From: Octopus sinensis
Lineage: Eukaryota
Length of the DNA stretch: 64,000 nt
Assembly (NCBI RefSeq): GCF_006345805.1
Contig: NC_043006.1
Coordinates: 79,298,001-79,362,000 of the forward strand
Reading direction: 5' to 3'
The notes under the pieces were generated by a model that had not been told where the DNA came from, did no database searches, and was given only the letters and a program-made list of their open reading frames with translations. Within the stretch, counting starts at the first letter, position 1. Each line of letters begins with the position of its first letter. The translations under genes were made by a program, and so were the position numbers. Of the stretch, positions 1 to 64,000 are shown in pieces.

Positions 1-129
1 TTATTTTCACCAGCACAGATATATTTACACAGCACCAGCATGGGTGCCACATAAAAAGCACCTGCGTCAGTGCTTCGTAAATGCACCTGTGCCAGCAGCA
101 CATAAAAGACACCCAACACACTCTGTTAA

Positions 130-235
130 CCCTTCGTTACCATATTTCTATTGAGATGCTCCATGTTTCTTTTAATTACTTTAAATATAACAAAGAATTT
201 AGTAAACTAACTTAGTTATCATTAAGCTAGTGTTT
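130..235. mobile_element. Truncated copy of the same piggyBac-type MITE
   Basis: TTAA-CCCTTCGTTACC start and matching internal sequence. Confidence 0.7.
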
Positions 236-477
236 TGCTAATTAGCGGGGGAGACACACACACGCACACACACACACAGACATGCACAAATACATACACA
301 AACAAGCACACAAAACAGTCTTCCACACAGTTTCTGACTACCAGATTCACCCACAGTAGGAGGGAGAGGATAAAAAGGAGGAGGAATGGTATGAGGAAGA
401 GGAGGAGGATTACAATGATGTGGCCATGGTGGTGGTGGTGATGATGATGAACTTCATAAAAAAGATTATTAAATTAC

Positions 478-579
478 CTGTACTTCCGGATTTGAGCCAA
501 CATGTGACAGGGGAAACCAATGATCTTTTCCATGGTATTTGTGAAGTTCTTCTCTCCTTAAGGAAACTTTCCCAATAAC
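478..579 (-). CDS. RASA3: Following coding exon of the RASA3-like gene (end of C2A)
   Basis: Translates VIGKVSLRREELHKYHGKDHWFPLSHVGSNPEVQ (RASA3 as recalled: [34 protein letters not shown]). Acceptor is tttctttattgttttcattgtAG and donor is GTAATT. 102 bp, phase 0/0. Confidence 0.92.
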
Positions 580-3089
580 CTACAATGAAAACAATAAAGA
601 AACTGTTTAAAAAAAATATGTTATTTAGTTATTCATTGCATGTGTGTGTACACGCCTGTGTGTCTTTTGGTAATAATATGTCACCAAAAATGTAAACATT
701 AGCAACAAACAATAACCCAGTACATCATCACCGTAGCTGTTGTTGTTTAATGTCTGCTTTCCATGCTGGCATGGGTTGGTTGGGTTGACTGAGGACTGGC
801 AAAACAGGGGCTTTCACCAGGCTCCAATCTGATCTAGTAAGGTTTCTACAGCTGGATGTCCTTCCTAACGCCAATCACTCTGAGAGTCTAGTGGGTGCTT
901 TTTATGTGCCACAAGCACAGAGGGCTAGTCAAGCAGCACTGGCATCAGCCATACTCAGCCATGTAGGTGGCATGAAAAAAAGCACCCAGTACACATCGTA
1001 AATTGGTTGGTGTTAGGAAGGGTATCCAACCATGGAAAACATGCTAAAGCTGACACTGGGGCTTCATGCAGCCCTGTGGCTCACTGGATCTTATCCAACC
1101 ATCCAACCTATGTCAGCATGGAAAGCACATTAAATGATGATAAATAAAATAGCAGTTGTAAGACATTTTTTTTCATCATTTTAAATTCTTCTAAACATTT
1201 GTTTAGAAGTTTAGTTTCAGCCAGCTGCTTGAACTATGTCTGTCCTTGTTTGTCCCCTCTATGTTTAGCCCCTTGTGGGCAATAAAGAAATAGGTAAGGT
1301 GCAAGGCATAAAAAGAAGAGTTGAGGGGGGGGGGGCAAAAAGTCCCTATGAGTAGGTGGAAGAGGTTATCAAGGAGGAGAAGGTGACTTTATACCAAGTG
1401 ATTGGAGTCTAAAATATGATAGAGGAGACGCACAAGTATCTTCCTACAGAAGAGATGCTAAAATTTCAGAAGCTGTTACGTTGTGGAAAGAATTACTCTA
1501 GTAATTTAACAACCTGCAAAAGCAGTTTAAATTTACTTCATGAGATGTCAAAATTTTCATTAATATGTCATAACAGCAGAAGCAGCTAAGAAATAACCGG
1601 CTCAATGACATAGTTTAACTGAAACTGTTTGAAACATTGCGAGTAGTCAGTTGGCTACATCAAGTCTTTAACATTCATTCATTCATACATTTGATTTTTG
1701 TACTTTTTAAATATTTGAAAGTCGGAGTCAGGGGAAATGTGAAATGATGAATCTGGAGGGCTGCTTCTATACATTCTCTTTATTCTTTTACTTGTTTCAA
1801 TCATTTGACTGCAGCCACGCTGGAGCACTGCCTTTAGTCGAACAAATAGACCCCAGGACTTATTCTTTGTAAGCCTAGTACTTATTCTATCGCTCACTTT
1901 TGCCAAACTGCTAAGTTACGGGGACGTAAACACAGCGTGGATTATCAAGCAATGATGAGGGGACAAATACAGACACACACACACACACACATATATATAC
2001 AATGAGCTTCTTTCAGTTTCTTATTTCTTTATTACCCACAAGGGGCTAAACATTGAGGGGGCAAACAAGGACAGACAGAGGGATTAAGTCGATTACATCG
2101 AAACCAGTGCGTAACTGGTACTTAATTTATCTACCCCAAAAGGATAAAAGGCAAAGTCAGCCTCAGCAGAATTTGAACTCAGAATGTAAACACAGACGAA
2201 ATACCGTTAAGTATTTCGCCCGGCGTGCTAATGTTTCTGCCATCTCGCCACCTTCATTCATTCAGTTTTTGTCTACCAAATCCACTCACAAGGCTTTGGT
2301 CGGTCCAGAGCTATAGCAGACGACACATGCCCAAGATGCCAAGCAGTGGGACTGAACATGGGACCATGTGGTTGGGAAGCCTGCTTCTTACCACACAGCC
2401 ACTCATGCGACTGAAAAAATATTCCATTTTAAACAGACAGAATAAGAAGTGACAAAAATTGAAAGTATAAATCTTGGGTATTGCCTGTATTAAACTTTCA
2501 AACAGTTACAGTGAAATGGTTTTAGTGACCAAGTTAGAGTATGTGTGATAAAAATTTTAACATCTCATGTAATATTTTTCCAGCTCACATAGGTGGGACA
2601 GAATTCATCTCTGTCTGTAGCAAGATACTTGTATGTCTCCTCTATCATACTTTAGTCTCCTATCACTTGGCATAAAGTCACCTTCTCTTCCCTACAGATT
2701 TTCTACAGCTTGATGCCCTTCCTGTTGCCAACCCTTACCTGTTTCCAAGAAGGGTAATATATCTCCATCACCAGACGTCTATCATGTCTGGCTATGATTG
2801 AAAATAAAGAACACCTCTTGGATGTTAGTTGCTATTTGTTGACACTCGCTTACAACTATCATGTAATATCAAGACAAGGGGATAGTAACATACAAACACA
2901 TGCACATAATAGGCTTCTTTCAGTTTCCATCAATAAAACCACTCACAGGGCTTTGTTCTGCACTGGGCTATAGAAGACAACACTTGTCCAACATGAAATA
3001 CAGTGGGACAGAATGCAGAACCATTTTGCTGAGAAGTAAACTTCTTACCACACAGCAACACCTGTGTATTGAATGTTACCGATTAAATG

Positions 3090-3560
3090 ACTAGGGTAGA
3101 GAAAGCTGTTGAAAATCACCTGGCAAGGCAAGGCCTCAGACACAGAGGTCCTCTCTTGAGCTGATCTGCCAAGCATCTACACACTGCTGAGAAGAGTGTA
3201 AGTCAGGTAGGCAGGCCACCTTGTTCATATACCTGAAATGCAACTCCCCAAGAGACTGTTTTTCAGTGAATTGGCAAAAGGCAAATGCATTCAAAGTGGA
3301 TAGAAAAAGCACTTAAAGGACACACTCAAAACCTCACTGAAGGGCTATGAGATCAACCCTGACACCTGGAAGACACAAGCACAAAACCTCCCTGCCTGGT
3401 AAAGCCACACCAACAGAGGTCTCAACTCCTATGAACACCCAGTAGACCACACCAGTGCCAATCTGCAGCAGAGCCTTCCAAGTACACATCAGACTGCTAA
3501 GCCACAGCCAGATACACTGTGACCCGTCTTCGACTCCCATCCTTGGTCATCATCAACAAT
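3090..3560 (+). mobile_element. Decayed 3' fragment of an RTE/BovB-like LINE
   Basis: Disrupted translation includes AGHLVHIPEMQLPKRL and KDTLKTSLKGYEINPDTW, resembling the RTE C-terminus, with stops and frameshifts. Confidence 0.7.
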
Positions 3561-3638
3561 GACAGACAAACTAATAAGGATAGATGTTCCAAAATATTAA
3601 AATTTAAACAGAAAAAATGTTACTTTTATTGTTCAAAA

Positions 3639-4012
3639 TCTATATATATATAAATAGCAAGATGTCTGTCTGTGTGTGTGTGAGTATCCTTTATACAAAT
3701 CCACAATTTTTCAATTAGAGGGCTCGCACTTTCTATGGTCATTCAAAACCGTCCAAGGGTGGTCGTGCACATCTTTACATTTCCCCAGTCACCCCACAAA
3801 GACATTAAAAAATCAATAGAAGTGACTTTTTTGTGAATTTTCTATCCAAAACCCAATCAAAATGCCCGAAACTTGATATGCCAATTGAATGCCAGCTAGC
3901 TGTATGTGATTGGTTAGAGATTTGGACAGTACTCGTGTGTATGTGTGCATGCACACAGCTGTATATGCATGCACTAGCACTATGACCCGGCAACACCGGG
4001 TCATAGTGCTAG
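3639..4012 (+). mobile_element. Non-autonomous Helitron
   Basis: 5' end TCTATATATATATAAA and 3' end CTAG, inserted between A and T. A 3' palindrome ACTAGCACTATGACCCGG-caaca-CCGGGTCATAGTGCTAGT lies at 3973-4013. Confidence 0.8.
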
Positions 4013-4949
4013 TGAATGATAAAACATCTCTGCAAAAATCCTACAACTCTTTACCAACAGCTTTCATTCACTGCAATCACCTCCTCTCATTCTTCCTGTA
4101 TCTATCCTTAAATTCAGAGTCATTTCTTTGATACTTCCGCTGTTGAGACAATATTGTTATAGCAATTATAATTTTTAAAACAAAATAAGGAAGGAAATAT
4201 TGTTCTCATATAATACGGATAACAAATTAAGTACTTCAACATTTCAATATTTCATAACTTGCATTTTTTTTTTTTAAAGTAAACACTTAAAAGTTATTAA
4301 AAGAGTTGAAGCCATATCACTAATTCCATCTGCCTTAAAAATGCTTGAAAATTATTGCACTAAGTTTTGTTTCTTTTCCATACTTATTCGATCTTTCTTT
4401 AAAGAGTTCGAAAAAAAACACACTGATCAATGCTGTCCTATTTATACGAAAAGACAAAATAATATATACAGAATATATAGTATAAGGCTAGTCACATGTA
4501 TGGCTGTGTGGTTAACAAGTCTGTTTCCTAACCAAATGTTTCCGAGCACAGCAATATTTTCTCATAGCTAGACATATTTTATGAAAGACTGAAAACAAAC
4601 AATCTCGCTTGTATGACAATGATTTCAATTATCACACGATGTCTACACAAAGGTATACACAAACACACACACACAAGACGGAGGAAATGCTGCTAAACAT
4701 TCTGTTTGGTGTGCTGACAATTCTGCCAGCTTTCATCACTCTTTTACTTGTTTCAGTCATTTGACTGCGGCCATGCTGGAGCACTGCCTTTAGTTGAGCA
4801 AATCGACCCCATGACTTATTCTTTGTAAGCCTAGTACTTTTTATATTGGTCTCTTTTGCCGAACCGCTAAGTTACGGGGACATAAACACACCACCATCAG
4901 TTGTCAAGCAATGTTGGGGGGACAAACACAGACACACAAACATATAGAC

Positions 4950-5014
<65 letters not shown>

Positions 5015-5206
5015 TGTGAAATAGAAAGATGAATAATCTTGTTGCAGATTAATCAAAAGTTTAACCGATACCTTGGTAGCAAAAATCACAGCAGAAGACA
5101 GCACGGTTGGAGGTACTATCATATGGTGTTGCAACCGTGCGTTGGTGCGGATAATTGAATTTTAATATTATTAGTGAATTGAAGAAATGGAGTTGAACGA
5201 AGATTG

Positions 5207-5324
5207 AACAGAAATCGTTTTATTGCATTCTACACGTGTTTCGAAAGGCACAATTTACCAAATTCCGATTGAATAATGAGACCATATTGTGTCTTTCTCT
5301 TCAGGAAGAAATAGGAAATCCGTT
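5207..5324 (-). ncRNA. Type I hammerhead ribozyme, sense to both the PLE and the host gene
   Basis: Core CUGAAGA (5304-5298). Stem II is GAAAGACACAAU/AUUGUGCCUUUC with a long loop, followed by GAAA. Stem III is the palindrome ACACGUGU, with a GUA site (cut between 5231 and 5230). Stem I is UUC/GAA, extended by UAUU/AAUA. Confidence 0.75.
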
Positions 5325-5982
5325 GGAAAAAACAAAAACAGAACAGAGGCGGAGCAAAACAAATCGAACGAGGCTCCTAAGAGCCCATGGCCAAACTGTT
5401 TATCAATGTATGTTGAAAACGGGTGGTGGGTGCGTTGAAGATTTTAACGGGTCAGGCAGCGGTCATTCCGGTGGGTGAGGGCACGGGGTGCGTAGATGTT
5501 CTTTGTGACCGAGACTAAAGTTCTGACTATTTAAAGAATATTAGGTGTATTATATGGGGCGAGACAAAATCTACTTAGAAACATGTGTGTGTGTACTGTT
5601 CTATATATGTGCGGCCGCAAGTTGGTAAGAAGCGCTACACTCTGGTCACTGCTGAGAAATCCGTCAGGGGGTAGAAAATATTTTATGTGTACGTGTGTGC
5701 GTTTGATCGCGCGGCCGTCAGTTGGTAAACAGCTCTACACAATGGTCACTGCTGTAAAATCCGTCGGGCGGCAGAAAAATATTTTATGTGTGCGTGTGTT
5801 CGTCTAATCATGCCTTGTCAAAGAAACCCCCCGTCGTCAAAAACAAACCACCATTCATCTCCCAGGAGTAATTCCCCTTGCAATGGTTAATCATATTTCT
5901 CTTAAAAGCTTTTTCAGAATTTATTACCAAGGGCTATTTTCATATAAGTAGTGTAACCGGGTGCAGGTATTATTTATAAGCG

Positions 5983-6885
5983 TTATTTATAAGCAAGATA
6001 AGTATAACGCCGCCAATGGGGGCATCGAAAAGCCGACTGTAAAAGTCCGTTTACCATCCGGTCTCTGGCGAACAATATATGGAAGAGTTCGGAGACACAA
6101 AGGTTGCACTTCCTTCTGCCCCTGTCAAATGGGAGGGCCACCGACAAAATTGACCATTCCAGCCTGTAGCTTGAGTTCGTATTCTTCAATCGCCATATTA
6201 GCTTGCTAAGTCCCGTGGTCTGGCGTTTATTCACGTCTCGAAAAGTTGCGTAATGGTTGGAGATTCGTAAGGCCAATCTTGACGATGAGGCCCCGACATA
6301 AGCGTAGACATCTGAGTCCGTGTAAGCCTTGCATTGGTAGACGGCGTTTCTGATCTTGGAGTTCACCGACGTGAACCTTATTCTGTTAGGATTAGTTTCT
6401 GAAATTAGAACTGCGTTACTGTCACTATATTTGTTGCGAGAACTGCAGCCGCTTACTACTTTATTTTCCACTACGTCACTATTAACTAACGGAATAACCC
6501 CTGATTCTACACTATCAATCAGAGTGCTGTCATTGCTAGTGCCCGTGGTGCTGCTATTGCCGGAAACGATGCTGGAGTTGCTATTGGGACTCTCTACCCT
6601 AATGAGCCGAGCTGCGCTCACCTCACTACTGCCATTGTTACCGTCAATGACAACACCCTTATTTATAACTATACCCCTAGTATATAATCCCTGGTTGGAG
6701 CTGAGATTATGAGTCACTGTACTGGCTCTCATATCATTATTACTACTATTATTATTCCTACTGAGCATTAAATCAGGAGCGGAAGAAGCTGTGCCTCCGG
6801 AAAAAGGTGATAGGGTCTTAGTAAGCAGCCTATTATTATGGGAGGCGATTATCTGGGCGAGGTTTTTAGTGTTGGAGAAAGCTAT
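5983..6885 (-). CDS. Intact C-terminal ~300 codons of the PLE ORF: RT-thumb-end motif, Ser/Asn-rich linker and GIY-YIG endonuclease. No RT core.
   Basis: IAFSNTKNLAQIIASHNNRLL resembles the PLE post-RT motif (SYS..N...II.SHN..IL). The endonuclease reads AVYQC..YAYVGAS...R(267)ISNH...LSKLIWRL...EWSIL...CNLCVSE(326)...VN(339)...CPH. The ORF-track 360-aa version adds 60 codons read from the inverted repeat. Confidence 0.85.
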   Translation of the reverse strand: MAFSNTKNLAQIIASHNNRLLTKTLSPFSGGTASSAPDLMLSRNNNSSNNDMRASTVTHNLSSNQGLYTRGIVINKGVVIDGNNGSSEVSAARLIRVESPNSNSSIVSGNSSTTGTSNDSTLIDSVESGVIPLVNSDVVENKVVSGCSSRNKYSDSNAVLISETNPNRIRFTSVNSKIRNAVYQCKAYTDSDVYAYVGASSSRLALRISNHYATFRDVNKRQTTGLSKLIWRLKNTNSSYRLEWSILSVALPFDRGRRKCNLCVSELFHILFARDRMVNGLLQSAFRCPHWRRYTYLAYK

Positions 6886-6976
6886 CAACATACATTGATA
6901 AACAGTTTGGCCATGGGCTCTTAGGAGCCTCGTTCGATTTGTTTTGCTCCGCCTCTGTTCTGTTTTTGTTTTTTCC

Positions 6977-7094
6977 AACGGATTTCCTATTTCTTCCTGA
7001 AGAGAAAGACACAATATGGTCTCATTATTCAATCGGAATTTGGTAAATTGTGCCTTTCGAAACACATGTAGAATGCAATAAAACGATTTCTGTT
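6977..7094 (+). ncRNA. Second copy of the hammerhead, in the inverted repeat and antisense to the host gene
   Basis: CTGAAGA at 6997-7003, stem II at 7004-7015/7047-7058, GAAA at 7059-7062, ACACATGT-A with cut after 7070. It differs from the left copy at one base in the stem III palindrome. Confidence 0.72.
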
Positions 7095-7135
7095 CAATCT
7101 TCGTTCAACTCCATTTCTTCAATTCACTAATAATA

Positions 7136-7169
<34 letters not shown>

Positions 7170-7504
7170 CACACACACACACAAATATACGATGGGCTTC
7201 TTTCAGTTTCTGTCTACCAAATCCACTCACAAGGCTTTGGTCGGCCCGAGGCTATAGTAGAAGACACATGCCCAAGGTGCCACGCAGTGGGACTGAACCC
7301 GGAACCATGTGGTTGGTAAGCAAGCTACTTACCACACAGCAACTCCTGCGCCTAATAATGAAAATAATTTTTGTTTGAGAGAAACTGAAACAAACAACTG
7401 ATTTTGTTTGTGTGTGTGTGTGTGTGGAGAGAGAGAGAGGTGGGGAATACTAAGGAGCAGTACAAATAAAAATAAAGTAAAAATATCTGGAAAAAAAAAT
7501 CTAC

Positions 7505-7598
7505 CTTCTCAGCTTTATAACCTGTATCGACAATGTAGCATGACAAATACCTAAAGCGCTTTGGTATTTCTGCATGGAATTCTTCACCATAGAAAGGG
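7505..7598 (-). CDS. RASA3: Next coding exon of the RASA3-like gene (C2A domain)
   Basis: Translates (N)PFYGEEFHAEIPKRFRYLSCYIVDTGYKAEK (RASA3 as recalled: [24 protein letters not shown]). Acceptor is tttctttcttttacAG and donor is GTAGAT. 94 bp, phase 2 in and phase 0 out, matching both neighbours. Confidence 0.9.
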
Positions 7599-8233
7599 CT
7601 GTAAAAGAAAGAAACAGTTTTAGATCAGTGGAACAACATAATTTCAGGAGTTGGATCAATTTGCAATAACATCTCAATTTCAGTAAGCATTAAATATATC
7701 ATCCACATTAACAACAAAGGTTTTTCCATGCATACTAGGAAGTTAAACATTATGTACTCTTTCATAAACTCACTTGTATCTATGTCAAGAGTTTATATGG
7801 AGCTTTTTGAACCAACTCTAACCATGGAATCCACAATAGCATCAACAAAAACAAACCCCTCTCAGTGCCCAGGTATTCAATGTAGGCCTCTACATAAACA
7901 CCAGAACACTTCTTTGTTGTCGGTGGTGGTTGGGGGGGTTTATTATTGTTATAATTATTATTATTATTATCATTATTATTATTACTATTATTATTATTAC
8001 TATTACTATTATTATTATTATTATTATTATATTATTATTATTATTATTGTTATCTTTTTTTCTTCTTCTTTCAAATTTGCTTCCATTTCTTGCCGAGTGT
8101 CTTCCCGACTCCTAGGGCAAAGAAACTCATAGTATACATTGGTAGGCCATTAAACTAAACTCACTAGTTCGTTCATTTTCTTTCTTTTTTTTTTAAAGTT
8201 AAATTAAAATACATGGGTAGAAATAGTTCTCAC

Positions 8234-8319
8234 ATCGACAATGCTCTTCTCAATACATGTGATCGACAATGCTCTTCTCAATATGTGTGATCGACAATGC
8301 TCTTCTCAATACGTGTGAT
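8234..8319. repeat. 28-bp minisatellite, three copies
   Basis: (gatcgacaatgctcttctcaatacgtgt) x3 with minor variation. Confidence 0.9.
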
Positions 8320-8344
8320 TTATTATTATTATTATTATTATTTA

Positions 8345-9060
8345 TTGTCCTTGCACAGCTTCTAATGAGAGAGATGTAGTACGGTGACAGCTGTTCGCTA
8401 CCAGCGAACTAAGGTAACACCCCTTATTTTTCAAACACTATCCGGAGTATTCAAGCAGTTCCAAGCAGTGCTGATCCTGCAAGTGCTCCTGGCCTCTGAC
8501 AATTATTGGTACCACTACCACCTTTTTCATTGACCACAACTGCTTAACCTCCCAAGCTAACCTGTTATATCTCTCAACTTTTCTTTCTTCCTTATCACAC
8601 ACCTTGTTGTCAGCTGGGCATGTTATATCTATGATCCAACATCGTTTGCTTTCTTTTTCAATTAACACTATGTCTGGTTTCCTATTCTCTATTTCATGGT
8701 CACATTGAATCGCAAAATCCCATAGGATCTTTGCATTATCATTTTTGATGATGTCTTCAGGTTTATGTTTGTACCACTTTTTTGCTCTGTCAAGTCCATA
8801 CTTGCTGCAAAGTGTCCAATGGACAATCCTTGCTATATTGTCATGGCATCTCTTATATTCTTTCTGGGCTTGTGTCGTACATTGACTGGTAATATGCCAT
8901 ACCGTTTCACCATTTTGTCTACAAATTCTGCACCTATCGCTTTCTGATGTGTTGTCTGTTCTGTATTTGATGTAATTTGTTCTTAGTACTTTCTCTTGGG
9001 CAGCACAGATTAGAGCCTCCGTCTCCAGTTTTAAATTACTTATAGTAATCTATAGCCATC
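8345..9060 (-). mobile_element. 3' fragment of an R4/Dong-clade non-LTR retrotransposon (CCHC knuckle plus restriction-like endonuclease)
   Basis: Open frame TEALICAAQE...CRICRQNGETVWHITSQC...HDNIARIVHW...ILWDFAIQCDHEIENRKPDIVLIEKESKRCWIID...KVERY..L. The 3' end joins a (TAA)n tract at about 8319-8345. Confidence 0.88.
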
Positions 9061-10059
9061 TTTTTTCTGTCTGTCTTATCTTCAACATCATCATCATCAT
9101 TTAACATCCGTTTTCCGCGCTAGCACGGGTTCCCTATGAAATTGTCCATGCATTCTTTTCTTTATCCACCTATTTTCAGTTGCGTGCGCGCACACACACA
9201 CACACAAATTCTTTAAATTAATTTTTTATTAACTAACTTCTTTTTCTTATAAGAATAGAAGTTTGGCGTGATTCTTTCTTATTCTTTTTTTTTCTTCTTT
9301 TGATTTCAAGTTCAGGTGTATGCCAAAGCCATAGGGTCAAGTGACTATGATATCACTGAACAATGAGTTCCTGAATCCAGGATTCTAATCCTCTAAAAGG
9401 TATCCTGTTGCATCACCAACAGTTTGTTCACAATAAGGAAGTACTTATCTTACATGACAAACACTTTGTTGTATTGGAAATATTCCCCACCACCACCACC
9501 ACCATCTCATCTTCCTACTCTTTCCCACTCTCTCATTTGTTTTAAGTTTTCTCTTCTCTGTAACCCTCTGGAACTCCCATCAGCCTGACATTTTTCCTGC
9601 AAACATCAAGTTACAGTTATTCAATCCAAGCGTAATCTATATTGATCTCGCACCTACTTGGGGGGGGGGTGACAATACCATGACCACTGCCCCTCCTCCA
9701 GACTAATCCATTAATGAAAAGAAAATTGTTATATTTTGGGATGGTTATTTATTTTTTCTTGCCAAATAAACACACACAGACACACACAGACACACACACA
9801 CACTTTATCTTTGTTCTTCACTCGTTTATAGTTGTTGTTATTTTATCTATGTCAATTGTATGGAAATCTTTCATCAGACATCTGTTTAGTCCATTCTCAA
9901 AGAATGGACTAAACAGAACAGGAGGATACATGTGGGATGGAAGAGTCGCTGAAGAGGTCACAGATGTGTGACAAAAGATTTCCGGATAAGGACATAAGAT
10001 AAAATAAGAACAACAATAAACAAGTGAAGAACTAATACATAGTGTGTGTGTGTGTGTGT

Positions 10060-10442
10060 GGAGGCACAATGGCCCAGTGGTTAGGGCAGCGGACTCGTGG
10101 TCATAGGATCGCGGTTTCGATTCCCAGACCGGGCGTTGTGAGTGTTTATTGAGTGAAAACTCCTAAAGCTCCACGAGGCTCCGGCAGGGGATGGTGGCGA
10201 TCCCTGCTGTACTCTTTCACCACTTTCTCTCACTCTCACTTCCTGTTTCTGTTGTACCTGTATTTCAAAGGGCCGGCCGTGTCACTCTCTGTGTCATGCT
10301 GAATATCCCCGAGAACTACGTTAAGGGTACACATGTCTGTGGAGTGCTCAGCCACTTACACGTTAATTTCACGAGCAGGCTGTTCCGTTGATTCGGATCA
10401 ACCGGAACCCTCGTCGTCGTAACTGATGGAGTGCTTCCATCC
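10060..10442 (+). mobile_element. Second tRNA-derived SINE family
   Basis: A box TGGCCCAGTGG and B box GGTTTCGATTCCC. A related minus-strand copy lies at about 52790-53060, and a related head at about 56245-56570. Confidence 0.8.
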
Positions 10443-10857
10443 AGTGTGTGTGTGTATGCGCGCGCGCACACATCTATTTGGCAAGAAAAAAAAAATGGCC
10501 ATCCTGAAATTTAACAATATCTGTTTCAACACAATTTCACATCAGGAATCATGTGAAATAAATTCATAAATGAAAATAGAATTTAATAATAAAAAATAAT
10601 AATGAAATTATTACATCAACCCCAGTACTAGACTGGTACTTATGTCATCAACCTTGAAAGGATGAAAAGTTGGCCTCAGTGAAATCTGAACTCAGAACAT
10701 AAGGAGGACATGAAATGTTGCTAGCAAGCATTTTGTCCAACATGCTAATAGCAGCAGCAGCAACAACAACAACAACAGAAACAGCTACAACAGATCAACA
10801 GTATTAGAAGCTAGAAGTCCCGATTTAGTAGCAGACAAAGAGAACAAAAAGTGCCAA

Positions 10858-11293
10858 GTTACTCTCTTTACTCTTTACTCTTTTACTTGTTTCAGTCATT
10901 TGACTGTGGCCATGCTGGAGCACCGCCTTTACTCGAGCAAATCGACCCCAGGACTTATTCTTTGTAAGCCTAGTACTTATTCTATCGGTATCTTTTGCTG
11001 AACTGGTAACGTAACCGGTTACAGTAACGTAAACACACCACCATCGGTTGTCAAGCAATGTTAGGGGGACAAACACAGACACACAAACATACACACACAC
11101 ACACACACACACGTATATATATATACACACACATATATGACAGGCTTCTTTCAGTTTCTGTCTACCAAATCCACTCACAAGGCTTTGGTTGGCTATAGTA
11201 GAAGACACTTGCCCGAGGTGCCATGCAGTGGGACTGAACCCGGAACCATGTGGTTCGTAAGCAAGCTACTTACCACACAGCCACTCCTACACC
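10858..11293 (-). mobile_element. Intact copy of the dominant tRNA-derived SINE
   Basis: Head, (CA/TA)n middle, 3' body and (AGAGTAA)-type tail. Similar copies or halves occur at about 1808-2020, 12047-12422, 18120-18420, 26300-26685, 36765-37110 and 63505-63750. Confidence 0.85.
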
Positions 11294-11339
11294 TATAGTA
11301 TATGAAAAATAGCAAGTACCAAGACCTTGCCAGGTAAAA

Positions 11340-11570
11340 TGTATTAGCAAAGTACCAGGACCTTGCCAGGTTAGATGTATTCCTGTAGTTATAGGTGGAT
11401 TAGGAACTATCCCTAAAGATTTGAACAGATCGATAGAGGAAATAGGCATAAAATCCAGTTTAGTACAGCTCCAGAAAATGGTGTTATTAAGGACAGCTAG
11501 GACACATAGGAAGGTTCTTGGCATCTAAGGTTACTTGTTGTAGCCTGATGTCAGGAATTTTCCTGTTCCA
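11340..11570 (+). mobile_element. Short 3' fragment of a second R4/Dong-like element
   Basis: Translates PVVIGGLGTIPKDLNRSIEEIGIKSSLVQLQKMVLLRTARTHRKVLGI*, resembling the RLE C-terminal signature. Confidence 0.7.
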
Positions 11571-11912
11571 AAAGTTTAATCTGCTGTGCATATATGAGAA
11601 GAAAATAATAAGTATTACACAAATATAATACGAGAGAAAGGAGGAAGGAAGATAGGGAGAGAGAGAGATGTGCGTGGGTGGATTTTCATTTCATTCAACA
11701 CAACAGCGTTTGTCATGCACAAAGTAAAGTACTTCCTTAACGTAAACAAACTGTAAGCTATTTTAAAACCTCAACAGGTTGTTTATACATTTCCACAGGG
11801 AAGAGATTTCTCATGTGATTAAACCATTTCCATTCAATAGAACACTGCTACGACCATGTCTTTTTTTTTTTTTTGTTTTACAACTTCCATCTAAACTGAT
11901 TGCTAACCAAAG

Positions 11913-11970
<58 letters not shown>

Positions 11971-13099
11971 TCTCTTTCTCTTCTGGTGTAAGCAAAATTA
12001 AAACAAAACATAATTATGTGTAATCACTATGAAATGAAATTATATTACTCTTTTACTGTTTCAGTCATTTGACTGCAGCCATGCTGGAGCACTGCCTTTT
12101 TTTTTTAATCAAGCAACTCGACCCCGGGACTTATTTTTGTAAGCCCAGTACTTATTCTATCGGTCTCTTTTGCCGAACCGCTAAGTAACAGGGACATAAA
12201 CACACATTGTCAAGCAATGCTAGGGGGACAAACACACACGCATATATATACATATATACGACGGGCTTCTTTCAGTTTCCGTCTACCAAATCCACTCACA
12301 AGGCTTTGGTCGATCCAAGGCTATAGCAGAAGACACTTGCCCAAGATGCCACGCAGTGGGATTGAACCCGGAACCATGTGGTTGGTTAGCAAGCTACTTA
12401 CCATACAGCCACTCCTACGCCTATTGAATACTTTTCCAGAGGGCTGTGTGATGTGGTCTTGATTTCAATCCCAATGAATGGCACCTTGGGCAAGTGTTTT
12501 CTCTCTACTATTGCTATGCTACCAGCTCATCAACGTCTTGAGAATGGAAATGGTAAATGAAACAGATTGGAAGTTCTCTTTACCTATCCTTATTTGTGTG
12601 GGCAGCAGGGGGTGGGTGTTATTGTGTTTAATCTAACACGTGGACACAACCAAAAAAGCTAAAACCGCCCTAAATTTGGACATAACGATCACAAACATCA
12701 CTTTCCGTAGCTGTTGTTCTAACTGCCACATGACATATACACTGGACAAAAGCTTTGACATGACCTTCTCATGCAGCTATCATATGACCTTAATACATGA
12801 ATGTAGCGGAAAGCTAACCGAAAATTCCCTTACCTCACCACATAACCTTTCTCAACCAATCTATCTGATAGTGATCTGAGCCACATTCTTTCTATAAAAA
12901 CAAATGATTTTCACAGCAACAACCTTTGTGACACAGTTCCACCTAACACTAACACATACCCTTTTGAAAATCAAATGTGAAACTGGCCACACGCTTGCAT
13001 GTGTGCTGCGAGAGTAGCTATGTACAAATTTTCTTCATTTGTTGATTTATTTACTTATTCAATGGCATAAAAGATAAACTATATGAAAAATATGAACTA

Positions 13100-13515
13100 G
13101 GTGTAGGAATGGCTGTGTGGTAAGTAGCTTGCTTACCAACCACATGGTTCCGGATTCAGTCCCACTGCATAGCATTTTGGGCAAGTGTCTTCTACTATAG
13201 CCTCGGGCCAACCAAAGCCTTGTGAGTGGATTTGGTAGACTGAAACTGAAAGAAGCCCGTCATGTATATGTATATATATATATTTATATATGTATGTGTG
13301 TATATGTATGTGTGTCTGTGTTTGTTCCCACGACATCACTTGACAACCGATGCTGGTGTGTTTACGTCCCTGTAACTTAGCGAGTCGTCAAAAGAGACCA
13401 ATAGAATAAGTACTAGGCTTACAAAGAATAAGTCCTGGGGTCGATTTGGTCGACTAAAGGCGATGCTCCAGCATGGCCACAGTCAAAATGACTGAAACAA
13501 GTAAGAGAGTAACAG
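13100..13515 (+). mobile_element. Plus-strand copy of the dominant SINE
   Basis: Same structure. Further plus-strand copies at about 23810-24175, 39423-39813, 47929-48305, 55527-55925 and 63156-63500. Confidence 0.85.
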
Positions 13516-14218
13516 AGAGATAGTAAAAATAAATACAATGTTCAAAAGATTACGTAGTTTACAAAAATGTTTAAAATAAGCCTCTCAAGGCCATCTCATG
13601 AGAGAAATTATAAGACTTTACCAATTGTGCATATACAAAAAGACTGACTGCAATATTGTATGGAGGTGTGTGTTTATTTATAGTATGTTATACTATAAAT
13701 AAAAGCATTATACATGAAGCGTAAAAAGTGCAACACCGTTGCACCTGATCAAAGCTGAGTCAATATGAAAATATCTAATCCATATACAAAAGAATTGAAC
13801 AACATTTCATCATCATCATCCTCCTCATTGTTTAATGTCCATTTTCCGTGCTGGCATGGGTTGGACAGTTCAACTGGGGTCTGGAAAGCCAGGAGGCTGC
13901 ACCAGGCCCCAATATGTATGTGTGTGTGTGTGTGTGTATAGAAAGAGGGAGGGAGAGACAGATAGACAGACAGAGAGGGAGGGAGGGGAGAGAGGCAATT
14001 ATTTTCTCTTTCGTTTGTACTCTGTGTAAGTTGGATCTATTAATATAAATATCCATTTATTTATACTTAAAAATTCATCCTCTGAAAAGTCTCCACCTTT
14101 TGCTTTCTCTCGTTCAGCATGTGGACATTCTTTTACTTGTTTCAGTCATTTGGCTGCGGCTCACCTTCTTCATGCACCTCAATCCTTGAATCTTACATTT
14201 ATTTATATCTATCTATAT

Positions 14219-14220
<2 letters not shown>

Positions 14221-14250
<30 letters not shown>

Positions 14251-17200
14251 TTAGCGTCCGTTTTCCATGCTAGCATGGGTTGGACAGTTCAACTGGGGTC
14301 TGGGGAGCCCGAAGGCTGCACCAGGCCAGTCAGATCTGGCAGTGTTTCTACAGCTGGATGCCCTTCCTAACGCCAACCACTCCGAGAGTGTAGTGGGTGA
14401 TTTTATGTGCCACCGACACAGGTGCCAGACGAGGCTGGCGAACGGCCACGCTCGGATGGTGTTTTTATGTGCCACCGACACAGGTGCCAGACGAGGCTGG
14501 CAGACGGCCACGCTCGGATGGTGTTTTTATGTGCCACCGACACAGGTGCCAGATGAGGCTGGCGGACGGCCACGATCGGATGGTGTTTGTTACGTCCCCA
14601 AAGCACGGAGGCCAGTCTATGCGGTACTGGCTACGGCCACGTTCGGATGATTTTCTTGTGTGCCACCGGCACTGGTACCACAAAGATACAAATTCCATTG
14701 ATGTTCATCTATTTTGATTTGTTTTGATTTGATTTTCACTTGCCTCAACAGGTCTTCAAAGTGTCACAAGAAGGAAGGTATGCACAGGTGGACTGACTAC
14801 GTCCCAGGTAGGGGCCACGGGTTATGGCCTGACTAGTCTTGCCGGGTCTTCGGATGGTGTTTTTATGTGCCACCGACACAGGTGCCAGATGAGGCTGGCG
14901 AACGGCCACGATCGGATGGTGTTTGTTACGTGCCCACAGCACGGAGGCCAGTCGATGCGGTACTGGCTACGGCCACGTTCGGATGGTTTTCTTGTGTGCC
15001 ACCGGCACTGGTACCACAAAGATACAAATTCCATTGATGTTCATCTATTTTGATTTGATTTGATTTGATTTTCACTTGCCTCACAGGTCTTCACAAGTGT
15101 CACAGGAAGGAAGGAAGGTATGCACAGGTGGACTGACTACGTCCCAAGTAGGGGCCACGGGTTATGGCCTGACTAGTCTTGCCGGGTCTTCGGTTGGTGT
15201 TTTTATGTGCCACCGACACAGGTGCCAGATGAGGCTGGCGAACGGCCACGATCGGATGGTGTTTGTTATGTGCCCACGTCACAGAGGCCAGTCGATGCGG
15301 TACTGGCTACGGCCACGTTCGGATGGTTTTCTTGTGTGCCACCGGTACTGGTACCACAAAGATACAAATTCCATTGATGTTCATCTATTCTGATTTGGTT
15401 TGATTTGATTTGATTTGATTTGATTTTCACTTGCCTCAACAGGTCTACACAAGTGTCACACACTTGCCTCAACAGGTCTTCACAAGTGTCATAAGTAGGT
15501 GTCACACACTTGCCTCAACAGGTCTTCACAAGTGTCATAAGTAGGAAGGTATGCACAGGTGGACTGACTACGTCGCCGGGTCTTCGGATGGTGTTTTTAT
15601 GTGCCACCGACACAGGTGCCAGATGAGGCTGGCGAACGGCCACGATCAGATGGTGTTTGTTGTGCCCACAGCACGGAGGCCAGTCGATGCGGTACTGGCT
15701 ACGGCCACGTTCGGATGGTTTTCTTGTGTGCCACCGGTACTGGAACCACAAAGATACAAATTCCATTGATGTTCATCTATATTTGATTTGGTTTGATTTT
15801 CACTTGCCTCAACAGGTCTTCACAAGTGTCACACACTTGCCTCAACAGTCTCTCCACGAGTGTCACACACTTGCCTCTGCCTCAACAGGTCTTCACAAGT
15901 GTCACACACTTGCCTCAACAGGTCTTCACAAGTGTCATAAGAGGGAAGGTATGCACAGGTGGACTGACTACGTCGCCGGGTCTTCGGATGGTGTCTTTAT
16001 GTGCCACCGACACAGGTGCCAGATGAGGCTGGCGAACGGCCACGATCGGATGGTGTTTGTTGTGCCCACAGCATGGAGGCCAGTCGATGCGGTACTGGCT
16101 ATGGCCACGTTTGGGTGGTTTTTGTTGTGTGCCACCGGCACTGGTACCACAAAGAATACAATTCCACTGATGTTCATCTATTTTGATTTGTTTTGATTTG
16201 ATTTTCACTTGCCTCAACAGGTCTTCATAAGTGTCACAAGAAGGAAGGTATGCACAGGAGGACTGACTATGTCCCAGGTAGGGGCCACGGGTTATGGCCT
16301 GACTAGTCTTGCCGGGTCTTCTCACGCACAGCATACTTCCATAGGTCTCGGTCTCTAGACATTTCCTTAGTGAGACCTAAAGTTCGAAGGTCGTGCTTCA
16401 CCACCTCGTCCCAGGTTTTCCTGGGTCTACCTCTTCCACAGGTTCCCTCAACTGCTAGGGTGTAGCACTTTTGCACACAACTATCTTCAGCCATTCTCAT
16501 CACATGACCATACCAGCGCAAACGTCTCTCTTGCACACCACAACTGACGCTTCTTAGGTTCAACTTTTCTCTCAAGGAACTTACACTCTGACGATTATGA
16601 ACACTGACATTACACATCCATCGGAGCATACTGGCTTATTTCTTGCGAGCTTACGCATATCCTCAGCAGTCACGGCCCATGTTTCACTACCATGTAGCAT
16701 GGCTGTACGTACACATGCATCATACAGTCTGCCTTTTACTCTGAGCGAGAGGCCTTTTGTCACCAGCAGGGGTAAGAGCTCTCTAAACTTTGCCCATGCT
16801 ATTCTTACTCTAGCAGTTACACTTTCAGCACACCCACCCCCGCTACTGACTTGGTCTCCTAGGTAGCGGAAGCTATCAACTACTTCTAGTTTGTCTCCCT
16901 GGAATGTGGCAGAAGTTGGTCTCTGCACATTTCCAGTGTTTATTGCTCCTGAGCATTTGCCACAGACAAAAAACTATTTTCTTAGTTAGCCTTCCTTTGA
17001 CATTGCTGCGCACCTCTTATGTGTCCATAGCTTACACTTGGTGCATCTTATAGAGTTTCTACCTACACCTTTTTTACAGATCGAGCAGGGCCATCTACCT
17101 GAAGGCGTATGTGATTGATCTACCTTCCTACTTATTAGGACTTTGGTTTTGGCTAGGTTGATTCTAAGGCCCTTCGATTCTAATCATTGTTTCCACACCT

Positions 17201-17388
17201 GAAACTTCTCCTCCAGTTCTGATAGTGACTCAGCAATTAGAGCAAGGTCATCAGCATAGAGGAGCTCCCAGGGGCAACCTGTCTTGAATTCCTCCGTTAT
17301 TGCCTGGAGGACTATGATAAATAGGAGGGGACTGAGGACTGAACCTTGGTGGACCCCAACCTCTACCCGGAATTCTTCACTGTACTCG
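14221..17388 (-). mobile_element. 5'-truncated RTE LINE with an amplified 3' region and (GAT)n tail
   Basis: RT motifs GVHQGSVLSPLLF, LLYADDL, FRYLGD, MLHGSETW and LRWYGHVMRM, in frameshifted ORFs at 16303-17435. The 3' UTR carries 60-bp repeats. (CAT)n on the plus strand at 14221-14250. Confidence 0.92.
14515..16320. repeat. Higher-order tandem array of five ~335-400-bp blocks from the RTE stop-codon/3' UTR region
   Basis: Blocks start at about 14515, 14851, 15191, 15586 and 15986. A recurring junction reads cttgccgggtcttc|ggatggtg. Nested ~33-bp sub-repeats (cacttgcctcaacaggtcttcacaagtgtcaca) are present. Confidence 0.9.
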
Positions 17389-17564
17389 TTATATATATAT
17401 ATATATATATATATGGTAAAACGGTAAGATAACAAAAGAAAGAAAGAGACCTCAATATTATGTAAATAGAGGAAATTTATCTATAAAATAATATGTTGCA
17501 TTACTCGGCATCTGAAACTCAGAGTTTTATCTTGACTATCGAGTAATGTAACATATTATTTTAT

Positions 17565-17604
<40 letters not shown>

Positions 17605-17605
17605 C

Positions 17606-18103
17606 AAGCATAATTAAATCTCAGAATGAGATTGAAACAGTAATCGCTCGATAATGTAAAGTATAGAAGCCATCTTATCATGGCTACAGTAACACCCCCT
17701 CCCCAATGTGGTTAGCCATAATAAGATGGCTTCTATACTTTACATTATCGAGCGATTACTGTTTCAATCTTATTCTGAGATTTAATTATGCTTACTGTTC
17801 ATTTTTCGACATCAGTGGCAGACGCCACTAGAAAAACTTATATATATTTGCAAAGCAGCCTTCACTTTCATCGCGACCTGGTGGTTACCGCCCGTTGACA
17901 AGGGACAAAAATCCCGAAACTAGTTCGAGCGTATCACTCAGGCTTGCGAGGAAGGGATGGCCTCCCTTTGCAAATACTCCAAGGGCACTGATATTGTGTC
18001 TAAAGCCAGCTAGAGATGACGATCTCTTGGGGCTATAAAGCTACAGTAACACCCCCTCCCCAATGTGGTTAGCCATGATAAGATGGCTTCTATACTTTAC
18101 ATT
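17606..18103 (+). mobile_element. TA-flanked non-autonomous hammerhead-bearing element (PLE terminal-repeat or retrozyme-like)
   Basis: 81-bp inverted arms at 17606-17686 and 17713-17793 with a 26-bp loop. A 64-bp direct repeat lies at 17683-17746 and 18040-18103 (period 357). Internal hammerhead. (TA)n on both sides. Confidence 0.6.
17889..17931 (+). ncRNA. Minimal type I hammerhead with U3-A8 core variant
   Basis: CGCCCG-UUGACAA-GGGA caaaaa UCCC-GAAAC-UA-GUU-CGAGCG. Stem I has 5 of 6 pairs, stem II has 4 bp, and stem III is the palindrome ACUAGU. Confidence 0.62.
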
Positions 18104-18367
18104 TTATATATATATATATCTTTTATCTTTCTTTTCTTTAACTGTTTCAGTCATCAGACTGTAGCCAATGCGGGGTAACCACCTTGAAGAATTTTAGTCA
18201 GGCGAATCGACCCCAGTACTTTTGTTTTTTTGAAATTTGGTCCTTATTCTGTCAGTCTTTTTTATAAAACCGCTAGTTTACAGGAATACAAACACACCAA
18301 CAATGGTGGTCAATCAGTGGTGGGGGACAGACACATACATACATACATGTGTCTGTGTGTATGTATT

Positions 18368-18425
<58 letters not shown>

Positions 18426-18645
18426 TAAATATGTGAATATGTGGCAGGGGCAATCGATGGTTTTTAAACCATTTAGCATACAGTCACAGGTCAGCAATAT
18501 AACTTGCAGCAGGCCTTGTTTAGTGTGCAGCATTGAAAAGTCACAACAATGACAAAACACCGATGTCTGTCACTCAGAAAAGGGACCTGATGTGAGTTGT
18601 CATGCTTGCCTATAACTTACTTTCAAGTGTTTTTAACACCAAGTG

Positions 18646-18647
18646 CA

Positions 18648-18679
<32 letters not shown>

Positions 18680-20450
18680 TTAACGTCTGCTTTCCATGCT
18701 GGCATGGGTTGGACGGTTTGGCTGAGGTCTTGAAATCCGGCGACTGCACCAGGCTCCAATTTGATCTGGTAATGTTTCTACAGCTAGATGCCCTTCCTGA
18801 CGCCAACTACTCTGAGAGTGTAGTGGATGCTTTTTATGTGCCATTGGCACAGGAGCCAGTCAAGTGGGCCTGGCATTGATCACGTTCAGATAATGCTTTT
18901 TTAAGTGCCACCAGCACAAAAGCCAGTCAGGAAGTACTGGCATTGGCCACGTTCCGACAGTACTTTTTACATGCCACCAGCATGGGTGGCCAGTTAGGGG
19001 TACTGGCATCAGCCACATTTGAATGCTGCATTTTACGTACCACCAGCACAGGGGCCAGTCAGGCAGTCCTGGCATCAATCACCTTCGGATAGTGCTTTTT
19101 ATGTACCACTAACATGGGAGCCAGTCACGGGGTACTGGCATCGGCCACATTCGGATGGTGCTTTTTATGTGCCACCAACACAGAAGCCAGTCAGGTGGAC
19201 CTGGCATTGACCAAGTTCAGATGGTGCTTTTAGCACGTCACCAGAGGTCTCAGTCACCTGTCATTGCCTCTGCGAGGCCCCATGTTTGAAGGTCATGTTT
19301 GACCACCTCATCCCATGTCTTCTTTGAGTTTACCTCTTCCACAGGTTCCTTCCAGTTAGGGAGTGGCACTTCCTCACACAGCTGTCCTCATCCATACGTA
19401 ACATATGGCCATACCAGCGCAGTCATCTCTCTTGCACACCACATTTGATGCTTCTCATGCCCAACTTTTCTCTCAGGGCGCTTACACTCTGTCATGTATG
19501 CACACTGCCATTACACATCCAGTGGATCATAGTAGCTTTATTTATTTCAAGCCTACGCATGTCCTCAGCAGTCATGGACCATGTTTCACTGCCATTTAGC
19601 ATGGCAGTTCACACACATGCATCATACAGTCTACCTTTCATCCTGAGCAAGAGGCCCTTAGTTGCCAGCAGAGGTAGTAGCTCCCTGAACTTTGCCCAGA
19701 TTATTCTTATTCTAGCCACAACACTCTCAGAGCAACCACCCCCCACAACGGATTTGGTTGCCAAGGTAGCAAAAGCTATTAACTACTTCTAGTTTTTTGC
19801 CCTGGCATGTGATGGAATTTGTTTTCTGTACATCTTCAGTGCTTATTGCCCCTGTGCATCTGCCACACACAAAAGCTATCTTTAATATTGTTGCACCTTT
19901 TATGTGTCCATAGCTTACACCAGGTACATCATATGGAGTTTTTACCCACACCTTTTCAATAGATCAAGCAGAGCCATCTACCTGAAGAGATTTGTGATTT
20001 GACAGCCTTCCTACTTACTAAGACTTTGGTTTTAGCCAGGTTAACCCTAAGGCCCTTTGATTGTAGATCTTACTTCCACAACCTAAACTTCATCTCTAGT
20101 TCTGGCTGTGACTCGGCTATTAGAACAAGGTCATCAGCATAGAGGAGTTCCCAGGGGCAGCCTGTTTTGAATTCTTGTTATTGCCTGGTGGACTATAATG
20201 AATAAGAGGGGGCTGAGGACTGATCCTTGGTGAACCCCCACTTCTACCTGGAATTCTTCACTATACTTGTTGCCAACCCTCACCTTACTGTACAGGGCTT
20301 GTACAGCTCTTATCAACCATTCGTCTGTCCCTAGTTTCTGCATTGATCACCAGATAAGGGATCGGAGGACCCTGTCAAAGGCTTTCTCCAAGTCAGCAAA
20401 AGCCAAGTACAGAGGTTAGCAGAAGTATAGCATCAGTGGTGCTTCTGCCT
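18646..20450 (-). mobile_element. Second, more decayed 5'-truncated RTE LINE
   Basis: GVHQGSVLSPLLF and FVCGRCTGAI motifs. Same 60-bp-repeat 3' UTR and (CAT)n tail on the plus strand. Confidence 0.9.
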
Positions 20451-20567
20451 GGCACAAAACGAAACTGCATCTCATCTAGACTAACTCTCTCCATTCTCTT
20501 AAACCTAAAATGCAGCCAACCCACGAACTAACAACACACACACCTTGTGTATGCGTGTCCATTTTTG

Positions 20568-20630
<63 letters not shown>

Positions 20631-20964
20631 CAGGTTTCTTTCAGTTTCTGTCAACCAAATCTACTCACAAAACTTTGGTCAACCCAAGGTACCACTTAAT
20701 GGGACTGGACCCAGAACCATGGGAAGCAAGCTTCAAACCACACAGGCAAACCTACACCTAGACAGACAGGCAGGCAGATAGATAGTATTATGAATATTTG
20801 GGAAGAGTCATTATATCACATGGGAAAAACATCAAAGGTCTGGAAAGTCAAGGTTGCTCTCAATGAGAATAAATACATATATTGTCAAATTAAGCAACAA
20901 TCCAACAAAAGTGACAAAAAGAATCCTAAGAGTATTCGTAAATCCTATCCTTTCACATACTGTT

Positions 20965-21310
20965 ACTATAGAGACGTTATCATTACTATCATTACTATAG
21001 AGATGTTATCATTACTATCATTGCTATGGAAACATTATCATTACTGTAGAGACGTTATCATTACTATAGAGACGTTATCATTACTATAGAGACATTATCA
21101 TTACTATCATTACTATAGAGATGTTATCATTACTATCATTACTATAGAGACATTATCATTACTATCATTACTGTAGAGACATTATCATTACTATAGAGAC
21201 GTTATCATTACTATAGAGATGTTATCATTACTATAGAGACGTTATCATTACTATAGAGACGTTATCATTACTATAGAGACATTATCATTACTATCATTTC
21301 TATAGAGACG
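20965..21310. repeat. Minisatellite of 20-bp and 9-bp units
   Basis: ctatagagacgttatcatta interleaved with ctatcatta. Confidence 0.92.
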
Positions 21311-22095
21311 TGGTTCTTTAAAACAGCAATCCCACGACCTTTCTTTTTGTCCCATGGACCAGTTTCATGCAAGACAATTTTTCCATGGGGCTGAGGAATC
21401 ATACATAGAAAAAAACAATAATGTGCATGATCATTGTCGTCATCGTTGTTTAACATCTGCCTTCCATGTTGGTATGGGTTGGACGGTTTGACAGGAGCTG
21501 ACCTGCCAGGTGCCTGCACAAAACTTCTGTGTCTGTTTTGGCAGGGCTTTTACGGCTGGATGCCCTTCCTAACACAAACTAATATATAATATATAATCTA
21601 ATTATCATATGTATAATACATGGCCCCATTTTACATATCTCTGATATAGGTTACATATATTATATCATACCTTGATAGTGTGTGGACTGAGATCTTCATT
21701 GGTAGGCCCTTGATATTAAAATAAAGTGCAGACTCTTGCATTAGAAAACTGCTGAGAAAGTTCTACCTGACTGACAAGTGTCATTGGATCACTTCATTTC
21801 TGGTGGTGATAACGAACAGGAAGTGTCTGAGCGACTCGGACAGAATAATTACCACAAGGTATTTTTGTTTGATGCACTCGATACATATATACAAATATAC
21901 ATGTGTACACACACGTGCGCGTGTGCACACACACACGCACACACTTCTAGAAAGCATCTGAACAATATATGGAAACGACAGACTTGGTTTATTGGACACC
22001 TCATTAGAAGGGAAAAAAAAAACTGAACACTTGGTAAGAACAGAGAAACTAAAAGGTAAAAAGAAACCAGGAAAAATACTAGAGAGAGCATAAGC

Positions 22096-22200
22096 CAGTG
22101 CTTCTCAAACTATCTGATGTGGCATACCAGCATTTTTTTTTTTCCAATAGGCCAGGGACCAGCAATATTTCTTAGTAATTTTAATTTATACTGGAAACAA
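22096..22200 (+). mobile_element. Possible hAT-type MITE end
   Basis: Begins CAGTGCTTCTCAAACT. No partner end was found. Confidence 0.35.
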
Positions 22201-22269
22201 TATATATAATGAGTATGATAAAAGATGACAATTTTTTTTATCATATATTTATTTTGTAAACAAATAATC

Positions 22270-23095
22270 TTTCCTTCTCTAGGCACAAGGCCCGAAATTT
22301 TTGGAGAGAGGGCCAGACGCAACCGGTTCTTAATTTATTGACACCAAAAAGATGAACGGCAAAGTCAACCTCAGCGGAATTTGAACTCAGAACATAAAGA
22401 CAGATGAAATACCGCTAAGCATTTTGCCCGGCATGCTAATGTTTCTTATTTCTTTAATGCCCACAAGGGGCTAATCATAGAGGGGACAAACAAGGACAAA
22501 GGGATTAAGTTGATTACATTGACCCCAGTGCTTAACTGGTACTTAATTTAATCGACCCCGAAAGGATGAAAGGCAAAGTTGACCTCGGCGGAATTTGAAC
22601 TCAGAACATAAAGACAGACAAAATACCGCTAAGTATTTCACCCGGCATGCTAACGTTTCTGCCAGCTCACTGCCTTAACAAATAATACAATATTCTTTTC
22701 TACTCTAGTCACAAGGCCCAAAATTTTGGGGAAGGGGGCCAGTCGATTAGAACGACCTTAGTACACAACTGGTATTTAATTTATTAACCCTGAAAGGATG
22801 AAAGGCAAAGTCGACCTTGGCAGAAGTTGAACTCAGAATGTAAAGACAGATGAAATACCTATTTCTTTACTACCCACAAGGGGCTAAACACAGAGAGGAC
22901 AAACAAGGACAGACAAATGGATTAAGTCGATTACATCGACAACAGCGCAAAACTGGTACTTATTTAATCGACCCTGAAAGGATGAAAGGCAAAGTCGACC
23001 TCGGCGGAATTTGAACTCAGAACGTAGCGGCAGACGAAATACCACTAAGCATTTCGCCGGCTTGCTACCATTTTTGCCAGCTCGCTGCCTCAACA
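22270..23095 (-). repeat. Tandem cluster of about four partial or complete copies of the third SINE family
   Basis: Repeated gaaaggcaaagtcgacctcggcggaatttgaactcagaa units with two alternating 3' tails. Confidence 0.8.
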
Positions 23096-25127
23096 TATAA
23101 TACAAAATTACATAAGCATTTTATAAGCAATTTTAAAGCATTTTATAATGTTTCTTTCTTTTCTGGAAACTCGCTGCATACCAGCAGCTGGTGGCTTACG
23201 GACCGGCACCAGTCCGCTGGCCACCTCTTTGAGGAGCACTGGCATAAGCAATGGACATTACCAGTTGATTTCAGAAAGACTAACCCAAGAACATACTTAG
23301 TTGTATATGGGACAGGAGAGAGTGGAGGTCTATGATCCCCAATTACTTTAGGCATGACACACAAAGAAGAATTTGCATTCTGAATTAATTTTGGGGGTTC
23401 AAATTCTGCCGAGGTCAACTTTGCCTTTCATCCTTTTGGGGTTGATAAATTAAGTACCAGTTGCATACTGGAGTTGATCTAATCGACTGGCCCCCTCCAC
23501 CAAAATTTTGGGCCTTGTACCTAGAGTAGAAAAGAATATTTGGGGTAATGTAACTCTGCAGTGTAACATTTCTGCAAATCATATAATGTGTGTGCATGCG
23601 TGCGCATATCATCATCATTATCATCATCGTTTAGCATCCGTTTTCCATGCTAGCATGGGTTGGACAGTTCTACTGGGGTCTGTGAAGCCAGAAGGCTTCA
23701 TCAGGCCCAGTCAAATCTGGCAGTGTTTCTACGGCTGGATGCCCTTCCTAACGCCAATATATATATAAATCATCATCATCATCGTATATATATATATATA
23801 TAGGTGCAGGTATGGTTGCGTGGTAAAAAGCCGGTTTCCCAACCACATGGTTCCAGATTCAGTCCCTCTGCATGACACCTTGGGCCTGAGTGGATTTAGT
23901 AGGTGGAAACTGAAAGAAGCCTGTCGTAAATATAATATATGTATATGTGTGGCTTTGTGTCAGTCTTCCCCACCCCCATCGTTCGTTGACAACCAGCGTT
24001 GGTGTGTTTATGTCCCTGAAACTTTGCAGTTCAACAAAAGAGACCGATAGATTAAGTACTGTGCTTAACAAAAACAAATAAGTCCTGGAGTTGATTTGTT
24101 TGACTAAAACCCTTCAAGGTGGTGCTCCAGCATGGCCACAGTCAAATGACTGAAACGAAAAAATAAAAGAAAAAAGTGTGTGAGTGTGTGTGTTTGTGTG
24201 TGTGTGTGCGCGCGTATAGCACTTATTGTACATTTGGTGGAACAAGTGTTGCTTGGTTACAAGATTAAAGGATTACCTACAAAGTAATCACTGGATCACT
24301 TCATTTCTACTCGTGATAATGAACAGGAAGTGTCTGAGCAACTCAGACAGAATAATTACCACAAGGTATTTTTGTTGGATGCACTCAATTACTGAATTTC
24401 CTCACATATGATTGTGTGTATGTGTATTAGCACACGCATACACACACACAAAATACATATATACAAACATGCACATGTACACACGCACACACAATGGCTG
24501 TCCACTTGTGTCAAAGTAAATCTACCACTGATTATTAAATGAATCATTCTTTCTATAGTAACTTTTTAAGCATGCTAGACTCTTATATGTCTTTTAGTAA
24601 ACCTCACAAATAAAGCTACATTTGTGTACATCAGTATGCAAAAGCACATTCCCACATTAAGTACTTTTTAAGTCCTCAATTACGCCCTTACTCCATTCAT
24701 CTTGTTTTACTTACTCTAGTTTTCTATTTACTTTTGCAGCCCTCACAAGCCATTTATGTATGTCTAGCTTCTTTTGTGATCACCTGATTACAAAGTGGGG
24801 TGCCTGTCAGAGGCCTTTTCCTAGTAAACAAATTAAACAAATACCAAACATAGTGGTGTGCTCTTAGTTAAGTATTTCTAAGATTCTACAGGAAGTCTGC
24901 ATCTGCTGTACCTCTTGCAGATACAAAACCAAACTGCATTTCATCTATGTTCCTGATCTACTGTACTAAGTCTCTCATTTTCTGTCTTCTGTGTGTGTGT
25001 GAGAGAGACAGACAGACAGAGACAGAGAGAGAGAGACAGAGGAATACCTTCAGAGCTTGGTTCAACAATTCAATGCTGCTACAGTTTACTTTCTCTAGAG
25101 CATCTCTTTTGCTATATATCCTCATCA

Positions 25128-25945
25128 TCATCATTTAACATCTGCTTTCCATGCTGGCATGGGTTGGACGGTTGGACTGAAGACTGGCAAGTCAGGAGGC
25201 TGCACCAGGCTCCAATATGATCTGGTAGTGTTTCTAAAGCTGGATGCCCTTCCTAATGCCAACCACTCCTGAGAGTGAAGTGGGTGCTTTTTACGTGCCA
25301 CCAGCACAGGGGCCAGTCAGGCAGCACTGGCATCAACCATGCTCGAATGTTGCTTTCATGTGCCACTGGCACAGGAGCCAGTCAGGCAGCACTGGCATTG
25401 ACCACACTTGAATGGTACTTTTTACATGCCACCGGCATGTGTGCCAGTCAGGCGGCACTGGCATCAGTCACAACCACGATTTCATTTGACTCAATAGGTC
25501 TTCTCAAGCACAGCATATTGCCCGATGAATGAAGGGTACTTTTAAATAGGCCAGTTATGTGACACTGGCATCAACCACGTCTATGATCTCACTCGGCTTC
25601 CAAGGTCTTCTCAAGCACAACATATCTCTAACAGTCTCAGTCGCTTGTCATTGCCTCTATGATGGCCAACATTCAAAGGTCATGCTTCATCACCTCATCC
25701 CATGTTTTCCTGGATCTGCCTCTTCTACAGGTTCCCTCCACTGTTAGGGTGTGACACTTCTTCACACAGCTGTCCTCATCCATACGCAACACATGACCAT
25801 ACCAGCACAGTCGCCTCTCTCTTGCCCACCACATCTGATACGTTTTATGTCCAACTTTTCTCCCTGTCATGTATGCACACTGGCATTACACATCCAGCAG
25901 AGCATACTAGCTTCATTTCTTTCAAGCCTACACATGTCCTCAGCA
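25128..25945 (-). mobile_element. 3' fragment of the RTE LINE
   Basis: WYGHVLRMDEDSCVKKCHTLTVEG motif, 60-bp repeats and tail. Confidence 0.85.
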
Positions 25946-28061
25946 TATATATAATATTATTGTTGCTGTTGTTATTATTAGTTTCATTAATAATGATATA
26001 TAAACTAATGTACATACAGAAATATATTTGAAATGCTGATTGATAAGATAGATACATATGGCACCTGAATGTCTATGTATTAATAAACCATATATAGATA
26101 TATTAGTAAACCATATGTCTAGACTCTGTCAGATACAATGTAATAGAATTATATAACCGACATAAAATATTTTTTTTTAACTACATCTTACAAAAATAAC
26201 TGGTTTATTGAGATAAACTTCACTTAGCTATTCATGTTGTTTAATGGTTGTTTGAAAAAAATCAGGTTTTTATTTTTTGAATACAAATCATAAGTGTCAA
26301 TAGGCACCGGCGTAGCTGTGTGGTAAGAAGCATGCTTTCCAAGCACATGGTTCCAAGTTCAGTCCCTCTGTATGGCACCTTGGGCAAGTGTCTTCAGCTG
26401 ACCAAAACCTTGTGAGTGGATTTAGTAGATAAAACTGAAAAAAGCCCATCATGTGTGTGTGTGTGTGTGTGTGTGTGTATTTGTTCCCCACCACTGCTTA
26501 ACAGCCTGTGTTGGTTCGTTTGCATCCCCATAATGTAGCAATTCAACAAAAGAGACTGGTGGAATAAGTACCAAGCTTTAAAAAACATAATACTGGGGGT
26601 CAATTCATTTGACTAAAAACCCTTCATGGCAGTGCCCTAGCATGGTCGCAGTCTAATGCATGAAACAAGTAAAAGATAAAAGCTCTTATTATGTTGGCTC
26701 TCTACTATGGTTTCTGAAGCATTAAATGGATAACAGACTTCTTTTCTGGCAAGCATGCTAGCCTACACATCAGCTAGCTAGCTTTCCCACGCAAAAATAA
26801 AATGCTTGTTATTTATTTCACACCAAAAGGTGCTACAAGTTAATATATTCACAAATGAAGCCCACATGGGTCTAGCATGCCTTTTAGTCTACTTGGATTC
26901 ATGTAATGTTAAACAGATAAGTTTAGACTGACATGCTGCCCCCTGGGATATCATGCCAGTCTATTGTAGTTTTGAATTTCCTAAAAGATCTGGTAGATGC
27001 TGCCAACAGCTAGTGGAGCAGAACCAGTGCTTCTAAATAAAGTTATTTAGTTCATGAATGCAATGTAATGCTGCCCTCTTACGGATCTGAACATCAGGAG
27101 TCACACTCATAAGCAAGCAATTCAATGCCCTCTCTCCTCTCCTATTTTCTTTACCTCTCTGCTAATTTGAAAGATGATCAGTCACAAACGAACAGCAACT
27201 AAACTAGCCTTAATAAATTCGAGATGCCATCTGAATAATTAACGACAGTTAAGTGAGTGACAATGATATATTTAAATGCAGAGAATACAGTAGGAGAACT
27301 GAAACAGAATCAAATAACCAATAAGGGGAAAATAATATGTGGCGACTAAATATTAAATATCTAAATGACTAAGATGGCTTACTGTTAATATGATTACGAA
27401 GTTTTCTGACTCTGTTATATATACTCAGAGAGAGAACACAGTTTTTAATTCAGAATAAAGGTGCAAAACACACACACACACACAAACACATAATACAACT
27501 ACAAAACTTTGCTTGAAATTCACAGAAAATACACACATACACACATCAGGAAAATATTAAGAATGCATGAAGGGTTGGTTAATATCAATACACAGATTTC
27601 ATCATCATCATCATTGTTTAACGTCCGTTTTCTATGCTAGCATGGTTTGGATGGTTCGACCAGGGTCTGGGAAGCCAGGAGGCTGCACCAGGCTCCAGTC
27701 TGATCTGGCAATGTTTCTACAGCTGGATGCCCTTCCTAACACCAACCACTCCATGACTGTAGTGGGTGCTTTTTACGTGCCACCGGCACAGGGACCAGAG
27801 GAGGCTGGCAACATCCACGATCGGTTGGTGCTTTTTACGTGCCACCAGCATGGACACCAGTCAAGGCAGTGCTGGCATCGGCCACGTTCGGATGGTGTTT
27901 TTTACATGCCACCGGCACAGGTACCGCAACTACAATTTCCATTTGATGTTTTTTTTATGTTGATGTACTTGACTCAGTAGGTCTCCTCAAGCACAGCAGG
28001 TCACCCAATGATCAAACGTAAACACAGCAGGCCATCCTGCAAGCCATGAACTCACTTCATT

Positions 28062-28094
<33 letters not shown>

Positions 28095-29514
28095 ATCACT
28101 GAAGAAATGACAAGGGGCCGGGAGATGTAGCGATTTGCTGTACTTGACAAGATATGTCAAGCAAAGCAAAATCACTGTCTTCCACATGTACAGGCTTGTC
28201 CTTTCAGATGCCAGTGCCACTCAAAAGCACCCACGGGTGCGGCATTAATGCACCCGTGCCAGTGGCATGTGGAAAGCACCCAGCACACTCTGTTAGGTGG
28301 CTGAGGTTAGGAAGGGCATCCAGCCATACCACACAAAAGACAGTTGAAATCTGGACAGCTCCCTGCTAGCCAGCTCCATGCCAAACCATCCAACCCATGC
28401 CAGCATAGAAAGCAGATGTTAAACTTATGTTAAATCCACTCACAAGGCTTTGGTTGGCCCGAGGCTATAGTAGAAGACACAAGGTGCCATGCAGTGGGAC
28501 TGAACCCAGAACCATGTGGTTGGTAAGCAAGCTACTTACCACACAGCCACTCCTGCACCTGGTGTTTGAAATATTAATTTATATTCCAAACACCTGTTTA
28601 ATAATGAAAAACATATATTCTTTTACCTTTTATCTTTTGCTTGTTTCAGTCATTAGACTGTGCCCATGCTGGGGCACCATTTTGAAATTTTTTTTTTGTT
28701 TTAGTTGAATGAATCAACCCAAGGGCTTACTTTCAAAAAAAAAAACTTGGTACTTTTTCGATCAGTCTCTTTTGCAACGCCACTATGTTACAAACACATA
28801 AACACACCGACATCAGTTGTCAAGCAGTGAGGACATGGGCAAACACACACACACACTCACACAACAGGTTCTTTCAGTTTCCATCTCCCAAATCCATTCA
28901 CAAGGTTTTGGTTGGCCCAAGGCTATAGTAACTCTTTCACCACACAACCAAGCAAAGACAAACCTATCATTCATCCATTCATGCATGCATTGTGATTATC
29001 TCTTAACCATGTCATCTGAATTGAATATTTTTGATGATGAGATCTAATAAGACTGGAACATAACCACTGTTTTTGTCAGATTGTTTTTAATAAAAGATCT
29101 ACCCCCTAACTACATTGTTTTTATTTGCATTAGCTGATATTACCAGAGTAATCTTCCAATGCTTACTGTCTTTTAAATTGCAAGCACCCAGACAGAATTA
29201 CCATAGGACTAATGAAGTAACAAACTAACTAAAAACACCTTTTCACATGCTGAAATCTTATATTATCCTCCATGCTGGATTTGTTTGTTTTACAACTGTT
29301 TTTCTTTGCTGGTATGGGTTAGATGAGTACTTATTTTTATCACCAACCCTTTCCCATTTCGCAAGTAAAGGCATTTTTATTCCACTACTTCAAAAACACA
29401 GAGTTCCAGGACATGGGGTTCACTAGAAATGTAAATATGACACTGAGTTTTTTTTTGTTTTTTTTAATACTCAGATGATATAACGACATGCACACAACCA
29501 TACAGACACACAAC

Positions 29515-29790
29515 AGGGAGGGGTGAAAGAGAGGGGAAGAAAGGAAGAAGAAGAGAGAGAAACAAAGAAAAGGAAGGACGGAAGAAGGGAGGGAGGGAGG
29601 GGGTGGAAGGAAAGAAAGAAGGAAGGAAAGAAAGAAAGAAAGAAGAAGAAGGAAGGAAAGAAAGAAGGAAAGAAAGAAAGAGGGAAAGGAAAGAAAGAAG
29701 GAAAGAGGGAAAGGAAAGAAAGAAGGAAAGAAAGAAAGAGGGAAAGAAGGAAGGAAAGAAAGAAAGAAAAAAGAAAGAAAGAAGGAAAGA
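29515..29790. repeat. Purine-rich (GAAA/GGAA)n tract
   Basis: Direct inspection. Confidence 0.95.
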
Positions 29791-29988
29791 AAGTTATCCA
29801 TCTTGATAGAATTCTCTTGAAATACACATTTTTCTTTACATTTTTGAAGCCAAACTAAAAAAAAAGTTGAGAGTTAACCTTGAGATTTGCAACTGTCAAT
29901 AACAATGAACTTGATAATTAAGCAATTATTTAGCTGTTAGAGTAATTTAAACGAATCTTCAATACCACAAAGATACAGAGGGGGGAAA

Positions 29989-30029
<41 letters not shown>

Positions 30030-30603
30030 CAGAGAGAGAGAGAGGTGAGAGAGAGAGCGAGGGGTACATCTAAACAAAGAACTTAACCTGGTTGTTTCTG
30101 GCAAAAAAGAAAATATTTAATAAATTAATTAATAGATAAAAGAAAAAAAATCTGGGTTACTACTGAATAAACGAACTTGTAGAAGAAATTAAATTATAGA
30201 AAGTTGATTTAATTATTCACTTATTTTATTTTTCTTCTGTCCCACCCCACAACCATAATTTTTCTTTGTCTTATTTTGTATTTTGTCATTTTTTTTTATT
30301 TGGAGTTTTTTTTTTTTTTTGGGGGGGGGTCTGCCCCATTCCACTGCCAATATCAAAAAGTGTACTGAAGCCTTTCACTATTCCTTAAAGTGTTAGACAG
30401 CTAAGAGACCACACACAAACACACACACACACCACACACACATAGAGGGGACACTAGCATGAGTTTATGGCAAAATTTTTAAGAGATGCAGAGGTGGCTG
30501 TGTGGTAAGAAGCTTGCTTCCCAACAACATGGCTCTGGGTTCAGTCCCACTGCATGGCATCTTGAGCAAATGTCTTTAACTATAATAGCCTTGGGCCAAC
30601 ACA

Positions 30604-31210
30604 ATGTCAGCTCAGAAACGCAAGCGGACTGAGTTTACGCTGAAGGAAAAGAAGGAGATTATCGATGCTGTGAAAAACGTTACTGTCGGGCCCCTCGTAT
30701 CATTGGAAATATCTGATACAAGTTACCGTCCCTTGTATTGTCCGACATGTTTCACTCTAGAAGAAATAGCAAAGGAGGTAATGCATAATGAAGAGCTGGT
30801 GGAAAGTGAAGACGACAAGGTAATTGTGGAAGAGGAATACGTTTCGTTTGCAGATGCCCAAAGAGCACTATCCGAAAGTTTATGCAGCAGCAGAGCAGCG
30901 GAAAACCCAGAATCATGCAGGCATGTGATAGGCTAGACAACGAAATGAATGAAACCCGCCGAAAGAAGATGCGTCAGCCGACAATTTTTGAGAGCTTCGG
31001 GATTAACTAAAAGCAATCTGAACTTAATAAACTTGGATGTCTTCTTTTTACCATTGCACTGAACTTCTTATTGGCCTTACTTCCTACCCTATGAATCTTT
31101 ATTCGTATGTTCAGTAAATTTTTGGTTATGTAGTGTTTAGATAACAGACCCTCGGTACTATGCCACTTTGGCTCAGTCCCACAGGGTCGCATAGTAGTGA
31201 GAGTTGACTG
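30604..31210 (+). mobile_element. Internally deleted Tigger/pogo-like element
   Basis: MSAQKRKRTEFTLKEKKEIIDAV (CENP-B/psq-like HTH start) is joined to an acidic C-tail and a KMRQPTIFESF-like end. The right end reads GAGAGTTGACTG-TA. The left end is lost next to a SINE. Confidence 0.7.
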
Positions 31211-31256
31211 TATGTATATATATATACGAATATGTATATATATATATATATATATT

Positions 31257-31527
31257 TGTAAAAAAGAAGTTTGAAAATGCCACTATATTAGATAAATTTT
31301 AATTTTACATGTTTCGGTTCTTGAAATAACGAACCTTATCAAAAAAATTTATAATAAAGAGTATAATGGAACAGTTCATAATTGTTACATACATTCAATA
31401 GAGTCCATGCTATATACATTCAATAGAATCCATGTTCTTGAAAATGCGACAAATATATTATAAGGAGTATAATAGAAAAAATTCATAGTCGTTCCTTACT
31501 GTTTTGTCAAGTGTAGTGCAGGAGTTC

Positions 31528-31530
<3 letters not shown>
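31257..31530 (-). mobile_element. TA-flanked AT-rich insert carrying a hammerhead (probable PLE terminal-repeat remnant)
   Basis: Unique ~270-bp island between two (TA)n tracts. It contains the 31301-31347 motif. Boundaries are approximate. Confidence 0.45.
31301..31347 (-). ncRNA. Minimal type I hammerhead with U3-A8 core variant, sense to the host gene
   Basis: Minus strand reads UUUUU-UUGAUAA-GGUUC guuauuucaa GAACC-GAAAC-AU-GUA-AAA. Stem II has 5 bp, stem III is the palindrome ACAUGU, and stem I is short and AU-rich. Confidence 0.6.
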
Positions 31531-31564
<34 letters not shown>

Positions 31565-31586
31565 GTGTGTATGTATATATATATAT

Positions 31587-32264
31587 TTGCGCTGGTATGG
31601 TCATGTGGTGAGAATGGATGAAGATAGTTGTGTGAAAAAGTGCCACACCCTAGCAGTTCAGGGAACCTGCGGAAGAGGCAGACCCAGGAAAACCTGGGAC
31701 GAGGTGGTGAAGCACGACCTTCGAACTTTAGGTCTCACTGAGGAAATGACTAGAGACCGAGACCTCTGGAAGTGTGCTGTGCGCGAGAAGACCCGGCAGG
31801 ACAAGTGAGTCCATAACCCGTGGCCTTCTACATGGGATGGAGCCAGCCTACGTATGCATACCTTCCCTTCTTGGGGGACAAAACTCTACTTGTGAAGACC
31901 TGTTGAGGCAAGTGAGGATCAGAATCGAAATCGATCAATGGAAATTGCAGATGTTCTACCAGTGCCGGTGGCATGTAAGAGAACCTTCTGTTTCGCTACC
32001 GTTGCCAGAGCCGCCCCGACTGGCCTCGTGCCGGTGGCACATAAAAAGCACCATCCGTTCGTGGCCGTTTGCCAGCTCTGTCTGGCACCTGTGCGGGTGG
32101 CACGTAAAAAGCACCCACTACACTCACGGAGTGGTTGGCGTTAGGAAGGGCATCCAGCCATAGAAACACTGCCAGATTTGACTGGGCCTGATGAAGCCTT
32201 CTGACTTCACAGACCCCAGTAGAACCGTCCAACCCATGCTAGCATGGAAAACGGACGCTAAACA

Positions 32265-32295
<31 letters not shown>
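31587..32295 (+). mobile_element. 3' fragment of the RTE LINE
   Basis: LRWYGHVVRMDEDSCVKKCH...REKTRQDK*, followed by the 3' UTR and (GAT)n tail. It starts directly after (TA)n. Confidence 0.88.
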
Positions 32296-32327
<32 letters not shown>

Positions 32328-32809
32328 CTCACACACACATATATACCTATGTGTGTGCGGTCTGTGTCACCCACCACTGCTTGGCAACCAGTGTTGGTGT
32401 GTTTATGTTCCCATAACTTAGAAGTTTGGCAAAGGAGACCAAATAAATACGTATCATGATAAAAAAAAATATATACTAGGGTCAATTTGTTCAACTAAAA
32501 TCTCTTCAAGGCAATGCCCCAGCATAGTCACAGTCTAATGACTGAAACCAGTAACAGTTAGAAGATCAAAGCAATTCTAATTCAATTCTTCAAAGCTGGA
32601 TGTGTGACTAAACAGAAGTTTTCTTTGCCTTTGAAAGATTCAATTCCATTGCACAGCACTTTGAGCAAGGGCAAGTGCTTTTTACCATAATCCTCCACCA
32701 TCATCACCACCACATAGCCTCGAGTCGACCCAAATCTTCTAATTGAGAGCAAGTACGAAGAAACTATACAGAAACCTGTCAGACAGTAGTTGTTCTCTGT
32801 TGGTGAAAT

Positions 32810-33032
32810 AATTAATTAATCCATTTCAATTGGTTTTACATTAACACATGGCCCTTTGGTGTGTTCGGCTTTTAATTAATCCATTAATTAATCCATTGAA
32901 CTGGTTTTAGACTAATACATGGCCCTTTGGTGTGTTTAGCTTTTAATTAATCCATCAATTAATTAATCCATTAATTAATCCATCTCAACTGGCTTTATAC
33001 TAATACATGGCCCTTTGGTGTGTTTAGCTTTC
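32810..33032. repeat. Three ~65-90-bp tandem units
   Basis: Each unit has one to three aattaatccat motifs plus acatggccctttggtgtgtt. Confidence 0.88.
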
Positions 33033-34399
33033 AGACCAGGTCTTTGATGTCTAGCTTGAAGATAATTCGATACAGTGATGGACAGCTTCCCTTGGCAGCA
33101 ACTTCATAAGCCATCACTTATAGTTCTTTCTTCTTCCACAAGTCCTCGAGGCCCTGCACATACCACAGATGCTCTTCTTTTTCTCCTCTGACTAATTTAT
33201 ACATGGTTTCAAATTCTGGCACAAGACCAGCAATTTTAGGAGGGGGAGAGCAAGTCGATCATATCAACTCCAGTGTTCAACCAATACTTTATTTCATCAA
33301 CCCCGTCTAAAAGGATCAAAAGGAAAGTTGACCTTGGTAGCATTTGAACTCAGAAGACAGAGCCAAAGAAAATTCCACTAAGCATAGACACTGGCATGGC
33401 TGTGTGGTAAGAAGCTCGCTTCCCAACCTCATGGTTCCAGATACATGGCATCTAGGGCACTTCTACTATAGCCTCAAGTTGACCAAAGCCTTGTTGAGTC
33501 GATTTGGTAGGCGGAAACTGAAAGAAGCAAGCTGGCAGAAACGTTAGCAGGCTAGGCAAAATGCTTAGCGGTATTTCGTCTGCTGTTACATTCATCATCA
33601 TCATCATCAACCTGAGTTCAAATTCTGACAAGGTCGACTTTGCCTTTCATCCTTTCGGGGGACGATAAATTAAGTACCAGTTACCCACTGCGGTTGATGT
33701 AATCGACTTACTCCCTTTGTCTGTCCTTTTTTGTCCCCTCTGTGTGTAGCCCCTTGTGGGCAGTAATGAAATAGGAAACTGAAAGAAGCCCAGTGTGTGT
33801 GTGTCTTTGTTTGTCCTCCCCCCTCCCCCACCACTACTGCTTGACAGCCGCTGTTGGCATGTTTACTTCCCCATAACTTAGCAGTTCGGCAAAAGGGACC
33901 AATAGAATAAGTACTCCGTTTTTTTTTTTAAAAAGTCCTGTGGTCAATTTGTTTTACCAAAACCCTTCAAGGCGGTGCTCCAGTATGGCTACAGTCAAAT
34001 GACTGAAACAAGTAAAAGAAAAGCAAAAAGCATTTTGTCTAGCATTCTTAAAGTTCTTCCACTTCAACTCATGTAGAAATCAAAAACAAAAACAATACGT
34101 TCTGACTTCAATAAGATTTGAACTACAGTTTGGCTACAGCAAAAGGGTGACTCTGGCATTGTATTACATTGAAGTTCTCCATCAATCCTGGATAGATACA
34201 GAGTCAATGTGAGCCAGCAAAGGAGCTGTATGTGGTCTCTCAACCTGCTAGAAAGAGCAGCCTCCCACCACCAAAGGCAAGGTATATTGGATACTGCAGT
34301 CCTAGATACACTGCATCTGAATAACAGACGTGATGGTCATGCATGGCTGGAATGGTATCCCATCATAAGTTAGCTCAATTTGAGTGATATAAAGACTAA

Positions 34400-34810
34400 A
34401 CTACTACTATGATGATGATGATGATGGCAACAACAATGACAATAACAATGACATCAGTGATTAGCTTTTATTAGTACTAAAACTATACTACCACTATTAC
34501 TACTACTACTACTACTACTACATTACTGTATTAGTACAACTGTTTTACAACTACTACTACTACAACTACTGCTACTACTACTACTACTACTACGATGATG
34601 ACAACAACAATGACAGCAATTTTCTTTTATTAGTACTAATACTATACTATGACTAATACTATTACTACAACTACTACTACATTATTGTACTAGTACAACT
34701 GCTTTATTACAATTACTACTGCTGCTACTACTACTACTACTACTGTTGCTGCTACTGCTACTACAACTGCTGCTGCTATTGTACTACTACCACTGTACAA
34801 CTACTGGTGC
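34400..34810. repeat. (ACT)n-rich low-complexity tract
   Basis: Direct inspection. Confidence 0.9.
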
Positions 34811-35905
34811 AGATGTAGTTTAATCAACAGGATTAAGAAGATTACTCTATTTTGTATCTACTGTCAATAACATTTAATTTCTAATGGTGGAGGTAAAGAG
34901 AAGGAGAAAACAAACCAATCACTAATGAAGTTTGGAAAAAAAGGTTTTATTTTGTTAAGACTGGTAATTGACAGGGAGAAGAGACCAATCACTGGAGGGT
35001 TTTGGTAAAGGGTTCTGGTATCTTGGCAGGGCAAACTAAGGATGTAGTGCAATAATACATACTGCATCAGGTGTTTTCGGTCCCAAAATGCACAGGAAAT
35101 ACTATTCAGCACATAAGTAGCAGCTCTGACGAAGCATGAGCAGAAAATTTTTAGGTCTTTTAGCAGCAACCTGATCATGGTGAAGGAAAGAAAGAAAGAA
35201 AGAACAATAGAGAGGTATGGTTGATCATAGTGACACCAGTATGTGAATGATATTTTGAATTAGTGTGCCCCCTGGAAAGATAAAAAGCAGCATTGGGCTT
35301 TGCGAGATTTGAATTCAGAACATAAAGAGAAACAACAGCATCATCATCATCATCATCGTTTAACGTCCGCTTTCCAAGCTGGCATGGGTTGGACAATTTG
35401 ACTGAGGACTGGCAAACCAGATGGCTGCATCAGGCTCCAATCTGATCTGGCAGAGCTTCTACAGCTGAATGCCCTTCCTAACGCCAACCACTCTGAGAGT
35501 GTAGTGGGTTCTTTTACGTGCCACCGGCACGAGGGCCAGTCTGGCGGTACTGGCAACGGCCACGCTTAAGTGGTGTTTTTTACATGCCACCCTGCACAGG
35601 AGCCAGTCCAGCAGCACTGGCAACGACCTCGCTCAAATGTTTTTCACGTGCCACTGGCACAAGCGCTAGTAAGGCGATGCTGGTAACGATCACGTTTGAA
35701 TGGTGCTTTTTACATGCCGCTGGCACAGAAACCAGTCAGCTGCTCTGGCAGCGTGCTCTACCAATTCTGGCAAACCACTATTGCCCATTTTTTGTTAGGG
35801 AAAAAATAAAGGTTTCTTACATAGGCACAAAGTCACAAATCTGGAAGCTTAGTCAATTATCTCCACCCTAGTGCTTAACTGGTACTTTATTTACACACAC
35901 ACATA

Positions 35906-36760
35906 CAGTGTGTCCCAAAAATATATACACATTTTAACAGCTTGATAAGTCAATTTCAATTTCTTTTTAGATTTAGCCCATAAGAAATAATGAAGGAAGC
36001 CGTATTAAGCTTTGAACCAAGGAAATATATCCTAAAGTGCTTCTGGAATTTTGAAAATCCAGATGAAGCACCAAGACAGTCTAGGAGAAAGCTTCAAACA
36101 GATTCATCTATGTGACTTACTGCCACCTGAATCAGAGATAAGTTTGAAGCAAAAGGACCAGTTCAGAATGTCCACAAGATATGTTCTGGAACCACAGACA
36201 TCAATAATCCCCACAAAGCCAAGAAAAAGTACAAGAAATGTATTGCCAGAATTCAAGAAAATGTGTGTAGTGAGTCCAAGAGATAGGAATTTCAAAAGCA
36301 GCTGTCCATTGCATTTCAAACTGTTAACATTGGAAAAGTTACATTCCAAAAATAATCCAAGCTCTCAATGAAGATGAACCAGATAAAAGAGTGGAGTTTT
36401 GCAAGTGGTACTTGCCATGACATGAAGAAGATAGAGGCACACTTTCTAACAATGATTGTTTGGTTACATTTAAATTAAATGGCTCAATTAACCTCCACAA
36501 TTGCTCCTACTGGAGACCCGAGAATCCACCTTATGAAGAAGGAACATCATGTTAATTTACTAGAAGTGAAGAGTATGGTGCAGCTTATCATCAAAAGGAT
36601 TAATTGGACCATTCTTTATTTTTACACTGGTATAACTGGTTTTCAATTATTTAAACTTGCTATGACAGTCTATGATGCCAAGGATTCAAGAGGACTTTAA
36701 AGATGTCAACTTTTATTTCCAGCAAGATTGAGCACTCCCATACTACCACAGCTATGTCAG
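35906..36760 (+). mobile_element. 5' part of a Tc1/mariner-superfamily element, interrupted by a SINE
   Basis: TA-CAGTGTGTCCCAAAA end. Disrupted translations include [22 protein letters not shown] and FYFQQD..LPYY (QQDGAPPH-like). Confidence 0.72.
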
Positions 36761-37109
36761 AGCCTACTCTTTACTCTTTTACTTATTTCAGTCATTTGAC
36801 TGTGGCCATGCTGGAGCACCGCCTTTAGTAGAGCACATCGACCCCAGGACTTATTCTTTGTAAGCCTAGTACTTATTCTATCAGTCTCTTTTTGCCGAAC
36901 CGCTAAGTTACAGGGAGGCAAACGCACCAGCATCGGTTGTCAAGCAATGTTGGGGGGACAAACACAAACACACAAACAAACAAACACACAGACACACACA
37001 CATATATACATACGATGGGCTTCTTTCAGTTTCCATCTGCCAAATACACTCACAAGGCCTAAAAACCATGAAATCAGGATGCAAACTTCTTACCACACAA
37101 CCACTCCTG

Positions 37110-37140
<31 letters not shown>

Positions 37141-37439
37141 CACACACACACACATGTTTATACAGGGGAGGGGCCATTGCAATAACCAGTGCAAATATGA
37201 AAAAGTCAGTTTTAACTTTTACTGTTCCTATACATGTGGTTCATAACAAATATTTGCTTTTTATTTATATGCATGTTTGTATATTCAGTTTTTTTTTCTT
37301 TTTTTTTCTCTTTTTCCCCCCCATTTTCTCTTAGGTTTAAGAATTTCAGCTATTTTTAGTGTTGGAATTCTTGAAGTCCGTTTCTGTTTTTAAAAAAGGG
37401 TTACAGGAAGTGATAATGACAGACATTAAGTAACTGATA

Positions 37440-39130
37440 CCCAGCTAGGATGCCTACAACCAATGATGGTGGTGGTGGTGGTGGTGGTGGTGGTGGTGGT
37501 GGTGTGTGTGTGGTTGTGGCAGCTGTAACAACTGTGTAACAATAAACACTATGACCAACAATGATAATAATGATTGATGGTGATGGTGGTGGTGATGATA
37601 ATAGTGATGGAAGTGTAATCATGGTGATGGTGGTGGTAGTGGTGGTGTTGGTGGTAGTGGTGACATGAATAGCAACAGTACTGGTTTTGACCTATGAAAA
37701 TGAGGACAATGATGACAACGATGATGATGATGATGATGATGATGATGAGGATGAGGATAATGATGATGACAACCATAAGCAGTTAGATAGTGATGATTGT
37801 GATGCTGACTGATGAGAACGAAGATGGTAGCAACAGTAGTAGTGGTGGTGGTGGTGGTGGTGGTGGTGGTGTTGGTGGCGGTGGTGAATGGTGGTGAGGA
37901 ATAACAGTGGTATTAGATCAAAGTGAAAGGGTATCACAATGGTTGTCACAATGTAGAGACCCTGATTTTTCCTTGTAACCTATACTTGGTATATGCGAAT
38001 GTAACACAGAGAGAGAGAGGGAGTCAGACAGAGAGAGAGTCAAACAGAGAGAGAGTCAGACAGAGAGAGAGTCAGACAGAGAGAGTCAGACAGAGAGTCA
38101 GACAGAGACCCAGAAAGAGTCAAACAGACACAGTTAAACAGCAGCAGGCAGGCAGACAGACAGACAGACATGTCTGAGAAATTAACCAGAAATTAACGCA
38201 ATTTGTGTTCTGAAATGCATCTTGTTTGAAATAAAGACATACAAGAACATCAAAGGCAATTTGAAAGACCCCAGGGTACCAACAGTGATGGAACCAACAT
38301 GCCTCGTTACCAAAGGTTGGGGTGCAAGGAGGGTGGCGGCACTATGGATGAATATGGCCAGATTATAAGAGTGATTGGGCACTAAACACAGTATCTAACA
38401 GTGTACAGTAAACATTTTTAAATAAATAATGTTGGTGATGGTAGTTGTGATGATGATGATGATGATGATGATGAGGGTAATAAATGTAGTTATGATTTTT
38501 TTTTTTCTGTAGTTTCAGCTCAGAGCTGCGGTGGGGGGGGGGGCATGCTGATGCACCAATGATGATGATGATGACTACAACAATGACAATAATGAAGATG
38601 ATGACATGAAACACGTTGATGATGGTGAAGGTGATGATGACAATCGAATGCAGTTACAATGATGACAGCATCACTGCCACTACCACTATGGATGCCAGAT
38701 ATGACCACGGACAGTAAATATGTTGAGGAAGTGGAGGAGGATGACGATATGGAGGAGGTGGGAGTTGATGAGGAGGATGGCCGGTCGAGAAGGAGAAAAT
38801 GACAAGGAGAAAGAGGATGACAAGGGACAATTAGGAAGACGAGGAGGACAATGATTGGGGGGGGGGTTGAGATGGAGGGGGAGGATGCTAACAATGACAA
38901 TAACAATAACAATAACAACAGTGGCAGTAATGGTGATGGTAGTGGTGGTGGCGGCAGTGGTGGTGGTGGTGGCGGCGGTGATGGTGTCGGTGGTGTTGGT
39001 GGTGGTGGTGGTGGTGGGGGGATTGTGAGGAAAAGAGAAGAGGAATGAGGAAGAAGTGGAGGAGGAGGAGGAGTTGCAAAGACAGCATCACCACTGAAAC
39101 ACCACACTGCAATCATGATGCAAATAATCA
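37440..39130. repeat. Mixed (GAT)n/(GGT)n/(GAG)n/(CAGA)n low-complexity region
   Basis: Direct inspection. It explains the poly-His/Pro/Gly ORFs. Confidence 0.9.
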
Positions 39131-40439
39131 TAATTACAATTTCTTTTGTCTAAGCTGGATGTTGTTAAAAAAAATAATAATTTACATTAACAAAAGGACT
39201 TATTTAATTAAAAATGAACTGATTGTCTTACATAACTTCACATTGTTGAATTGGATAACAACTTACACATAAACCTAGGTCAGTCGTGATCCCTAGGAGT
39301 CAGTACCATTGTACGGACATCTTGGGCAGATGTCTTCTCAGACCAACTAAAGCTTTGTGAGTTGGTTTGGCAAATGGAAAATGAAAGAAACCAGTCATGT
39401 GTGTGTGTGTGTATTATATACACACGCAGGAGTGGCTGTGTGGTAAATAGCTTGGTTACCAACCACATGGTTCCAGGTTCAGTTTCACTGCATGACACTT
39501 TCGGCAAGTGTCTTCTACTATAGCCTCGGGCCAGCTAAAGACTTGAGAGTGGATTTGGTACACAGAAACTAAAAAAAGCCCATCGTGTGTGTGTGTGTGT
39601 GTGTATGTCTGTATGTTTGTGCGTGTTTGTCCCCACCACCATCATTTGACAACCGGTGTTGGTGTGTTTGTGTCCCCATAACTTAGCAGTTCAGCAAAAG
39701 AAACCGATAGAATAAGTACTAGGCTTAGAAAGAATAAGTCCTGGGATTGATTTGTTCAACTAAAGATGGTGCTCCAACATGGCTGCAATCAAATGACTGA
39801 AACGAATAAAAGAATACACACACACACACACACACATATATACACATGTGCACACGAGTACACACACACACACACACACACACAAAACACATATATACAT
39901 ATATAAATATACATACATTCAGAGTGGGCTCTTTCAGTCTCTGTCTACCAAATCTGCTTTGGTCGGTCTAGATCTATAGTAGAAGAAACACTCGCCTGAG
40001 ATGCCACGCAGTGGGACTGAACCCAAAACGATGCAGTTGAGAAAAAAAAACTTCTTAGCCACCTAACCATGCCTGTGCCCTAAATACAGACAGTAGTATT
40101 GATTGAGCTGATAGGGGTGTGTCTAGTAGTTGCTCAACAGGTTAGAAATAGCTGCCAAATCTCTCTCAGATCAAACCTTACACTGAATAATGCAGCCTTG
40201 TATAGGGAAAGGTATAATAATAATAATAATAATGATGATGATAATAATATGGGTCCCGCCTGCAAGGTCATGCACTATTTATCTTGATATGAGATCACCA
40301 TGTCATGCACATATGGTTGTGATGCATGTGCGTAGTGTACCCTTTTCAGACAGGTAGTCATGATGGGTATACTTGGCTTCGTATATTTTGCCTCAGTGTC
40401 ACTTTGATGGCATGTGCTACTCTCTCACTCAATAATAAT

Positions 40440-40472
<33 letters not shown>

Positions 40473-42329
40473 AATAATAATAATAATAATATAAGGGCAG
40501 ACAGGATTTATTGCAGTTGCAATGCCTTTGATCAAGAAGCTGACCTGGTGCTGAAATATAAAAGTAACCTAAGAGAGCCTCTACAGGAGTGTTTTGATGT
40601 GCTAGAAATAGTAGCCAAATCTTCCTCAAGTTTAAACCCTACTGTCTTAAATAGATAAGGGAAAAAAAGGTGCACTGGATATTATAATTTGACATACTTC
40701 TGAGGTGTTCATGGATACTTTCAATTCTGGGTGGGGCTGTTTGATCAGGGTGAGGTTTTGGGGGGGGGGGGGGCTAAGTAACAGCAACACTACTACTACT
40801 ACTACCACCACCACTATTACTACTACTACTACTAATACCACAGCAACCCTTATCAACTTACTTGTTAATATCTTAGTATTATCTGAATGGAATGTGAACA
40901 ATCAGTGGAAACAAACTTTAAGAAAAAAATATATAATATAATAATAAAATAAAAAGACAAACTAAGGAACATGAAATAAAAGGGAGCACGGAAAACCAAG
41001 AGGCAACTAGCTCCCACGACTGGAGTGCGTGCGGAAAGAGGAGGAGGAGGGGGTATATGGGAAGAGGTGAGGTGAGGACTCTTTGACATAGAGAATGAGG
41101 TCGTGTCTTGTGTCGTTGGCGGCAAAAACTAGATCGGAGGAGCTTAATTACTTCAGGCTTGTTCTGACTTCAACTGCTCATTATAGCAACATCTCTCTCA
41201 CTTTCCTTCTCTCTCTCTATCATCTCCCTCTCTCATTTTCCTTCTCTCTCTCTTTCTCTCTCTCAGCCCAACAAGTCAATGCCAGATTTACACCCCACCC
41301 ACCCACCCCGCCAAATGGTTTCAGTTAAAGAGCAGGAACAATAACCACAGATTGGACCAGAAGATTAATTCCTAAATACTCTTTCACGTTCTTTTTTCCA
41401 CCTTCTTCTCCTTCTCCTCCTCTTTTCCTCTCCTCTCGCCCTTCCTCCCTCCCCCTCCTCCTCCCCCTCCCTCCTTCTCTCATACTCTCAGTATAGGTGG
41501 GTGTGTGTCTCTGTTACATCTATGAGCTATTACCCAAAACTTGGCAGCCAATTTGGGGTGGGGGTGGGGATGGGGTTCTTGTTGCTTCTGTGGGGTCCCC
41601 CCATCCACAGCCCACCTACCCCCAATATATATGTATCAGAATTAAAGTACTTTGTTTTTGTTTCCTACACCACTTAAATAATTACATATGTAAGGTCTCA
41701 TGTATATACACACACACACACACAAACATACATATGCACACACGCATGCATGCATGCACCTACGCACAAACATTTAAGGAGAAATTAGTAGAATCAGTTA
41801 CCCTTCAGAGACCAGCTGCTAACGGTCCAACGATGTTGTCTGTTGTCGTGGCAACTAGAGGAAATATCATGATACGTAAGTAAACACCAAATTCCTTATC
41901 ATGGAAGAAGGTGAGGTCTGGGAAAACAAAAATTAGGCACCAGAGATTTTTCATTCTCCTAGAAGAGCTATCCCTGCTCGTCATAATTTGATAAATACTG
42001 TGTTGGAACCAAATTTGTCTCAACATGGCTGTATAGTTAAGGAACTCACATTGCAATCATTTGGTTACAGATTCAGTCTCACTGTATGGCACCTTGGTGA
42101 GTATCTTCTGCTATAGCCTCATGCCAATCAATGCCTTGTGAGTGAATTTGGTAGACAGAAACTGTGTGGAAACTGTGTATGAGGCAGCAAGCTGGCAGAA
42201 ACGTTAGCACACTGGGTGAAATACTTAGTGGTATTTCATCTGCCGCTACATTCTGAGTTCAAATTCCACCGAGGTCGACTTTGCCTTTCATCCTTTCGGG
42301 ATCAATTAAATAAGTACCAGTTACTTATT

Positions 42330-42800
42330 GACCACCTCATCCCATGTCTCCCTGGGTCTACCTCTACCCCGGATTCCTTCAACTGCTTGGGAGTGGCACT
42401 TCACACATCTCTCCTCATCCATCCGTAGTACATGACCATACCAACACAAACGTCTCTCCTGCACGCCACATCCGATGCTTCTTACGTCCAACATTTCTCT
42501 CAGGGCGCTTACACTCTGTCGTGCATGCACGCTGACATTGCACATCAAGCAAATCATGCTAGCTTCATTTCTTTCGAGCCTACGCATGTCCTCAACAGTC
42601 ACAGCCCATGTTTCACTGCCGTGAAGCATGGCAGTTCACACGTGTCGTACAATCTACCTTTCACACTGAGCGAGAGACCCTTTGTCGCCAGTTGGAGAAG
42701 TAGCTTTCTAAACTTTGCCCAGGCTGTTCTTATTCTAGTGGTAACACTCTCTGAGCATCCACCCCCACTACTAACTTGGTCGCCTATGTAGCGGAAACTA
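42330..42800 (-). mobile_element. Internal RTE RT fragment
   Basis: FRYIGDQVSSGGGCSESV, MLHGSETW and WYGHVLRM motifs. Confidence 0.85.
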
Positions 42801-43532
42801 TCACACACACACGCACACACACACAAAAGCCTTTCAGTTTCCGTCTACCAAATCCACTCAGAAGGTATTGGTCAGCCCAAGGCTAAAGTAGAAGGCACTT
42901 CCCCAAGGTGCCACGCAGTGGGACTGAACCCTGACTCATGCGGTTGATAAGCAAGCTACTTACCACACAGTCACTCCATTTGTCCCCCACTACCACCACT
43001 TTACAACTGGTGTTGCTTTGTTTACACACCAGTAACTTAGCAGTTTAGCAAAAGTGACCACTAGAGTAAGCACCAGACTTTAAAAAATAATTACCAGCAT
43101 CAATTTGTTTGGCTGCAGTTTAATGTCTGGAACAAGCAGAAGATAAAAAACAATGAGCCCATGAGATGGCTTCTACATAGTTGCTTGACATGCTAGAAAC
43201 TAAAGGCAAATTTATCTCAAAGTTAAATGGTGCCATGTAAAAAACATCCAGTCCACTTTGTAAAGTAATTGGTGTTAAGAAAGGTATCCAGTTTTAAGAG
43301 CCATGCCAAAACAGACCTCACTGACACCATGCGAAAAGCACCCAGTCAACTCTGTAAAGTGGTTGGTATTAGGAAGGACATCCAGTCATAAAAACCATGC
43401 CAAAACAGAATAGAGCTTGGTGCAGTCCTTTGGCTTACCAGCTCCTTCCAAACCATCCAACCCATGCCATCATGGAAGACAGACATTAAATGATAATGAT
43501 GAAAGACACTTTGGACAATGTAATCCTTGATA

Positions 43533-44820
43533 TAATGGGTTGGCAAGAAAGTAATTTTAGTTTTTTAGTGTGAAATAAGTCATTACTTTCATACAAAGAA
43601 TGAATTTTAATCAATTATATATTTTCTATTTTGTTCAATGACCTTTTGCCATCTTTCTGACAACTTCATGATTCCGCACTCGTAGAACTTCTGGTCCTTA
43701 TCAGCCAAAAACTGAAGCAAGTGCAATTTCAGGTCATCACCATTATTGAAAGTTTTACCACTCAAAGAATTTTGCAAATTTCAAAATAAATGGTAATCTG
43801 ATGGTGCAAGTTTAGGGCCACATGGTGGATGACACCACTTCCCAACCAAGCTCCAATAATTTTTCACAAGTTAGCAAAGGCATGTGTGGTCCAGCATTGT
43901 CATGGTGGAATGCAATTCCTTTATGATTTGCCAGTTTTGGCCATTTTTCTTTCACTGCTTCCTCCAGTTTCATTAGTTGTTGACAGTTAACAACTGAATT
44001 GATCATTTGGTTCCTTGAAAGCAACTTAAAGTACTTAACACCACCTTTGTAATCGCACCAAATTGAAGCATGACCTTTTTTTATGCAATTCTGCTTTCGA
44101 TGTAGTTTGTGCTGGTTCATTACACTTGGACCATGATCGTTTTCAATTGATGTTATTGTAGACAATCCATTTTTCATCACCAGCAATGATTCATTTCAAA
44201 ACAAGGTCAATTTCATTGCGTTTGAGATGCATATCACAAATATTGATCTGTTGTGTTAAGTGAATCTCTTTCATTTTATGTGGAGCCCCAATATCGAGCT
44301 TCTTAATGAGTCTAAGACATTTTAAGTGATTTTCAATTGTCGTGTGTGATACATTTAACCTCTCTGCAATCTCTTACACAGTTATATGACAATCAGATTC
44401 AATTATGGCTTTGATTTGGTCATCATCAACTTCAGTAGGTTGACCAGAACGTCGGTCATCTTTGAATGGAAAGTCTCCAGAACAGAACTTTTAAAACTAT
44501 TTCTGACATGTGCATTCTGTTAAGCAATCAACATCATAAACTTTACATATCTCTTTGTGAGCCTCAGCAGCTTTCTTGCCTTTACAGAAATTAAAAAAGC
44601 AAAGTATGGTGAAAATGTTCATTTTTGCACTCCACGTTAAAATTGACACTAAATTAACAGCTGTAAACAAAATTACGTGCAATTTGCTTCTAAGGTAAGC
44701 TAAAAGTAACAGCTATCAAATATCAAAAGGAAAAAATCATAACATTGACAAAAGCCATTGAAAAAAATCACAACTCTATCTATTTGCAAAAAACAAAATT
44801 ACTTTCTTGCCAACCCAATA
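43533..44820 (-). mobile_element. Full-length but decayed mariner DNA transposon (~1.29 kb)
   Basis: Inverted ends read TA(T/A)TGGGTTGGCAAGAAAGTAATTTT. Transposase fragments include DEKW (frameshifted), WCDYKG and FHHDNAGPH, with N-terminal HTH remnants at 44497-44682. Confidence 0.92.
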
Positions 44821-46258
44821 AATAATGGCATGTATCTATGATTTTCTGGCAATGTGCAAGATGAGATAACGCTAATCCTAGCCAGAGCAGACTTAAAACT
44901 ACCTTGGGTGGTCCTTGCACCAATCAAGGGATTTCTCTTACATGGGTCTTTCTGGGTCAAAGGAAAGGCAAAACCAGAATGTCTGAGAAAGACAACAGAG
45001 TTGGCAGGGGAAGGGGGGACACCAAAGCATTGGTAATGATCAACTCAAAAACCTTAATAGGGGCCAACTGCAGAAAAGTATTGGCTCCTCGTTGAGTTCA
45101 CTCACTTATCTACACAGGTATCGTTCTTTTTTTCTTTTCTATATATATCCTGTCAAGGTGTCCATTGACCTTACACACACCAAGGTGACACCCCAGAGTG
45201 GTATTGCCAGTTTAGTCACCAAGGACCAAACAATGACACAGGTAGTACTACCAGTTTATATGATCAACAGTAGCTGATCATTTTTTAGTGTGACTTGACA
45301 ATGTCATCATAGATATACAATATCTAAAAATAAGACAGGATGATCAAAGCTGGAATAGTTTTGAGCTGAGGACTACTTGATAAGGGCTGACCTGCAACTA
45401 AGACACAACTACAACAGTAGTCACTTTAACACGTCAACCACCACCTGTACCATCAGTGATTCATTGCAAACTTCATACAACTGCCATATGCACCAGCAGT
45501 GGTGCATTTTCATAATTTGATAGAATATTTTATTCTGTATCTTTGATATGATTTTGAGGATATTTAAGTAACACGAGTGCTAAATATTAAAGTTTGATAA
45601 TGAAATATTGTAAAAATGCAAAAAAAAAATATATTTACTTGTAATTAAACAGTAAGTATAGTGACTGCACAAAATACATAGCATCACCATTTGTTCCAGT
45701 AACAGACTGTGGTGTTTAACCTCTTGAACTCATTTAAAGAGTAAAAACCCCCTTCAATCATGAATGACCATGGGATTGCATTTAGAAGGTTCACCTCTGA
45801 GGCACAAGTACCAGGCAAGGTTGTTTATGGAAGACCAGCAGTCACCCATGCATACCATCCGACGTTATCCAAGGGAAAGGCAAAGGCTAATACAGCTTGG
45901 CACCAGTGATGTCACAACTCATTTTTACAGCTGAGTGAACTGGAGCAATGTGAAATAAAGTGTCAAGGGCACAACACAGCCTGGTCCAGGAACCGAACTC
46001 ACTACTTCATGATTGTTAGCCCAACGCTCTAGCCACTGAGCCATGTGCCTTCACATTGAACTCATTTAAACCAATCCAACTCAATTCAAATATGCTACCT
46101 GCTTTATGCTCAAACTGACCAGATCTGACCTCTCTCACTTATCCTACAATGCCATTCAAAAAAAATAAACAATCACACCATCAAAATATCAAAGCTATGA
46201 GATAATGCCAAATTAATTCAAAACACTGTGAATAAGCATCACATTTAACAGAGTAATC

Positions 46259-46492
46259 TTATTTCTTTACTGCCCACAAGGGGTTACACACAGAGGGGAC
46301 AAACAAGGACAGACAAATGGATTAAGTCGATGATATCGACCCTAGTGCATAACTGGTACTTATTTAATCGACCCCGAAAAGATGAAAGGCAAAGTCGACC
46401 TTGGTGGAATTTGAACTCAGAATGTAGCGGCTGACGAAATACCACCAAGCATTTCACCCAGAGTGCTAACGATTCTGCCAGCTCGCCGCCAG
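46259..46492 (-). mobile_element. Third SINE family (head GGCGGCGAGCTGGCAGAA...GAGTTCAAATTCC)
   Basis: Other copies at about 2024-2232, 33527-33776, 42180-42325 and 53196-53424. Confidence 0.8.
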
Positions 46493-47425
46493 CACACATT
46501 TAACAGAGTAATCTGAATGCTAAAGGGTTAAGGTACATCAAATGTTTTAATTTTCAAACAAGGATACACAAATATTCAAACAGGAAAATTTGTGGAGCTG
46601 ATGCCAGGATCCCTGGACTGGAGATACGTAAAAAGCACTATCCGAATCGTGGCCGATGCCAGTGCCGCCTCGACTGGCTTCCGTGCAGGTGGCATGTAAA
46701 ATGCACCAATCCGACCGTGGCCGATGCCAGCCTCGCCTGGCACCAGTGCAGGTGGCACGTAAAAAGCACCCACTACACTCACAGAGTGGTTGGCGTTAGG
46801 AAGGGCATCCAGCTGTAGAAACATTGCCAGATAAGACCGGAGCCTGGTGCAGCCTTCTGGCTTCCCAGATCCCCGGTCAAACCGTCCAACCCATGCTAGC
46901 ATGGAGAACGGATGTTAAACGATGATGATGATGATGATGATATATGGGAACAGGAGACTTTGTGACACAGCCATTTTGGTGCCATTTATTTGATGTTGCT
47001 GACTCATAGCTTATTTATTTGGCATCAGATGTTTTCAAGTTTGTCCTTGTTTTAATGCTTCTTCCCTTTTTTTTTTACTCCTACCAATCTCAGAAACCAT
47101 AAAAAGGATTATGGACATTGCCTCTTTTCCTCCTCTGACTAAGCTATAAAAAAAAAAATTAATAATAGAAACATCTGGAGAATTCTGATGTGAACATCTG
47201 GCACCAGTGATGTCAAATGAAATGATTCAGTGCACACAAAAATTATATATCAATGAATGATACTGCTTATATGACAGTGATACTATTATCATGCTACGTC
47301 AAGACAAGGACAGATAAACACACACACACACACGTGTGTGTGTATCTTCACTCTTCATATGCCCACAGTCGTCCTGTTTGTTTTCGTATCTGTCCCTCGT
47401 CCATCCACTAATTGTCTTGTCTTAA

Positions 47426-47639
47426 CCCCTTCGTTACTGAATTTATTTTGAGATGCTCTGCGTTTCTTTCAATTACTTTAACAGAGAATTTAGTAAAATA
47501 ACTTAGTTATCATTAAGCTAGTGTTAGGAACATAAATTGCGACTAAGGTTTGGTGGAAGATTTTAATTCAAAACTTATGAAAACCAGACATTTGTACTCA
47601 GAACCAGAGCCGGTTTCAGTCGGGTTGGTAACGAAAGGG
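47426..47639. mobile_element. piggyBac-type MITE
   Basis: TTAA on both sides, with inverted ends CCC(C)TTCGTTAC...GTAACGAAAGGG. Confidence 0.85.
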
Positions 47640-48310
47640 TTAAATTATATTTATTCCACATTTGTATGCTAACTTTCTATATCGCATGGTTGTTTAGTTC
47701 TTGTCTGGTTCATTTTCTGCTTTGTATTTTGGCTCACCAATTCCCGGCAGCACTTTTGCCATCAGCGCCGCCAGATAGAGATACAATATTGTCATTAAGG
47801 AACAAAATTGTATTTGACCCTCCAGCTAATAAATGATGGGGAGTTGGCAGCCTTTTGTGTCTGTTTCCCATTTGTCTGTGCATTTATTATGTTTTTAACT
47901 TATATAAATATATATATTTATAGGTGTAGGAGTGGCTATGTGGTAAGAAGCTTGCTTCCCAACCACATGGTTCCAGGTTCAGTCCCACTGCGTGGCATCT
48001 TGGGCAAGTGTCTTCTACTATAGCATCAGGCCAACCAAAACCTTGTGAGTGGATTTGGTAGATGGAAACTGAAAAAAACCCCATAGTGTGTGTGTGCATG
48101 TGTAAATGTATGTCCACCACTACCACCATTGCTTGACAACCGATGTTGCTGTGTTTACATCCCCGTAACTTAGCAGTTTGGCAAAAGATACCGACAGAAT
48201 AAGTACTAGGCTTACAAAGAATAAGTCTTGGGTTCGATTTGTTTGACTAAAGGCGGTGCTCCAGCATGGCCACAGTCAAATGATTGAAACAAGTAAAACA
48301 ATAAAAAAGA

Positions 48311-48341
<31 letters not shown>

Positions 48342-48702
48342 AAAACAATGGGCTTCTTTCAGTCTACCAAATCCACTCACAAGGCTTTAGTTAGCTTAAG
48401 GCTTTAGCAGAAGACACTTTTCCATGGTTAACACAGTGGGACTGAACCCAAAACCATGTGATTGGAAAGCAAACTTCTTAACCACACAGACACACCTGTG
48501 CCTAACCATACCCGGGTAAACAGCAAAATTCAAACCAATGGGGCAGGCTTAACTTATTCACTGACCCTGCTAGAAACAGCAACCAAATCTCAAATCTTTC
48601 TCTTTTTTCTGTCTCTCTCTCACTCACTCACTCCTTTCTCTCTCTCACAAACACACACACACATGCACACAATAATTTACATAAAACTAATTTGGCACTT
48701 AC

Positions 48703-48823
48703 TTTAAAGATTTATCTACAATTTGTGTTCTGAAAATTTCTTCATTATCTAATTTCACAATGCATAAAGTATTCCGTCCTCCACCTGAAGAATATACATA
48801 GGTCGGCAGATTTTTGGCTTCAC
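48703..48823 (-). CDS. RASA3: Internal coding exon of a GAP1-family Ras GTPase-activating protein (RASA3/RASA2-like), start of the first C2 domain
   Basis: Translates (G)EAKNLPTYVYSSGGGRNTLCIVKLDNEEIFRTQIVDKSL(N), resembling the RASA3 GEAKNLP...LDQEEVFRT..VEKSL motif as recalled. Acceptor is tttttctctttttattgaaacAG and donor is GTAAGT. 121 bp, phase 1 in and phase 2 out. The symbol is family-level, since an invertebrate gene is likely co-orthologous to RASA2/RASA3. The preceding exon was not found in the window. Confidence 0.9.
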
Positions 48824-50178
48824 CTGTTTCAATAAAAAGAGAAAAAAAATACAGTTTAAATATAAATCAATCATTATTACTGGCACATGGCCCCATTTTT
48901 TAACAAATAGAATAAATAATATTCAGTTTCACCAGGAGTGTGTTAGTACTGGTTAGATGAATATATTACTAAGGTATTATCTTACACCTGTCTGTCCTTC
49001 CTGTCAATAATCTTTGCTGGATTTTTAAATAAGGACTCTACTGGTGCATGGTTCAGTGGTTAGAGCATCAGACTCACACTCATGTGTGTTGTGTTCTTGA
49101 GCAAGCATTTTATTTCGTGTTGCTCCAGTTCATTCAGCTATAGAAATGCCAAGCTGTACTGGCCTTTGCCTTTCCTTTGGATAACATCAGTGACATGGAG
49201 AGGAGAGGCTGGTATGAATGGGTGACTGCTGGTCTTTCATAAACAACCTTGCCCAGACTTGTGCCTCAGAGGGTAACTTTCTAAGTTCCCATGGTCATTC
49301 AGGACCGAAAGGGGTCTTTACTCTTATTCCATACAATATTGAAGGTGCAGAGCCAAGACAATTTTTTGAGAGAAGAATTGAAAACATCACCTTCTCTAAC
49401 TCAGCAATTTTCAGAGAAGCACAAGTGTTAGTAAACAGACATGTGCATGCATGGATGCACACATACCCAACAAGCACCCTTCAGTTTCCATCTACCAAAC
49501 CCATTCATCAGACTTTGGTCAGCTTGAGGCTATAGAAGAAGACACTTGCCCAAGGTGCTGTGCAGGAGGACTGAACCTGACACCACATAGTTGGGAAGCA
49601 AACTTCTTGACCACAGGCCAACCAAAGCCTTGTGAGTAGATCTGAAGGACAGGCATCCCTTTTTTTCCATCCTATCATTCGACAATTTTTTGATGTTTTG
49701 TGTCCCCAATGTGTTATAATGTCCCATCTATGTATAGTCCTTTATGGATAATAAAAAAATCCACACATATATACACATATGTGTACACAAGTTCACACAC
49801 ACACACACACACAGGTTTCTTTTATTTTCTATCTGCCAAATCCATTCACAAGGCTTTGATCATCCCTAGAAGGCATTTGCCAAGATGCCACACAGTGGGA
49901 CTGAACCCTGAGCCATGTGGTTGGGAAGTGAACCCTTACTACACAGCCACACTTGTACCTTTCTTTCTCCTTGCCTCTCTCTTATGTGGTTTGTGGGGTC
50001 AACTTATGTGGTTTGTGGGGTTAACTACGTCCTCTGTTTCATTTTTTGTTAATCACTCATTCTCATTTAATTGTATATATTTTAATTGTTTGTTTATTCA
50101 TATGTTTCGTCTCATTCGATACCCTGACCCCAACGTTTGTTTTGTCCCCTCTTTTTCTCAACCTTATGGTGAATAAAG

Positions 50179-50214
<36 letters not shown>

Positions 50215-51099
50215 TTACTCATTCTATATGTATACAATTCTGAGCATGCACGTGTATGTGTGTGCATGTGTGTGTCTCAATGCCTTGGCATTGCACAATA
50301 TTTGACATTGCACAATATCCTTCATTTCCAACTTTCTGTATAAACATGTCCAGCCATGGGAAAGTATTACCTTAATTGGAAAACAGGTAAGGGTTGGTAA
50401 CAGGAAGTGCATCCAGCCAAAGAAAAATCTGCTGCCACAAATTCCATCTGACTCATGCAAGCACAGAAAAGTGACCATTAAAACAACAACAATGATGATG
50501 ATGTATGTGCATGTGAGAGTACATACAGGTGTGTGTACTCTCCCATGCAAGTGAGAGTACATACAGGTGTATATGAGCTTCTGGCGATTCCATCTACTCA
50601 CAAGATATTGGCCAATCTGCAGCTATGATAGAAGACACATGCCCAAGAAGCCAACACTATAAAGCAAGCAGTGAGATTGAACTCAGAACCACATGGTTGC
50701 AAGGCAAACTTCTTAACCTCACAGCCATGCGTTGTATCTATGGTTTGTATCTGCTATTGCTCCGAGAGATCATAAAACCATGTGACATTGTGACATCATG
50801 ATCATGTGTCACCAAGAATTGCTTACTTATTGTGTTATTAGTAGGACACATTCCAGTTGACCAGAACCATCTTTTTTATATTCCTTTTTTTTTAATTAAT
50901 TAATTAATTAATTAATTATAGCTTGGTTTAATTAGACTTTCAGTTCACTGTTTAACTACCATCTGAAGTATAATGTTTTGTTATGATCATCCATGTATTT
51001 CTGAGTTAACTTTCACCACCCCACTCACACAAAATAAAATATTATATATATTTATATATATGATTCAGTTAAAACAAAGTAACCACATAGATAAGCCCA

Positions 51100-51201
51100 C
51101 AGACACACACACGTGTGTGTGTGTCTATACACATACTCACATACACACACAATATACTTATACACACACATACATATACACAGATATATACACACACACA
51201 C

Positions 51202-51240
<39 letters not shown>

Positions 51241-51590
51241 CACACATATATATACACACATATATATACATATATACATATACACATATATATACATATA
51301 TATATATACACACATATATATACATATATATATACACGCATATATACATATATATACACACATATATATACATATATATATATATACACATATATATATA
51401 TACACATATACATATATATATATATATACACATACATATACACATACATATATATATACACATGTATATACATGTATATACATATATATATATATACACA
51501 TACATATATATACACACATGTATATACATATATACACACATATACATATATACACACATATACATACACACACACACACCACACACACAG
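51100..51590. repeat. Long compound (TA)/(CA) microsatellite
   Basis: Direct inspection. Confidence 0.95.
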
Positions 51591-54500
51591 TTATAGTAAC
51601 ATTTATATCATAAAGCTCAAGCACTGACATCAATCTCCAACACATACAACATGGCCTGTTCTATTGTTGTGCTTCATTGTCAATGAAAGTCTTTTAAATT
51701 TTCCTTTTTAACAACAGGAACCATCTGTTCTGTTTGCTGTTGCGAACGATGACTTACTAACTGGTTGAGCACCACAGGTCCATGATCCGGCTCACTACTG
51801 TGTAAATATCACATTATTTTTTAAATCTTTCGTATGCATTCTAAACATTGAAGAAGCCTTTAATAGTCACTCAACCTGCTAGATATAGGACCCTACTGTC
51901 TTTAAAAAAAAAAAATGAAGGGCAGAATAGATGACATTGTCTTGGATAAGCAGCTATATCATCATCATCAGCTTCATCATTTTAATGTTCAGCTGTTTTA
52001 TGCTTGCAAAGGTCAGATTGAATTCACTGAAGTGGATTTTTTTTTTATGGCTGGATGCTCTTTCTGTCACTAACCCTCACACTTCCAAGCAAGATAATAT
52101 TTCCCATTGGTTGGATATGTTTCCATGGAAGATTTGAAAGGAACAACACCACTTATATGACAGTGACACTCATTTACAACTATCATGTACTGTCAAGATA
52201 AGGAGGCACGTACACCCCCCCACACACACACACACATGCACGAACATGTACACACACACACACCATTGGCTGCTACTTTCAGTTTTTGTCTACTAAATCA
52301 AAGCACAAAGCTCTGGACAGTCCAGATCTATAACAGAAGACACTTGCCCAAGGTGTCATACAACAGAACTGAACCAGAGACCACATGGTTGGGAAACAAA
52401 CTACTTAACCACTCAGCCATGTCTCTTATCATCATCATGCTCTACATCTGTTTTTCTATGCTTGCATGTGTTGGATGGATCTTTTCTAATACAACATTCC
52501 ATCACATGTATTCCTTTGTTCCTCAGATCAGCTTTTACCATTTTTGCTTATGTCTTCCTCAGATTTTTTTCCCTTCCAAAGGTTCCTTCAATTTAGATCT
52601 CTTGGCATTTCTTTCTTCATCCCATCTGTCATCATTTATCTTCATCATTGTCGTCATTTTAATGTCCACATTTCCGGACAGAAATTTGTGGATGTGGATT
52701 TTCTACAGCTGGATGCCCTTCCTGTCACCAACCAACACCTGTTTCCAAGCAAGGTGAGATTTTTTTGTTTGTTCCTTCTCAAGCCATGCCTGGCTCATAA
52801 GGGCCGGTTTCCCAGTTTCCTTGGCATATAGGTTCCCCACCTGGACGGAATGCCAGTCCGTTGCAGGTGCAGATGCAGGAGGAAAGAGTAAGAGAAAGTT
52901 GTTGTGAGAGAGTCAGCAGAAGTTCGCCATTAGCTTCTGTCGGAGCCACGTGGAGCTTAGGTGTTTCGCTCATAAACACACACATTGCCTGGTCTGAGAT
53001 TCGAACCTGCGATCCCTCAACCGCAAGTCCGCTGCTCTAACCACTAGGCCATGTGCCTTCACAAGGTGAGATTTCCCCAAAGACTGCTGCTTGCATGGCA
53101 GTGACATTTGTTTACAACAACCATGCAATGTCAAGGCAAAACGACAATAACATATACACACGTGCATGTGCGCATGACATGCTTCTGTCAATTTCTTATT
53201 TCTTTACTGCCCACAAGGGGCTAAACATAGAGGGGACAAACAAGGACAAAGGGATTAAGTCGATTACATCGACCCCAGTGAGTAACTGGTACTTAATTTA
53301 TCGACCCCGAAAAGATGAAAGGCAAAGTCGACCTCGGCGGAATTTGAACTCAGAACATAACAGCAGACAAAATACTGCTAAGCATTTCGCCCAGCGTGCT
53401 AATGTTTCTGCCAGCTCACTGCCTTTCCTTCTGTCAGTTTCTGCCAACCAAATCCACTCACAAATTTTAGGTTGACCCACAGCTACAGTACAAGACACTT
53501 GTCCAAGGTGCCATGCAGTGGGACTGAACCCAAACCCATGTGTTTGGGAAGCAAACTTCTTACCATTTTACCACACAGCCACACCTGCACTTGCTCATAC
53601 CAACATTACAGGTATGTAATGCATTTGAATAAAAACATGTGAATGATGACTAACATTACACACTCAGTGGAGCATGCTTACTTCAGTTCCATTAAACATG
53701 TCCTTGTCCAGTCTCTGTGTAATTCAATATCCTGATGCACTGCTGACAAAACATTGACTAGTTCCTTTATTTTCTTCATCAACATTAGAAACCTTCCAAA
53801 AGAATTACTAGCAAACACTGTCCATTTTTCTAAAGCAGAATTACTTTTGTAGAATTTTTTTTTTCCTAAAAGCAGGAAAAAGACCCAGCTACTACGAAGA
53901 CCACACACTAGCCAGTCTGCTCCAAAGCTGTATTCACTTTCAAAATTCCCAGCAAGATGAAAGACTCTGCAGATCAAGAGAAACTTCAGACGTGTAAACT
54001 TGAAATTCCTAAAAAATAAAGAAGTCCTTCCTTCAATGTCAAACCGGGTAGCTTAGCTAGTTAGCTAGTAAGTTAGTTTGTTAATTCATTAGTTAGTTGA
54101 AAGATTTGCCTTCAAGACTAAACCAGACATTGACCCAGAAAAGTAAATAAAACCATTTCAAAAGATCACACACATACACTAGAATTAACTACACTGCGTG
54201 GCAAAAGTATGTGACTACCAAACCACCACACACACATCTTACCCTGTCCCATTCTCCCACTCAAAGTAAAAGCAATTTGGGACTGGCTTGATGGCTCCCC
54301 ACACATACAGCACAATACTTTTAAAAAGTTATAAAGCACCCTCCAGACACACACATGAAGAAAAATACGAAATAATCTTCCTAAAATAACACACAAGGTT
54401 TGTAAAAGTTAGAAACCCTATTGGTAATTCTAGACTGTGTTTAAAGGATTAAAAAGAGCACTCTGTGTTGTTTGTGTGTGCAAGTGTGTGAGTGTGAGAG

Positions 54501-56203
54501 TCTGTGCAACTGTGTGTGTGTGTGTGTATGCATGTGTATGAGCATGTATGTGTGCATGTGGGTGAGTGTGTATATGTGTCAGAGTGTCTGTGTGCATGTG
54601 TGTGAAAGTCTATGTCTGTGAGTGTGTGTGTGTATGGGTTTTTGCATGTGTGCATGTATCTGTGTGTGGGTGTATCAGTGTGTGCCTCTGTGTGTGTGTG
54701 TGTGTGTGAAGAAATTAAGACCAGATGATTTAAAGTGGTGTGTTACTAGAAAAATAAATTTTCTATTTTCTTTGTTTTTTTTCTTTTCTTTTTGCTTTTT
54801 TTTTTTTTTCCTTGAGAGGGGTCCCCCAGGGTGGGGGGAAGAGGAGTTGAACTGCAGATGTTTGTTAGTTTTTGTTTTAATTTTCTTTCTGTGTGGTTAA
54901 GAAGCTCCGTTTGCACCACATGGTTTCGGGTTCAGTTCCATGAAACATCACCTTGGGCAAGCGTCTTCTGCTATATACCTCTTGGACAACCAGTGCCTTG
55001 TGAGTGAATTTGATTGACAGACGGAAACTGCATGGAAGCCCATCATGTGTTTCGCTGGGGGGGATGGGGTGCATGTTTGTCTCACAATCTCACCAATTGA
55101 AAACCAGTGTTGGTTTGTTTACATCCCTTTAACTTAGCAGTTTGGCAAAAATAAAACCAATACAGTAAGTAACAGACTTAAAAAGAAATCACAAGTACTG
55201 AGGTTGGTTTGTTCAACTAAAATTCATCAAGGAGGTGCTCCAGCATGGCCACAGTCCAATGACTGAAACAAGTAAAAAGATAACATACACACATTATATA
55301 TTCTTTTATTCTTTTACTTATTTCAGTCATTTGACTGGGGCCATGCTGGAGCACCACCTTCAGTCAAACAGATCAAACCCAGGACTTATTCTTTGTAAAC
55401 TGAGTACTTATTCTATCAGCCTCTTTTGCCAAACCACTAAGTTATAGGGATGTAAAAATCAACATCGGTTGACGAGCGATGGTGGGTGGGTGGGGCAAAC
55501 ACAGACACATACAAATATATATAGGCATAGGTGTAGGAGTGGCTGTGTGGTAAGTAGCTTGCTTACGAACCACATGGTTCCGGGTTCAGTCCCACTGCTT
55601 GGCACCATGGGCAAGTGTCTTCTACTATAGCCTCGGGCCGACCAAAGCCTTGTGAGTGGATTTGGTAGACAGAAACTGAAAGAAGCCTATCGTATATGTG
55701 TATGCATATATATGTGTGTGTGTGTGTGTGTGTTTGTCCTCCCAACATCACTTGACAACCGATGTTGGTGTGTTTACATCCCCGTAACTTAGCAGTTCGG
55801 CAAAAGAGACCGATAGAATAAGTACTATGCTTACAAAGAATAAGGCCTGGTATTGATTTGCTCGACTAAAGGCGGTGCTCCAGCATGGCCACAGTCAAAT
55901 GACTGAAACAAGTAAAAGAGTAAAGGAGTTTGACTGACGATTGGCAAGCCAGTAGGCTGCACCAGACTTCAATCTGATCTGGCAAGGTTTATACAAGTGG
56001 ATGAACTTATATATATATATATATATATATATAAAGCACCTACTACATTCTCAGAGTGGTTGGCATTAGGAAGAGCATTGTGCTGTAGAAACTTTGCCAG
56101 ATCAAACTGGAGCCCGGTGCAGCCTTCTTGCTCGCCAGCCTTCAGTCTAACCGTCCAACCCATGCCAGCATGGAAAGCAGACATTAAACAATGATGATGA
56201 TTA

Positions 56204-56244
<41 letters not shown>

Positions 56245-59200
56245 ACACGGCTCAGTGGTTAGAGTGTCAGGCTCACAATCATGAGATAGTGAGTTCGATT
56301 CCCAGACGGGGCTGTGTGTTGTGTTCTTGAGCAAGACACTTTATTTCACATTGCTCCAGCTTACTCAGTCGTAGAAATGAGTTGCAATGTCACTGGTGCC
56401 AAGCTGTATCATTATTTGCTTTTCCCTTGGATATCATTGGTGGCATGGAGAGGGGAGGCTTTTTTGCATGGGCGACTACTGGTCTTCCAAAAACAACCTT
56501 GCCCAAATTTGTGCCTAGGAGAAGAACTTTCAAGGTACAATCCGATGGTCATCATGACCGAAGGGGGTCTTTATCCTTTATACACACATACACACCCGAT
56601 GAGCTTCTTTCAGTTTCCATCTACCAAATCCTCTCACAGGCTTTGACTGGCTCAAGGCTATAGTAAAAGACACTTGCCCGAGGTACCATGCAGTGGAACT
56701 GAACCCGGAACTATGCAGTTGGGAAGTAATCCTCTTATCACAGAACCACTCCTGCACCTATACAAGCACAGGAGTTTTATATACAGGATTATAGCATAAA
56801 GTTTTTTTTCTATTATTATTCATATTTGATATTTTCTTTTAATACATGAGAGAAGGAAAATTAGTTTATAAAAGTAAAAGAACATCATAAATTTGTTGTA
56901 TGAGTACCTATGCATGTATACATGTGTGTGAGTGAGAAAGAGAGATATGTGAATAAGAGGAAGAGAGAGAAACTTTGTGTACATTTGTCTGTGTGTGTGT
57001 GTGTTTGTGTGTGCATGTGCACACGCGCATGTGTTCATGTATGAAAAAAAGTGGTGAGCAGATAAAAAAAAACGGATGAAAGCTAAAATGTCTGGGGAAC
57101 GGAACAATGAAGGGGAAAAAATGAAATTATGTACATGAGAGAAGTGTAAGTTATGACACACACACACAAATAAGTACGTGTGTGTGTGTGACAGAGAGAG
57201 AAAGAGAGGGAGAGAGACAAAAAGGGAAAAATGCTCCTCAAAAGAAAAGATATATTGTAACCTTAACAGTTACCATTTTGTGAATGGAAGCATCAGTCAT
57301 GAAGTAAATTGGAAACAGATTTCATGAATTAAGCTTGAATGACAAAATAAAAAAAGAAAAATATTTAAAAAAAAAAAAAATTAAAAATGGAAAGTGGAGT
57401 AGGAAATCAGTGTGGATGGGTATGGAAAGAGCGGGTTATGGCATTGAAGCGAAGAATGGAAAAGTGTCGGCTTTATGTTAGAACACGCAGCTTAAGAAGG
57501 TGTAAACCCCACCGAACAGAAATGGCTAACAAACGCAAAAAAGAAAAGAAGAAAAACAGAGAGAAAAAGGGAAAAAAACAATGAAGAAACAAATTATATA
57601 GCATGTGTGTGTGTGTGTGTGTGCACATGTGCATGTACATGTATTTGTGTGTGTGTATGGGGACATGTATTTGAGCTGGCAATTCAAGACTTCACTTTTA
57701 ATTGCCTATAATAAAGCACTTTGCAATCTTAACTGTTTTCATCTAAACTTACATAAATGCCTACAACATTCAACACTTCAGTCCAAATGTGAGAAAATCA
57801 TCGCACCAATCAAGAACACATGCTGGCGATTAGGCAGCGGAGGCAGCCAGCTGGCCGGCCGGCCTGTTTAACCAATGAGAAAGCCCTCAATACAGTTGCT
57901 CAGTCTGCTAGAAACACCAGCTAGCCAGCCAGCCAGTCCCCTTCATCCATCCCTCAAATCACACTCTAGGGCAGATGTGAAGGGACCTGACCTTTAAAAA
58001 AAAACTAAAGTGTGACCTTCTGAAAGAAGTATAAAGGTTAACTCTTTTGTTACCCTATCTTTGTTGAAATACACTATAATGGTTTCAAATGGTTTTGAAA
58101 ATAATAAAGAATTCAGTAAAATAACTTTTTAGCATTCACATTTTTCTCCTCAAAAGTAAAGGATAAAGAAAGACCCCCACCACCTTTGGTCATGAATGAC
58201 CATGGGATTGCACCTAGAAAGTTACCCTCCGAGGCACAAGTCTGGGTATGTTTGTTTATGGAATACCAGCAATTTCCCATGCATACCAGCTTCCCCTCTT
58301 CGTGCCACCGATGTTATCCAAGAGAAAGGCAAAGGCCAATACAGCTTGGCACCAGTGATGTTGCAACTCATTTCTACAGTTTAGTGAAATGGAGTAACAT
58401 GAAATAAAGTCTCTTGCTCAAGAACACAACACACAACCTGGTCCAGGCATCGAACACACTACCTCTTGATTGTGAGCCCAACACTCTAACCACTGAGCTA
58501 TGAGCCTTCACTTCCTCAAAAGTAATATTTATTAACATTGTTTTGGATTAACCAGGTATTGTCTTGCAGCTTTGAGATTCTGATGAGGTAACTTAATTTT
58601 TACAATGATACTGTGGGGTCAGTGTGAGAGGCCATATCTGGAGGAATATTTTTGGCTGGATATGGTTGGTTTATATGTTAAAGGGTTAAACTGGTACTTG
58701 GAACATTAACATAAAAATTTGATGGAAGGTTATAATCTACATCAAATGATGGAAGGATAATTTTATAAAAGAATCTTTGTGTCACAGAAGTAGAGATGGT
58801 CCCAGTTGGACTGGTATTAACAGGATTAAAGGAAAGTCATACTTAACTTAACTATAAATATATACATTTTTATATATATTCCCAGACCCCAGTTGAACCA
58901 TTCCAACCCATGCTAGCATGGAAAATGGACGTTAAACGATGATGATGATGATGATGATATACGATGGGCTTCTTTCAGTATCATAGTAATTTAATAAAAG
59001 AGGGTGATAGGATAACTACCAGGCATTTTTTTTTTCAAATAAGTACTGGAATTCATTTGTTTAACTAAACCTTCAAAGCAATGCCCCAGCATGGTCGCAG
59101 TCAAATGACTGAAACAAGTAAAAAAACTAAAAGAAAGATACGTTGGCATACAAAAAAAGCTGGCACAGAAATCCATCCCAAGTTATTGGCCTTCAGTCAC

Positions 59201-59339
59201 TGGTTTAACATCTATTTTTCCATGCTAGCATGGGTTAGATGGAGACTTATTTGAGGCAGGATTTTATGGCTACAAATCTTTCTGATCAAAACACATATCT
59301 CCCCACCACCACTACTATTATTCATTTTTAATTGTTGCC

Positions 59340-59700
59340 ATACAAAGAAGACTACCTAGAATAGAAATGACTCAGTAGATATGGAATCCTAGACAACAGG
59401 ATCTTAGAACAAGATTTCTTATACCACATCTGGCAGTAAGAAAGATTCTGGAGTGGTTTTAATAAGTTTCTAAACATCTGGCAATCAAGTGTTTCAAAGT
59501 TAATGAAGCTGACCTCCTTTAGGCAATGTGCAGACAACATTCCCTTCTACAGAGCTGAAACCTAGACTGTGAGAAAATAGCTTGAAGATCACCTTGAAAA
59601 TACGTACATCAGGCTTTTCATGAAAGCTCAAGACAGTTCATAATGTGAGAACAAGACCAAAGAGGTGATTCATGGGCACTCCCCACCAATATCTTCTATT
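59340..59700 (+). mobile_element. Highly decayed LINE RT C-terminal fragment (RTE-like)
   Basis: Disrupted translation resembling ETWT....LE......YIR.F.KA....H.TKE.IHG.LP, with many stops. Confidence 0.4.
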
Positions 59701-59879
59701 ATTAGTTAACCCCTTAGAATTCAAACTAGCCATGTCAGAGCCTAACTATTCTACCTGTTTTATGTTTATACTAACCAGATATGGCCTCTTACACCTTCCC
59801 TATAATATCATTCTAAAAATAAACAATCACATCAGCAAAATCTCAGAGCTACAATATAAATCAGGATTAATACAAAACA

Positions 59880-60298
59880 GTATGATCGTTACCAGTGTCG
59901 CCTTACTGGCACTTGTGCCCCGTGCTAGTAGGGTGCTAAGAGCACCATCCGTGTGTGATCATTGCCAGAACAGCTAACTGGCTTCCGTGCCAGTGGCACG
60001 TAAAAGGCACCATTCGAGCGTGATCGTCACCTTACTGGCACCTGTGCCGGTGGCATGTGTAAAATAAATTCAAGCGAGGTCGTTGCCAGTACCACCTGAC
60101 TGGCCCGCATGCTGGTGGCACATAAAAGCACCCACTACACTCTTGGAGTCTTTGACGTTAGGAAGAGCATCCAGCTGTAGAAACTCTGCCAGGTTAAGAC
60201 TGGAGCCTGGTGCAGCCATCTGGTTCGCCAGCCCTCAGTCAAATCATCCAACCCATGCTAGCATGGAAAGCGGACGTTAAACGATGATGATGATGATG
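59880..60298 (+). mobile_element. RT-less element made of the RTE 3' UTR (60-bp repeats plus (GAT)n tail)
   Basis: Same sequence as the RTE 3' end. Similar copies at about 721-1140, 27598-28020, 35340-35750 and 46575-46940. Confidence 0.8.
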
Positions 60299-60507
60299 AA
60301 TGTGAATAAGCAAGCATTACATTTGGCAGAATAATCTGAATGCTAAGGAGTTAATGCAAAAACATCACTGACCTCTGCTTTTAAGCTGAACACCACAACA
60401 TATCAGATGTTATATTTTGGAGACTTCTATACTCTAAAAGGGGATGAAGACCACTCACTTACACCATCATTATCATCACCATCATTATTATTATTATCAA
60501 AATTTAA

Positions 60508-60728
60508 CCCTTTCATTACCGAATTTATTTTGAGATGCTCTGTGTTTCTTTCAATTATTTTAAATATAACAAAGAATTTAGTAAAATAACTTAGTTATCA
60601 TCAAGCTAGTGTTAGGAACATAAATTGTGACTAAGATTTGGTGGAAGATTTTAATTCAAGACTTATGAAAACAAGACATTTATGCTACAGAGCCAGAGCC
60701 GGTTTCAGCCGGGTTGGTAACGAAAGGG
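60508..60728. mobile_element. piggyBac-type MITE, same family as 47426-47639
   Basis: TTAA duplication, CCCTTTCATTACC...GGTAACGAAAGGG, and collinear internal sequence. Confidence 0.85.
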
Positions 60729-61456
60729 TTAACTTCCACTTTCCCATGCCTGAATGGGTCAGATGGAATTAGTTGAAGCAGATTTTCTATGGCTGGATAT
60801 CCTTCCTGTCATCAACCTTCATTTGTTTCCAAATAAGATAATATTTCCCATGTCCGAACATGTATTCCATGAAAGATTGGAAACAAACACTGCATGTATG
60901 ATGGCGATGCTTACTTACAACCATCATGTGATGTCACTCATACACATTAAGTGCTTCTTTCAGTTTCCGCCAACCAAATCCACCCACAAAGCTTTAGCTG
61001 GTCCAAGATCAAAGTAGAACACACTTGCCCAAAGTGCCATGCAATGAGACAGAACCAAAGACCACATGTTTGGGAAGCAAGTTTTAAAACCGCACAGCCA
61101 TGCCTGCACCTACAGTGATTATTATTGATAGAGACACACAACATGAAATTACGGCCCTACCATAGCTAATGGAGACAGAGATTTCTGGTGCAGTCTGGTA
61201 AAATGCATCTCAATTGCAGCTGCATGAAGAACAAGAAGAAGGCAATTACACTCACAGTTATTTCATTGAGTCGCGAGGTCAGACTCTTTAAATTTTTACA
61301 TACTACATTTTATCTTGTTGACACATCATAACAGGGCAATTTTAGCAGAAAAGTTACTAGCAGTAAACTAGTGTTCCACCAGACAAAAAATCTGGTTCTC
61401 ATTTGTTTAATGCTTTCAAATCTAATAATCAACACTGACACTGTGCATGTGTGTGA

Positions 61457-61495
<39 letters not shown>

Positions 61496-61924
61496 TGTAT
61501 GTATGCATATACTTTTCCTCCCATGTCCATTGTTACGCATTCAGCGTACAAGATGGAATGCTGACTCGACAATACGTTTATGGTACTGTCAGCAACATAC
61601 CAAATAGAGGAATTGTAGGTACCTATGATGAAGGTTTGTCTTGCTTTCACTACGAATGCAAAAAAAAAACAGTGAACACTTAAGCTCAAACTGAAGCCAA
61701 AATCTCTGAGAGGAATAGGGAGAAAAACCATGGAAAGAGGCGAAGGGATTGTGAACAAACGAAGCTATGAATAATTCTTCCTGCTCGGTTATATCAACCC
61801 CAGCGCTCAACTGTTACGTATTTTATCGACCCTGAAAGGATGAAAGGCAAAGTCGACCATGGCGGAATTTGAACTCAAACCATAAAGATGGATGACATGC
61901 CACTAGGGGAATGGAAAGTCAGAA

Positions 61925-62190
61925 GAGGATGGGTGGGGTGAAGGAGAAGGGGTGAGGGGGGAGTGAAGAGGAGGAGGAGAGGGGAGGTGTGGAGGGGAGG
62001 GGAGGAGGAGAGTGAAGAGCAGGAGAGTGAAGAGGAGGAGGAGAGTGAAGAGCAGGAGAGTGGAGGGGAGGAGGAGAATGAAGAGCAGGAGAGTGAAGAG
62101 GAGGAGGAGAGTGAAGAGGGGGACGAGAAGGAAGAGAAGGAGGAGTGAGGAAGAGAGGAAGAAGAAGAAGAAGAAGAAGAAGAATCAACC
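61925..62190. repeat. GAG/GAA-rich low-complexity tract with a ~24-bp sub-period
   Basis: Repeated gaggaggagagtgaagagcaggag units. Confidence 0.88.
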
Positions 62191-64000
62191 CCAATATTGC
62201 AATGGTACTTTATTAACCATAAGAAAGAAAGGCACAATATTTCAACAGAAATATGAAAGATGCAGGTATGGCTGTGCAGTTAAGAAGTTCACTTTGCAAT
62301 CATGTGGGTTTGGGTTCAATCTCACAGTGCATCACCATGGGCAGGTTTTCATCTATTATAGCTACAGGCCAACCAATGCCTTGTGAACGAATTTCAAGAT
62401 GGAAACTGTGTGGAAGCCCATTATGCATGTGTGTGCATGTGTATCTTTGTTCGTCCACCATCATCACCTACACCAACCAAAGTTGGTTTGTTTATGTCTC
62501 ACATAACTTAGCAGTTCAGCAAAAGAGTACAAGTCTTAAAAAATATACATGTACAAAAAACCCTTTTGAGGCAGTGCTCCAGCATGGCCAGAAGCAAATC
62601 AGTGCCAAAGAATCAATCTCTGAGACCTTATTGATCTCCTGTTCAATGAATACAACAGTAACAAGAACAACACCCATCACAAATAGAGGGACCCCACCCC
62701 CACCAGTCATGAATGACTATGGGATTGCACAAGTCTGGGCAAGATTGTTTATGGAAGACTAGCAGTCACCTATGCATACCAGCCTCTCCTTTCCACATTA
62801 CCAATGTTGTCCAAGGGAAAGGCAAAGGGGCCGATACAGTTTGGCACCAGTGATGTCACAACTCATTTCTACAGCTCAGTGAACAAGAGCAACATGAAAT
62901 GAGGGGTCTTGCTCAAGAACACAACATGCAGCCCGGTCCGGGATTCGAACACACTACCTCATGATTGTCAACATTAAAACGCCTTTCAATATCACACGTT
63001 TACTCTTTTATTCTTTTACTTGTTTCAGTCATTTGACTGTGACCATGCTAGAGGATTGCCTTTTAGTCGAACAAATCGACCCCAGAACTTATTCTTTGTA
63101 AGCCTAGTACTTATTCTATCGGTCTCTTTTGCTGAACCGCTAAGTTACGGGGATGTGTGGTAAGTAGCTTGCTAACCAACCACACGGTTGCGGGTTCGGT
63201 CCCACTGCGTGGCATCTTGGGCAAGTGTCTTCTGCTATAGCCCCGGGCCGACCAATGCCTTGTGAGTGGATTTGGTAGACGGAAACTGAAAGAAGCCTGT
63301 CGTATATATGTATATATATGTATATGTGTCTGTGTTTGTGTGTCTGTGTTTGTCCCCCTAGCATTGCTTGACAACCGATGCTGGTGTGTTTAGGTCCCCG
63401 TCACTTAGCGGTTCGGCAAAAAAAAGAGACCGATAGAATAAGTACTAAAAGGTGGTGCTCCAGCATGGCCGCAGTCAAAATGACAGAAACGAGTAAAAGA
63501 GTATACCAGCACCAGTTGTCAAGCGATATTGGGGATACAAACACAGACACACAAACATATACACATACATACATATATATATATATATGACAGGCTTCTT
63601 TCAGTTTCCGTTTACCAAATCCACTCACAAGGCTTTGGTTGGCCTGAGGCTATAGTAGAAGACACTTGCCCAAGGTGCCACGCAGTGGGACTGAACCCGG
63701 AACCATGTGGTCGGTAAGCAAGATACTTACCACACAGCCACTCCTGGACCTATAGAACTTATTTAGTAATAATTGTTGTTGTTGTTGTTCTGTAGCCCTA
63801 GGCCAGCCCTGAGTGAGCAAAACTATGATCAACAGCATTTTGAAAACTACATTACACTATCCAATATACCCTTCCTTCTTTTTATGTTCAGTGACATAAA
63901 CACATAAAGAGAATTATATATTTGCTTCCCGTGCCAAAAAAAAGCACTCACCAAAACAAGTTCCATATCCAGGCAGCTGTGCCAAATTCTTTTCTACTCT

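Follow-up and report, generated by a model that had tools for sequence, protein, structure and literature searches.

Organization of the locus and the host gene

The analysed window, a 64-kb stretch of Octopus sinensis DNA, carries on its minus strand three exons of a gene that encodes a C2 domain. The features of the host gene are listed below, where a slash marks the splice position, as throughout the text.

48703-48823, minus strand: upstream host exon, start of the C2 domain, encoding GEAKNLP...DKSL
7505-7598, minus strand: host exon of 94 nt, middle of the C2 domain, with a phase-0, weak donor AAG/GTAGAT
478-579, minus strand: next host exon, end of the C2 domain, starting at ag/GTT ATT; normal splice partner of 7505

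The C2 domain was confirmed by Pfam (PF00168, E 3.2e-14), and the three exons jointly cover positions 9-104 of the 104 positions of the profile. A 106-aa host query returned five homologues, all of them unnamed C2 fragments that span the 7505/579 junction. With a 65-aa host query nothing was found in the protein database, a PDB search with the host exons gave generic C2 proteins only, and no mention of the motif GEAKNL was found in the literature. GAP1-type RasGAPs (RASA2/3/4, RASAL1) carry a C2 domain followed by a RasGAP domain, and the host C2 presumably resembles the C2A domain of this family. The window holds the C2 domain only; any RasGAP domain would lie past the window start.

Structure and formation of the insertion

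A 6.9-kb intron of the host gene contains an insertion unit of ~2.1 kb that is adjoined by (TA)n at both ends and splits a SINE.

about 5015-7136, minus strand (host-gene orientation): whole insertion unit, apparently a 5′-truncated Hydra-clade Penelope-like element (PLE) with an inverted partial copy at its 5′ end
5165-5416, minus strand: native 3′-region arm, matching the inverted arm at 251/252 positions
6885-7136, no strand assigned: inverted arm, reverse complement of 5165-5416; holds the acceptor-like site and the first 37 of 337 codons
4738-4990 and 7158-7354, no strand assigned: left and right halves of the SINE split by the PLE, colinear with an uninterrupted SINE copy

The uninterrupted SINE copy lies at 10877-11295 and provides a paralogous empty site, by which the limits of the insertion within (TA)n are known. 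Scanning the SINE region with ARAGORN revealed no tRNA. The insertion is colinear with two O. sinensis copies, L001 and L002, both of which lack the inverted arm and reach upstream into RT-proximal sequence. No further copies of the element were found within the 64-kb window. The single mismatch between the two arms (5235/7066) falls in the helix III loop of the ribozyme described below and is a transition at a CpG. A tail of ~150 nt (5015-5164), homologous to the 3′ end of L001, is present at the native end only. In line with the inverted PLE repeat and the 5′ inversion described in the first-pass annotation, we find a 5′-truncated PLE with an inverted 5′ copy. The insertion is young and probably polymorphic among individuals.

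We propose that a PLE landed in the (TA)n tract of the SINE in the gene-sense orientation. Reverse transcription would have halted inside the RT-EN linker, leaving a copy confined to the 3′ region, the GIY-YIG endonuclease and the linker. Another cDNA of 252 nt, internally initiated and in the opposite orientation, would then have been joined to the 5′ end. Such a complex inverted structure is typical of PLEs: adjacent inverted 5′-truncated copies and one-sided tails have been reported for them (PMC8557442), and for one PLE, cleavage and extension of both strands as well as internal initiation have been reported in vitro (PMC11167929).

A near-perfect inverted repeat of 252 bp that looks terminal could also suggest a DNA transposon that encodes a nuclease, rather than a retroelement. 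However, the left arm is internal, with ~150 nt of family-conserved sequence beyond it, and L001 and L002 have no such arm and run upstream into RT-proximal sequence. The presence of both a hammerhead and (TA)n targeting also speaks against a DNA transposon, which we consider extremely improbable and rejected because of the internal position of the left arm and its absence from the relatives. It is likewise very improbable that misassembly of a complex tandem or inverted PLE array produced the inverted arm. PLE structures are said to disturb assemblies (PMC8557442), but here the flanks are clean and both colinear with one SINE copy, and the one CpG difference between the arms is what is expected of two real copies. 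For the PLE insertion, both the (TA)n target and the complex inverted and truncated structure of the Hydra clade are found at 5015-7136.

A putative hammerhead ribozyme in the 3′ region

Both arms contain sequence that can be folded as a hammerhead ribozyme (HHR).

5225-5310, minus strand: predicted sense type-I HHR, from a three-copy alignment and pair counts
6991-7076, plus strand, thus antisense in the host transcript: second HHR copy, mirror of 5225-5310 via the inverted repeat

The sense copy consists of the core CUGAAGA (5304-5298), a helix II of 12 bp, GAAA, and a helix III of 2 bp with the loop ACGU; cleavage is predicted after A5231. In the window copy, L001 and L002, the core (CUGANGA...GAAA...UH, three helices) shows either the same sequence or a permitted variant of it. 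In a covariation test of these three sequences, 91.7% of cells were paired, compared to 35-49% in slid controls. Six pairs (five in helix II, one in helix I) were changed on both sides, compared to 0-1 in the controls; the test comprises three sequences only, and the changes in the helix III loop are CpG decay products. It stood in for Rfam scans, which gave no hammerhead match for the whole window at the gathering score or for 5000-7300 at E<=10. Helix II carries a loop of 31 nt with its own conserved hairpin, which probably accounts for the lack of an Rfam match. Helix II is part of the minimum-energy fold, and the single-sequence fold was not separable from shuffles (z = 0.39). Judged from the alignment, the 3′ region of the element holds a putative type-I hammerhead ribozyme, and this variant, missed by the Rfam models, would be an addition to the known set.

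The complement of the ribozyme resembles a 3′ splice site

In the host transcript, the antisense HHR coincides with an acceptor-like site.

6997-7017, minus strand: acceptor-like site, a pyrimidine tract plus CAG/G, the complement of the HHR core and the 5′ strand of helix II

On the minus strand the site reads ...ccatattgtgtctttctcttcAG/GAAGAA, with AG at 6998-6997 as the first-pass annotation had given it. It had also been described as the reverse complement of the hammerhead core and stem II, and indeed it is the exact complement of CUGAAGA (6997-7003, plus strand) and of the 5′ strand of helix II. Scoring with a splice predictor had been suggested for this site. In a rough position weight matrix (PWM), based on published consensus logos and not trained on cephalopods, it ranks 1/411 among the AGs of the intron and within the top 8 of the 7773 AGs of the window, and it outscores all three real host acceptors in the window. 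A model-free filter (>=15/18 pyrimidines and YAG) leaves 3 of the 411 intron AGs. The branch-site context is poor: the only yUnAy motif upstream lies at -47, and there is an AG at -25.

The invariant CUGA box and, after it, a helix II whose 5′ strand is purine-rich would yield, in the complement, a pyrimidine tract followed by CAG/G. Because these two elements of the HHR necessarily read in this way on the opposite strand, the acceptor look appears to be a by-product of the ribozyme and not a selected signal; it is also present in L001, where the antisense hammerhead has a PWM score of 8.11, compared to 8.25 here. The earlier proposal that the 5′ inversion itself supplied the splice signal and the frame holds for the acceptor-like signal and for the first 37 open, in-phase codons.

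The open reading frame encodes a probable GIY-YIG endonuclease

Downstream of the acceptor-like site, translation from 6996 gave 337 sense codons followed by TAA at 5985-5983, the same 337 uninterrupted codons as previously counted.

5983-6996, minus strand: 337 open codons plus TAA, comprising 37 antisense-arm codons, the N/S-rich RT-EN linker and the endonuclease
5986-6345, minus strand: predicted GIY-YIG endonuclease domain, apparently of Hydra-clade type, from family, fold and residue evidence

The stop-free stretch begins upstream of the acceptor (table-11 ORF 7065..5983, minus strand). As had been claimed, the frame crosses the inversion junction, at 6885, and stays open and in phase in the native sequence of the element. 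Colinearity of the ORF with longer O. sinensis copies begins precisely at the arm junction; over residues 61-360, the full ORF aligns colinearly with L001 at 55% identity and with L002 at 41%.

Pfam gave no match for the window ORF, its C-terminal 138 aa or the L001 ORF. At the family level, 2465 representatives were found at E<=1e-3, and PF01541 was matched by 25/91 family members (best E 8.3e-5); searching the family profile against PDB sequences gave nothing relevant. The AF2 model of the domain has a pLDDT of 88.9, and T4 EndoII, Hpy188I and I-TevI occupy Foldseek ranks 1, 3, 5, 9 and 12 (E 0.2-2.3, TM up to 0.62 on target). Within the 138-aa segment, R45, H49, E104 and N117 sit in near-invariant columns of a 90-sequence family alignment, and the window copy keeps all near-invariant family residues. 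A single Cys (C23) is present between VYQ and YVG, so that there is no CC pair from GIY to YIG and hence no CCHH motif. C98-x-x-C101, E104, N117 and C126-x-H128 are present, so that CxxC and CxH flank the catalytic residues E and N. By family, predicted fold and catalytic residues, the C-terminal domain looks like an intact GIY-YIG nuclease, in agreement with the first-pass annotation, and its features fit the published description of Hydra-clade PLEs, to which we would assign the element family.

Neither the window ORF nor the O. sinensis copies have the CxCX5C linker upstream of the endonuclease; a low-complexity, N/S-rich stretch of ~170 aa stands in its place. In more distant relatives the linker is present and invariant. 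Hydra-clade elements have a telomerase-related RT upstream of the endonuclease, and the truncation of the window copy leaves no RT sequence in it. In L001, an upstream ORF matches an RT-proximal region (residues 255-328) of the relative P0026, and judged by eye, P0026, P0133 and P0012 show YRDD and FLD..KP motifs. No RT was recognised by Pfam, by PDB sequence search or by Foldseek on the low-confidence AF2 model of P0026 (pLDDT 63).

Expected fate of the insertion in host transcripts

Consensus splice signals that are in phase with the host exon are present in the insertion. The host exon 7598-7505 ends on a codon boundary (...GAG AAG/gtag), and its phase matches that of the acceptor, which had been placed about 500 nt past the donor of this exon; the would-be mini-intron 7504-6997 measures 508 nt. 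Two further signals lie within the insertion.

6616-6624, minus strand: donor-like site GAG/GTGAGC, last exon base 6622
5920-5925, minus strand: AATAAA, 58 nt past the stop; more copies at 6460-6465 and 6226-6231 inside the ORF

The donor-like site at 6622 had been overlooked before. It is the second best of the intron (rank 2/443 among intron GTs) and outscores all three host donors in the PWM. Together with the acceptor it delimits a pseudo-exon, 6996-6622, of 375 nt or 125 codons that is in frame and open. Donor 6622 predicts an in-frame cassette without the nuclease. The AATAAA had been placed ~58 nt past the stop, and its position (5925-5920) stands; its weight as a signal does not, since AATAAA occurs at chance level (0.91 per kb on the minus strand; 58 copies in the window, 7 in the intron) and two copies precede it inside the ORF.

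The arms form a near-perfect intramolecular duplex of 252 bp with a computed energy of -455 kcal/mol and would pair as a hairpin in the host pre-mRNA. Once the second arm has been transcribed, this modelled hairpin should mask the acceptor. On the other hand, the upstream arm is transcribed ~1.5 kb ahead of the other arm, and pairing may thus come too late for masking. Octopus is an animal with heavy RNA editing, and a 252-bp intronic hairpin is a plausible ADAR substrate.

Little use of the acceptor is expected because of the stability of the arm duplex, the poor branch-site context, the competing donor and the internal AATAAA copies. In most transcripts the whole insertion would be expected, from its sequence features, to leave with the intron. 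At most, minor use of the cryptic acceptor might produce the 375-nt in-frame cassette or a truncated terminal exon. As a counterpoint to such a mostly silent insertion, the acceptor outscores every authentic acceptor that the host gene has in the window and the donor at 7505 is weak, which makes some use of the site quite possible.

One possible product is a C2-nuclease terminal exon or truncating isoform, in which 7505 is spliced to 6996 and polyadenylation follows the AATAAA at 5925. Its product would consist of part of the C2 domain, 37 residues from the antisense arm, the linker and the intact GIY-YIG nuclease. The acceptor is ranked first, the phase matches, the frame is open, the nuclease residues are intact and an AATAAA lies 58 nt past the stop. 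A stop codon in the last exon escapes nonsense-mediated decay, and this transcript would evade it. However, donor 6622, being stronger than those of the host, would normally close the exon after 375 nt, copies of AATAAA at 6465 and 6231 precede the stop, and the hairpin would mask the acceptor. Furthermore, the first-pass annotation had proposed a near-complete C2A domain, but the host sequence up to donor 7505 covers only C2 positions 9-73 of 104. Because the match stops at position 73, the fusion would be short of the last two or three strands, ~30% of the domain. In 5.8 billion clusters, a chimeric query (31-aa host exon plus 337-aa ORF) matched a single O. sinensis gene model, which is PLE-derived, and no fusion protein, a weak argument given that the normal host protein is also absent there. 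We consider this isoform quite unlikely; a working C2-nuclease fusion protein is unlikely, and fusion is only one of several possible outcomes.

Alternatively, 6996-6622 could be included as an internal cassette between exons 7505 and 579 with the frame kept. A loop of the C2 domain would then gain a peptide encoded by antisense-arm and linker sequence, without the nuclease. Exon definition favours paired splice sites, and here the rank-1 acceptor and the rank-2 donor of the intron lie 375 nt apart, enclosing a stop-free stretch whose length is a multiple of three. Antisense-TE cassettes are the common form of exonization (PMC2879366, PMC2330237). Against this, at 375 nt the internal exon would be a long one, the N/S-rich sequence is of low complexity with uncertain enhancer content, and the acceptor would again be masked by the hairpin, so that inclusion of the cassette appears doubtful. 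Compared to both isoforms, we regard it as probable that a Hydra-clade PLE has recently inserted, that the acceptor is a by-product of its ribozyme and that the insertion mostly leaves with the intron.

The locus is an ordinary TE insertion with a neat splice-site mimic, possibly a general one. That the antisense PLE hammerhead acts as a built-in, near-optimal 3′ splice site and gives rise at this locus to a chimeric isoform of the host gene, which encodes a C2 domain and is possibly a RasGAP gene, seems rather improbable. If it did, each sense insertion with a 5′ inverted copy and each antisense insertion would be a ready-made exon trap. The chimeric isoform would then contain an in-frame cassette of 125 aa or a terminal exon with the nuclease, and in a cephalopod one could observe a first step by which a host gene and a retroelement fuse. 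With the site in use, the conserved core of the ribozyme would double as a splice signal on the opposite strand, and the locus would represent a dated first step of retroelement exon capture. Frog introns are depleted of hammerhead-bearing repeats (bioRxiv 10.64898/2026.07.22.740005), and use of the site would help to explain this.

Comparison with known systems

Hydra-clade PLEs are described as having a C-terminal endonuclease without CCHH but with CxxC and CxH, (TA)n targets and HHRs (Craig et al. 2021, PMC8557442). The element studied here shares with this clade the C-terminal GIY-YIG endonuclease without the CC pair, CxxC and CxH around the catalytic E and N, a hammerhead in the untranslated region, the (TA)n insertion and a short 5′-truncated element with an inverted adjacent partial copy; the CxCX5C linker is carried by relatives. 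In contrast to the published elements, the window and O. sinensis copies have the ~170-aa N/S-rich stretch in place of CxCX5C, the window copy is without RT and the one-sided tail measures ~150 nt instead of 30-40 nt. The locus thus adds an octopus lineage to the little-studied Hydra clade in which a low-complexity linker replaces a zinc-finger-like motif, and a clean example of an inverted-copy insertion with a paralogous empty site.

The predicted ribozyme resembles metazoan and PLE type-I HHRs (Cervera & De la Pena 2014, PMC4209133) in its CUGANGA and GAAA boxes, its NUH cut site, a large helix II and a helix III of 1-2 bp with a small self-complementary loop. Such a helix III and loop would imply activity as a dimer. 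A 12-bp helix II whose 31-nt loop bears a conserved hairpin sets it apart from them.

Antisense Alu and other TE copies create cryptic 3′ splice sites whose use is modulated by nearby inverted copies (PMC3629564, PMC2330237, PMC2879366). Similarly, the antisense strand of a retroelement supplies an intronic pyrimidine tract and AG here. Unlike in Alu exonization, it is not a poly(A) tail or linker but the opposite strand of a ribozyme core and helix that provides the tract, and the site is a putative one. Host-transposase fusions via alternative splicing have been proposed as a birth route of chimeric proteins (Cosby et al., 10.1101/2020.05.07.082677). As in these cases, an intronic TE carries an acceptor before an open TE frame, in phase with the upstream exon. 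The published fusions, however, are fixed and expressed and use the DNA-binding domains of DNA transposases, whereas the present, putative case would join a retroelement nuclease from a very young insertion to a broken C2 domain.

The inverted arm also recalls an L1 structure. An inverted 5′ segment is joined to a truncated direct segment in target-primed reverse transcription, as is reportedly the case in the twin priming, or 5′ inversion, of Ostertag and Kazazian (2001). In contrast to L1 twin priming, the inverted segment duplicates sequence of the direct segment and starts internally, 150 nt from the 3′ end. For this reason, internal initiation by the PLE and two-strand priming (PMC11167929) fit better than the classical one-template model.

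Splice-acceptor mimicry by the antisense of a hammerhead ribozyme

The candidate splice acceptor reads ...ccatattgtgtctttctcttcAG|GAAGAA on the minus strand, with its AG at 6998-6997. On the plus strand, 6997-7003 reads CTGAAGA, so the acceptor AG is complementary to the invariant C-U in the hammerhead core, and the acceptor's pyrimidine tract is complementary to the purine-rich 5′ strand of helix II. A rough position weight matrix modelled on published logos gave this site a score of 8.25, which ranks it first of the 411 intron AGs (intron length 6925 nt) and among the top 8 of 7773 AGs window-wide. The authentic host acceptors (n = 3) scored lower, at 7.5, 5.57 and 3.66. A model-free filter keeps 3 of the 411 intron AGs. 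At two other O. sinensis loci carrying related elements, L001 and L002, the equivalent antisense site scored 8.11 and 3.61 with the same matrix, so that acceptor mimicry recurs in the family and is not universal.

Translation from 6996 on the minus strand gives 337 sense codons followed by TAA at 5985-5983, and an AATAAA lies 58 nt past this stop (5925-5920). The stop-free frame begins upstream of the acceptor (table-11 ORF 7065..5983), and AGs as far upstream as 7098 open it as well. The candidate mini-intron between host donor 7505 and the acceptor measures 508 nt; the phase match of the two sites is by itself a one-in-three event. The sequence facts in the first-pass annotation (acceptor text, AG position, 337 codons, host exon phase, AATAAA) were all correct. 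Its proposal that the 5′ inversion supplied the splice signal also holds: the acceptor-like signal and the first 37 open codons both come from the inverted copy. An 80-aa mirror ORF (5236-5478, plus strand) has the same first 60 residues as the minus-strand ORF, a consequence of the inverted repeat.

The hammerhead ribozyme

No hammerhead was found in the window by Rfam. The following structure was assigned:

5310-5225, minus strand (element sense), hammerhead: helix I, CUGAAGA, 12-bp helix II with a large loop, GAAA, 2-bp helix III with loop ACGU, UA

Cleavage is predicted at the UA that follows helix III, and the core boxes and cut-site triplet are kept in L001 and L002. In an alignment of three sequences only (window, L001 and L002), 91.7% of cells pair, compared to 35-49% with slid partners, and six pairs are changed on both sides, five of them in helix II (slid controls, 0-1); this covariation was matched by none of 500 shuffles. 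A caveat is that the helix III loop variants CACGUG, CAUAUG and CAUGUG are what CpG decay would yield. The architecture fits the metazoan/PLE (Penelope-like element) type of hammerhead, in which helix II is large and helix III is tiny and self-complementary, implying dimers (PMC4209133).

Structure of the insertion

The inverted-repeat arms (5165-5416 and 6885-7136) are identical at 251 of 252 positions. Their sole difference, at 5235/7066, is C versus T within the CpG of the helix III loop (CACGUG), a hexamer of which L001 and L002 have further CpG-decay forms. Flanking segments 4738-4990 and 7158-7354 align colinearly to an unbroken SINE copy (10877-11295) with a (CA)n(TA)n tract in its interior, which places the insertion unit at about 5015-7136, within (TA)n. 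The insertion is recent and lies in (TA)n, and the element is truncated at the linker between reverse transcriptase (RT) and endonuclease. The outer end of the inverted 252-nt copy is internal to the 3′ region of the element, and a tail of about 150 nt is present on only one of the insertion's ends. Target-primed reverse transcription with both strands primed and internal initiation probably formed this arrangement. In vitro work on a PLE has reported two-strand priming and internal initiation (PMC11167929), and such PLE insertion structures have been described (PMC8557442).

SINE-like repeat copies with internal (CA)n(TA)n occur at 1777-2417, 2914-3074, 4733-4990 plus 7141-7358, and 10872-11299. 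ARAGORN called no tRNA in them. Donor-like GTG|GTAAGT or GTG|GTAAGA sequences are present in these copies on the minus strand at 7333, 3049 and 2392. The 3′ untranslated region of the element holds a tandem duplication of about 100 nt (5611-5678 and 5711-5778, 82% identity), each unit of which opens with GCGGCCG. A long TA/CA-type microsatellite block, the lowest-GC part of the window, and a proline-rich low-complexity ORF are also present (50900-51650 and 38520-39131); both are low-complexity artefacts.

Host gene and the proposed fusion

Three host exons were considered:

48823-48703, minus strand, third host exon, located by motif search
7598-7505, minus strand, host exon of 94 nt whose last codon is complete (...GAG AAG|gtag)
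From 579, minus strand, next host exon (ag|GTT ATT GGG)

Joined, they match Pfam C2 (PF00168) at profile positions 9-104 of 104 (E 3.2e-14). The normal splice is supported by five database fragments, all unnamed C2 fragments, that span the 7505|579 junction uninterrupted with 45-57% identity. RasGAP is a possible lead for the host gene's identity; such a domain, if present, would fall beyond the window. The first-pass annotation had proposed splicing of 7505 to 6996, giving either a "near-complete C2A" domain fused to the GIY-YIG nuclease or a truncating terminal exon. The host part up to donor 7505 covers only C2 profile positions 9-73, and "near-complete" was wrong: the fusion would keep about 70% of the domain, without its last strands.

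The observation itself is real and neat; the proposed fusion, in its strong form, is unlikely. A donor-like GAG|GTGAGC in the linker of the element (6616-6624, minus strand; last exon base 6622), absent from the first-pass annotation, scores 6.72 and ranks second among 443 intron GTs, above all three host donors (4.38, 2.06 and 4.64). The acceptor and this donor would bound an in-frame pseudo-exon of 375 nt, or 125 codons. Under exon definition, any use of the acceptor would be expected to give an in-frame cassette lacking the nuclease. The minus strand of the window carries 58 copies of AATAAA (0.91 per kb), and two of them lie within the ORF before or inside the nuclease domain (6460-6465 and 6226-6231, minus strand); the AATAAA at 5925 thus gives no reason to postulate a dedicated poly(A) site. 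Upstream of the acceptor, the only yUnAy motif is at -47, with an AG between at -25. Because the element is in host orientation, the host pre-mRNA contains both arms, which can pair into a 252-bp duplex (-455 kcal/mol) that buries the acceptor. This masking is kinetic, since the acceptor arm is transcribed about 1.5 kb earlier. No chimeric host-element protein was found in the protein-cluster database; as the normal host protein is absent from the same database, this search is nearly uninformative. We would expect the insertion to leave with the intron, with minor cryptic splicing possible.

The acceptor mimic is a variant of a well-known theme, antisense-TE exonization (PMC3629564, PMC2330237, PMC2879366), and the fusion idea parallels host-transposase fusions (10.1101/2020.05.07.082677). 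Among the papers searched, those pairing "Penelope-like" with "exonization" were, by title and abstract, general TE papers and reviews only.

The nuclease and relatives of the element

The window protein has no Pfam match; a search with its final 138 residues gave 2465 representative relatives at E ≤ 1e-3. Among relatives, GIY-YIG (PF01541) is the sole Pfam family to recur, with hits in 25 of 91 members (best E 8.3e-5). All near-invariant family columns (Y34, G36, R45, H49, C98, C101, E104, N117, C126 and H128) are kept in the window sequence. AlphaFold, with the family alignment as input, gave a confident model (pLDDT 88.9, pTM 0.82) with a predicted beta-beta-alpha-alpha-beta-alpha core. Foldseek returned no match at E ≤ 0.001 for this model; the GIY-YIG enzymes T4 EndoII, Hpy188I and I-TevI (catalytic domain) occupy ranks 1, 3, 5, 9 and 12. 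PLEs of the Hydra clade lack the Cys pair between GIY and YIG, have CxxC and CxH flanking E and N, and are reported to carry hammerheads and to target (TA)n (PMC8557442). The window nuclease has exactly this published motif pattern. The CxCX5C linker of the clade is found in more distant relatives, whereas in the octopus copies an N/S-rich low-complexity linker takes its place. The element adds a new member to this known clade.

Among 5.8 billion protein clusters, the sole close relative of the window ORF is an O. sinensis gene model with the source name "dyrk1". Its locus, L001, holds a longer, diverged element copy with a 377-aa ORF that runs colinear to the window ORF exactly from the arm junction on (residues 61-360, 55% identity). 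The 3′ region of L001 aligns to window 5307-5022 and stops at (TA)n. An upstream ORF in L001 matches P0026 at residues 255-328 of the latter; this 658-aa relative has a long N-terminal region followed by the same C-terminal domain. A second family, L002, shows 41% identity across the same span as L001. RT was not confirmed in the relatives by Pfam, PDB or a low-confidence structure model.

The "probable serine/threonine-protein kinase dyrk1" at L001 (10001-11316; CM016860.1) is a spliced fragment of PLE linker plus half of the nuclease, and appears to have been mis-annotated on account of low-complexity sequence. L002 (VCDQ01004320.1) and a further O. sinensis locus, L003 (CM016880.1), returned the same BLAST coordinates and scores along 8.8 kb. 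Both belong to one assembly, the first of them on an unplaced scaffold and the second on a chromosome, which makes assembly redundancy likely.
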